This document shows, piece by piece, positions 1 to 64,000 of a DNA stretch of 64,000 bases (position 1 is the stretch's first letter; the number at the start of each line of letters is the position of its first letter). The notes beneath the pieces are model-generated. The model worked only from the letters and a program-made list of their open reading frames with translations. It was not told where the DNA came from and searched no databases. The stretch comes from Squalus acanthias (taxonomy: Eukaryota): the NCBI GenBank assembly GCA_030390025.1, contig CM059441.1, positions 496,001 through 560,000 of the forward strand. The letters run 5' to 3'. The position numbers and the translations under genes were made by a program.

Positions 1-202
1 ATTTTAATGAAGAGTAAAATCGTGTGGGGTGTAAAGCCCGATCCCATCAGTTTCCCGGAAGTTGGGTTAGGTTAAATATACTCCCTTCGTGTGAGCACCA
101 GAAGCAATCAAAAGTTTGTTGCCATACAGAAAGGAAGATTCAAAATTAATGAGCAGTGGCAGCTGGAACTCTGTGAACTGATGAAATAACTGTAGACTTC
201 AT

Positions 203-652
203 GGCCTGGATTTTCTTTTATTGTCGCGGTCTGCTGTAAGTGCATGGTGGAGGATTTCTGGCCAGTGGAAGGCCTACATGTCCTCTGTGACCCCCATTCC
301 CATTTATTTTCCTGTGGCTGATTAATTATATATTCAGGACGGGCTCTCAGTGCAACCCGCGCTCCTCTGTGGAAACCTGCCTCAGAGTCCGAGGGAGATT
401 AACTGCTGCTACAGCACATTATTTGCGGCATCTCCTTAAAGGGACAGACCAACAACTGGGAATAATTGAGCAGCGTCCACTAAAAAAACTGTGAGGGGCA
501 GTGGTCGGAAGAAGAAGAGCTTTTGCCCCCCACAGACACGTGTAACCGGGGCGTAAAGCAAATAGCCGGTGTAAAAGATCGAGGAAACTTAGGTGCAAGT
601 GTGTTGCGCACATAAGCACGTTATGCCCGAGTTTCCTCGCTCTTTTACCCCC
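203..652. mobile_element. Old Harbinger-type MITE-like relic
   Basis: Starts GGCCTGGATTTT (like the GGGCTGGATTTT TIR of other MITEs here) and ends in TTTTACCCCCC; TIRs degraded, no clear TSD. Confidence 0.3.
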
Positions 653-660
653 CACCTATC

Positions 661-817
661 GATCCCTGCTCCCAAACGCATCTCCGCTCATTATGATGGC
701 TCACCAATCTCCTGGGTTGAGGCCCAGCTCAAAGGTTCCACTGATGCTACACTGAGCTGATCACTAAAAGGGATGTTGTAGTGGTCATCAAACGTTTCTG
801 TGTGTGGGACACCCCTG
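661..817. repeat. ~157-bp direct repeat, copy 1 (copy 2 at 2315-2471)
   Basis: GATCCCTGCTCCC...CATCAAAC...CCCCTG aligns colinearly with 2315-2471 with scattered substitutions. Confidence 0.85.
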
Positions 818-988
818 CAATAGTGGCGCGCTCCCAGGTGCCCTGTCCTACTGTTGGAAAGCAAGCGACAACCACTGACAGGAAAGCTTTGTTGTCATCG
901 CAGCAAACAATTTTATAAGTTGCAATAGAAGTAACTTGCTAGTGAGTCAAAAAATGGAGAAGTCGGATGGACCTCCTGGGGACTTCTA

Positions 989-1857
989 GGGCTGGATTTT
1001 ACCAGCCCTGAGGAGGCGGGTTTGGAGACGCGACTGCTGGGAAAGTCAAAAAGAATGGGAGGGGGTCCCGAACCCGCTCCCAACCTGCCTCCATACAATC
1101 TTCCCGGGAGTCGGGTCCCCAATTTGCGCAGGGACCCGACTCCTAGCGGTGGGAAGAGGATTATAGGCACTTAACTGCCTGTTAACGGATAGTTAACAGG
1201 CAGTTGAAGAGGCTTTTCCCAATTTTTAGACTGCTGCTGCGGGCTATCTGACGTCAGGGAACCCCGCCAGGGTAAGTGAGGCATGCTGTGGATCTGTTGT
1301 TATGTTGGTGTTTGGATGACAGCTGCAGAAGTGGTGTGAAGGATGCAATGGGACACTGGTTAGTATCAGAGGTAAGGAAATGTTATGAAAGTAATTTTTA
1401 ATGTGTTTAGATGTTTCTGCAGGTGACAAGCTGTGAAGTGTTTGTGTATCCTCATCTCATCGGGAGAAGAGACAGATGGCTTCTGCAATCTTAGCTGCAG
1501 CTGCCATCTGTTTTATCCTAAGGAGAGAGTAATTGGAGAGCCTCGGTGCAAGGGCTCACCTGTGTACAGTGATTGTCAGTGTTTGACAGCACCTCAATGC
1601 TGTCAAACAATGTCAAATCATCTGTCAAACAAGTGTGGTGCATCTGCCTTTAAGAAAACCGACAGATGAAGTGTCATCAACTGACGTCATCTGACACCGG
1701 CTTTCCCTTAATTGGCCGGCAAGCCCACAGGGCGGGCTTAACAAGGCCAATCAGGGCAAAATAGCGTCTGTTCATCAGACATCGCTGGGGGGCGGGACTA
1801 GAACCCAGAAGGCAGCAGTCCCGCCCCCAACTCGTCTCGGTAAGTAAAATCCAGCCC
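989..1857. mobile_element. Non-autonomous Harbinger-type DNA transposon (MITE family A)
   Basis: TIRs GGGCTGGATTTT...AAAATCCAGCCC; 3-bp flanks CTA/TTA; colinear second copy at 57601-58411. Confidence 0.85.
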
Positions 1858-2314
1858 TTAAGTGCCTCATTTTGTTTTGTTTTCCCCACAACCCCTCAGT
1901 ACAGAGGGATATTGATGATATCAACTGAGCTGCACAGCTGAGGGGAAGAAGTCAGCAGCACGAAAGTCAGCAGGCTATTTTACCATGGAGGTAATCACAG
2001 ACAAGCTGGATCCTATCCTTGCCTTGAGATCCACACGTGTGCTTGCAACAGCAATCAGCAGCAGGGACCTGGCTAATTTTTCTCCTCTGTGACACAGGAG
2101 CTAATTTGTAGTGCCTCTACTTTTGCTGTGGATGACACCGTCCAATTGAGCACAGAGTGGGAGTCAAACATGGTCTGCATGGTTCGGCTATTCTCTAGGC
2201 GACTTCACTGAGCCTTCAGAGGGGCAGCAGAATATCGGGCTCATGATTTGAATGTCTAAGTTGTGTTGGAGCTTCAGCTGATAGCAGGAGTTATTAGGAG
2301 ACATTATTGCAACA

Positions 2315-2471
2315 GATCCCTGCTCCCGAATGCATCTCAGCTCATTATAATGGCTCACCAATCTTCTGGGTGGAGGTCCAGCTCACAGGTTCCACTGAAG
2401 CTACACTGAGCTGACCACTAAAGAGATATTGTTGTGGTCATCAAACCTTTCTGTGTGCGGGACCCCCCCTG
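2315..2471. repeat. ~157-bp direct repeat, copy 2
   Basis: Aligns with 661-817. Confidence 0.85.
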
Positions 2472-2655
2472 TTAGAAAAATGGTGATCATGATGATCTTA
2501 TGTTATAAGAAGGTTCTGCTATATCCATAGATACTTTCATCTTCTTTAGTGTTCAAAAAACATGTTTTCAATCCATTATGTTGACTGAAATGGTTCTCTA
2601 CCGACAGTAATGTCCCAAAGTAATTCTTTTGGCTGCTGGGTCATTCCACTCTTAC

Positions 2656-2792
2656 CTTTCCTGGAGGCGGCTTTGTTTAATTGATTTGAACGATGAGGAG
2701 AAAGTTGACGACGGGTCCATGTTCTCTCTCGCAGGTTGGCCTTGACAGCTCACAGTCGGTACCGGAATGGAATCTAGCCCAGACTGTACCAT
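2656..2792 (-). CDS. Candidate first coding segment of an unidentified host gene, within exon 2656-2906: MVQSGLDSIPVPTVSCQGQPARENMDPSSTFSSSFKSIKQSRLQE...
   Basis: Non-repetitive sequence; minus-strand acceptor ttttacaatttacAG at 2907-2908; donor AAG|GTAAGA at 2655; ATG in AGCATGG context with an upstream in-frame stop; frame open to the donor. Confidence 0.5.
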
Positions 2793-3359
2793 GCTGTGCA
2801 CACTGAATATACCTCAGAACAAGGCAGGCAGGGGCTGAGACTACCCGCTGGCTCCACAATGTCCTGGCTGGGTTGGATGCAAAGTCTCGCTTAAATGGTA
2901 ATTCATCTGTAAATTGTAAAAATAGAAACATTGATTGTGGTGTAAAGCACTGAATGGCCCTCATAAAATTCAAAGTAAGTTTACTGTTTAGCCCGTAGAG
3001 TCTTGAATTCCATTTACAACTTTGAAGAGATCTATATACGTGCAATTATATATCAGTTTTTTAAAATATAAAATTTAGAAAAACTTCTTGCTAATCACTA
3101 AATATAGATATTGAAACAAACATCGATCATAATCCTTAGAGTGAATATAAACACTTGACATGTTTACTGTCATTTATTGACCAGACTAGTACTTGAAAGA
3201 TCTACTAGCCAAAAAATAAGCTTAAAAGCAATGAATTTACATATGTTACCACTGCTTCCTGCAGATCCTAAAGCCCAGGGGGAAACTTTTGGGCTATTCA
3301 GGATTTCAGCATTTTATTGAGGCAGATCGAATAGGCATTGGTCATTTGAGGCATTGGTA

Positions 3360-3527
3360 CTTCTTCTTCTCAGGCAGTCCCTCGGCACCGAGGATGACTC
3401 GCTTCCACACTAAAAATGAGTTCTCAGGTGACTGATGCGTCCAATGAGGGACCTACAGTCTCTGTCACAGGTGGGGCAGACGGTGGTTGGAGGGGTGGGC
3501 GGGTGGGGTGCTTGGGTTGACATGCGT
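3360..3527 (-). mobile_element. RTE-clade LINE 3' fragment
   Basis: Reverse complement of the 3' end of the RTE at 20654-21342, including the (AAG)n tail. Confidence 0.85.
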
Positions 3528-4137
3528 ACTAATGTTATTTAAAGCTACTGTAATTAACCAAACTTTTCATACAGCTTTTCACGACTGCATTGTTAGATTT
3601 GTATTGCCTTGGTTTTATCGAGTATCATTTTGATCTTCATAATCATTTCACATTGGATTTTGACTAGTAATTGTATTAGGCCAGGTAATTAAAAATTAAG
3701 AACTATTCATTGGCATAATAGATCTCACTGTAGCTTGCTCTTTGTTGATCCAAGAGTTGGCACAGCTGGATTGTCTAAAAAGAATTGAGTTAATTGATGA
3801 TATTTATTCATTTTATACTGAGGTGGAAAGAGGTGGAGAACACAGCTACTGCTTACTTAGTGATATAGTTGAAAGCAGCGCAATTTCCATATCTTTTATC
3901 GAACCTCGCTGAGAATGACTTTGTAGTGCATCAAGTACAGTTTGTGCTCGATTCATGTTGAATGGAGATTGCAATAAAATGAGAAGAACAAACCTTTCAT
4001 TTCTACAGTTGAACTTTTTTTTCGCAAATAAATAATTTTTTCCAAGAGCAAAAATGTCAGCAGTCAAGATGGTGAAGAAAGTATTTCTGAAATTTACTGG
4101 ATGAATAATAATTGATGAAGTAACAAACAGAGACTTT

Positions 4138-4980
4138 GGGCTGGATTTTCATTGACCCGTGGAGGCGGGTTTGGAGGCGTGTGGGGGGTTAAAGTTACAG
4201 ATTTGGGGGTCCCGAACCCATCCCGCCCCCAACCCGCCTCCATGCCAGTTTCACTGGTGGCGGGTACCCGACCTGTGCTGGGACCCGCCTTCCCGAGGCG
4301 GGAAGGGGATTAGTGACAATTAACTGCCTGCTAACAGGTAGTTAACAGGCAGTTTTTTGCCTAATCCCTATTTTAAAAGCTGAAATGTGGGCTTCCCGAC
4401 AGGTCCCAACCACGCCAAGTTAGCGAGGCGGACCGTGGGTCTGCAGGGGTTGGAGGGGTCGATATGTCCGGTGGGCAGGTGAGTGATGGGTGCATGTGTG
4501 CAGAGGTAAGTGTGTAAGGTAAGTGTAAAGTGTGGAAAAAAGTTTTACTTACCTTAACTTCCTCCTGCAGGTGACAGCCCTTCAGGTCTTAGGAGTCAGA
4601 AATCTCACCGGCACAGAAAGCATAATGGCCGTTGATTTGTCAAAAACTGCAGCCTTCTGCTTTCTGTGCTGGAATGATTTCTAACTCAGCCTGAGAGGAA
4701 GGACTCAAGTTAGAAGACAGATTGTCAGTGTTTGACAGCTTCACAGAGCTGTCAAACGCTGATATTTCATGTCAAAAGCACTTGACAGATGAAATGTCAA
4801 TCTGTGACGTCACCTGTTGCCGGGTGGCCCTTGATTGGCCTGCTGAGCCCACTGGGCGGGCTCAACAAGGTCAATCAAGGGAAAATGCAGTGGGTTGGCC
4901 ACAAGTCGATGGAGGCGGGACTACAACCCAAAAAGTGGGAGTCCCGCCTCCATCCCGTCCCCAGTATCAAAATCCAGCCC
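4138..4980. mobile_element. Non-autonomous Harbinger-type MITE (diverged relative of family A)
   Basis: TIRs GGGCTGGATTTT/AAAATCCAGCCC, perfect 3-bp TSD TTT, shared internal hairpin and GTTTGACAG motifs with 989-1857. Confidence 0.85.
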
Positions 4981-5278
4981 TTTGAGTTAAAGCTAAGGAA
5001 TTTGTTATTCCCCCCTCCCCTGAGTTTTCTCCTCTTGCCTTGTCTCTCCTGATAGCACTAGCACCTTGCTACAGTACAGTTCCCTGGACACCAGTTACTA
5101 CTTGGTGCTTCACCCAAGTATCAGACCTTCATAGTGAATATTGGCAGGCTAATTGAAAACCGGGTGAGGGGTGGGGGAATCACAGTTCAAGCCAATCCTG
5201 TTCTCCCTCCACACACACATCCCAATTCTGGGCGGGGTTTCAGTAGCAATCAGGAGCCCTGGTTAGTTTTCCTACGTA

Positions 5279-5490
5279 CAGGCATATTAGTGTGTGGTTA
5301 AGAGGCTTTTCTATGTTGTAGTATGACACACAGATTAGTGTGCAAGCAATAGGCTTTTCTAAGTTGTAGTATGAAGCGCATATTAGTTTGTGGGCAATGG
5401 GTGTTTCTACCTATGTTGTAGTACAATGCACAGATTGGAGTGTTGGTAATGGACCTTTCTGTGTATATTGTAGTATGAGGCACAGATTAC
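5279..5490. repeat. Degenerate ~48-bp tandem repeat (~4 copies)
   Basis: Recurring CA(T/G)ATTAGT...TTTCT...TTGTAGTATG units. Confidence 0.6.
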
Positions 5491-6030
5491 AACAACAACA
5501 ACGACAGCAACTTGTATTTATATAGGGCCTTTAACGTAGTAAAATGTCCCAAGGCGCTTCACAGGAGTACTAAAAGACACCGAGCCACATAAGGAGAAAT
5601 TAGGGCAGGTGACCAAAAGCTTGGTCAAAGACGTAGGTTTTAAGGAGCATCTTAAAGGAGGAAAGAGAGGTAGTGAGGCGGAGAGGTTTAGGCAGGGAAT
5701 TCCAGAGCTTAGGGCCTAGACAACAGAAGGCACAGCCACCAATGGTGGAGCGATTATAATCAGGGATGCTCAAGAGGGCAGAATTGGAGGAGCGCAGATA
5801 TTTCAGGGGGTTGCGGGGCTGGAGGAGATTACAGAGATAGGGAGGGGCGAGGCCATGGAGGGATTTGAAAACAAGGATGAAAATTTTGAAATCGAGGTGT
5901 TGCTTAACCGGGAGCCAATGTAGGTCAGCAAGCACAGGAGTGATACGTGAACGGGACTTGGTGCGAGTTAAGACACGGGCAGCCGCGTTTAGGATGACCT
6001 CAAGTTTACGTAGGGTAGAATGTGAAAGGC
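5490..6030 (-). mobile_element. L2-clade LINE 3' fragment
   Basis: ORF 5600-5935 LHWLPV...FKI...HGLAPPYL...LRS is the L2 ORF2 C-terminus; (TTG)n tail. Confidence 0.85.
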
Positions 6031-7354
6031 CATTTAAATTGGTTTAGTGAAAAAAGGCTGCAACATCACTTTATTACTGAGCAACATACAGGATTTGAAT
6101 TTTAATTGGTATCTTGCAAGAAAATGTTATAAGGCATTGCAGCTTAGAAATTCTGATGTGTGTGAAAAAAATGTACAGTGTATGAAGTTGCTTGTGTATT
6201 TGTATCTCTATACATATAGTTTATTGATGTCAAACAATGCAATAAGGATTCTTGTTAAGCTGTATATTTTTCAATTCAGATATTACCTGTTGTGTAAAGA
6301 AAATGAGTATGGAGCAAAAAGAGCAATGGAATAACACTTCATTAAAGTATTTGGCCTGAAGGATTATACCGATATAACAGTTACCGTAGTACAGGTGATA
6401 GGACTGTTCCTGCAGGAATTTAAACCAAATTCAGTATCTGGTATCTTTATGTAAACTAGATACATTGTATGTAATAATGTAGTTTATGGATGTAACAGGT
6501 TTCCTCATCTAACAGATGATGGCTATTAAAAACATTGCACGGAATTTTCAACTTACGGCAGGTGTGTGAAACAGGCGATAGAGGGTTGGGTTGGATGTAT
6601 AATGTGCGGCTGATCCACTATTGCCTGTTGTACAGCCCTGCCAAAGCTGGACATTCCACCCCATACCTATTTAAAAGCCAGCACATTGCCTTGTACATCA
6701 CATGTCTGATACAAGTAAAATACTGTGGGTCACTTTAACAGAAGGCACACGACTGCCGTATCTCTGAAACAAATAGATACCGATTCCCCCATTACTAGCA
6801 TCGCTTTGCACTGCTTCCGAATAAGAACACGATAACCTGACAAAAGTCAAGGACATGAAAAGGCCATCAAAGTTCATCTTTCTACAACTCTAACTCTCCC
6901 ATTATTGCATTCAGTTACATCTTGAGCCTCTCTTAATATGTTTGGCTTAATTAGCACGACAGATTATTCTAAACCCTTACCACTCTTCTTCCTTTTACAC
7001 CTGTTTTAAAGATACATTTTATTGAATTGATGTCCTCTGCTTCCACCTTCCTGGCTTAATTTGAAGTAACTTATAGTTATATCTATGCCATTTAATATTG
7101 TATATATTTCGGTGAGGTTGCCCCAAATGTCCGCTTCACACTATACAGCACGACTTCTCAAATATTTTCTCAATGCTTCTCCCCTTTACACTTGGGATGG
7201 GTCTTCCCTGAGCTTAGTATAGAATATGGTAAGTTTATAGAAGAATGAGAAGCGAGCAGAAGTTATTCAGTTAACAAGAATGTACAACTGAAAGAATTTC
7301 GTCTCAAAGGGAAAATACAATGAAAGTAAATAGATTTTGGATTTAACATGCCTG

Positions 7355-7604
7355 TTTCTTCACCCAGAGAGTGGTGAACCTGTGGAATTCTCTACCACAG
7401 AAGGCAGTAGAGGCCAATTCATTAAATATATTCAAGAAGGAGTTGGATATATTTCTTAAGGCTAAAGGGATCAAGGGATATGGGGAGAAAGCAGGGACAG
7501 GGTTCTGAATTTGGATGATCAGCCATGATCGCATTGAATGGCGGAGCAGGCTAGAGGGGCCGAATGGCCTACTCCTGCTCCTATCTTCTATGTTTCTATG
7601 TTTC
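7355..7604 (+). mobile_element. CR1-clade LINE 3' end (HER1-like)
   Basis: FFTQRVVNLWNSLP motif, 3' UTR and (TTCTATG)n-type tail; near-identical copy at 60612-60828. Confidence 0.9.
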
Positions 7605-8059
7605 CCGAATAAAATATTCCGCACTTGCTTAAAAGGAGTTGACTGCACTAGAAGTAAAACTGTCTTCGCAAGACGTGCAATTCTCCTGTGCTTATGGCAA
7701 TTTTTGTGAATGCTTGCTAGTTTTACCAACAGGAAGCTCATTTGAATTTCAGTTTACCATTGTATAGTCCTCAGTTTTGCAGCCTCATTAGCTGGAAGCT
7801 AAATTATTGTAAGTCATTGATCATATTGTAGAATATCATATCTTCATGACAGATAAATTGTCCACAATGATCACTTATTTAATAGAAGTTACTTTCTGTT
7901 TCTTTATAATGATAATAGATTCAATTTAACTTTCAATTAATGTAATTTTAAATACAATTTTTAAAGTTTCTATTCTACATGGACCCTAGGCACTTCAGTT
8001 ATGAGAGTAATCTTGGTCAAAAGCTGCATTGCATATACAAGTACTATCTTATAGAGGTA

Positions 8060-8290
8060 CGATAGCAAAATACTGCGGATGCTGGAAATCCGAAATAACA
8101 ACAGAAAACGCTGGAAAAACTCAGCAGGCCAGGCAACATCCGTGGAGAGAGAAAGAGAGTTAACGTTTCAGGTCGAAACCCTTCGTCGGAACTCTCTCAG
8201 TTCCGACGAAGGGTTTCGACCTGAAACGTTAACTCTCTTTCTCTCTCCACGGATGTTGCCTGGCCTGCTGAGTTTTTCCAGCGTTTTCTG
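8060..8290. mobile_element. Penelope-like terminal-repeat insertion forming a perfect 92-bp inverted repeat
   Basis: Arms 8102-8193 and 8199-8290 with loop CTCTC; 14-bp TSD ATCTTATAGAGGTA (8046-8059, 8291-8304); matches the Penelope 3' end at 46079-46177. Confidence 0.9.
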
Positions 8291-8889
8291 ATCTTATAGA
8301 GGTAGTCTGCTGTTAAATTGCAACTAAAGTGAAAATAGAGAGAACAACCCATAAACTGATCCATGTGGCACTCCCTCACTGGTCTTGTGTTTGGTATAAA
8401 GGCCACAGATATGCTTAACCTATTTTCAGAAAAAACTAGTTCTATCAGTCAGCTAAAAGAATTTAATGACAGCACATTTCATTTAGTGACAAGACAGATC
8501 TACGTTCCTCTTTAGGCACATAGTTAAAAAGAGCTGTACTTTTAAACTCATTCTTAAATTCTGGTTCATTCATTTTTTAGCTTCACTATTTATGAATCTA
8601 AGAACTACCACCTCAGTACACTATACTGCTTTGAAATGATGCCAAACAGTTTAAATATTTGAATAGTCATTTTTTCAAGACACTCAACAAATGGCAATGC
8701 AATATTATATTTGTGTCCGTTTTTCAATTTATGTCGGATTAATCTTATTTTATCTTAATATATATAATGTATTTAACCATTTTCCTGTCACTGGTACAAA
8801 GCAGAGTACAGAAGCAGGTATAAAACTGCCATTTATGCTACATTATTTTAATCAAAGAGCAACAGAAAATATCTCAAAAAGTTACTTAC

Positions 8890-9456
8890 CCACAACAGGA
8901 ATACATTTAAAATGTATGCAGGGCAGTATCACACCACCATGGCAGCAGCTGACTGTTGCTCAGACTGTGTTCATGAAGTTTGTTTCTAAAAGTGCAGAAA
9001 GCACATAGTAGAATGAGGTAGAAAAAGGGCAGGAACAGGCATGTATTTTAAACAGTTTCACAATTCCGTCGACATACTTCAAACTGCAATGCTGGCAGGA
9101 GCAGTCAAATTGGACTTTGAAAACCAGTTGAACCGCACAACTTCTCAAGTTAAAACCCATTCAAGGCAAAGCCAATTTCTGCCCTCCCCCCTCCCCCTGT
9201 GTTTTCTGTTTGCTTTTCCAATTCTTTACTCACCTAAAGTAAAAGCTAAAATATTCAGCAGAAGCTTTCTCTTTCTCTCTCTCTCTCTCTCTCTGTCTAT
9301 GGTAATCCCTGCCTATAATGTACACTGCTGCATTTTCCTGAATGCTCAGGAAGCTGCTTATCAGCAGAGAGGTTCTTCTTGCTGTTTACTGCTGCTTCCT
9401 CCCACACCACCTACACACGGGCCTACGCACTTTCATCATCCTACTTCACTTGCAAG
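8890..9456 (-). other. Candidate non-coding (5' UTR or alternative) host exon
   Basis: Acceptor ccttttgtttcaccttttcAG at 9457-9458; donor GG|GTAAGT at 8889; lies in a TE-poor block. Confidence 0.25.
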
Positions 9457-10582
9457 CTGAAAAGGTGAAACAAAAGGTCGTATTAAATGTACATGACAAA
9501 AAAAATAGAAAATTGGGTAATACAGTCTAAAGTCTATTTTAGGATGTTAGAACATTTTGAATGCCCGTGTGAACCAGTTGCCAAATGCATTAGCTTTACA
9601 GATTTATTAGCTTAGTTAAAAAACACACACATACACACCAAAGTCCCAGGTTAGCTGATTCAGAAACATTTAATTTAAAGTGTAAGTTTCCTCTTTCAGT
9701 TTTCCAAATATTTAACCTATTTACAGCAATGCTTAAGCATTAATTACAACGCTTAAGAATATTTCTGGTACTTGCGACATGTCTTTGTACCATTTAACCA
9801 ATATGCAGCGTGTAGATAAAGAATGATGATAAGCAGTTTAACTCGTAATGCTTTTTGTTTTTGAGGGAAAATATATGAACCCCCGGAGTCAAAGTCTGCA
9901 TTACTGTAGAAATATTTACATTGCAAATCTTGCTTAATATTTAACTCACTTGGTTAAATCAATATGTACGTCATGTGACTGGGAATGAGGAAGTGAGTTT
10001 CACGCTTTATTTTGAAAGAAAAAATTAACATGTGATTTTTTTTTTTAATTAGAGCGATCTAAATCACCTTTGTAGTCTTCCCATCAGTCTCCTGCCATTG
10101 TTCAGAGTGTGTGATTTTTTTCTCTCTTCCATTTCATTAACAGAATGAAAGCACTTAGCCACATTATTACAATCTGAATCAGCATAAGCCTTACTAAGTT
10201 TCATTGCTACTACTTAGTAAACATGTTTGATCTACAATGGAACAAAGATTTGGGGGTTCTGAGACTTCAAAGCACATCAGAATGTAATTGCTGGCACTTA
10301 ACCTGATATGGTCATGACTGCAATACATTTAATTGGTTTGGAATTTGTGACAGATAAGGAAGTACAGTAAATCCTGCTTTACTGATGAGCTAGTTAATTG
10401 GCTGTCTGCCAATAAAGGGCACTTGTTGCTTTTTCCCTTTTTAATTGCTATCTGAGATGATTGACTGCTTCTAATCACCTTGACGTTGCTGCCTGGTATC
10501 GCTGATTCACCTGTCAGGGTTGGGATGAGCTTTATCAGTTCTTAGCTGGGCCCCTAGGTGCAGCTTCTTGTGAAAGTTTTAT

Positions 10583-10921
10583 TTTATTTGTTCCTGGGAT
10601 GTGGGCGTCGCTGGCAAGGCCAGCGTTTATTGCCCATCCCTAATTGCCCTTGAGAAGGTGGTGGTGAGCCACCTTCTTGAACCGCTGCAGTCCGTGTGGT
10701 GAAGGTACTCCCACAGTGTTGTTAGGGAGGGAGTTCCAGGATTTTGACCCAGCAACGATGAAGGATCGGTGATATACTTCCAAGTCAGGATGGTGTGCGA
10801 CTTGGAGGGGAACTTGGAGGTGGTGCTGTTCCCATGCGCCTACTGCCCTTGTCCTTCTAGGTGGAAGAGGTCGCAGGTTTGGGAGGTGCTGCCAAAGGAG
10901 CCTTGGCGAGTTGCTGCAGTG
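10583..10921 (-). mobile_element. CR1-group LINE (second family) 3' fragment
   Basis: SKSWNSLP...GLQRFKK..HHHLL C-terminus shared with 13868-14321, 34373-35592 and 47820-48215. Confidence 0.85.
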
Positions 10922-11451
10922 GAAGTGGAAGAATTCTCCTGAGGGGAAGGGAGGGGAGGGTAGAGGAGAGGCGAAGCAGGAAGGAAAGGGAAGAAAGACA
11001 CTAATCAACTCATCCTACTTCAACCACGTCTTCTGTTGGTCAATCATAGAATGATTGACAACTGAGTCGTGGACATGTTTGTGTTCCAGACCAATCCTTC
11101 AGAGGAAAAAATGAGCAAGGCAGACATTTAATTAAATTAACCATAATTTCACTGCATACAACGATTATCCTAGGTCATCATCATGGCACTGAAATTGTCC
11201 AACAGACAAAAATATCTTCCAAGTACAACTCCTGTGGTGTCCAATAATACTAAAGATGTGATGTTATTTATTCAGTGCAAAACATTTCTACCATATGCTT
11301 GATTCTATTTTACACTGAATATTCTTAGTTTTTCAAAACAAACCGTCTTAACAACTAAATCCACCGCCTTTTGAAGCTAAGAAGTGCTTGCTGTTGTTTG
11401 TTTCTTGATGCTTCTGAGATGGCAGCCAGGCCAAATAAGCCATCTCTGTAA

Positions 11452-11800
11452 TAAAAGAAAGAAAGACTTGCATTTATATAGCGCCTTTCACGACCTCTGG
11501 ACGTCTCAAAGTTTTGGAGTGTAGTCACTGTTGTAATGTGGGAAACGCCGCAGCCAATTTGTGCACAGCAAGATCCCACAAACAGCAATGTGATAATGAC
11601 CAGATAATCTGTTTTTGTTATGTTGATTGAGGGATAAATATTGGCCCCTGGACACCGGGGAGAACTCCCCTGCTCTTCTTTGAAATAGTGCCGTCGGATC
11701 TTTTACGTCCACCTGAGAGAGCAGACGGGGCCTTGGTTGAACATCTCATCTGAAAGACGGCACCTCCGACAGTGTAGCGCTCCCTCAGCACTGCACTAGA
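11452..11800 (-). mobile_element. DeuSINE-like SINE (SacSINE1-like) with L2-type tail
   Basis: Deu-domain-like core (GCCGTCTTTCAGATGAGA..., AAAGATCC..GGCACT, CCCGGTGTCC) and GGCGCTATATAAATGCAAG tail shared with L2 copies. Confidence 0.75.
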
Positions 11801-13571
11801 GTCCTGGAGGTGTGGGAGATAGTATTTTTTTATACAACACCGATGTGCTTTATGGCTAATGTTTGTTTCAATCTCTTGTACTTGATCTTGGTAATGGAGT
11901 TAAGAATAGCTTAATCTCGATTAAACCAAGATCATAAACTCATAGAATTATGAACAAGTAGTGGCGTGCAGTGACTCACAGTGAGTCAGAGGATACGGTG
12001 GAAGTCTGTGAAAGATGTGGTAAGCAAAATAAGTAGATTGAGGTAAAGTATTACTTGATTGGCTCAAATTTCCTAGGAAACAATGTGAAATCTAAAGCTT
12101 CTTTGTGCTGTAGATATGTTTAAAGTGTGACGCATGCTATAAGCAAGACTTTAATATATTATACCAGATTTAGAACTAATGTTTAAAACCAAATCCAATT
12201 TGATGTGGTATGTAGAAATATTGAATCAAATGTTAAAATGTTGCATCATTCTACAATATATAATAAGCACTCCATACTGCAGGAAGGGACTGGTGCTTCA
12301 AAACACTGCCACACTTGTAGGACGTGGGGTCTTCGCCAGGCTAATTCCCCAAGTTCCTTGCTTGAGCCATGCTATTGCTGGGGAGGCACTACTGCTGGAG
12401 ACTTCCCAACAGGGAGAAAGGACAAATCAGAGAACCAGAATGTACAAATATAGTGGTTATATAGCTCATGGAGAAACTAAATTTTATGAGGGGGGGGTGG
12501 TGAATCATTCAACAGATTCCCATGACCTTGCTGGTTTTACAAGTAAAATGTGGTGTGGGTAGCAATTCATCAACATTCCAGTCCCTAACAGAACGAGCAG
12601 GGCTAGGGGTAGTGATAGTTCATCTGTATCCTGTCACTGTGAGGGTCAAAACACTCTTTCAAAGACTTGTGGTGGCATTAAAGATCTGTTCCCATCTTTA
12701 GTTTGCCAATGACGCTGGGAAGGATTCCTTAATATGATGCAATATAATCTGTCACAATTTCCCCAATATACATGTAAACAGAAATGATTCTGGTCAGTAT
12801 TATTTGGGCTATTTGACTGCGAATTATTTATTAACAAATATTCTAATAATTTTCAAATTCATTTTTTTAACGCAGTTACTCATTATTTTGGCTTCATTTC
12901 GAGGAAATAAAAAATGGAACATAATCTCACGCTGTCTGCCAGATTGCATTAATCCCAAGCCTGTCTAATGTCAAGGAAAGTACTGTTGCAACAAACACTT
13001 TAGGAGGAGAAATAAATTCAAAAGGTCATAGTGAGATGCTGAAATCAATCCAAATAATTGCAGACAGGCCTGTAGTGAAGTGGTGAGAAAGTCACCCATG
13101 ATTGCTTATTTTGGATTGAAAATTGAACCCCTGTTGCATTGGGACACTTTTTATTGTATTTTATTTAAACAGCTCTTTTAAAAAAAAAAGATAGATAACA
13201 CTTGAGTTGGATTTTCCTATTAATGGTAAGTGACCCAGATAGTAACCTTGGGTATCCCTCGATGACAGTGACCATAACATAGCATGACTTGGGATAATCA
13301 GTATTGGGTCAAAGTCAAGGCAACAAGAGAAGAGTTTAAACTAATTGACTGGAGGATTGCACTTAAGAAAAACTGTAGTTGAGGTTAACCGGAATATAAT
13401 ATAAGTATATAGCAAGGACAAGTAAGCACAGAATTAAAAAATGTGATCCTAATTGATGAATAAGACAATATGAAAAGAAATAAGCAAGACAAACAAATGC
13501 TACAAAGCCTATTTGGGGGAAAGGGGTGAAGGAAGAGTGTAGGACATTTGAAAAAAAAAGTAAAAAGCACT

Positions 13572-14874
13572 GGGGCAGATTTTGCGGTCGGCAGCATACC
13601 TATGGAGTACGCCGCTGGCATCCGAATAGAATATGAACTTACCTGATGGGGACCCTCCTTCGTGAACTTACTCTCTGACGCTGCATACTGGAGGGCAGCG
13701 TAATGGCCCACCGATCCCAGGGGCGCAGCGTGTGCAGAACCGTACCTGGTACCACGTGGGCCTGGTGCTCCAATCAGTACACAGAAGGGAAAGTGTCTAC
13801 CTCCAATACTGGTAACGTTCTTTATATTGCATTTCACATTACAGAATTATCTGCAATTGGATGTATTTTCAGGACAAAGCAGCCTGCTTGGTTGGCACCC
13901 CATCCACCACCTTAAACATTCACTCCCTCCACCACCGGCGTACCATGGCTGCAGTGTGTACCATCTACAAGATGCACTGCAGCAACTCGCCAAGGCTTCT
14001 ACAGCAGCACCTCCAAAACCCGCGACCTCTTCCACCTAGAAGGACAAGGACAGCAGATGCATGGGAACACCACCACCTCCAAGTTCCCCTCCAAGTCACA
14101 CATCATCCTGACTTAGAAGTATATCGCCGTTCCTTCATCGTCTCTGGGTCAAAATCCTGGAACTCGCTCCCTAACAGCACTGTGGGAGTACCTTCACCGC
14201 ACGGACTGCAGCGGTTCAAGAAGGAGGCTCACCACCACCTTCTCAAGAGTAACTCGGGATGGGCAATAAATGCCGGCCTTGCCAGCGACGCCCTGATCCC
14301 ATAAACGAATTAAAAAAAAAAAATTATTATAAGGACTAGGAGAATAAATAGTTGCAAAATGACCCCCTCTGTCTCTCTCTCTCTCTCAGACCCACCAAAA
14401 AAATTCTTGGGGAATTAATTCTTAAATCTAATTTAGGAATTCGAGTTCTGATCATTCAAGTGCTGTGAAATTTCATATAAAATACATCTATAACAGAGCC
14501 CAAACAAAGATCTGAAAAATCTGTACATTAATCATTGGCGGTGTTTCGGACAGTTTTACAATTCATTACAGCTCATTCCGGAGCTAATAGTAACTGTCTC
14601 TATCTAATCCCCTTACACTGATGCCCTGCGCCTGTTTGCATCAACCATAACATTTTCGTACTAAATTGCTGGGCAGTTGGTGGGCAATTAGCCCAACTCT
14701 GCACCAGCAATTAGGATTTCCAAGGTGGTGTGGATCATCTGTCAAGGCGTAACTTGACAGATTGCAAGATCGAGAGTAAGCTCATGCGCTTCCCGAACTT
14801 GCGGTCCATTTCAAAGGTGGTACGACGGCATACTCTGAAAATACGCCATTATACTCACTGCAAATTCTGGCCCC
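13572..14874. mobile_element. Harbinger-type MITE interrupted by a LINE fragment
   Basis: Imperfect TIRs GGGGCAGATTTTGCGG / CTGCAAATTCTGGCCCC; subterminal GAGTACGCCG-like motifs; a similar end occurs at ~51045-51115. Confidence 0.55.
13868..14321 (+). mobile_element. CR1-group LINE 3' fragment with A tail
   Basis: ORF 13861-14304 matches the C-terminus of the 34373-35592 LINE. Confidence 0.85.
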
Positions 14875-14964
14875 GTTTTTGCAGACAGGCATATTAGTGG
14901 ACAAATTAGCCTCACTGTTACTTTGACAGCAAATTTTGGGCTATTATATCTGTTGCATTTAAAA

Positions 14965-15330
14965 TAAGAACAAAGGAACATAAGAAATAGGAGCAGGAGT
15001 AGACCATTCGGCCCTTCGAGCCTGCTCTGCCATTCAATGATATCATGGCTGATCTTCTGCCTCAATTCCATTCACCGGCCCTATCGCCATATCCCTTGAT
15101 GCCCTTACTAGTCAGAAATCTATCGACTTCTGTTTTGAATATACCCAATGACTGAGCCTCCACAGCCCTCTGGGGTAGAGAATTCCAAAGATTCACCACC
15201 CTCTGTGAAGAAATTTCTTCTCATCTCAGTCCTGAATGGCCAACCCTTTATCCTGAGGCTGTGGCCCCTGGTTCTAGACTCCCCAGCCAAGGGAAACATT
15301 CTCCCAGCATCCACCCTATCAAGCCCTGTA
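14965..15330 (-). mobile_element. CR1 LINE 3' fragment
   Basis: GLDRVDAGRMFP..ESRTRGH...RRNFF motif and CR1 3' UTR. Confidence 0.85.
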
Positions 15331-15863
15331 ATAATAAAATGAAACTCTGTGGGCTGTTTTCTGAAAATAAATATTTTGTTTGTTTTGTACACACGTCGGA
15401 CTAGAGATGGCCTTTAATATTCTGGGGGAGAAAGCAAGTTGGTCTCCCAAAGGGAAGTTATCCCATGTTAATTGCATCAGAAATTCTTGCCTGTCTTTGA
15501 AACATTGGATGCGTGCAAAGCTTGCAGATGTGTACCAGTGGTTCTCATGATCAAGCTATTTGATATGCAAGTCAGATGCCAGAAGATAGCAAAAAATCTT
15601 GCAAATACCAGAAGTCAGCAATTCACACTCTCTCCATGGAGTTAAAGTTCATTAATAAACACAGTTACATGCCTAGTGTGAAAAGACTGCCTTGACCTGT
15701 GGTGGCAAAAGTCATCATGGAGAAGTAGAAATGCTGCCAACTTTTATCATTGTGCATTTCCCCAGCTTCAGCTCATCATGGTAGTGTGCCAGGGCCCCAT
15801 GGGTGGAAGCACCTCTGTATCATCTTCAAAGTCTCAGTTATAAGATTTTGAAAAGGACTTTAA

Positions 15864-16606
15864 AGGGGAAAAATTCGGTTGCTTTGCGCCTCCCGTTACC
15901 GCCCTAAGAGGGCGCTAATAGGGCGCAAAGCAACTAGCGCCCGGGCGCGGCGCCGCCAACGCCTCCCGCGAAATTCAGCGGGAGGTTAGTGGCGGCGGTA
16001 ACCGTTAGTGCCCCGCGGCACTGCGCCGCCGGCGATGGCGTCATCGCTGTGCGCAGCGCCCCACTCACGCCCCGGCCGCGATCTTCGGTAGCGCCCCCTG
16101 ACTTACCGCCGGACGCTATGTCCGATGGGGTCAGGGGGGCCTACCTGCAGCCGGGGTGGTGCTAGTTAAAGGGGAGGTGGCGGGTGGCCATTTTTGTTGC
16201 TGGCCGCCTGCCAGCACCTGTCCCCGTTGCTGTCCCGGCCCCCGTGAAGCCCCCCCCCCACGGGGTGCCGGCTGCTCTCAGTGAGCCCGGCACTCCTCTT
16301 GAGTGCCGGGCTCGTTTGCCGGCACTCCCGATCCCTGGTGGCCCAGCTGAGCGCCGGGACGCGCTGCACCAGGCCCCTCCCCTTTAATAAGGGGAGGAAG
16401 GCCTGCAGTACTGTGGCACGTAGCGCCGCAATATTGACTCGCAGCGCCCCAAGAGGGACGCGGGGCGCTTCCAGTAGCGCCCCTCCTCCCTCTCGGGGCG
16501 CTACCTGGGAAAATTGGCCGCGGGGGTGCTAATTTTTTGGGTTGCTAAAAGTAGCACCCCGGCAAAGTTAGTGCCCCAAAGGGGGCGCTACCCAATTTTA
16601 CCCCCC
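15864..16606. mobile_element. GC/CpG-rich Harbinger-type MITE related to the left end of the 37376 element
   Basis: Imperfect TIRs GGGGAAAAATTCGGT / ACCCAATTTTACCCC; GCCTCCCGTTA.CGCC shared with 37400-37415; many AGCGCC motifs. Confidence 0.7.
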
Positions 16607-19600
16607 GAAGATTTTGAACACTTTTATTATTTTGATTTGAAAGTAGTTTAAATTATTATGCAGATCAACCAATGCATTGCAAATTGTCTGCTGAATATCT
16701 TTTGCTTCTGTCTTATATTGAAAATAAAGGTAATTATTAGTTTTAACCTGAAAAATGTCTGAATATTTACCCAGTAAATATTCAGGATTAAGGCTCATTC
16801 ACACTTACTTATGTTTCCCAAGTATTAGTCTAATGTATGGTAAATAAGGTATCACAAAAGAGATTTCTAGAGAAAGTATAGTTTTAACTTGAAGCTGAAG
16901 AGAAATATGAAATATTGGCCTCCCATTTATGTTTTTCAAATACAAATCACAGAATATTATTAAAGGAATAATATTAAGTAACAGGAATAAGACACTTTAA
17001 AGCTATTACATTCCTAAATGATTAGTACTAGATTGCAAAGGTGTATTGTGCCTGGAAAATCAAAATATATATAATTTAAAAAATAGATGATTGTAGTGAG
17101 GGGAAAAAAATCCCTTGGGGAAAGGAAAATGAGAAAAGATCTTTTGCAAAATACAGATGAGGGAGGCCATTCAGCCCATCTAGCTCACGCTTCCATAGAA
17201 ACCTACAACCCTCCCATCACAGCATCTAACTGCCTCTTAAAAGATTACAATGTATTTACCTTCATTATCCTACCTGGAACATCATTCCAAGTGTCAATCA
17301 CTCTAGCAAACAAAATTTTCCTTTTTCACTCATTTTTTGCTAAAGTGCATTATACCTTTTGCAGAGAGGTGGAATGCTTCAATCAGTGCTGAACACAGAG
17401 CAGTGTCTTCTATTAGCAATACACTACATTTTACTCACATCTACTTTTTCACTAAACCTAGTGAAGATAGGAATTTCAGATCCTGAATGTCAATTCAGAT
17501 GAAACTGCTCAGCGAACTTATTGGACAATGCAATATACACAAATACCCATGAGTAATGTCACACTGTTGTACACTACAAGTATCCCAATTTTATTTGGGA
17601 GAGATTCAATGTATTTACTCCAATCACAATGAAATGTAATTTTCAGTTTGTACAGTACAAAAGGCTGTGTCACGTATATGGCATATAGGAGACATGCAAT
17701 GTTTATACAGCTGCTTTCCTGATTGCTGGAAAAATGAATAACTCCTGTCACTACACAGCTTGGCTTGGTCTCAAATATCAGCTCCTCTGCTATGGTGGGC
17801 CAACGATTTATGCCGAAGATGAGACTGAGGTATAGCCTCCCAATACAGCACCATATCCTGGTGAAATTTTTCTTCTGCCCATGTTCCTTAAGCTGCCCTT
17901 TGCACCGAAACAGTGCATACCTGAAATGATACTGGATAACAAGTTACTAGCAGGAGACACACCCAGACTATGGATCCAGGCCTGCTGAGTAGTTTTAACT
18001 TTGCACTGACACTGAACTTGTGGCACGGAAGTCGGCATGAATGCTCGACCTGACTCCAAAGTGAAGCCAAGTAAGACTCCTTCACTCTGCTGTCAGTCTC
18101 CTGATCCAGGCTGCATTTGTACTATAACTGCAGTGTTGCAGTGTGAATGCATCCCTGAAATTCATGTATTTTGAATTAAAATGCTGTAACCCAGTTGGTT
18201 CGGAAGTCTCGCCGTACGAAAATAAACAGAAGTTGAGGTATGAAGTATTTCAGTGGGTTCGCAGTCTCCCTCATTGTTTTGTGCACTTAGAACTGCAACC
18301 CAGAAAATGCATTGAGTTGATTATGAGATGAGTGAAATTAAATTTTACATTCAGGTCACAGAAATAATAATCAAGAACTGTTTCTTATGTTGTGCATTTT
18401 TTTCCTAATTTTGTTGCATTTCAGTTTACTAACTGCTACTATGAGAAGCCCACACTGGCATATGATTAAACTTTGCCTCTTAGTATCAGCTGAATCTAGT
18501 ACTCGCCTACGCAGAATACACAGTATGGCATTGTGAGATGAAATGAGGCCACTGTTGTGTCGTAGGACATTTTCTTGGAGACTGGTTACCCAGCTCTGAA
18601 TGGGATGAAAGGTCAGATTTTGCTACATGTATCTGAATCGGCTTATTCAGATTTACTCTAACTTTGCCATGTTTAGGGTGTGCCCAAGTCAGGGTCCACT
18701 CAAGCATAGACTGAAGCTCTGAGAAAAGTAGCTTTGAAATGGGTTCAGCAAAAGTGTTTTTCGCCTTGTCTCTCCTTGCAAGTCACTTGACATCATACAT
18801 CCTGTACCAGTTAAAAGAACAGGTTAGCCCAAACTGTAGAGCTGTGTGTGCTCACTATCGGTGCCATTGTGGGATCAATCAGCAGGGTCTAGCGTTCAAT
18901 AGAGCAAGCTGGATGATCTATGTTGAAACATGCGTGTGCTCAATGGCCATTCTGAGTCTGAATCCATTCTTTCCTTGCATCATTGTGAAGCATCTTGGGA
19001 TGTTATCCTACATTAAGGGCACTATATGAATGACAGGGTGATATAATTCAGATCTCTTCAGATTTTAATGAATTTGTCCAGTTCAAATCATTTGGCAAAT
19101 GGGAAACAAAATCTAGTCCCTGCAAGTCAAGTCCACTGATACAAACAGCTTTAGAGTTGGATGGCTATTTAGTTCCCCCCATCATTGCAGCACTTGTACA
19201 CAATAGCATGAATAGCTAACTTCTGGGCAAGAATCTTTTGAATATAATTCCAAATTTTTGTTTTAGCACAACACACAAAAAGAAATAGTAATTTAATGCA
19301 TGAACTTAAGTCAGACTGTATTACAGACAATATAGCACTTATGAATGGACTTGCACCTACAGTGGGGGAGGCCCATAACTGGGGGTCCTTGAACTCTCGT
19401 GGTGCTCGGTGTTTAACTTTAACGGAGGACTGTGATGTTCCCCTAGTCAATGTAGATTGCCTGCTCAGCCATAGGAGACACATGATCTAGCCAGACCAGA
19501 ATCTGGAGCAGGTTAGTTGCTTTATGAGGTCACACAGCATTCCCCCACCTGCAGGCAATATGGTTAAAATAGCAGACAAAGGAGCGTCATACAAATACAT

Positions 19601-19705
19601 TAAACTTTTGCATGTTGATATTGTGGACAGTAATTTCTAGGCTCATATATTTTCATCACAGCACGCGTTTGATTCCGTTTGTGTAAACATCTGCCAACCA
19701 ATGCT

Positions 19706-19896
19706 GCGGCGAATAGCATAGCAGCATTTAAGGGGAAGCTAGATAAACACATGAGAGAGAAAGGAATAGACGGATATGTTGATGGGGTTAGATGAAGTAG
19801 GGTGGGAGGAGGGTCGTGTGGCACATAAACACCAGTAGGGACCAGCTGGGCTGAATGGCCTGTTTCTGTGCTGTACATTTTATGTAATTCTGTGTA
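19706..19896 (+). mobile_element. CR1 LINE 3' UTR fragment
   Basis: Matches 22930-23100. Confidence 0.75.
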
Positions 19897-20002
19897 ATGT
19901 CTAACCAGTTGAAGCTGTGCTTTTTTTAATAAACAGATTCAGTTTATGCAAATCAACTTCTCATTTGTCCCTGGGATAGCGCCTGCAGTGAGAAAGGACA
20001 CT

Positions 20003-20557
20003 ATGGCCCCCATTTTCTCTCCAGTGAATGTGGTGGTAGAACCCTGAAAATCGCAGCGATATACTTGCTGCTCCATTCTCACCTGCCGCCACTTTGGTTG
20101 GGGCCTCCGCGTTGGCAGCCTAGGCACCTGCCTGTTTCAAGAGGGAGCCTATTATTAACATGCTATTCAGGGTCCTATGACGTACAAAGAACCTGACACA
20201 AATTTGAGGTAGCAATGGGCGGAGTGTGCCCAATCAATGGCCCTTAAAGGGCCCACTGCAGCCCGCTCAGGGAAAGCCAAGATTTTTATAAAGATTTTCA
20301 TGGGGGTAGGAAGAGTATGAATGCTCCTCCTGGCCCACGAAAATCCTCTGCCCTGCTGCTGGCCCTCTACAACCCCCCCACGGAAAACATTTCCAGCTCG
20401 GCTTCGCATTCACCATCGAACCATTCTCACAGATCGCCAGCAATATTGAAATGAGGTCCAGCCCTCAAAATGGCTTGGACATCTCAGCAGGGACTTTGAT
20501 GACACGAGCACTCCTTCTGCCACCACTCGAAGTCTGACCAAAGGTAAAATCAACCCC
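20003..20557. mobile_element. Old MITE-like relic
   Basis: GGCCCCCATTTT start, AAAATCAACCCC end, GC-rich interior. Confidence 0.3.
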
Positions 20558-20653
20558 TTTCAATCAAGGTAGCTTGCTTGCAATGATCAAACATCCCTCT
20601 CCCTTCCAATAAAAAGGACAACTACATACGGACACTGATGAATTATTCTTTAG

Positions 20654-21342
20654 TGTTTGAAGACCAGGACCTCAAACACAGCGCCAAGCTCATGGTCTAC
20701 AGAGCAGTAGTGATACCTGCCCTCCTGTATGCTTCAGAGACATGGACCATGTACAGCAGGCATCTCAAAGCACTGGAGAGGTACCACCAACACTGCCTCC
20801 GCAAGATCCTGCAAATCCATCGGCAGGATAGGCGCACCAGCGTCAGTGTTCTCGCTCAGGCCAACATCTCCAGCATCGAAGCTTTGACCACGCTCGATCA
20901 GCTCCGATGGACGGGTCACATCATCCGCATGCCTGATGCGAGACTACCAAAGCAAGCGCTCTACTCGGAGCTCCGACATGGCAAGAGAGCCCCAGGTGGG
21001 CAGAGGAAACGCTTCAAGAACACCCTCAAAGCCTCCTTGAAAAAGTGCAACATCCCTTCCGACACCTGGGAATCCCTGGCCCCAAGACCGCATAAAGTGG
21101 AGGAGAAGCATCCGGGAAGGCGCCAAACACCTCGAGTCTCTTCGCCGGGAGCAAGCGGAAGCCAAGCGCAGGCAGCGCACATCAACCCAAGCACCCCACC
21201 CACCTGCCCCTTCAACCACCGTCTGCCCCACCTGTGACAGAGACTGTAGGTCCCGCATTGGACTCATCAGTCACCTGCAAACTCATTTTTAGTGTGGAAG
21301 CAAGTCATCCTCGGTTCCGAGGGATTGCCTAAGAAGAAGAAG
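20654..21342 (+). mobile_element. 5'-truncated RTE-clade LINE
   Basis: KLMVYRAVV.P.LLY.SETW...QLRW.GH..RM...RLPK motif, (AAG)n tail, 9-bp TSD ATTCTTTAG (20645-20653, 21343-21351). Confidence 0.92.
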
Positions 21343-22514
21343 ATTCTTTAGAAACAGATAAGACAGGTTTTCATACTTGACAATGAACAGCAAGAGCATA
21401 GCTCCTTTTTTCTTAAAGGTGCACAAATAATAGTTTTTTATTAATCTCTCCTTTTGAGAGTTTTCCTGTTAATTTATCCAAATAGAGGAGGTAGCTTTTC
21501 TCTCGTGCTCCTCCGATAGTTAGTCACTTCTTCCAAAGTAAAATAGAATTGCACCATACTTTATAGATCAAACAGCATAGAGCACCCTCTACAGGTTTGT
21601 AGTTCACTGTACTTTAGTACATTGAGCACTAAAATGGCATTACAGTACAGTGCACACTGAATTTGCACAACACAGGATAGTTTATTATGACAGTCACTGG
21701 CCCAGAAATTCTATGGTGTCGTGCCCTTTTTTCAGGAGCAAAATGGATGCCTAAGCATCCAATATGGCGGACGGGGCACGTGCACTCGTTACATTCCAGA
21801 AGTGCACCGCCCGCCATATTGGTAAAGGCAGAAAAAGAGGCATACAAGGCCTGCGCCTGAAACAGGCAATAGGCCCTGTGCATATGCAAATAGAGGTCCT
21901 AACGCCAGTTTGAGGCCTCCTTTGTAAAATCGATCTGCCCTGAACGCAGCCAACGTTAGGCAGGCTGTGTTCAGCAAAACCAGGTCCACATGCAGCCTAA
22001 CCACTGGACCTTAAAGGGGCCATTAAAGATAGGCCCATCCCTGACCCTAGCTGATTTGCTGGAGTCATAGTTATTCAGATGTTGTTGCTGGGCTCCTGCC
22101 AGAGGAAACTTCATTTTCAACCTATTTTCCTCCTATCTTTCCTTATTTTGTTTCCCTGAAAGATGCTTTAGTAATTGTCAAAATTCAACTTTAAAAAAAT
22201 CAAATTAGAACGGAGAAATTAATTGTCTGCCTTTTTGTCTTTCTTTCCACCTCTGTCTCACAGGTGTAAGTGATTATTGTTGCTCTCTCTAACTGCCAGT
22301 TATGCACAAGCAAGATAAATAATTGGCTTCACATTCAACTGGTGCTTTATTTTTGGAAAGTGAACTAACATCAAGTGAAGAAAAACTCCCTCTCTCTGCC
22401 TGAGCCCACTCTCTTTTCTCGTTTGACTACAGTCTTTCTTCGTCTATATCTGTATCTGTATCTATCTCAATCTATATCTGTCTTTAATCTTAGTCTCTCG
22501 CTCTCCCTCAGCAT

Positions 22515-23100
22515 AATATAAGTCATGTTAAACTTGTATAGAACTTTGGTTAGACCACACTTGGAGTACTGTGTACAGTTTTGGTCTCAATATTCTAAAA
22601 AGGATATAGAGGCATTGGTGAAGCTGCAAAAAAGATTCACAAGGATGATACCAGAACTGAGAGGTTATAACTGTCAGGAATGTTTGAACAGGCTGGGGAT
22701 TTTTCTCTAGAAAAGAGAAGGCTGACGGGTGACCTAATAGGTGTCTTTAAGATAATGAAAGGATTTGATAGGGTAGACATGGAGAAAATTTTTCCACTTG
22801 TGGAGGAGACCAAAACTAGAGGCCATAAATATAAGATAGTCACTAATAAATCTAATAGAAAATTCAGGAGAACTTCTTTACCCAAAAAGTGGTCAGAATG
22901 TGGAACGTGCTACCACAAGGAATAGTTGACGCAAATAGCATAGATGCATTTAAGGGGAAGCTAGATAAGCACATGAGGGGGAAAGGAATAGAAGGATATG
23001 CTGATAGGGTTCGATGAAGAGGGGTGGGAGGAGGCTGGTGTGGAGCATAAACGCCGGCATAGACCAGTTGGGCTGAATGGCCTGTTTCTGTGTTGTAGAC
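22515..23100 (+). mobile_element. CR1 LINE 3' fragment
   Basis: LYRTLVRPHLEYCVQFW; SLEKRRL.GDLI. Confidence 0.9.
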
Positions 23101-23107
23101 GTGATGT

Positions 23108-23305
23108 AACCAACATCACTAACAAAACAAATTATCTGGTTATTAATCTCACTGCTTTTTGTGGGACCTTGTTGTGCGCATATTGGCTGCTGCATTTGCC
23201 TACAAAACAACGATGGCTACACTTCAAAAGTAATTAATTGCCTGTGAACCACATTGGGACATCCTGAGGACATGAAACGTGCTACATAAATGCAAGTTCT
23301 TTCTC
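23108..23305 (+). mobile_element. DeuSINE-like SINE 3' half
   Basis: Reverse complement of 11452-11630. Confidence 0.7.
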
Positions 23306-23429
23306 TCTAATGATTGGATTCTGTGGAGGTATATTGATTTGAGCATGCAGTCAGTTAGTTCCATGTCCAGGGAATGTCAATGAGGGAAAGTAAATCAAAT
23401 TGAATTTCTGTTGCTGTTGTCTTATTTTA

Positions 23430-24070
23430 GGAATCCTGATTGACTAATTCGCAACCTAAGCCAAACAGCTGTCATCTGGCAAATAAAATGTGATATGGCT
23501 GACGAACTGAGGCCCACAGGGATCTGAATGTGGCCGACGAACTGAGGCCCACAGGGATCTGAATGTGGCCGACGAACTGAGGCCCACAGGGATCTGAATG
23601 TGGCCGACGAACTGAGGCCCACAGGGATCTGAATGTGGCCGACGAACTGAGGCCCACAGGGATCTGAATGTGGCCGACGAACTGAGGCCCACAGGGATCT
23701 GAATGTGGCAGACGAACTGAGGCCCACAGGGATCTGAATGTGGCAGACGAACTGAGGCCCACAGGGATCTGAATGTGGCCGACTAACTGAGGCCCACAGG
23801 GATCTGAATGTGGCAGACGAACTGAGGCCCACAGGGATCTGAATGTGGCAGATGAACTGAGGCCCACAGGGATCTGAATGTGCCAAATACATGGAAAATG
23901 AGAGCATCTAGCACATAGACTGCAACTGGCAAGCTATCTTCACTGTGATCAGGTGTCAACTCGTGACATGAATCAAGAATGGTTTGCTTTGACAACCAAA
24001 ATTGCTTGTGAAGTTGGCTGTCAGAAAAATAGTGCATAATCGGGGAGTATTCACCCTCACAGGAGTTTAT
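23430..24070 (-). pseudogene. Highly degraded Harbinger (HARBI1-like) transposase N-terminal relic
   Basis: F.LSKQ.I...C.EL...SLPVAV.V..AL.F...GTF...CG.S..A.SHFI.Q.T aligns with the transposases at 30614-31770 and 37879-39045. Confidence 0.55.
23496..23882. repeat. 35-bp minisatellite, ~11 copies (GACGAACTGAGGCCCACAGGGATCTGAATGTGGC[C/A])
   Basis: Units start at 23501 with an exact 35-bp period through 23851; very few variants; no spacers. Confidence 0.97.
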
Positions 24071-24077
24071 CACCTAT

Positions 24078-25283
24078 TATTTTTTGATGAGGTAACAGAG
24101 GGTTGATGAAGGCAATGCGGTTGATGTGGTGTACATGGACTTCTAAAAGGCGTTTGATAAAGTGCCACATAATAGGCTTGCCAGCAAAGTTGAAGCCCAT
24201 GGAATAAAAGGGACAGTGGAAGCATGGATACGAAATTGGCTAAGTGACAGAAAGCAGAGAGTAGTGGTGAACGGTTGTTTATCGGACTGGAGGAAGGTAC
24301 ACAGTGGTGTTCCCCCGGGTTCGGTACTAGAACCACTGCTTTTCTTGATATGACTTGGACCTGAGTGTACAGGGCACAATTTCAAAATTTGCAGATGATA
24401 CAAACTTGAAATATAGTGAACAGTGAGGAGGATAGTGATAAACTTTAAGAGGACATAGACAAGCTGGTGGAATGGGCGAACATGTGGCAGATGAAACTTA
24501 ATGCAGAAAAGTGCGAAGTGAAACATTTTGGTAGGAAGAATGAGGAGCGGCAATATAAACTAAAAGGTACAATCCTAAAGGGGGTGCATGAACAGAGAGA
24601 TCTGGGGGTATATGTGCACAAATCGTTGAAGGTGGCAGGGCAGGTTGAGAAAGCAGTTAAAAAAGCATATGGGATCCTGGGTTTTATAAATAGAGGCATG
24701 GAGTACAAAAGCAAGGAAGTTATGATGAGCTTTTATAAAACACTGGTTCGGCCTCAACTGGAGTATTGTGTCCAATTCTGGGCACCGCACTTTAGGAAGG
24801 ATGTGAAGGCCTTAGAAAGGGTGCAGAAAAGATTTACAAGAATATGGGATTCCAGGGATGACGGAATTCAGTTACGTGGATAGACTGGAGAAGCTGGGGT
24901 TGTTCTCCTTAGAGCAGAGAAGGTTGAGAGGAGATTTGATAGAGGTGTTCAAAATCATGAGGGGTCTAGACAGAGTAGATAGAGAGAAACCGTTCCCATT
25001 GGCGGAAGGGTCAAGAACCAGAAGACACAGATTTAAGGTGATTGGCAGAAGAACCAAAGGCGACATGAGGTAAAACTTCTCATGCAGCGAGTGGTTAGGA
25101 TCTGGAATGCACTGCCTGAGAGTGTGGTGGAGGCAGATTCAATCGTGGCTTTCAAAAGGGAGTTGGATAAGTACCTGAAGGAAAACAATTTGCAGGGCTA
25201 CGGGGAAAGGGTGGGTGAGTGGAACTAGCTGAAAGCCGGCACGGGCTCGATGGGCCAAATGGCCTCCTTCCGTGCTGTAACCA
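24078..25283 (+). mobile_element. CR1 LINE, RT region to 3' end, decayed
   Basis: Y.DF.KAFDKVPH, SGVP.GSVL, KFADD, RPQLEYCVQFW; (ATTCTATG)n tail. Confidence 0.92.
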
Positions 25284-27094
25284 TTCTATGATTCTATGAT
25301 TCTATTGCCCTATGTCCTTTGCATTGTATGTCTTATCTTGTCTTAGCACAAGCATATTTTTTCAGTAGTCTAGTGCTAAAGCTTGCATGTTTGTAATTTT
25401 GCAAATTTTTGTTAACCAAAGGTAGGTCTATGGAGTTAGGTCACAGATCAGCCATGATCTCACTGAATGGCGGAACTGGCTCGAGAGGCTAAATGGCCTG
25501 CTTCTGTTCCTATGTTCCTAATACTTAATGCCTGCTTCAGAAAAGTTATGCTTATGAAAGCGTCAACTTAGCATGAGGTAAAGAGAGCAATCATTTAATT
25601 AAGGAATGGCAAAAGTAGATATGCAGGTGTTCCCATGTGTTAGCAGACAGGATCGGGTTCAATTGTGATTGCCCCATAGTTGAATAGGCCATCAACATCC
25701 GTTATCTTGGCATGCACATCAAGAACAACCATGTTGGGAGGTCTCAGAGGATGACTGGCACCTAAACAGCCATACACTAATGAGGAGTCTTCGCCTTCAG
25801 GAAAAAAGGGGAGACAATTGGTATTAGATTCTTTGTATTGCTCCTTGTGTCAGCTGTATAAATAAAATCAGCTTTGATAAATGAGTGTACGTTTGAGGTA
25901 TTAATCATGCACCTCATTATAGTGCCCTTGTACTCGTGCTTGTAGATTTGACTTTGGAATCACGAACTGAGGCTTTAGATCGTAATGCCTGTTGACTGTT
26001 GAGAATAAAATGTAATTGAGATCCCATACCAGAGAGAGCATAGTTCCAACAGGATTTATATCTACCAAACAGCCAGTCAGTCAGATCATTTTTCATTCTC
26101 TAACTTCATGCCTGGGCCTGACTGTCAAAATATTGTGGCTGAGTTCGAGAAGCTGTCAATGATGTTATTTTGGGCATTACATACCACTTGCACACTCACT
26201 GAGTGGGATCCCTTCCTGTTTCTGAAAATGTACTCATTCACTGCAGGTGCACAGAGGGTCTTGTTAGCAATAACAGAGATATTGAGGAAATGCATGTGTG
26301 TGGGGGGTAGCTATGAATGGGAGATGCACAATAGCAGCAACATTTTGCATACAATAAATAAATGATTGATAGAGTAGTGCAGCAAGGAGAAAATTGGAAC
26401 TCAAATTCTTAAAGTACCAAATAGACAGTTGTAATTTAGCTTTTTCTCATTGGAGGAGAGATCATTAAGAGGAGACATGCTGAAAGGTAAGGACAATGAG
26501 GGTGTAAGGACGATATCTAATTCAAACTTTATTTGCAAAACTAGAAGAGATCAGGGGTAAGAATTAATCTGGGCCTGTATCTGGTGCCAGTGCTATCTCA
26601 CCTCCACAGGCAGCTCGTCCATCGCCGAAAAAAATATTTGTGCCGCTTGCCTCGTGGCAAGTGCTGGGGGTGGGTATGAAAATAGACAATCTTGTCTCTT
26701 TTATAAAATGACTGTTCAAAATGAAATATCACAGCGAAAAAATGTTTCTTCTGAATTTAAACAGATTCCAGAGGTTTGCCTTTAAATTAGATTGGGGAAA
26801 TTAACCCTAAGCGGATTGCAGGGGTTAATCCTTTAAACGGATTGCTGGTTAACCCTTTAAGGATGGCAGCGGGAGGGGTGGTTCAATCGCAACCTTCAGC
26901 GGCTATCAGGAGCACTGTGGAGGTAGGAGCACTCCTCCTGCTGATGCCTGCTCCACTCAGGGCAGCCCAATTTCTGAGGGGATTTAAAACAGACATTAGG
27001 CCCTCTCCCCCCCCCCATCACCATATACAAGGGGTCGAGCTCCTATTTTAGGGAGCTGCCCCAGATGCCTGAAAAATGGCCCAACCCTTTCTTA

Positions 27095-27520
27095 CATGCT
27101 GACCAACATTGGCTCCTGGTCCGGCAATGTCTCGATTTTAAAATTCTCATCATTGTGTTCAAATCCCTACCTGGTCTCGTCCCTCCCTAACCCTATAACT
27201 TCATCCAGCCCTACTACCCTCCAAGATCTCTGCGCTCCTCCAATTCTGGCCTCTTGCGCATCCCCGATTTTAATTGATCAGTGGTGGCCGTGCCTTCAGC
27301 TGCCCAGGCTTTAAGCGCTGGAATTCCTTCCCGAAACTGCTCTGCCTCTCTCTCCTCCTTCAAATCGCTCCTTAAAACCTACCTCTTTGACCAAGCTTTT
27401 GTTCACCTATCCTAATATCTCTTTATGTGGCTCGGTATCAGATTTTGTCTGGTAATATTCCTGTGAAGCGCCTTGGATGTTTATTATGTTAAAGGCGCTA
27501 TATAAATGCAAGTTATGTTG
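27095..27520 (+). mobile_element. L2 LINE 3' fragment (possibly nested in an old MITE ~26795-27630)
   Basis: Homologous to 5490-6030 and 51390-51881. Confidence 0.8.
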
Positions 27521-27944
27521 TTAGCCCAATTTAGGGTCAGATGTTTTTCGGGCATCCTTGGGGCGCCAGAAGTTGGTCACTGAAATTGAGACTCTGTAAA
27601 ATGGACACAAGCTGCAATTCCTACCCCATAATTTCAAAATTAACAAAGTGCGAGTAAAGTGCAAAGTCAGAAGAATTACCCGTGCGTATGTGTGCACACG
27701 TAATTACACACAAATACACATGTGCTCACAGAGCCATGGATATGCAGAATAAACTTCCATTAAATGTTAATGTTATGTTAATTTTAAAATAAGCTGGATG
27801 AATATCACAGCATGAATTTTATAGACAGAGATGATGAAATACCAGTCCTGCTGGTATCATGGAATGCAGCTGTTTAGGATTGAGGTGCAGAGATTGAAAT
27901 AATAAAATGTCTTTGAGCTTCTGCTTTTTTAATCTGGGGCCAAA

Positions 27945-28200
27945 GGGAACAGTTGCACAGCAAGGTCCCACTAACAGTAATAAGGTAATGACCAGATAAT
28001 CTGTTTAGGTGTTGGTTGAGGAATAAATGTTGGCCAGGACACAGGTAGAACTCCCCCTGCTCTTCTTAGAATATTGCAATGGGATCTTTTACGTCCACCT
28101 GAGAAGGCAGACGGGACCTCGACTTAACATCTCATCCAAAAGATGGCACCTCTAACAGTGCAGCACTCCCTCTGTACTGCACTGAAGTGTCAGTCTAGAT
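27945..28200 (-). mobile_element. DeuSINE-like SINE split by a Harbinger; tRNA-derived head continues at 32294-32372
   Basis: Homology to 11452-11800 and 36958-37375; head with B-box GGTTCAAGTCC on the minus strand at ~32307-32317. Confidence 0.8.
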
Positions 28201-28494
28201 TGAGGCCGGATTTTTTACCGTGGAATCGGGTCAGGTGCGCGCGGGTCGCGTAGCCGGTCAGGAACGCGATGTTCTGCTCCGCGCGTAATTCAGGGCGACT
28301 TTAATTTAATGGCCCCACTTAAAGCAGTCATGTGCATTTCCCGACCCAATTAAATGGAGCGGGTCTGATGATGTCATCAATGACTCATTTCCAGCACCGA
28401 TATTTAAAGCAGCCTTGCACACAACTCATTTGAAGGTTGCTAGAGGAGTGTGGAAGCTGAAATAAAAAGGGCTGAGTACTGTTCTAAACTATCA

Positions 28495-30332
28495 ATGATG
28501 AATAGTCAAAGGCAGAGGCCTGCACCATGATTTTTTGACACATCTCTGCATATTCTGGTGGAGGCAGGGAGGTCCTGTTTCCTTCAGATAGGCGCAGGAG
28601 ACCTCCAAAAGACACCACAAGATCCTGGCTGGAGATAGCAGAGGAGGTCAGCAGCAGGGATGTGGTGAGGAGGACCTGGATCCAGTGCAGGAAACGATTC
28701 AATGATCTCATGAGGTCAGGAAAGGTCAGTGTAATGCCGCACTCACCTTCATCCTGATGTACCTGTCAACACATCTCCATCACTCTGCCTTCCCAAGCCT
28801 ACTCCTGCACATCATTACTCACACCAACATACCTTGCACGTCCACCCATCCCTCTCTATGTACACACTCACATTCCCATCTGACTAACCAGCCCTCACAC
28901 TCACCCTCAGCCTAATGCAATCATAGCAAGTAACACCACAGAAAGAGGCTATTTGGTATTGGCACCCCACTCCCTCATAGTCACCCTCTACAGATGTAAC
29001 CCATCCATTCCTTACACTCATTCCATCACTCTCACTCAAATTTATTTTCTTTCCCTCCTTGCAGGAGAAAATAACCCAGAACACACAGGAGAGGCAGAGA
29101 ACCGAAGGTGGTCCTCCAGTCTTCACCCAACTAAAACCAGCAGAGGAGGGGGTCCTGGAGATATTGGGAGTTGCAGAGCTGCTGGCGGTGGGAGACGGAG
29201 AGAGGGGGACATCCCAGCAACCTGGTGACAGAATCACATCTCATACAGCCACATGGCATACAGCAATCACTCATAAGGTGACTGATGTCAGCAGCCAGTG
29301 AAATGCCATCATGTGCATAATGGTAACGTTACCCATTCTTATTATAACATTTCTAATTAATCTCTTTACTCTCCCACAGGTCCATCAACTGCAACCCCCC
29401 CCCAATGTCCAGCCGGAGGAGGAAGACGTCTCCTCAGAGGAGCCTCCAGCCTCTGAGGGTGCAGCGTCAGCAGTCCCAAGTGCACCCAACACCAGCGCAG
29501 ATACGCACACCTCAGTGGGTCCTGTGCGCCATAGAGTATAGTTGTCACCTGGTGTCTCACACTTCACGAGTGAGCAAGAGCAGATGGTGTTCAGAGGGAT
29601 AGCAGTGGAGACTCCTTGTCGGAGGGCGCGGGACGCTTCAAGCTCTGCTGAGCTGCATACAGATGCTGAACCTCAGGGGCCATCGAGAAAGAGGGTGATC
29701 TTGGAGGAGCAACAACAATTACGTGAGGATCTGGAAGCTTTTGTAGCCGCGATGTCTGCAAATGTGCAGAGACTGGAGGAGTCCATCTCCAACATGAGCA
29801 CCACCACCTCGAAGGCGATGGCGACGATGTGCTGTTCCATGGAAAGGATGGCCACCTGCATGGAGCAGCAAATGTACCATTCATATGAGCACATGCTAGC
29901 TGTGGACAACAGATGGCAGACGCTCACAGACCTCATCGCTAAATGTAGACTTGGGTCTTCATCGCCCTACTGCTGTGCAACAAAGTGCTCTCCAGCTCCT
30001 TGCTAGCAGGGAAATGCAGGTGGCCCATGAGAGGGCTGATGGTGAGAGGGCACATGGAAGTGGGGGCTCTTCTCAAAGCTTCCCCGTTGCCTCCCCCTCA
30101 GTCAGAGCCCCACATGCTGCCTCATATCCTGATGGCCGAGTCTGCCCCTGCACAGTTGCAGGAGGAGCAGTCTTTGGCGGGGCCATCACAGGCTCCAAAA
30201 CCCAAAGGATGTCTGCCAAAAGTGCCTTACGAGTCGCAGCAGGGAAGTGAGCAGCCTGCCTCTACCTCTGCTGAAGCCACAGGGTTGCACCTCGTAGAAG
30301 CACTCGGAAAAGAAAAAAAGACAGAAAAGTAG
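28495..30332 (+). pseudogene. Harbinger Myb/SANT-like (MSANTD/NAIF1-type) gene; exons ~28495-28724, 29065-29224, 29380-30332
   Basis: W.EIAEEV...RTW.QCRKRFNDL trihelix motif; GT-AG introns; GGPP motif in exon 2; stops and frameshifts. Confidence 0.85.
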
Positions 30333-30613
30333 ATGCACACAGGTTTGCACATGGTGTATAAAAAAATGCTAGTGTTAAATTTCAGTTCAATTGATAACAC
30401 ACATAAATGTTTTTCTTTGCACCACTTTCCGGTCTTTTCCATTTTTGCCTGCTACCTTGGAAGTGGCTTTGTCACTTGGAGTGAATGTTGAGACGTTACT
30501 TAACCTCGAGCACAGGGGGTTTGGGTGAGAGGAATAGCTTGGTCATTGTAGGGATGCTTTATGGTATTGTTGCAGAGGGAACATAGTACAGCATGGGGCT
30601 GCATTGGAGCAAG

Positions 30614-31770
30614 TTAAGTAAATCTGGCCATAATGAGGCTATCCCGGGCTTTCCGGGCAGCAATGTGTGCCACTGCTGGTGCCATCTCTACCTCAGATTC
30701 CTCCTCCTGCTCCTCCTCATCTTCCACCTGCTCCCCCTCCTCCTCCTTCTCCTCCTCTGAGGAGGCTGTGTGCTCTGCGCCTTGCTCCTCCTGCAGCTCC
30801 AATCCTCGCTTCTGCACTATGTTGTGCAGCGCGCAGCAAACGACAATGATTCTGGAGACCCTGGCTGGTGCGTACTGAAGGGCTCGTCCAGATCTGTCAA
30901 GGCATCTGAAGCGCATCCTCAGCATGCCTATTGCTTGCTCTATGACACATCTGGTGAACATGTAGCTCTCATTATAATGCTCCTGGGCCTCAGTACTTGG
31001 CCTCCTCAAGGGTGTTATGTGCCATATCTTCAATGGATAGCCCTTGTCTCCAAGCAGCCAGCTGGTAAATCTGGAGGTGCGAAGAGCTGAGAGAGGGTGG
31101 ACTGGCGCAGCATGAAAGAGTCATGACAGCTGTCAAGGAACACTCCTGGGTGATGATGGGGTGCCTTCATGGCCACATGTGTGCAGTCGATGACGCCCTA
31201 CACCTGTAGGAAGTCAGCCAGAGCTGCAAAGCCGAGCGCCCGCTCAGTAACACTGGCTTCGTCAGTGGCAAAATTGATATAATTGGCTGACTTATGAAAC
31301 ATGGCATTGATCACCTGGATGATGTATCTGTGGGCAGCCGACTGCAAGATGCCGCAAATGCCTGCTGCAGATCCCTGGAAGGAGCCTGAGGCGAAGAAGT
31401 TGAGGGCGGTGGTGACTTTGACAGCCATGGGTAAGGAGTGTCCACCAGGTCCTCTGGGCAGCAGGTCTTGTTCCAGCAAGCTACAAATGTCTGCGACGAC
31501 CTGCTGTGATAGCCTGAGCCTCCTGAAGCACTGCTGTTCAGTCATGTTGAGGAAGCTCATCCTCTGCCTGTATACCCTGTGTTGGGGGAATCGCCTCCGG
31601 CGCGCTGCAGCCCTGTGGTGCCCCCCTTCTCTCCTGTGGAGCATCAGGTCGTGTCGTTGAGGAGAAGGCTGCTGTTGTGGTTGCTGCTGGTGTGGCTGGT
31701 GTTGTTGGTGGTGGGGCTCATCTTGGTCCGATTCTGAGGACGAAAGTGAGACAGTATAAGTGGCACCCAT
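30614..31770 (-). pseudogene. Harbinger DDE transposase (HARBI1-like), internally deleted with a stop
   Basis: [43 protein letters not shown], acidic tail; NRKG.HS segment missing near 31145. Confidence 0.9.
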
Positions 31771-33629
31771 GCTGATGTAGTGGATGGCAGGTAAAGTGGA
31801 GATCAGAGAGCTAATCCCGCAATGTTGTGATAGTGAGTAGCAATGTGATGAGAGTGGCTTCCGAGGCTTCAGAAATGACCTGCAAACAGCTGACATCTAA
31901 ATCTGTGGACAAAATGGAGTGAGCAAGAGCCTTTAATTGAGGCAAGTAATGAGGTGTAATGTTGCAGTATTTATGTGCTTCTCCCAGCTTTCAATGAATG
32001 GACTCGCCAACGGCGAATGAGCTTTTGTTTTCCCTTCACAGGCGAGGTTCCCCAGCTGCGTGAATCCCGTGCTCCTGCAGTAAAAGTTAAAAGCTGGCGT
32101 TAAAAGCCCTCTTAAGGGTCTCTCAACAAGCAATTAATGACTTGAATGAGGTCGCCCGCCTCTGCCGATCTGGTTCGTGTTGCCCAAGTTAAATGCGTGA
32201 GGCGGCGGGATGACGGCGGGTTCCCGATGCGCTCGCAATTTCCGGGATTTTTACTGCCGACCCGCACGCTTGGCAACGGGAAAATTCCGGCCTATGTCTC
32301 CGGAGTGGGACTTGAACCTACAACTTTACGACTGAAAGGCGAGAGTGCTAGCACTGACCCAAGGCTGACACCTACAGAGCTAACGTTGCTTTTTGGCTAT
32401 TGAACAACTGTATCTTTTATAATCAATATATTAGATACATAAAACATTTTTTATATTATATAAGAACTAAATAGCAGAAATAGCCAAGAAAAGCCCACTC
32501 TCAATAACTATGTACAATATGTGACACGAGGTGTGGTGGTGCAAGTTATTTGCTTTAGTTTTCCCCTCCTCTCTGAATTTAACTCCATTCCTGGAAAACA
32601 GGATTCCCGAGAGACTTACTGCAAGGCCAACTGACAATTATGCTCTGTAGTTTTCTGCAAGGAGGTGCCTGACTTGACATCCTGTGACACAACTCGTTGG
32701 AGCATCAATACACTGGCGCAATGCCATCTGGTAACTTATTGGTAATAAAACTTCAACTCAATTTTTATTTATTGTTTGGAATGGCAAATTTTAGACATTT
32801 ATGGTGTCTTTAGATTTTTGTGAACCAGCTGTGATAAGTTGGGAAGAATGCTCTTGACAGATCGGACGCCTGCCCTAGAGAAGGGCCTCTGCAGGCGGAT
32901 AGTTCCGCTTTCTGGAGAACCTCTGCCTGCTGAAATCCCTTAAAAATCTTATGCCTGGTAAAAGCAGGTGTAAGGCTTGTTTTTACCAGCATAAGAGTTG
33001 AAAAAAGTAAAAAAAAAAAAAATTTCACTCATTTATAATTTTAAAATACTTTTAAAAAAGGTAAGTCCCATGAAAACGAATATAAAAAAAACTGGTTTAC
33101 GATTTCTATATGCAAGATGAACTGAGAAAATCTTCCCCTCCATATCAAAGTTCTTTTTATTTGGTAGGTAAGGAAAAAAATTAGAGAACCTTGGTTAACA
33201 ACATGAATTGCTTTTTCACTTTCTACATAATGCATCACTTGTCCGATTGAGGAAACTACAGCTCTTGTTCTACAGGTGCACTTGACTTTTACTTAATCTG
33301 AACGAGCAGCTGATCCTGACTCGCATTACAGTGTAAACAAGATCTCTCATTAAAGTAAAGTTTAGATACAGCTCCTATGAAAATGGGAAATCACAGTGAA
33401 AAGAGTCTATACCTCTCAGGGCACATTGAGTCATTCTATGAAATGCAGATGCACATGAATACAACTCATTAGGCAAGGGTCAGCACTTCAGCCTGCCACC
33501 CTGGATGTTTGCCTCATGCCACCCAATTGTAGATCTGATTTTTACACTGCTTCTTCCAATACATTGTCTAAAACAAAGCAAACCTACCGCTGGGTCACCA
33601 CCGATCAACTGACAAAAATCAATAATACC

Positions 33630-34372
33630 AACATGTGGGTGTCACTGGCAAGGCCAGCATTTATTGTTCATCCCTACTTGCCCTTGAGAAGGTGGTGGTT
33701 CTTGAAGCGCTGCAGTCCGTGTGGTGAAGATACTCCCACAGTGCTGTTAGGTTGGGAGTTCCAGGATTTTGACCCAGCGATGATGAAGGAATGATGATAT
33801 ATTTCCAAGTCAGGATGGTGCGTGACTTGGAGGGGAACTTGGAGGTGGTGGTGTTACCATGTGCCTGCTGCCCTTGTCCTTCTAGGTGGTAGAGGTCGCG
33901 GGTTTGGGAGGTGCTGCCGAAGAAGGCGTGGCGAGTTGCTGCAGTGCATCTTGTAAATGGTACACACTGCAGACACGGTGCGCTGGTGGTAGACTGAGTG
34001 AAAGTTTAATGTGGTAGATGGGTGCCAATCAAACGGGCTGCTTTGTCCTGGATGGTGTCGAGCTTCTTGAGTGTTGTTGGAGTTGCACTCATCCAGTCAA
34101 GTGGAGAGTATTCCGTCACACTCCTTCCTTGTGCCTTGTAGATGGTGGAAAGACTTTGGGGAGTCCGGAGGTGAGACACTCACTGCAGAATACCTAGCCT
34201 CTGACCTGCTCTTGTAGCCACAGTATTTATGTGGCTGGTCCAGTTAAGTTTCTGGTCAATGGTGACACTCAGGATGTTGATGGTGGGGAATTCGACACTG
34301 GTAATGCCATTGAATGTCAAGGGGAGATGGTTAGACTTTCTCTGGTTGGAGATGGTCATTGTCTGGCATTTG
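33630..34372 (-). mobile_element. CR1-group LINE 3' fragment (antisense copy)
   Basis: Reverse complement of ~34836-35580. Confidence 0.85.
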
Positions 34373-35592
34373 CCTTGGTCCAAACATGGGCAAAGCAGCT
34401 GAATTCCAGAGGTGAGGTGCGAATGACTGCCCTTGACATCAAGGCAGCGTTTGACCGAGTGTGGCATCAAGGAGCCCTAGTAAAACTGAAGTCAATGGGA
34501 ATTGGGGGGAAAACTCTCCACTGGCTAGAGTTATACCTAGCACAAAGCAAGATGGTTATAGTGGTTGAAGGTCAATCATCACAGCCCCAGGACTTCGCTG
34601 CAGGAGTTCCTCAGGGAAGTGTCCTAGGCCCAACCATCTTCAGCTGTTTCATCAATGACCTTCCTTCCAACATAAGGTCAGAAATGGGGATGTTCGCTGA
34701 TGACTGCACAGTGTTTCGCGCCATTCGCTACTCCTCAGATAATGAAGCAGTCCATGCCCGCATGCAACAAGACCTGGACGACGTTCAGGCTTGGGCTGAT
34801 AAGTGGCAGGTAACATGCGCGCCACAGAAGTCTCAGGCAATGACTATCTCCAACAAGCGAGAGTCCAACCACCACCCCTTGACATTCAACGACATTATCA
34901 TCACCGAATCCCCCACCATCAACATCCTGGGGGTCACCATTGACCAGAAACTTAACTGGACCAGCCACATAAATACTGTGGCAACAATAGCAGGTCAGAG
35001 GTGAGGTATTCTGCGGTGAGTGTCTCACCTCCTGACTCCCCAAAGCCTTTCCACCATCTACAATACACAAGTAAGGAGTGTGATGGAATACTCTCCACTT
35101 GCCTGGATGAGTGCAGCTCCAACAACACTCAAGAAGCTCGACACCATCCAGGACAAAGCAGCCCGTTTGATTGGCACCCCATCCACCACCTTAAACATTC
35201 ACTCCCTCCACCACCGGCGTACCATGGCTGCAGTGTGTACCATCTACAAGATGCACTGCAGCAACTCGCCAAGGCTTCTTCGGCAGCACCTCCCAAACCC
35301 GCGACCTCTTCCACCTAGAAGGCCAAGGGCAGCAGGTGCATAGGAACACCACCACCTCCAAGTTCCCCTCCAAGTCACACACCATCCTGACTTAGAAATA
35401 TATCGCCGATCCTTCATCGTCGCTGGGTCAAAATCCTGGAACTCCCTACTTAACAACACTGTGGGAGTACCTTCACCACACGGACTGCAGTGGTTCAAGA
35501 AGGCAGCTCACCACCACCTTCTCAAGGGCAACTAGGGATGGGCAATAAAGGCTGGCCCTGCCAGCGACGCCCACATCCCATAAACGAATAAT
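34373..35592 (+). mobile_element. CR1-group LINE, RT to 3' end
   Basis: LDIKAAFDRVWH, GVPQGSVLGP, FADD, ILGVTIDQKLNW. Confidence 0.9.
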
Positions 35593-35599
35593 AAAAGAA

Positions 35600-36077
35600 A
35601 CACTCCTGATTTGTGCCTTGCAGATGGTGGAAAGGCTTTGGGGAGTCGGGATGTGAGACACTTGCCGCAGAATACCCAGCCTCTGACCTGCTCTTGTAGC
35701 CACAGTATTTATGTGGTTGGTCCAGTTAAGTTTCTGGTCAATGGTGACCCCCCAGGATGTTGATGGTGGGTAATTCGACAATGTAATGTCATTGAATGTC
35801 AAGGGGAGATGGTTGACTTTCTCTTGTTGGAGATGGTCATTGTCTGGCATTTGCATGGTGCGAATGTTACTTGTCACTTATCAGCCCAAGCCTGAATGTT
35901 GTCCAGGTCTTGCTGCAGGCAGGCATGGACTGCTCCATTATCTGAGGTGTTTGGAACTGAACACTGTGCAATTATCAGTGAACATCCACACTTCTGACTT
36001 TATGATGGCGGGAAGGTCATTGATGAAGCAGCTGAAGATGGTTGGGCCTAGGACACTGCCCTGAGGAACTCCTGCAG
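35600..36077 (-). mobile_element. CR1-group LINE internal RT fragment (antisense copy)
   Basis: AGVPQGSVLGPTIFSCFINDLP on the minus strand; complementary to ~34598-35075. Confidence 0.85.
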
Positions 36078-36957
36078 CATATGTTTTTTTAGATTTCCCC
36101 ACTGTTTCCTGCTCCTGGTTCATGAACAGTCCCATAGTAATTCGCAGTGCAGTTTATTGACTGACTAATGCATGAATGAGTTGATCCCAGCAATAAACCC
36201 ACCACTGCAAGGCAGAACTTGACTATTGCTCTGACCAGTCACCTGGACTAGAACTGTTGAATCTATCCCAACACAGAGGACTTTGAACTGCTGTTGCATT
36301 TGAAATTCTAAATCGTGACCCTCTGAGCTAGAATGACAGGTCCAGAAGCTGCAGTTATCGAGCTCATCCTCAAAATCAGCAAATGTTAATTGAAATTTAA
36401 TTTATCAAATACATAAAGTGTATGGTGTTATATAATGAAGAAAATACACGTTCTCATTCATTAAGCATTCATGAACGATATCGCCAGGATAGAACAGGTG
36501 GCTCTTTCTTAGAAACAGCATGCAGTAATTATGCTGTCAGATACACGTCTCTAGCAATTTGATGAGATTAGTGTAACTGCACCGTGAGATTGTGCTTCCT
36601 GTTTATCTAAATGGAAAGTAGGAAAGTTTCAAAAGGAATCTTGGCATTAATGACCCAGTTCAATCATGTGTACACACGTGAAACTCACCGGTTCCGCTTT
36701 CAAAATAAGATTGAATGGGGTTGAGAATGAGCCTGGTGTATAACTTTGTTCTTCTTTGATGTTCCTCATATGAACATTACAACTTGTATAAAATATATCA
36801 CAAAACTAGCCCATTGAATGCTTCTGAGGAAAAAAATGACTTAGATGTAGTGAGTATTATGTTTGATTATAAACTGGTGCATCCTCTTTTTCTGAGAGTT
36901 CAAATGACAAAAGCCACATCCCTGAATTTTCTTATTTGTTTCTCTAATATTGCACAG

Positions 36958-37375
36958 AGAGAAAGAAAGAAAGACTTGCATTTATATAGCACCTTTCTTG
37001 ACCTCAGGGTGTCCCAAAATGCTTTACAGCCAATGAAGTACTTTTGAAGTATCGTCACTGTTGTAATGTAGGAAACGCGGCAGCCAATTTGCGCACAGCA
37101 AGCTCCCATGAACAGCAATGTGATAATGACCAGATAATCTGCTTTAGTGATGTTGATGGAGGGATAAATATTGGCCAGGACACCGGGATAACTTCCCTGC
37201 TCTTCTTCGAAATAGTGCCATGGGCTCTATTACATCCACCTGAGAGGGCAAACTGGGCCTTGGTTTAACGTCTCATCCAAAAGACAGCACCTCTGACAGT
37301 GCAGCACTCCCTCTGCCCTGGAGTGACAGCCTAGGTTTTAGTGTTCACGTCTCTGGAGTGGGATTTGAACCCACA
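36958..37375 (-). mobile_element. DeuSINE-like SINE split by Harbinger element 3; remainder at ~46330-46355
   Basis: Full Deu-like core and tail; breaks at ...TTTGAACCCACA and resumes ACAAGCTTCTG.CAGAGG after 46329. Confidence 0.8.
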
Positions 37376-37878
37376 GGGGGAATAATTCGTCCCCTTAGTG
37401 CCTCCCGTTAGCGCCAGTAGATGGCACCAATGGGGTGCTAGACGAATATTGCCGTGGCGAGGCAAATCCAGCGTCGCACACCAAATCCAACCCCCCATGG
37501 CGCTGCTGGTAAGAGGTATTGCTGGGAACGTCAATGCCAGGTAGGTCGTGACATCAGTGCATGTGCAATGCTCATTGACTGCCTGATTTGCAAAATTGAT
37601 TATCGCCACTTACCTCACCGCCTGGAGTAAACACTGACAGGGAGAGCTGGCGTGCAGCTTCAGGAAGCCGGCTCCAGGGATGTTATTGAAAGGGATCATC
37701 AGTAATCAATCGCAGCTGTCAGGCTAGTACAATTTCAGTGTTTTTTTTGTTAGTTTCACCCACTGCAACAGTTTCATTCAGTAATTTCAAGGTTCTTTTG
37801 TATCGGGAGTCTTCTGGCAACTAAAAAGTAGCTACATTTATTCTTCAAAGATTCAAACTGCTACACTTGGTAATATTA

Positions 37879-39045
37879 ATGGGGGCTGTACTGGCGCCAC
37901 CTCGCCCTCCAGGATCTACAGCGGAGGGAGCGTAGGCAGCCAGAAATATGGGAACATGTGCGCAGAGGGATGAGGAGGCCCATCAGGGCTCTCAACAGGA
38001 GATCTTATCCGCCAAGGGTATTCCGAGGGCACTTCTTCTACCTTCAATTAAGTGATGAGCAGTGTATTGGAAGGTTTTGCTTCACCAAGGAGGTGGTCAG
38101 AGAACTCTGCCACGTCCTGCAACCAGACCTCCAGCCTCAGATCAGGGCAAACACAGCTCTCTCAATGGCAGTCAAGGTTACCATCACCCTCAATTTCTTC
38201 GCCAGCAGATCCTTCCAGTCTGCAGCAGGAAACATAGCTAACATCCCACCGTTTGCCATCCATCACTGCATCCAGGAGGTCACTGAGGCTCTCTACAGCA
38301 GGAGAAGGAACTACATTGGCTTCCCAATCATCAGAGAGAAGCAGGCTGAGTGTGCATGTGGCTTTGTCAGGATAGCGGGCTTCCCCATGGTGCAGGGCGC
38401 CATCGACAGTATCCATGTGGCTTTGCGGGCACCGCATAACAATCCGTAGATCATCCGTAACCGCAAAGGCTAACACTCACTTAATGTGCAGTTGATATTC
38501 GACCACACACAGCGAATCCTTAATGTCAATGCCCGCTATCCTGGCAGCAGCCACAATGCCTTCATCCTGTGCCAGACCGGTGTGCCAGTACTCTTCCAGC
38601 CAGCACATCAAGCTCGAGGTGGCTGCTCGGAGACAAGGGCTATCCGCTCTCCACCTGGCTCATGACTCCCCTCCACAACCCCAACACTCCTGCCCAGCAC
38701 TCATATAATGAGAGGCATGCTGTCACCAGGAACATCATTGAGCAGACCATCAGCTTATTGAAGCAATGGTTCCACTGCCTTGACCGCTCATGAGGAACCC
38801 TCCAGTACTCGCCAGAGCAGGTGTCCCATTTTGTGGTGGTCTGCTGCATGCTCCACAACTTGGCCATCATGAGGGTGCAGCCCTTGCCAGCAGGGATTGC
38901 AGGACCACCTCAGGAGGAGCACGAGGCAGAGGAGGATGAGGATGAGGAGGAGGAGGAACAGGAGGAAGGGAGGAGGCAGCGAGGCAATCGGCATTCTGGA
39001 TGGGCTCGAAGGTAACCGGCTCATCAGACTCCAATCCACATGAAT
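37879..39045 (+). pseudogene. Harbinger DDE transposase (HARBI1-like) with stops and frameshifts
   Basis: [47 protein letters not shown], acidic tail. Confidence 0.92.
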
Positions 39046-39182
39046 AAAACCCCAGATCTCCGTAGCTCACCACATCCCCATCATACAATCCCTGTTTCAT
39101 GGCATATCACAGCATCCTCCTGGGCGCATGAGAGAGATCACAAAATATTCCAAAGACCATTAATAAATTTATCTATAAACAT

Positions 39183-39391
39183 TGACATGAATCTTGTATG
39201 AAGTAATACTGGGCGGCCTGCTGGTGGCGCTGTCCAGGGAGAGTATAAATACTCGGGCATGGGCCCAGCTTGCTTTGGACATTCATCAACAGGAACTAGT
39301 GAAGGACACAACTAGATCTCCATGTTGCAAAACAGTTGATTAAAGCTTTGTTTAACGCTTAGACCAAGTGCCTAGTAGTTTTCTTACGTCA
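39183..39391 (+). repeat. 5' LTR (209 bp)
   Basis: 5 differences from the 3' LTR by manual alignment; TATAAATA at 39245; ATTAAA at 39339. Confidence 0.97.
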
Positions 39392-39491
39392 ATTTAATCA
39401 ACTGGACCTGCTCCACGCTCTGAGTGGTTTTGGGAACAGACGGCTATGACTCAAACGGTAGAAGGGAACCAGACGTAGTAATCAATCCATC

Positions 39492-40472
39492 ATGGAGAAA
39501 CTGCTCCAACCCGCCCGTCTTGACCTGGACCCGAATTCACCTACAACTGCTAAGGTATGGAAACACTGGTATCGCACCTTCAGCAACTTCCTCAGGGTGT
39601 GTGGTGAGAATGTTCCTGATAAGTTAAAGATGCTTGCCAATTATGTATCCCCTTATGTGTTTGACTATATCGAAGCCTGTGTAGACTATGACTCCGCTAT
39701 CCGAATACTACAGCAACTATATGTTAAGGCCCCAAACAAAATTTTTGCTCGGCATCTACTGGCCACAACTCGACAACAACCCGGGGTATCACTTGATGAA
39801 TTCCTTCAAAAGCTTTGCAGGCTCAGCAAAGATTGTAATCTCAAGGCTGTCTCAGCTGAGCAGTACCAGGAGGAATTAATTCGTGATTCTTTTATTAATG
39901 GAATTGCGTCTCCCTTCATACGCCAGCGTCTGCTGGAGAATAAAACCCTCGAGTTACGAGCTGCCTATGACCAGGCATATTCTCTGGACTTGGCAAAAAA
40001 AAATGCAGATGCCTATCTTTTACCACGTGCACGGACTGCTGCGACCACTTTTAGTGACTCCTCCGATAAGCCTCAGGCGGAAGCCCTCACTGATGACGAC
40101 TCTATCCTAGCTGATGATGACCCTACCCTAGCGGCATCTTGGCGATCTAAAAGGAAGTGTTTCTTCTGTGGAGGTGCATTTCATTATAAGAAATTTTGTC
40201 CTGCTCGTAATGCAATCTGCAATCATTGCAGTAAGAAAGGTCACTTCTCAAAGTATGTCAGTCAAGAGCCTCTTCTAGGGTTACAGCTGCTCCCTATAAA
40301 ACTGCTCCTCCCCCAAGAGTTACTACTAATGTTACAGCTGTCATTTATAAAACTGCTCCTCCCCCAAGAGCCACTACTAATGTTACAGCTGTCAAGGATA
40401 AAACTGCCCCTCCTCCCATCACAGCTGTTTTCCCCCAAAGCCTGTCCCATGCAGCCACGAAGGTTTCGGTAA
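39492..40472 (+). CDS. gag: Gag with two zinc knuckles; real frame shifts near 40250 into the pol frame
   Basis: CFFCGG..H....C and CNHCSKKGHFSK(VC); the pol frame is stop-free from ~40253. Confidence 0.88.
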   Translation: MEKLLQPARLDLDPNSPTTAKVWKHWYRTFSNFLRVCGENVPDKLKMLANYVSPYVFDYIEACVDYDSAIRILQQLYVKAPNKIFARHLLATTRQQPGVSLDEFLQKLCRLSKDCNLKAVSAEQYQEELIRDSFINGIASPFIRQRLLENKTLELRAAYDQAYSLDLAKKNADAYLLPRARTAATTFSDSSDKPQAEALTDDDSILADDDPTLAASWRSKRKCFFCGGAFHYKKFCPARNAICNHCSKKGHFSKYVSQEPLLGLQLLPIKLLLPQELLLMLQLSFIKLLLPQEPLLMLQLSRIKLPLLPSQLFSPKACPMQPRRFR

Positions 40473-40483
40473 ATGGGCACATT

Positions 40484-43400
40484 TTGAGTGCATTAATCGA
40501 CTCATGCAGCTCTGACAGCTTCATCAGTGAGCAGGCTGTCAGTAAGTTAAAACTACGTATTTACCCCTCGGACAGGGAAATTGCAATGGCTCTGACGACA
40601 CTGACCACGAACTCTTCCGGCTTTTGTCTTGTCGACCTTATTCTCAATGGCCGCACTTATTTCTCTACCCGGCTCGGGGTGCTCAAAAACCTATGCAGTG
40701 ATGTGCTTCTGGGACAGGATTTCCAGAAACAACACAAAAGACTCATTTTCAAGTTTGGAGGAGCAAAGCTGGAGCTTACTATTTCCAAAGTACCGTTTTG
40801 TGCACTTTCGGCGGCTTCGCTCGACGAGCCCTCCTTGTTTGCCAATCTTTCCCCCCGATGTAAGCCCATAGCCACTAAATCACGACGTTTCAGCCAAGAT
40901 GACCTATCCTTTATCGAGGCAGAGATCTCTCGCCTTCTAGCTGACGGTATCATTGAGCCATGTTCATCTTCCTGGCGGGCTCAAGTCGTCGTTGTTAAAA
41001 ATCCTCTGAAGCAACACAAGAAACGTCTTTGCATCAATTACTCGCAAACTATTAACCAGTATACCGACCTGGATGCCTACCCACTACCACGCATCGATGA
41101 CATGGTCAATAACCTTGCTAACTACAAGGTATTTTCAACTTTTGACTTAAAGAGCGCATACCATCAAGTACCGTTAAAGGACTCTGACAAAAAGTATACG
41201 GCTTTTGAGGCCAATGGTCGGCTTTACCAGTTTCGTCGCCTTCCATTCGGGGTCACCAATGGGGTGGCCGTCTTTCAACGGGCAATGGATAGCCTAGTCA
41301 AACAGGAGAACTTAACAGACACTTTTCCATATCTGGATAATATCACCATTGCTGGTCATGACCAGAAGGAGCATGATGCCAACCTCCAGAAATTTCTTGA
41401 CGTTCTCCATCGTCGCAACTTAACCTTAAATGAGTCCAAATCTGTGAAATCAGTACCATCAGTCAACATCCTTGGCTACTGGGTGGGCAATGGTGTCATC
41501 AAACCGGATCCGGAGCGACTTCGTCCGCTTCAGCAGCTCCCTCCTCCTACGAATCTCAGCTCTCTTCGTCGGGCCCTCGGCATGTTCGCCTATTATGCGA
41601 AGTGGATACCTCACTTTTCCGACAAGATCCAGCCCCTGCTTCACGCGAAGTCATTTCCGTTGGAGGCGAGGGCTATTTCAGCTTTCGACCTCCTCAAGCA
41701 ACAACTGGAAAAAGCCGCGCTTCATTCCATCGATGAAAATCTCCCTTTCGTGGTCGAGTGCGATGCATCGGAGGTGGCGATCTCGGCTACCTTGAATCAA
41801 GGCGGTCGACCCGTTGCATTTCTGTCTAGAACTTTTCAGGATAGCGAGCTCCATTATCCTCCTGTCGATAAGAAAGCTACGGCTATCATCAAAGCAGTAT
41901 GTAAATGGAGTCATTTTCTCGCTCGTCGCCATTTCACGCTCATAACCGATCAGCGCTCAGTGGCCTTTATGCTGGATAACCGGAAACGCACTAAAATTAA
42001 GAATAACAAAATACAGCTCTGGAGGATGGAATTGGCCGCCTTTGGCTACACCATACAGTATCGACCCGGCAAGGAGAATGTAGCCCCGGATACCCTCACA
42101 CGTGCATTCTGCTCTTCCATGTCAACTTCAACTCTTGTGAATCTTCATACTGACTTATGCCATCCTGGCGTTACCCGTATGTTGCACTTTGTGCGATCTA
42201 AAAATCTCCCATTTTCTACGGAAGACGTGAAAAGAACATGCTCCACTTGTAGAATTTGCGCGGAATTAAAACCGCAATTCTTCCGTCCATCGGATGGCTC
42301 GCTCATACACGCTACACAGCCTATGCAGCGACTCAGCATTGACTTTAAAGGGCCATTGCCTTCCTCAACGCGAAACACCCACTTGCTTACTATGGTGGAC
42401 GAATATTCACGCTTTCCCTTTGCTTTCCCCTGTCCCAATATGCTTACTTCCACAGTGATCAAATGCCTCAATCAGGTCTTTTCCCTTTGCGGTACGGCCA
42501 ATTTCATCCACTCTGATCGGGGTCCCTCCTTCATGTCAAGCGAACTCAAAAGTTATCTTTCCCAACGGGGAATCGCCACAAGTAAAACGACACCATATCA
42601 TCCTATTGGAAATGGACAGGTTGAGAGATACAACGCTATCATTTGGAATGCTGTTCGTCTTGCACTGAGGTCACGCAATCTACCAGACCAGCAGTGGGAA
42701 ACTATGCTCCCTGATGTGTTGCATTCCACTAGGTCTCTTCTTTCTACATCCACCAATGTTACTCCTCACAAACGATTCTTCGGGTTCCAGCGTCGCTCCA
42801 TTCATGGGACGTCCCTACCATCATGGTTGGCAGTTCCTGGCTCCGTGCTGCTCCGAAGATTCGTCCGATCCTCCAAGAGTGATCCCCTCGTCGACGAGGT
42901 GGAACTAACGGATGTCAATCCTACATATGCGTACGTGCAGTACCCTGATGGCCGGGAGTCCACAGTTTCACTTCGGGATCTGGCTCCCTGCCCAACCGGT
43001 CCCACGGATCCAATCGATAGAGAGATCCGTATTAACGACGCCAATACTCCACGCTCCTCCGAGGATGACGCCCTACCCGGGACATCAAGGGATCTGCCAG
43101 CTACTCCGCTGGATCAACCCGGGGAACAGAGCGCTCCCCGCGGGATGGCCACCCGAAGCCAGGATGCCGGTCAATCACCAGCTACTGAGCAGGATGCAGC
43201 CAGCTCTGCGCCGGTGGGGACCCGCACCCGGAGCCACGATCTCCCCCAGTCCCCCTCAGGTCGATCCAGGCGACACGGGCTCTGCCAGCCCGCCAGTACG
43301 AACCAAGCGACCCAGGGACCAAAACACGGTCTGAGGAGACGTGCCTTCCGGCCTCCAACGGAAATCCAAGCGACTGCATCTATTCTTAGTCCGGCTAATT

Positions 43401-43579
43401 CGGTAGAAGGAAGCCGTCGGACTTCCAATCTTTCAGGCGGGAAGAATGACATGAATCTTGTAAGAAGTAATACTGGGCGGCCTGCTGGTGGCGCTGTCCA
43501 GGGAGAGTATAAATACTCGGGCATGGGCCCAGCTTGCTTTGGACATTCCTCAACAGGAACTAGTGAAGGACACAACTAG
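40484..43579 (+). CDS. pol: Pol polyprotein (aspartic protease, RT, RNase H, DDE integrase)
   Basis: LIDSCS; FDLKSAYHQ, LPFG, YLDN; ECDAS; HHCC, IDFKGP, HSDRG, GQVER; ORF runs into the 3' LTR. Confidence 0.95.
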   Translation: MSALIDSCSSDSFISEQAVSKLKLRIYPSDREIAMALTTLTTNSSGFCLVDLILNGRTYFSTRLGVLKNLCSDVLLGQDFQKQHKRLIFKFGGAKLELTISKVPFCALSAASLDEPSLFANLSPRCKPIATKSRRFSQDDLSFIEAEISRLLADGIIEPCSSSWRAQVVVVKNPLKQHKKRLCINYSQTINQYTDLDAYPLPRIDDMVNNLANYKVFSTFDLKSAYHQVPLKDSDKKYTAFEANGRLYQFRRLPFGVTNGVAVFQRAMDSLVKQENLTDTFPYLDNITIAGHDQKEHDANLQKFLDVLHRRNLTLNESKSVKSVPSVNILGYWVGNGVIKPDPERLRPLQQLPPPTNLSSLRRALGMFAYYAKWIPHFSDKIQPLLHAKSFPLEARAISAFDLLKQQLEKAALHSIDENLPFVVECDASEVAISATLNQGGRPVAFLSRTFQDSELHYPPVDKKATAIIKAVCKWSHFLARRHFTLITDQRSVAFMLDNRKRTKIKNNKIQLWRMELAAFGYTIQYRPGKENVAPDTLTRAFCSSMSTSTLVNLHTDLCHPGVTRMLHFVRSKNLPFSTEDVKRTCSTCRICAELKPQFFRPSDGSLIHATQPMQRLSIDFKGPLPSSTRNTHLLTMVDEYSRFPFAFPCPNMLTSTVIKCLNQVFSLCGTANFIHSDRGPSFMSSELKSYLSQRGIATSKTTPYHPIGNGQVERYNAIIWNAVRLALRSRNLPDQQWETMLPDVLHSTRSLLSTSTNVTPHKRFFGFQRRSIHGTSLPSWLAVPGSVLLRRFVRSSKSDPLVDEVELTDVNPTYAYVQYPDGRESTVSLRDLAPCPTGPTDPIDREIRINDANTPRSSEDDALPGTSRDLPATPLDQPGEQSAPRGMATRSQDAGQSPATEQDAASSAPVGTRTRSHDLPQSPSGRSRRHGLCQPASTNQATQGPKHGLRRRAFRPPTEIQATASILSPANSVEGSRRTSNLSGGKNDMNLVRSNTGRPAGGAVQGEYKYSGMGPACFGHSSTGTSEGHN

Positions 43580-43655
43580 ATCTCCATGTTGGTAAACAGT
43601 TGATTAAAGCTTTATTTAACGCTTAGACCAAGTGCCTAGTAGTTTTCTTACGTCA
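43447..43655 (+). repeat. 3' LTR (209 bp)
   Basis: Direct repeat of 39183-39391. Confidence 0.97.
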
Positions 43656-43872
43656 AACATATCACACATATCACATGAATTCTAATAACTAATGACCCTT
43701 GTGCCTGCCATAGTTGAATAGCTGTCATTGTGTGCAAGGTGTGAGATGTGGGTGAGTGTTGCTAGGTAGAGATTGTTGGTGGGTGAGTGCTGGGGGTGTG
43801 GTGCTTTTGGGCAGTGTGTGAAGCTTGTGGTACAGATGGTGGTATGTAGGATTTATTGAAGCATTCAATCAC

Positions 43873-44114
43873 CCTGACCACCCGAGTGAGGTTGTTAAAT
43901 TTCTTCCTGCACTGTGTGTGGGTCCTGGGGACCACAATGCTGCCCAAGACGTGCTGTGCTACCTCCCTCTACATAGCGTGGAAGGCTTGAGGCGAGAGCC
44001 TCCTGCCACTTGCCGGGTAGAGCACTGCCCTCCGTCTCTCCACAGCGAAAACCAATGCCTCCAATGCTTCATCGGAGAATCTCAGGCTCTCTCCCTGGGG
44101 CATGGACTTGCCAT
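43873..44114 (-). pseudogene. Myb/SANT exon 1 of Harbinger element 3 (downstream exons deleted near 43700)
   Basis: RFSDEALEALV.AVE...RTHTQCRKKFNNL then GT donor; two in-frame stops; homologous to 63527-63768. Confidence 0.85.
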
Positions 44115-44464
44115 GAGTACACCTGGCTCAGTCCTCCGGCTCCTTCTCCTTGTTCTGCTTCTGCTTACTGAGGCAGCTGCAATGCTGAGAATGAGGTGAT
44201 GCAGCATCAATGAATCTCCCCTTTAAGTAGTGAAAATAGCCTGTGGCAATGATGAGTTGCAATAAGACTGCACCCGATATTGGTCCACCCTTTAATTCTA
44301 ATGCCAATGAGCTTGGGTTTTAACTTGAACTTATCTCTTCCTATCTCGACTCTATTTTTTCTCCCCTTGTCCAGTCTCTTCCCACCTACATCCGCGACTC
44401 TTCCGACGCCCTCCGCCATTTTAACAGTTTCCAGTTTCTCGGCCCCAACCGTCTCCTCTTCACT

Positions 44465-45796
44465 ATGGACGTACAATCCCTCTACACCTCCATTCCCCAC
44501 CAGGATGGCTTGAGGGCGCTCCGCTTCTTCCTTGAACAGAGGCCCAACCAGTCCCCATCCACCACCACCCTCCTCCGCCTGGCTGAACTTGTTCTCACAT
44601 TGAACAACTTCTCCTTTGACTCTACCCATTTCCTCCAAATTAAAGGTGTTGCTATGGGTACCCGCATGGGTCCTAGCTATGCCTGCCTTTTCGTGGGATA
44701 TGTGGAACACTCTTTGTTCCAGTCCTACTCGGGTCCCCTCCCTCACCTCTTTTTCCAGTACATTGATGACTGTATCGGTGCCGTCTCCTGCTCTCGCCCT
44801 GAACTAGAACATTTCAGTCACTATGCTTCCAATTTCCACCCTTCCCTCACCTTCACATGGTCCATCTCCGACTCTTTCCTTCCCTTCCTCGACTTCTCCA
44901 TCTCCATCTCTGGGGATAGGTTATTGACTAACATTCACTACAAGCCCACTGACTCCCACAGCTACCTGGACTACACTTCCTCCCACCCCGCCTCCTGTAA
45001 GGACTCTATTCCATTCTCCCAGTTTCTCCGTCTCCGCCGCATCTGCTCTGATGATGCCACCTTCCATATCAGTGCTTCCGACATGTCTTCCTTTTTCCTC
45101 AACCGAGGATTCCCCTCTACCGTGGTCGACACGGCCCTCGACCGTGTCCGTTCTATCTCCCGCACTTCTGCCCTCACCCCTGCCCCTCCCTCCCGGAACC
45201 ACGATAGGGTTCCCCTTGTCCTCACCTTTGACCCCACCAGCCTCCACATTCAACGGATCATCCTCCGCCATTTCCGCCACCTCCAGCGTGATCCCACCAC
45301 CAAACACATCTTCCCCTCACCTCCGCTTTCAGCATTCCGCAGGGACCGCTCCCTCCGCAACACCCTAGTCCACTCCTCTACCACCCCCAGCACCCCTTCC
45401 CCTTCGCCCGGCACCTTCCCATGCACGCGCAGGAGATGCAATACATGCCCTTATACCTCCCCTCTTCCCACTGTCCAGGGCCCCAAACACCCCTTCCAGG
45501 TGAAACAGCGATTTACTTGTACTTCCTGCAATTTAGTATACTGTATTCGCTGCTCACGATGTGGTCTCCTCTACATTGGGGAGACCAAACGCAGATTGGG
45601 TGACCGCTTTGCGGAACACCTCCGTTCAGTCCGTAAGGGGGACCCCGAGCTCCCGGTCGCCTGTCACTTTAATTCACCGCTTCACTCCCACTCTGACCTC
45701 ACCGTCCTCGGCCTATTACACTGTTCCACGGAAGCGCAGCTTTCGTTTAGGCACGCTACAGCCCTCTGGACTCAATATCGAGTTCAACAATTTTAG
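44465..45796 (+). CDS. Penelope RT C-terminal part + GIY-YIG endonuclease (truncated)
   Basis: DVQSLYTSIP, GVAMGTRMGP, YIDD, YKPT..HSYL...S.HP, LVYCIRC..CGLLYIGET.R.L..RF.EH. Confidence 0.92.
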   Translation: MDVQSLYTSIPHQDGLRALRFFLEQRPNQSPSTTTLLRLAELVLTLNNFSFDSTHFLQIKGVAMGTRMGPSYACLFVGYVEHSLFQSYSGPLPHLFFQYIDDCIGAVSCSRPELEHFSHYASNFHPSLTFTWSISDSFLPFLDFSISISGDRLLTNIHYKPTDSHSYLDYTSSHPASCKDSIPFSQFLRLRRICSDDATFHISASDMSSFFLNRGFPSTVVDTALDRVRSISRTSALTPAPPSRNHDRVPLVLTFDPTSLHIQRIILRHFRHLQRDPTTKHIFPSPPLSAFRRDRSLRNTLVHSSTTPSTPSPSPGTFPCTRRRCNTCPYTSPLPTVQGPKHPFQVKQRFTCTSCNLVYCIRCSRCGLLYIGETKRRLGDRFAEHLRSVRKGDPELPVACHFNSPLHSHSDLTVLGLLHCSTEAQLSFRHATALWTQYRVQQF

Positions 45797-46078
45797 ATCA
45801 TAACCTCAGCTCCAATCACATTTATATTTTATTTTTTCCACCCTTTTATTTTCCCCCCCACCTTTTTTTTCCTCCTAGAAGCTGGCAGCTGTCCTTCATT
45901 CTGCCAGTGGATTTCACACTTCATTCAGCCTTAATCTGTCACATTAACACCACCTCTAGCCTTGCATATCTCTTAATGTCTCTTAATGTCTCTTCATCTC
46001 CCCTTTTGTTCCTTTATCCCCTCCCCCTTTTCCCAGCTTTACCCTGGCCTTAAATCTATTTGATTTCCGGCTCTTCCC

Positions 46079-46115
46079 AGTTCTGACGAATGGTCATCGA
46101 CCTGAAACGTTAACT
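46079..46115 (+). ncRNA. Minimal type I hammerhead ribozyme motif in the Penelope terminal repeat
   Basis: Helix I AGTT/AACT, core CTGACGA, helix II GGTC-ATC-GACC, GAAA, palindromic AACGTT in place of helix III. Confidence 0.7.
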
Positions 46116-47819
46116 CTTTCTCTCTCCATGGATGTTGTCTGGCCCGCTGAGTTTTTCCAGCGTTTTCTGTTGTTATTTTGGGTTTTAAGACTTGATTTAG
46201 GACTCCGCTCATTTTATTGAGCAGTGATGACAAATTTTGCGTGCAGCCTAAAGCAGTTGCGCCTGGCGCTAATTCTCCAACTTTTCTACTGACACTACTC
46301 ATTCTTTGGCTATAACGAATTTCGAGCCCACAAGCTTCTGCAGAGGTGAAAGTTTCAGAGTGGCAGAGAATATTGTTAATAGCATGATTAAGTCCCAATA
46401 CCTTGTATAGTTATTCTTCCATGACATTCTGATGCAAAAGGTATTTGTTAAATTTCCATACAAAAGACAGCAGGTTATGAATTAAGCTGAAAGTTGTGGG
46501 GCTTCAAACTTGGATAGGGTTAAGATAATAGCTGAAGGGTAGAAAACAATAGTAGTGATGTCAGGCTGGTGGAACTAATGAGTGGGGTGCCCCAGGGCTC
46601 ATTATTGGGAGCACTGTTGTTTCTAATTTGTATCAAAGACTTTGATTCAGAAACTCAATGCAAATTGGTCACAATATTCAGATGATACCGGATCTTGTTC
46701 AGATTTAACTCTTGATATTTTGCAAAATTGAGTAATTATCTAACTCATGCAGACAATGTTTTATTTCTGCTACTAACATTAAAAACTCTGCATCTTTCCA
46801 CTCTACCCTATCATCTCTCTGTCCCTTATTGCTGAATGACCACTTTTATATTCACCAATAAGCCTTCTACTAAACCCAATAGATATCTCATGTTTTGGCA
46901 GCAGCCTTCACTGAAAACACAAACATTTCAAGCTATTGCTAACAATTATTTTTAATCTCATGGTTTCCTTCTCTGAAAGTTTTATCAACTAAATGTTTTT
47001 GATTAGCGGGAATAGGTTCTGATCTCTGAGAGATTATCTGCATAAATCGCCCTAACCACTTCATACAGTTTATGCGTGGGTGATTGGACTCCTTGACAAC
47101 GTTGTGTAACTGGAAGTACGGGTTGTGACCACAAAGGCAGCTTCCTTATATTTCACTTAACTTCCTGAAACCAACATTAACCGCAGAGCATTCGACTCTT
47201 TCTAAAAGCATACATAAAAAGTAAACTGAAAATGTCGCACTTAAGGGGAAATATAAGAGATAAAAGTGTGTTAAATGTAATTTTAGAAAGAAACTACCAA
47301 TTTATATTCCAGCACACAAAATATTCATATCTTAACATCTGAGCAATTGGTAGAATAAACAAAGCATTAAAGTTGCACAAAACATTGTAGGTTAAAACAA
47401 ACTAACTTGAATACAAAGCAGATCTGTGGTTAACTTGAATTGAAGCCCCTTAAAGTAACCGGCAACCAGCACCTTAAAAAGCAACTCCATGTTCAGAAAG
47501 GTTTTAAATAAAAGATGACCTTTTTAGAGGTAATATTCAGACTTTGCACTGCTCGTGAGGGACTTCGCTCACCAGCAATTCATTTCAAGAATGAATTTTC
47601 AGTACATACTCTCAGCATGCAAGGGTCACCATCAGAAATGTATTATATATAATCTGGCCGTGCTTGATTTCCTACTCCTATAATGTATCACCTTAATGAG
47701 CACAAGATTCATATTCATATAATTAAAAAAGACAGGCTTTTGTATATTATTTCAGATATGAAAGAGTTCAGAATCCACTAACTCAACACAAATGATATTT
47801 CAGGTTGTAAAGGATTACA

Positions 47820-48215
47820 CACCATCTTAAACATCCACCACCAGTGCACCGTGGCTGCAGTGTGTATCGTCTATATGATGCACTGCAGCAACTCACCAAG
47901 GCTTATTCGACAGCATCTCCCAAAGCCGTGACCTCTACCACCAAGAAGGACAAGGGCAGCAGGCACATGGGAATTCTACCACCTCCAAGGTCCCCTCGAA
48001 GTCACACACCATCCTGTCTTGGACATATATCGCAGATCCTTCATCACAGCTGGGTAAAAATCCTGGAACTCCTTATCTAACAGCACTGTGGGAGTACCTT
48101 CACCGCACAGACTGTAGCGGTTCAAGAAGGCGGCTCACCACCACCTTCTCAAGGGCAATTAGGGATGGGCAATAAACGCTGGCCTTATCAGCGACGCCCA
48201 CTTCCCAGGAACAAA
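47820..48215 (+). mobile_element. CR1-group LINE 3' fragment
   Basis: Homologous to 35180-35590. Confidence 0.8.
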
Positions 48216-49049
48216 TTTTTTAAAAAGGGCTACCAAATCGCTATCACCCGTTGTACACTATCGCTCAATGTCAAGATCTACCCCTAATCTTTAAAACTGG
48301 ACTGGAGTAAGAGTTTTCAAAGCTAATCAAATCGACAAAAAAGACTTGTAAAACATTATTTTTAATCAAAGCCTGGTGTTTATTCATTCGACTATGAAAA
48401 GAGATTTCCTGTTTATTTCAGGATGTCTGCAGCTCAATAGAAACACTGGTATCAGAAATAGAAGATAATTGTATACTAGATTGTGTGTGCGTGCATTTGA
48501 GCTGGTAGTGCAGGAGGGGGTGTGGGTGGGGGAGGGGTGGGGAAGAGTCGCAGCTCTGTTCCGCAAGTACTGCAGAGAATTATTTAGCTTAGTTTACACG
48601 AGTGATCTCTCCCGTGGAAAGGTGGCACCCAGTCACTTCTGCAACTATTGCACCACATAACTGCTCACCTCATCTCAACACAAAATTCCAGCGTATCAGC
48701 CCCACTCACTCACATCATGCAAAATCCTAATCAAAGCCTGCTCCTGATCTGAGGATAATATTTCAAAAGCAGTTTTAGAACTGCCATCAATGGCGTTCAT
48801 TATATTGGTTACTTCAGTATCTGTTTACCATATTATTTATCAAAGCTTGCCAGATTTATAAAGCTTAATTATTAATTCAGGTTTACAACTTCAAAGAGAG
48901 TTTAAGATCATTTCCTTTGCATTAGAAAATTATTCCTATGCAGATGCACTGTATCCTAGTTAGAGATTAAAGGCTATAGCATTTGGCCAAAAACAAAAAA
49001 GCATGTGTGCATGAACATAAATTCAAGCTTCTAAACGGGTGCAATTTAG

Positions 49050-50100
49050 ATTGGTTAACCGACAGAAAACAGAGAGTAGGGATAAACAGGTCATTTTCAG
49101 GTTAGCAGGCTGTAACTAGTGGGGTGCCGCAATCTATATTAATGACTTAGATGAAGGGACCAAGTGTAATGTATCCAAGTTTGCTAACGATACAAAGCTA
49201 GGTGGGACAGTAAGCTGTGAGGAGGACACAAAGAGCCTGCAAAGGGATATAAACAGGTTAAGTGAGTGGGCAATAAGGTGGCAGATGGCGTATAATGTGG
49301 GGCAATGTGAGGTTATTCACTTTGGTAAGAAGAATAGGAAAACAGAATGGTGAGAAACTATTAAATGTTGGTGTTCAGAGAGATTTAGGTGTCCTCGTAC
49401 AGGAAGCACAGAGAGCTAGCATGCAGGTACAGCAAGCAATTAGGAAGGCAAATGGGATGTTGGCCTTTATTGCAAGGGGGTTGAAGTATAAGAGTAAGGA
49501 AGTTTTGCTACAATTGTACAGGGCTTTGGTGAGACCAAACCTGGAGTACTGAGCATAGTTTTGGTCTCCTTATCTGAGGAAGGATATACTTGCCTTAGAG
49601 GCAGTGCACGAAGGTTAATTAGATTGATTCCTGGGATGAGAGGGTTGTCCTATGAGGAGAGTAGATTGGGCCTATAATCTCTGGAGTTTAGAAGAATGAG
49701 AGGTGATCTCATTGAAACATGTAGGATTCTGAGGGGGATTGACAGGATAAATGTTGAGAGATTGTTTCCCCTGGCTGGAGAGTCTAGAGCTAGGGGGCAT
49801 AGTCTCAGGAGAAGGGGTTGATCTTTTAAGACTGTGATGAGGACAAATTTCTTTACGCAGAGGGTTGTGAATCTTTGGAATTCTCTACCCCAAAGTGCTG
49901 TGGATGCTGAGTTGTTGCGTATATTCAAGGCTGAGATAGATAGATTATTGGACTCTAGAGGAATCAAGTTATATGGGGATCGGGCGGGAAAGTGGAGTTG
50001 AGGTCGAAGATCAGCCATGATCTTATTGAATGGCGGAGCAGGCACGAGAGGCTGTATGGCCGACTCCTGCTCCTAATTCTTAAATTCTTATGTCCTTATG
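49050..50100 (+). mobile_element. CR1 LINE RT to 3' end, decayed
   Basis: QRDLGVLV, LYRALVRPNLEY, CR1 3' UTR and tail. Confidence 0.9.
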
Positions 50101-50364
50101 TAGACAGTCTTGAATTCAACAGGATGCAAGTCACTCTATAAAGGACTACAGCAGTGCCCACAGATCACAATCAGGATTTCGCTGCCTACTGTGCCATCTT
50201 TTCCCTGTATTTTCTTATACATCCCTGATCATTTTTGTCTCTATACACCAGTAAGTGAAAATACACCTTGAAATATAGGTTGCTGCGGTGATTTACAAAA
50301 TATCAAACAATTAAAATCCAATCAGTGTAGCCCAAATGTTTAACCAATTCCTGGCATTTAAGTA

Positions 50365-50485
50365 GTTTGCATTCCTACATTATAACAGTGACTACACTTC
50401 ACAAAATTACTTCATTGACTGTAAAGCATTTTTGGATGTCCTCAGGTCCGAAAGGCACTATATAAATGCAAAACATTCTTTCTTT
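50365..50485 (+). mobile_element. SINE 3' tail fragment
   Basis: CCTACATT..AACAGTGACTACACTTC...CTATATAAATGC. Confidence 0.65.
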
Positions 50486-51389
50486 TTTATATTGTACTCC
50501 TCAACATGCAAACTGCAAAACAGAAACACAGGTCCTCAAAATCAGGAAGAGGTGGTCAAAATTAGGAACATACCCACATGATTATTCAAATATGCTAACA
50601 TTTTCAATTTGCTGTACTTTGTTATTATTGTGCTTCCAGTGGGTTTAATGCATTATTATGGTGTCCACAAATCCAACTGCAAATAAAAGAAGTTTGGTCT
50701 GGAATATGCTTAATTTTTTTCTGTTGCATTTTTTCAACCTTTTGTATTTTGATGGCACGTAACTTAAGCCTTAAAACATGTACCATCGAATATAAAGTGA
50801 TAACCCTCTGCATTACAGAACTGTAAGAAAAGCCAACATAAACTTTATGAATCCCACTCCAAACTTGGGATAAGATTGAAATTTGCCAGCAAAATCAAGA
50901 CATCACAATTAAATTGGAAGGATTGAGTGGTATAGTGTACACCATTCTTGACATTATTTTAGAATCTGGAATTATGAGGCAGCCATTTTGAAATCTGGTG
51001 GAATCAGACATAAAACATATATTAGCCTAAAGCATGCAGAAATCCGGAACTTGCAGGCATTTCAATGGCGTACTCTGAGAGTACGCCGCCACAGACACTG
51101 CAATTTCAGGGCCATTATTTTTCAATAAATGGGCTAATATCTGAGTTAAAATAACAGATCGAGGAATGTCATATCAATATATTATGGATTCCTGCGTTAA
51201 TATTGCCAACAGTAATTTCTGTGCTATTGTAACCCTTCTGGGGTCCAGCTGAATTTTTTGGAAAATACAGGAGACACTGTAGGTATGGGTTCGGGCAGTC
51301 TGTGTAGTATACAAAATCTAATGCAGTCCTGAAAAGTAGGAAGAATTGTTTCCCCTTTACTTTTCTCTTCTTGCATCCTCTGTATACTT

Positions 51390-51881
51390 GAGCTCATCCA
51401 AAACTCTGCTGCCCATATCCTAACTCGCACCAAGTCCCGTTCACCCATCACCCCTGTCCTCGCTGACCTACATTGGCTCCCGGTCGAGCAACAACTCAAA
51501 TTTAAATTTCTCATTATTGTGCTCGAACCCCTCCATGGTCTTGCCCCTCCCTATCTCTGTAATCGTCTCCAGCCCTACAACCTTCTAAGAACTCTGCATT
51601 CCTCCAATTCTGGCCTCCTGTGCATACCCAATTTGCTTCACCCCACCATTAGCAGCCGTGCCTTCAGCTGTCTAGGCCCTAAGCTCTGGAATTTCCTCCC
51701 TAAACCGTTCTGCCTCTCCACCACTCTCTCTTCCTTTAAGACGTTGCTTAAAACTTACCTCTTTCCTGTTCTAATGTCCTCTTCTGTGGCTCGGTGTCAA
51801 TATTTGTCTGATAACGCTCCTGTGAAGCGCCTTGGGACGTTTTACTACGTTAAAGGCGCTATATAAATACAAGTTGTTGTT
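51390..51881 (+). mobile_element. L2 LINE 3' fragment
   Basis: LADLHWLPV...HGLAPPYL; GTTGTTGTT tail. Confidence 0.85.
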
Positions 51882-52739
51882 CAAAGAAATCATCCCAGAA
51901 ATGCCAGATGCAAGCAGATTTTTACATAATACTGATGAACTAGTTAAAACAAATGTTCATATGTAAACCTTTAGTCTGCTGACATCTTGAATGTAAGTAG
52001 AAAATTCTTGAGCAGCAGGCTAAGGGTTAAATGAGTTATGAAGTGTGATTGTTGCATTCAACTTTTGGCTATGTTGTAATAATAACATTTATTGTTTTAG
52101 AACCTGTCATAATGTAGAAAACTTGTGCCTGCAGAGGCATTGCTAAGATTTCTGAATGTGTTGTATTATATAGCCCAGAGCTATATATCACTACAGAAGA
52201 TTCCCACTGAATTGTGATTACTAAGAAGCTCGGGATAGCAAACAACAGTTTTCTCTTAAACTTTTCTCCACAAAACCTAGTAAAATCATGGCTCTGATAA
52301 TCTCAATATGATAATCCCAGCACTGAAACTATGGTATATACACAGGGGCTTTGAATAACTCATACTGTAATCCTTCAATACACTATCTCTAATATATCAC
52401 ACTGTTAACTGCTCATTTGCTAACCGAACCAATATAAAACAGACCCTGTTTCACAGAGAGGGAGGAAAGATCAGAAAGGAGCACCAATTCCTATCACTGA
52501 CACGGACCATTAACTGGCTGTAGAATGGAACTAGCAAGGCTTTTGAGGAAGCTTGGATAGCCCAATCAGAGGTAGCCTAACTCTGGGACAGAAAACATGT
52601 GAAAATTTGGAGGGGTGAAATAAAGCAGCGGTAAACTAGGCAGATGACCGTATTAAGCTTCCTGACTAGCGTATCTGTGGTTGGTCTAATACTTACCCAT
52701 CACGAGTCTGTCTGCTCGTACAGATACTTGCATTAGTGA

Positions 52740-54295
52740 ACCATTGCCTGGCACTTGTGTGGTGCGAAATCTGCCGCCCTTACCCAGTCTGGCCTATATG
52801 TGACTCCAGACCCACAACAATGTGGTTGACTCTTAACTGCTGTCTGAAATGGGCTAGCAAGCCACTCAGTTGTATCAAACCGCGAGGAAAAGCAATAAGA
52901 ATAAAACTGGATGGACAACCCGGCATCAACCTAGGCACCACACTCAGACACGGCAAAGACACACCCAGCCCAGTCAACCCTGTAAAGTCATCTTTACTAA
53001 TATCTGGGCACTTGTGCCAAAATTGGGAGAGCTGTTCTACAGACTAGTCAAGCAACAGCCTGACATAGTCATAATCACAGAATCATACCCTTCAGCCAAT
53101 GTCCCAGATTCCTCCATCACCATTCCTGGGTATGTCCTGTCCACCGGCAGGACAGACCCACCAAAGGTGGCGGCACAGTGGTATACAGTCAGGAAGGAGT
53201 GGCCCTGGGAATCCTCAACCTTGACTCCGGACCCCATTAAGTCTCATCACCTACTGCCCTCCCTCAGCTGATGAATCAGTACTCCTCCATGTTGAACACC
53301 ACTTAGAAGAAGCACTGAGAGTAGTAAGGGCACAGAATGTACTCTGGGTGGGAGACTTCAATGTCCATCAGCAAGAGTGGCTCGGTAGCACCACTACTGA
53401 CCGAGCTGGCTGAGTCCTGAAGGACATAGCTGCCAGGCTAGGCCTGCAGCAGGTAGTGAGAGAACCAACACGAGGGAAAAACCTACTTGACCTCGTCCTC
53501 ACCAATCTACCTGTCGCAGATGTATCTGTCCATGACAGTATTGGTAGCAGTGACCTGTGGAGACGAAGTCCCGTCTTCACACTGAGGACACCCTCCATCG
53601 TGTTGTGTGGCACTACCACCATGTTAAATGGGATAGATTCAGGACAGATCGAGCAGCTCAAAACTGGGCATCCATGTGGCGCTGTGGGCCATCAGCAGCA
53701 GCAGAATTGTATTCCACCACAATCTGTAACCTCATGGCCCGGCATATCCCTCACTCTACCATTAACAACAAGCCAAGGAATACAACCCTGGTTCAATGAG
53801 GAGTGTAGAAGAGCAAGCCAGGAGCAGCATCAGGTGTACCTAAAAATGAGGTGCCAACCTGGTGAAGCTCCAACACAGGACTACATGCATGCTAAACAGA
53901 GGAAGTAGCATACTATAGATAGAGCCAAACGATCCCACAACTAACAAATCAGTCCTGCAACATCCAGTCATGAATGGTGGTAGACAATTAAACAACTAAC
54001 GGGAGGAGCAGGCATGCAGCAAGACCTGGGCAACATTCAGGCTTGGGCTGATAAGTGGCAGGTAATATTGGTGCCACACAAGTGCCAGGCAATGACTATC
54101 TCCAACAAGAGAGAATCTAATCACCTCCACTTGACATTCAACGGGATTACCATCGCCGAATCCCCCACCATCAACATCCTGGGGGTCACCATTGACCAGA
54201 AACTTAACTGGACCAGCCACATAAATACTGTGGCTACAAGAGCAGGTCAGAGGCTGGATATTCTGCGGCCAACAATGACCGCATCCCGTGAATGA
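52740..54295 (+). mobile_element. CR1-group LINE with APE endonuclease region and large internal deletions
   Basis: PDIVIITES, GDFNVH, EPTRGKNLLDLVLTN, PWFNEEC, then a jump at ~54012 to QQDL..IQAWADKWQV. Confidence 0.85.
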
Positions 54296-54763
54296 ATGAA
54301 AACAAAGTCTGACTGTTATTTACCAGACCCCTCGGTCCAGTCTCATTGTTGTCTAATAAATTACTGCATCTAGTCTCAAAAGCTTTAATTTTTTTAAAAT
54401 GGGCTGTGAGTTTTAAACATTTCCTGTCCTCTTTTTTGTATACAGCAAATCATATACAGTAAAGCAAACCACAATTTTTTAATTTGTTTACGACAAACAT
54501 TAAATTATCATCAGAAAATCTAACCAGCAATACCCGCCTTTTCACTAGACTTCGTGTTATTCTTACAAGTTTATTTTCCCCACTGTCATGCTAACACAAT
54601 TGAGCAAACCCACTCACATATACACCAGGATAGACCCAAGGAGAAGAATAAAGATGCTCTTTCGGAGCAGACCCCTAACAAAGGTCAGACAAATTACTCG
54701 TAATAGTGGAAGATAAGACTTTATATAAGATCTGATAACATATATTTTTGGTAAAGAACTTAC

Positions 54764-54880
54764 CTTTGATGCTGCCAGTTATCATGGCTGCAAGGCAATA
54801 TGTAGCAGCACTGGTGATGTTTATCTCTCCAGGTATGGGTGATTAAATCAGCGCTCGTCCTTCCTCATGAGTATATAACA
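54764..54880 (-). other. Candidate 117-nt host 5' UTR exon
   Basis: Acceptor ttttccattttgtaacAG, donor AAG|GTAAGT, non-repetitive flanks; stops in all three frames. Confidence 0.4.
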
Positions 54881-55519
54881 CTGTTACAAAATGGAAAATG
54901 CTTCCTGTTTATTCACAATCATGCTTTGACGCAGTGAGCACAAACACGAATCAGGCACAATTCAATAATAAGTTTAATTTCAAAATGTAACCTTTAAAGT
55001 ATTAGTCACTGCATTTATCATGTTAACCAATGGAATATAAGTTTACTGTGCATGGGTTCTGATTCGACTGTCGCTGAAGCATTTTTGTAAATAACTAACA
55101 CAAGAAACTATAAATGAACGTAAAAGAAAAAGGGAGATTGGTGCTTGCCTGAGACTAAAGGCCCCTGCCCCCACTTTAAAATAGATAAGAAATTTATCAA
55201 TGACTCGCATCTCTCATCTGCTGTTTCAAAAACGGCAGAGAGCAAAACAGGCAATGAATACTCACTTAAAAGGGCCAGACTAAATTGATTTCTGATTTGT
55301 TGAACTTGGGAACTTGTTAGTCCTTTGCTGATAAGTTTTCCATTTTTTCGGTTTTCTATCTCCATCCCTTTCCATTTTTATGCTGAAAGTCCTTTTGATA
55401 TCTTTAGGTCTCTTGTGGTAGATTTTATTTGTTACCGCTGTAGTATAAAGTAGAAAACAGGAAGCCTAGGATTTGTAAAAGGTAAAGCAAGCCTGATAAC
55501 TCCATTTTACATGGATCAC

Positions 55520-55697
55520 ATTTGTGTTTCCTACATTACAACAGAGACTATACTCCAAAATGACTTCATTGGTTGTAAAGCGCTTTGGGATGTCCTGAGG
55601 TCGTGAAAGGCGCTATATAAATGCAAGTCTTTCTTTTTTTTCCTTTTCCCTTCTTTCTTTCTTTTTTTCTTTCTTTCTTGCTTTCTTTCTTTCTATC
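55520..55697 (+). mobile_element. SINE 3' tail with expanded (TTTC)n microsatellite
   Basis: GGCGCTATATAAATGCAAGTCTTTC followed by TTTC repeats. Confidence 0.75.
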
Positions 55698-56469
55698 TAG
55701 AAAGGAAGAAACAGAGATGGTAATGCAAAAATTATCTTCTGAAAGTTTGACTTATACAGAAGTTATTATTACTAAAAAGTCTCTAAAGCGGATATACAGT
55801 AGAAAATGCAGTTGGGCCATTAGTATGTGAAACGACAGATTAACATTTTCAGTACAGATCTTTTATTAGAATACTGGTGAAATATTAATATTAACCTGTC
55901 TTTTTTTTCAGATCTTGACGGACCTGCTGTGTGTTTCTGGCATTTTCTGGAAATGCGTATTGTCAGCTCTTAAATTATTCACAGAGAACTTCTGAATAAG
56001 CATTAGCTCATCATTCAGTTGATAGAGGCTAGATTGATTTGGCCAGAATCTGCTGTGCCCTACTCAAATCTGTCATGAATTTATAAATAGCAAAACCTAA
56101 TCTAGTTATAGGACTCCAGAGTCGCGGAAATAATATAATTTGTTTTGGAACAGTAACTGGTGTGACAAATGTTTTTTTGTACATAAAGCTATAACTGTGA
56201 AGGAGCATTTTTTCTAAGTTTACAACAAGTTTACAGAATTGAACCAATTTTTGAATTTAAAGGTAACACCCGGTGAGGTATTTTTGTCTAGTTTTGATTT
56301 AGAAGCTGTTCCTTTAAATCCAATTACTGTACATAAGTCATTTAAAAACCAATTGAAGTTCAGATCTCTGTACCAAGATGTTTTGTTAGCCCAGGTGCAT
56401 TACTGAAAGCTTATCTAGATCTTTAATCTATAGACAGACACTCCTTAGATATGGGAAGTTACGACTTGC

Positions 56470-58770
56470 TCGTGAGAGTGATCTATGGTATTACAGAGAC
56501 ATGGTTGCAGAGTGATTACAGAGACGTGGTTGCAGAGTGACCAAGGTTGGGAACTAAATATTCCAGAATATTTGACTTTTAGAAGAGACAGGCAGAATGG
56601 AAAAGGAGGGAGGGTAGCCTTGATAGTAAAGGAGGGGATAAAGACGGTAGAGAGAAAGGATCTTAACCTCGGAAAATCAAAATGTAGGATCAGTTTGGAT
56701 GGAGCTAAGAAACAACAAGGGGCAGAAAACACTAGTGGGAGTAGTTTATAGGCCCCCTAACAGTAGTTGTAGTGTCGGCAGAGTATAACTCAGGAAATCA
56801 GAGATGCATGTAACAGGGGTAATATGGTAATCATGGGGGACTTTAACTTTCATATAAACTGAGCAAACCACATTTGCAGTAATAGTGCAGAGGAAGAGTT
56901 CATGGAATGCATTCAAGATAGTTTTCTAGATCAGTATGTCGAGGAACCTACTAGAGAATTGGCTATTTTAGATCTAGTATTGTGCAATGAAACAGGGTTA
57001 ATTAATAAACTTGTAGTAAAGGAGCCTCTGGGGTGCAGTGATCATAATATGATAGAATTTTATGTTGTGTTTGAGAGTGATTTAGTTAAGTCCAAAACTA
57101 GGGGCCTAAATCTAAACAAAGCAAACTATGTAGGTATGAGAGGTGAGTTGGCTAAGGTAGGTTGGGAAACTAGATTAAAAGATATGACAGTAGAAAAGCA
57201 ATGGCAAACATTTAAAGAAATACTTCATAATTCGCAATGAATATACCTTCCCTTAAGGAATAAAAACACCACGGGAAAAATGGTCCACCCGTGGCTAACA
57301 AGAGAAATTAAAGATAGTATTAGATTAAAGGAAGAGGCCTATAATGTTGCCAAAAAGAGTAGTATGCCTGAGGATTGGGAGGATTTTAGAATTCAACAAA
57401 AGAGGACCAAGAAATTGATGAAGAAACGGAAAATAGAATGAGAGTAAAGTAGCGAGAGACATAAAACAGATTGTAAAAGCTTCTATAAGTATGTAAAAAG
57501 GAAAAGATTAGTGAAAGTAAACATGGGTCCCTTACAGGCTGACACAGGAGAAATTATAATGGGGAATAAGGAAATGGCAGGGAAATTAAACAAATACTTT
57601 GGGCTGGATTTTACCAGCCCTGAGGAAGTGGGTTTGGAGGTGGGACTGCTGGGAAAATCAAAAAGAATGGGAGCGAGTCACGAACCCACTCACAACCCAC
57701 CTCCAACCAATCTTCCTGGGAGTCGGGTCCCCGATTTGCACAGGGACCCGACTCCTAGCGGTGGGAAGAGGATTATAGCCACTTAACTGCCTGTTAACAG
57801 GTAGTTAACAGGCAGTTAAGAGGCTTTTTCCAATTTTTAGACTGCTGCTGCGGGCATCCTGACGTCGGGGAACCCCACCAGGGTAAGTGAGGCATGCTGT
57901 GGGTCTGTTGTTATGTTGGTGTATAGATGACAGCTGCAGAAGTGGTGTGAAGGATGCAATGGGACACTGGTGAGTATCAGAGGTAAGGAAATGTTGGGAA
58001 AGTCATTTTTAATGTGTTTAGATTTTTCTGTAGGTGACAAGTTTTGAAGTGTTTGTGTGGCCTCACCTCAATGGGAGAAGTGAAGATCGCTTCTGTACCC
58101 TCACCTGCAGCTGCCATCTGTTTCATCCTAAGGAGAGAGTCACTGGAGAGCCTGGATGCAAGGGCTCACCTGTGTACAGTGATTGTCAGTGTTTGACAGT
58201 GCCTTTAAAAAAACCGGCAGATGAAGCGTCATCAACTGACGTCATCTGACACCGGCTTTCCCTTAATTGGCCAGCAAGCCCGCAGGGCAGGCTTAATAAG
58301 GCCAATCAGGGGAAAATAGCATCTGTGCATCGGACGTCGTTGGGGGTGGGACTAGAACCCGGAAGGCAGCAGTCCCGCCCCCAACGCATCTCGGTGTGTA
58401 AAATCCAGCCCTTGGTGTCTGTCTTCATGGAAGAAGACACAAAAAACATTCCGGAAATAGTGAAGAACCAAGGGTCTGGTGGTGAGAATGCGGAACTGAA
58501 AGAAATTAGTATTAGTAAGGAAATAGTACTGGAGAAATTAATGGGACTGAAAGCCAATAAATCCTCATGACCTGATGGCCTACATCCTAGGATTTTAAAA
58601 GAGGTGGCTGTAGAGATAATGGATGCATTGGCTGTCATCTTCCAAAATTCCATAGATACTGGAATGATTCCCACGGATTGGAAGGTAGCAAGGTGGGAAT
58701 GTAAGTTGTGAGGAGGATGCAAAGAGGCTGCAAGGGGATGTAGGCAGGTTAAGCGAGTGGGCAAGACGCT
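56470..58770 (+). mobile_element. CR1 LINE endonuclease/linker region, interrupted by a MITE
   Basis: ITETWL, YRPP, MGDFN, QYVEEPTR..AILDLVL, SDHN; resumes at 58412. Confidence 0.88.
57601..58411. mobile_element. MITE family A copy inserted in CR1
   Basis: TIRs GGGCTGGATTTTAC / GTAAAATCCAGCCC; flanks TTT/TTG; colinear with 989-1857. Confidence 0.9.
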
Positions 58771-59169
58771 GGCCAGCAGAATAGATCTGTGGGCTGCTCC
58801 TGTTCTCTGTCTGTACTTTCAGGTGGTCATGTTCATTAAGCTGTTTTAACACTAGATTAATGTTAAATAGTGGGGCTGGAATGTTCCCTACTGAGTCAGG
58901 TCGGGGGCGTGCGGGCCGCGTAGCGGGTCGGTACCGCGATGTATTGATCAGCCTGCTCGTCAGAGCGACTTTAGCGTAATGGCCCCTATTAAGGCAGTCA
59001 TGCGCATTTCCTAGCCCTATTAAATGGTGCGGGGCTGATGATGTTATCGATGAGTCATTTCCAGCAGAGATATTAAAGCAGCCTTGGCCACATCGCATTT
59101 GAAGGTCCATGTAGGAGTGTGGAGGGAGGATTGGAGAGCAGTGTCTTGTTGCAGAGAAATAGAAAAAAA

Positions 59170-61202
59170 ACTTCACAAAGACAGAGGGCTGCACCCTGCT
59201 TTTCCAATGACTTCCTACACATTCTTGTAGAGGGAGTCAGAGCACTCAGGGAGGTCCTCTTCCCTGCAGATGGGCAGAAGAGACCTCCCCAAGAGACCAA
59301 AAGAGCCTGGCTCCAAATTGCTGAGGAGGTCAACAACAAGGATATCATAAGGAGGACCTGGGTGCAGTGCAGAAAGCGCTTCAATGATCTGATGAGATCA
59401 GGAAAGATGAGTGCCAAGCCACACTCACCTTCATCCTAGTGTGCCTGTCACCTCATCGCCATTACTCTGCCTTCCCAAGCCTACTCCTGCACATCATTCT
59501 TCACACCAACATACCTTGCACGTCCACCCATCCCTCTCTCTCTATGTACATACTCACATCCCCATCTGAATAACCACCCTTCACACTCACCCACATCCCA
59601 ATGTAATCATACCAAGTCACACCACAGAAAGAGGCCATTTGGCATTGGCACCACATTCCTTCATAGTCACCTTCTACAGATGTAACCCACACATTCCTTA
59701 CACTCATTCCATCACTCTCACTCAAACTTCTTTCTTTCCCTCCTTGCAGGAGAAGAGAGCCCACCACAACAGGGAAAGGGAGAGAACCGGAGGTGGCCCA
59801 CCATCCTTCAGTACCTTAACTGCAGCAGAGGAGGTGGCCCTGGAGGTTTCAAGCGTTGCAGAGCTGCTGGTGGTGGGAGACGGAGAGAGGGAGACCTCTT
59901 GGTGACAGAATTACATCTCATACAGCCACATGGCATACAGCAGTCATTCATATGGTGACTGATGTCAGCAGCCAGTGAATGTTCATCATGTGCATAATGG
60001 TATCATTACCCATTCTTAATATCATATTTCTAAATCATCTCTTTACTCTCCCACAGGTCCATCAAGGGCCTCTCCCCACTGTCCAGCCGGAGGAGGAAGA
60101 CGACTCCTCTGAGGAGCCTCCAGCCTCTGAGGGTGCAGCATCAGCAGTCCCAAGCGCACCCAGCACCAGCGCAAAGACGCACACCTTGGTGGGTCTAGTG
60201 CGAGATAGAGTAGAGTTGTCACCTGGTGTCTCACACGTCACAAGTGAGCAAGAGCAGATGGTGTTGACAGGGACAGCAGTGGAGACTCCTCGCTGAAGGG
60301 CGCAGGACACTCCAAGCTCTGTTCAGCTGCATGCAGATGCTGAGCCTCAGGGGCCATCAAGAAAGAGGGTGATCCTGGAGGGGCAGCAAGAAATGCAGGA
60401 GGCTCTGGCAGGTTTTGCAGCCGGGACATCTGCAAATGTGCAGATAATGGAGGAGTCCATCTCGAACATGATCACCACCATGTCGCAGGCGATGGCGACA
60501 AAATTCTCTTCCATGGAAAGGATGGCCACCTGCATGGAGCAGCTAATGCGCGACTCACATGAGCACATGCTAGCTATGCAGAACAGATGGCAGAAGCTCA
60601 TAGACCACAAGCTACCACAGAAGGCAGTAGAGGCCAATTCATAAATAGATTCAAGAAGGAGTTGGATATATTTCTTAAGGCTAAAGGGATCAAGGGATAT
60701 GGGGAGAAAGCAGGGACAGGGTACTGAATTTGGATGATCAGCCATGATCGCATTGAATGGCGGAGCAGGCTCGAGGGGCCAGAATGGCCGACTCCTGCTC
60801 CTATCTTCTATGATTCTATGATTCTATGACCTCCTCTCTAGGTGCTCTCCAGCTCCTTGCTAGCAGGAAAGTGCAGGTGACCCATGAGAGGGATGATAGT
60901 GAGAGTGGACATGGAAGTGGGGGCTCCTCTCAAAGCGCTCCCACTTCTCCCCCATTGCCGCCAGCCCCCCAGTCAGAGCCCAGATGCTTCCTCGGATCGC
61001 GATGGCCGAGTCTGCCCCTGCACAGTCGCTGGAGGAGCAGACTTTGGCTGGGCCCTCACAGGCTCCAAAACCCAGAGGACGTCCATCAAAAGTGTCAAAG
61101 CATTCGCAGCAGGGAAGTGAGCAGCCTGCCTCTACCTCTGCTGAAGCCACAGGTGGTGCACCTTGTAGAAGCACGCGTAAAAGAAAAATGACACTGAAGT
61201 AG
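59170..61202 (+). pseudogene. Myb/SANT-like gene of element 2; exons ~59170-59406, 59750-59901, 60057-61202
   Basis: WLQIAEEV...RTWVQCRKRFNDL; first donor mutated GT>AT; CR1 insertion in exon 3. Confidence 0.85.
60612..60828 (+). mobile_element. Young CR1 3' fragment inserted in the Myb exon
   Basis: Near-identical to 7392-7590; absent from element 1. Confidence 0.9.
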
Positions 61203-61504
61203 ATGCACAAAGGTAAGCACATGGGAGTATAAAGAAGTGTTATTGTTAAGGTTCCATTACTGTTATCACACATATAAAAGTATTTATTTTCACCACTCTC
61301 CGGTCATGCCCATTTTTGTTTGCTACTTTGGAAGTGGCTTAGTGAGTTGGAGTGAATGGTGAGACATAACGTTACCTCCAGCAATGGGATTCAAGTGTGA
61401 AAGGAATGGCTTGTTCATCGTCGGTATGCGTTATGGTGTTGTTGTTGGGGGGGAGGGGGAAATTGGCACAGCTTGTGGCAGCCATATGGGTGCATTGCAG
61501 GAAG

Positions 61505-62490
61505 TTAAGTAAATCTGGTCATGATGAGGCCATCCCTAGCCTCCCGGGGCTGCAATGTGCTCCGGTGCTGGTGCCATCTCAACCTCAGGTTCCTTCTGCT
61601 CCTCCTCGTCTTCCAGCTGATGCTCCTCCTTTGAAGAGGCTGTGCGCTCAGTGTCTTGCTCCTCATGCAGCTCTAATCCTCGCTGCTGCACTATGTTGTG
61701 CAGCACGCAACAGACGACAACGACCCTGGAGACCCTGGCTGGTACGTACTGAAGGGCCTTTTCAAGGGTGTCACGAGCCACGTCTTCAGTGGATAGCCCT
61801 TGTCTCTATGGTTCTATGGTTGCAGATGAGCTGCACAGTGAGGGAGTGGAAGCCCTTGTGGTTCACAAACACTCTGGTTGATATAGGGGTGCCCTGATGC
61901 CCACCTGTGTGCAGTCAATGATGCCCTGCACCCATGGGAAGCCAGCTAGAGCGGCAAAGCTGAGCGCCCGCTCACTAACAGTGGCTTCACCAGTGGCAAA
62001 GTTCACATGATTGGCTGACAAGTTAAACCTGGCATCGGTGACCTGGGTGATGCATCTGTGGGCGGCCAGCTGCAAGATGCTGCAAATGTCTGCTGCAGAT
62101 CCCTGGAAGGAGCCTGAGGCGAAGAAGTTGAGGTCGCTCAAGACTTTGACAGTCACTGGTAAGGTGTGTCCACCAGGTCCTCTGGGCTGCAGGTCTTGCT
62201 CCAGCAAGCTGCAAATGTCTGCGACGGCCTGGCGCGATAGCCTGAGCCTCCATTGGCACTGCTGCTCAGTCATGTTGAGGAAGCTCTGCCTGTATACCCT
62301 GTGTTGGGGGTATCGCCTCCGGCATGGTGGAGCCCTGCGCTGATGCCCTCTGTCCTGTGGAGCATCAGGGTCGTTGAGGGGAAGTTTGGTGATGTTGTTA
62401 CTGCTGCTGCTGGTGGTGGGGCTCACCTTGGTCCGATTGTGAGGACCAAGGTGAGACAATATAAGCAGCACCCTTGGTGATGTCATAGAT
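61505..62490 (-). pseudogene. Harbinger transposase of element 2, internally deleted
   Basis: [24 protein letters not shown]; central DDE segments missing near 61760-61820. Confidence 0.88.
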
Positions 62491-63168
62491 GGCAGGTAGA
62501 GATCAGCGGAGCAATCTGTCAATATTGTGATAGTTACTAGCAATCTGGTGAGAGTGGCTTCTGAGGTTGCAGAAAAGACTTGCAAACTCTAGACACCTAA
62601 ATCTTTGCTCAAAATGGAGTCAGCAAGAGCTTTTCTCATAGGCAAGTAATGAGGTGCCATGTGGGAGTATTTATTGGGATTTCCATGCTGTGCATTAATG
62701 ACCTCGCTCAATGGCCACTGAGCTTCCACCTCAGATTGACAGAAGTGGTTCCCGAGCTGCGTGATTCCCGTGGTCATCAAGTGAAAATCAAAAGGTCTGG
62801 TTAAAATCCCTGTTAAGGGTCTCACAACAAGGATTTAATGAGCTTAATTAGGTTGCCCGCCTCTGCTGTTCGAGTCTGTGGTGCGCTGGCAAATGCACCC
62901 GAGTTAAAGGCATGAGGAGATGGGATGACAGCACGTTCCCAACGCGCTCGCATTTTCTGCAGACCCGCCTCCAAACCCACACGCACAGCAGAGGGAAAAT
63001 TATGGCCTGGGTGTTTGAGAAGTCTCCAAAACTGCGTTAGTTTCTTTAACTGGCCCTTTGCAAGCACAAATTGGCTTTCACTAAGGTTCCTTAATCCAAT
63101 TTTGGAGTATTAGAAATAGTCAGAGAAATTATAAACATGAACAAATACTCCAATAGTGCTTACTCTTA

Positions 63169-64000
63169 GGGCTTGAAATTTATTATAGCCCAGGAATGGG
63201 CGGTAAAATTAGAAGAGTTGGAGAATTAGCGCCAGGCGCTAATGCTTTAGACTGCATGCAAAATTCGCACTCACTGTTCAAAGGAATGATTGGCGCGCTA
63301 ATTCAAGTCTTAAAGCACAAGCTCATTGGCGTTACGCTCAAAGGGTGGACCAATATCAAGTGCAGTCGAATCGCAAGTCATGATTGCCACAGGCTTTTTT
63401 CAGTTCTTAAAGGGGAGGTTCATTGATGCTGCAGAACCTCATTCTCCGCATTGCTGGCTGTGCAGCTGCCTCAGCAAGCAGCAGCAGGTCAAGGAGAAGG
63501 AGCCGGAGGACTGAAGCAGCTGTATTAATCGCAGGTTCACACCCCAGGGAGAGAGCCCGCAGATTCTGTATCAAGCATTGGCGGCGTTGGTGTTCGCTGT
63601 GGAGAGACAGAGGGCGGTGCTCTACCCGGCAAGTGGCAGGAGGCCTTCGCCGCAAGTCTTCCGAACCATGTGGAGGGAGGTACGCAGCACGTCTCGGGCA
63701 GCACTGTGGTCACCAAGACCCACACACAGTGCAGGAAGAAATTTAACAACCTCACTCGGGTGGTCAGGGTGAGTGAATGCTTCAACAAATGCTACATACC
63801 ACCATCTGAACCACAGTCTTCACATACTGCCGAAAGCACCACACCCCCAGCACTCACCCACCAACAATCTCTACCTACCAACACTCACACCAACATCTCA
63901 CACCTTGCACACAATGACAGCTATTCAACTATGTCAGGCACATCTCCCAAACACATTGCTCCGCACTCACTCACAGACTTTCCTTTCTCTTGCAGGCCAA
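63169..64000 (+). mobile_element. Harbinger element 4 (family of element 3), Myb end, truncated by the window edge
   Basis: Starts GGGCTTGAAATT after TTA; reverse-complement homologue of 43700-44323 plus 46189-46329. Confidence 0.85.
63527..63768 (+). pseudogene. Myb/SANT exon 1 of element 4 (intron 63769-63995)
   Basis: ALAALVFAVERQRAVLYP...W.EV...TQCRKKFNNL; GTGAGT donor; tttctcttgcAG acceptor; frameshifts. Confidence 0.82.

Follow-up and report, generated by a model that had tools for sequence, protein, structure and literature searches.

Structure of the Element and Its Surroundings

The window, meaning the whole 64,000-nucleotide stretch of Squalus acanthias DNA that was analysed, contains a Ty3/Gypsy LTR retrotransposon, recognised by its TG...CA LTRs, its target duplication, its polypurine tract, and the order protease, reverse transcriptase (RT), RNase H, integrase. 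Its features are the following:

39178-39182, + strand: target-site duplication, 5' copy, AACAT, 5 bp, repeated at 43656-43660
39183-43655, + strand: whole Gypsy element, 4.47 kb
39183-39391, + strand: 5' LTR, 209 bp, TG...CA, with 5 mismatches to the 3' LTR
39244-39249, + strand: TATA-like box of putative function, which would put a transcription start near 39275
39333-39344, + strand: arm of 12 nt, the putative self-primer
39339-39344, + strand: ATTAAA, a poly(A)-signal-like hexamer within the arm
39345-39369, + strand: local hairpin, with an outer stem of 39345-48 paired with 39366-69
39392, + strand: spacer of one base (A) from the LTR end to the primer site
39393-39404, + strand: primer-binding position, exact complement of the arm
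39492-40262, + strand: gag, carrying an intact zinc knuckle and a broken one; in this copy, its frame changes near the end
40235-43446, + strand: pol, encoding protease, RT, RNase H and integrase, without a chromodomain
43435-43446, + strand: polypurine tract
43447-43655, + strand: 3' LTR, 209 bp, whose arm and hexamer (43597-43608) have no pairing partner
43656-43660, + strand: target-site duplication, 3' copy

Regarding its proteins, Ty3 RT was the best match among solved structures for the RT of the element, and neither a chromodomain nor SH3_Tf2-1 was found in its Pol; none of the 120 long relatives that matched best has a chromodomain among its precomputed domains either, so that the absence of this domain, claimed in the first-pass annotation, holds. 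The same annotation counted two zinc knuckles in Gag: the first is a full CCHC, but the second is interrupted in this copy by the gag/pol frame change. The window copy is decaying, because to this frame change it adds an acidic RNase H position that differs from that of its relatives. At the gag/protease junction (40263-40415), three tandem 51-nt repeats, 76-78% alike, encode a spacer rich in proline and threonine. Finally, the TATAAA, previously placed at 39245, actually starts at 39244.

As for the surroundings, the element sits within a decayed PIF/Harbinger-type DNA transposon (window 37880-39012, + strand, and 43765-43968, - strand), whose left side keeps pieces of a DDE_Tnp_4 transposase and whose right side matches Myb/SANT-like sequence weakly. 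Just to the right of the element, a frame at 44324-45796 (+ strand) combines an RT with a GIY-YIG domain (Penelope-like), and to its left an inverted and duplicated LINE RT fragment occupies 34020-36078.

Complementarity Between the LTR and the Primer-Binding Position

The letters bear out the observation from which the analysis started: one A after the end of the 5' LTR, positions 39393-39404 (TTTAATCAACTG) are the exact reverse complement of positions 39333-39344 (CAGTTGATTAAA) inside the LTR. The LTR 12-mer is found again in the 3' LTR at 43597, as had been stated, and both words are otherwise absent from the window. The arm begins with an initiator-like CAGTT and ends with ATTAAA, the sole AATAAA/ATTAAA of the LTR. 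No TGG follows the 5' LTR directly; the first-pass annotation had reported no TGG-initiated tRNA-type site at this place, and the same holds for all 26 related families with a duplex described below (TGG at the site in 0/26).

Chance as the source of this match is excluded: 4 of 20,000 dinucleotide-shuffled LTRs matched the 20 post-LTR bases over 12 nt, and 10 of 3180 window positions reached at least 12 by the same match statistic. Folding of the leader places 39333-39344 on 39393-39404 with a pair probability of 0.77-1.0 for any assumed upstream start. With regard to the sequence signature of self-priming (LTR complementarity of at least 10 bp, at a site 0-5 bp after the LTR), the element has 12 bp, a 1-nt spacer, and no TGG.

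Copies in the Host Genome

The host genome (3.7 Gb) holds thousands of candidate copies, and two families coexist in it, with first-look counts of 2324 candidates for the older family of the window copy and 1259 for a sister family. Among the 30 closest copies of the window family, all 12 pairs are intact in 26 and one difference occurs in 4; departure from the common letter is 0.56% in the arm, 0.28% in the site and 1.1-2.8% in the flanking stretches, a weak comparison given that the copies were chosen by similarity. The sister family (Gag 77% and RT-RNase H 91% identical to the window copy) has its own 13-bp duplex in 30 of 30 copies, and its twelfth pair is changed from C-G to A-T, a compensatory change. 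Another Gypsy family of the same genome has a TGG site and a self-match of just 5 nt. Two distant Gag queries were used to look for further families of this kind in the genome, and their top matches appear to be the same two families, judging by frame lengths and by a few individual loci.

Some side observations concern these copies. The sister family (L031-L034, L191-L220) is very young, with LTR pairs 99-100% identical and a single 1313-aa frame. Two single copies are damaged at the duplex: L037 lost the arm of its 5' LTR by deletion, and in L038 the primer site and the start of gag are deleted. Summed contig depth over the LTR (39183-39391) is about 100x that of the internal region, a hint, from a poor measure, that solo LTRs are numerous.

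Covariation Across Related Families

Relatives of Gag and RT carry the names of cnidarians, crustaceans, molluscs, a crinoid/echinoderms, a nematode, hagfish, a ray, and a catshark; none was found among the viral contigs searched. When the best 80 of 156 metagenome loci and the two own families were grouped at 85% Gag identity, 40 families resulted; L055 was left out as its upstream sequence is missing, and 39 families with upstream sequence were usable. The Gags of these related families are 38-77% identical, the median pairwise identity between families is 47%, and the counts given here are not independent events because the families share ancestry. A duplex was scored when its perfect pairing began 0-2 bases past a CA that lay no more than 160 nt from gag, and each family was represented by its best locus.

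An anchored perfect duplex of 11-18 bp was present in 26 of the 39 families, versus 7 of 1052 control positions; counted per locus, it was present in 46 of 76. Among the 26 families the 11-mers are of 20 kinds, each matching the LTR of its own family by Watson-Crick pairs, and a site matched the LTR of another family at 11 or more positions in 18 of 650 cross-family comparisons. The covariation between LTR 12-mer and primer site that the first-pass annotation had proposed to look for is thus strong. When the arms were anchored by motif instead of by pairing, positions -5 to -13 (-12 being the 39333-39404 pair here) were paired in 20-26 of 28 families versus 8-16 expected, in a test that took the first qualifying locus per family, used motifs picked after seeing the data, and retained 4 of 28 rows that look mis-anchored. 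The remaining 13 of 39 families have fewer than 11 perfect pairs: in six of them (L079, L081, L095, L102, L109, and L113) the same layout is recognisable but has a mismatch or a shortened arm, and in the other seven, whose LTR ends could not be placed, no such layout is seen. At the level of the sequences, the pairing is confirmed as real and strongly selected.

Geometry of the Duplex

The inner end of the duplex is fixed, with a 1-nt spacer after CA in 25 of 26 families, the LTR ends being verified against a 3' LTR copy in about seven of them. According to the logic of LTR replication, the 3' end of the primer must be fixed, and the inner end matches this.

As for the outer end, the pair at -12 is kept in 25 of 26 families versus 7.2 expected, and the pair at -13 in 21 of 26 versus 12.8 expected, both being positions that were not selected on; pairing at -14 and -15 is marginal, and from -16 onward it is at chance level. 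Judging from these counts, the selected duplex is 12-13 bp or more, longer than 11. The RNA must often include the bases at -12/-13, because those pairs are kept beyond expectation, and the 11-nt primer with a start at 39334 that had been suggested is too short.

A hairpin of at least 4 bp begins at the predicted cut (39344/39345) in 20 of 26 families versus 5.4 expected; here it corresponds to 39345-39369, with a pair probability of 0.58-0.65. An Rfam search returned nothing near a gathering score.

Proposed Self-Priming Mechanism

Taken with the analogy to Tf1, these sequence patterns make Tf1-like self-priming the best reading of the site, and we consider it likely. The primer site, separated from the LTR by a single base, occupies the place to which a primer has to bind, and the leader is computed to fold the arm (39333-39344) onto it (39393-39404). 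The RNase H of the element, whose domain is present in Pol and whose cleavage is predicted, would then cut at 39344/39345, at the foot of the conserved hairpin, so that the 3'-OH produced is paired with the site's first base. RT would copy the spacer, U5, and the remaining R, and then jump to the 3' R; the primer would be copied into the plus strand, renewing the site from the LTR in each cycle. The fold would incidentally hide the 5' poly(A) signal and leave the 3' signal free. The renewal of the site from the LTR by copying of the primer is proposed as the reason both for the covariation and for the outer limit of about 13-15 bases. In Tf1, the primer is reportedly not removed.

In this scheme, the start site, the cut, and the extension are modelled on Tf1, as described in three reports (PMC7175516, PMC4600332, PMC5341516), and they are joined to the position, pairing, and covariation seen in the DNA. 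Of the self-priming signature put forward in the first-pass annotation, the covariation, the lack of a tRNA-3'-end site, and the lack of a chromodomain stand, but the 11-nt primer from 39334 and the hiding role as it was written do not.

Transcription Start and Length of the Leader

If the primer is copied into the plus strand, transcription at or just before the arm would follow. The initiator-like A, G, and T at -11, -10, and -9 are conserved in 18, 22, and 19 of 26 families, respectively. Speaking against a start at the arm, most of the outermost paired bases are T, with which Pol II initiates poorly. A TATAWA motif was seen in 8 of 26 families, scattered from -70 to -199 and never about 30 nt before the arm (four families have little upstream sequence). 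In both own-genome families a TATA box lies about 100 nt upstream of the arm end, a distance that is not fixed in other families, and it suggests a start near 39275 and not at the arm. The motif evidence is mixed: the candidate starts are the arm itself or the bases just ahead of it and, for the two families of this genome, the vicinity of 39275. Two further readings were rejected: a splice acceptor at the conserved AG, as 12 of 26 families have A or G just before it and the pairing extends further upstream, and a downstream promoter element at +28, matched in this element alone (1/26).

Self-priming could also proceed from a long leader or in trans, with a start near 39275 and the arm cut internally, from the 3' R copy, or from a second packaged RNA. 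This version, which overlaps the best explanation, agrees with the TATA box of the two own-genome families, with a duplex that forms equally well from 39275, and with pairing that extends past the initiator-like A. Against it stand the rarity and scattered distances of TATAWA, the conservation of the initiator-like letters, and a complementarity that ends at 13-15 bases, as if the 5' end of the primer were there; on balance, it is rather unlikely.

Possible Hiding of the Poly(A) Signal

In HIV-1, a hairpin occludes the 5' poly(A) signal, and the duplex could be a mere regulatory hairpin of this type, the primer being something else that is bound elsewhere or after unfolding. A canonical AATAAA/ATTAAA does end the arm in 19 of 26 families, and the partner exists for the 5' LTR copy only. 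However, 7 of 26 families lack a canonical hexamer where the arm ends and still have a duplex of 11-17 perfect pairs, including one with TGAAGA paired with TCTTCA. In addition, occlusion needs no partner that starts one base after CA, yet this is the arrangement in 25 of 26 families; the LTR end keeps no TGG site, and Gag often begins 3-30 nt from the duplex. Such a hiding-only function appears improbable. Concealment of the signal, as the first-pass annotation proposed it, is plausible in this element but not general across the families; judging from the sequences, it may be a side benefit of the duplex and cannot be its only job.

A Host tRNA as Possible Primer

A last candidate for the primer is a fragment of a tRNA-Ile-type host tRNA that runs from its 5' end to the D-loop; the match to the LTR would then be a by-product. 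The first-pass annotation regarded a good tRNA match to the post-LTR sequence as evidence against self-priming, and such a match exists in part for this copy, since the D-loop of tRNA-Ile pairs with its site through one or two G-U pairs; no tRNA 3'-end site was found, and most families favour their own arm. In the genome, 84 sites match the wobble-tolerant complement of the site within a D-arm context; 6 of 12 sites fetched from gene clusters and chromosomes were called tRNA-Ile, and 0 of 12 others were called tRNA. The best gene reaches -15.2 kcal/mol versus -14.0 for the arm in this copy. The comparison comprised seven sequences of three isotypes from this host, with free-strand energies; it was limited to three isotypes because the Rfam tRNA search over 16 loci returned Lys and Cys only.

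Against this, in 22 of 26 families none of the seven host tRNA sequences pairs as well as the own arm, the letters of the site change along with the LTR and not with a tRNA, and the twelfth-pair change of the sister family follows the LTR and breaks the tRNA-Ile match, all of which renders a tRNA-fragment primer highly improbable. It was also observed that the arm and the two bases after it (39333-39346) resemble the D-arm of host tRNA-Ile (L179-L186) at 12-13 of 14 letters. This likeness is probably a chance product of the initiator and poly(A) motifs, though it may instead go back to a tRNA-fragment primer site.

Phylogenetic Placement

The RT-RNase H trees were both quick searches, with chromovirus references taken from protein searches and no row named as Tf1, Tf2, sushi, Mag, or SURL. 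All signature-bearing families form one long-stemmed clade with a support of 99-100. The nearest group holds a Mag-like family with a TGG site and a PNMA-like Gag (support 92, not starred), and the RT of the element is about 31% identical to that of this TGG-site family. In the best tree, the clade lies outside the chromoviruses, apart from nine chromodomain- or SH3-bearing rows of algal, plant, and fungal origin; forcing it together with these rows costs 14.5 log units with a p-AU of 0.183, so the AU test does not reject sisterhood. The separate lineage that the first-pass annotation suspected holds as a clade, with a support of 100, but an origin independent from Tf1/sushi is not established by this test. 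By name, the clade may correspond to a MolGy or LGF group.

SH3_Tf2-1 matches in the own genome were considered as a chromovirus outgroup and rejected, being retrovirus-like and carrying a second RNase H. The loci L128-L132 hold endogenous elements that resemble retroviruses; their pol frames are long and open, and they have a second RNase H and an integrase with an SH3-type end.

Comparison with Known Systems

The element resembles Tf1/Tf2 of Schizosaccharomyces pombe, Tj1, and the Tf1/sushi chromoviruses in being a Ty3/Gypsy element whose site beside the 5' LTR complements its own LTR, with a similar duplex length. Unlike Tf1/sushi, it has two Gag knuckles and neither a chromodomain nor SH3_Tf2-1, its duplex is 12-13 bp or more, the poly(A) hexamer is part of its arm, a local hairpin at the predicted cut takes the place of the pretzel, and in the best tree its clade lies outside the chromodomain-bearing RTs. 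The Tf1 primer is the very 5' end of the mRNA. RNase H of Tf1 cuts between bases 11 and 12 (PMC7175516), and the RNA forms a three-duplex pretzel in which sequences flanking the site on either side pair with LTR sequence downstream of the primer, both of these duplexes being needed (PMC10085805). In the 26 families, a simple contiguous-stem test for Tf1-type flanking duplexes (stems of at least 5 bp) gave 9 versus 10.4 and 13 versus 12.8 expected, so that neither duplex was enriched.

Short LTRs, a single gag-pol frame, and animal hosts are shared with the Mag lineage (A, B, and C clades; SURL, Steamer), and we take the 5-bp duplication and the double knuckle to be Mag-like as well. Steamer and the neighbouring C-clade branches have a tRNA-Leu site starting with TGG (PMC8905726); unlike these Mag C-clade elements (SURL, Steamer), none of the 26 related families has such a site.

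For the TAR lineage (Houba, Osr-1) of plant Ty1/copia elements and for the Tcn1 chromoviruses, self-priming has been deduced from a complementarity of at least 10 bp located 0-5 bp after the LTR (PMC6317226). The element follows the same rule; TAR and Tcn1 differ from it in belonging to another superfamily or clade and in having plant hosts. They show that the signature already spans unrelated lineages.

Significance

To our knowledge, self-priming has been proven in fission-yeast Tf1 only. Some Gypsy families of marine invertebrates are reportedly labelled as self-primed in Repbase; if such a label exists, the signature is on record and the structural details alone would be new. The literature, in the parts available, ties the self-priming signature to Tf1/sushi, Tcn1, and the plant TAR copia elements, and self-priming in a non-chromoviral animal Gypsy clade was not found in the portions available of the papers covered, Repbase lying outside the search (PMC3601003, PMC6317226, PMC6934838, PMC4600332, PMC6238403, PMC7175516, PMC10085805, PMC5341516, PMC5006619, PMC8905726, PMC2864245, PMC8556966, PMC5443660, PMC8220671).

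In its fullest form, the proposal can be advanced tentatively: a large, chromodomain-less animal clade may have evolved self-priming independently of Tf1/sushi and with a cutting signal of its own, with a single element of 12-15 bases serving as initiator, poly(A) signal, and primer, an RNase H cut at the foot of a stacked hairpin, and a site rewritten in every cycle. If this is true, a widespread, high-copy animal clade would use the same logic with a different RNA fold, implying that tRNA-free priming is common in animals, and it would offer a second system for the study of how RNase H chooses its cut in an RNA-RNA duplex. Annotation software that relies on a tRNA site may also overlook such elements, and they would escape control by tRNA 3' fragments.
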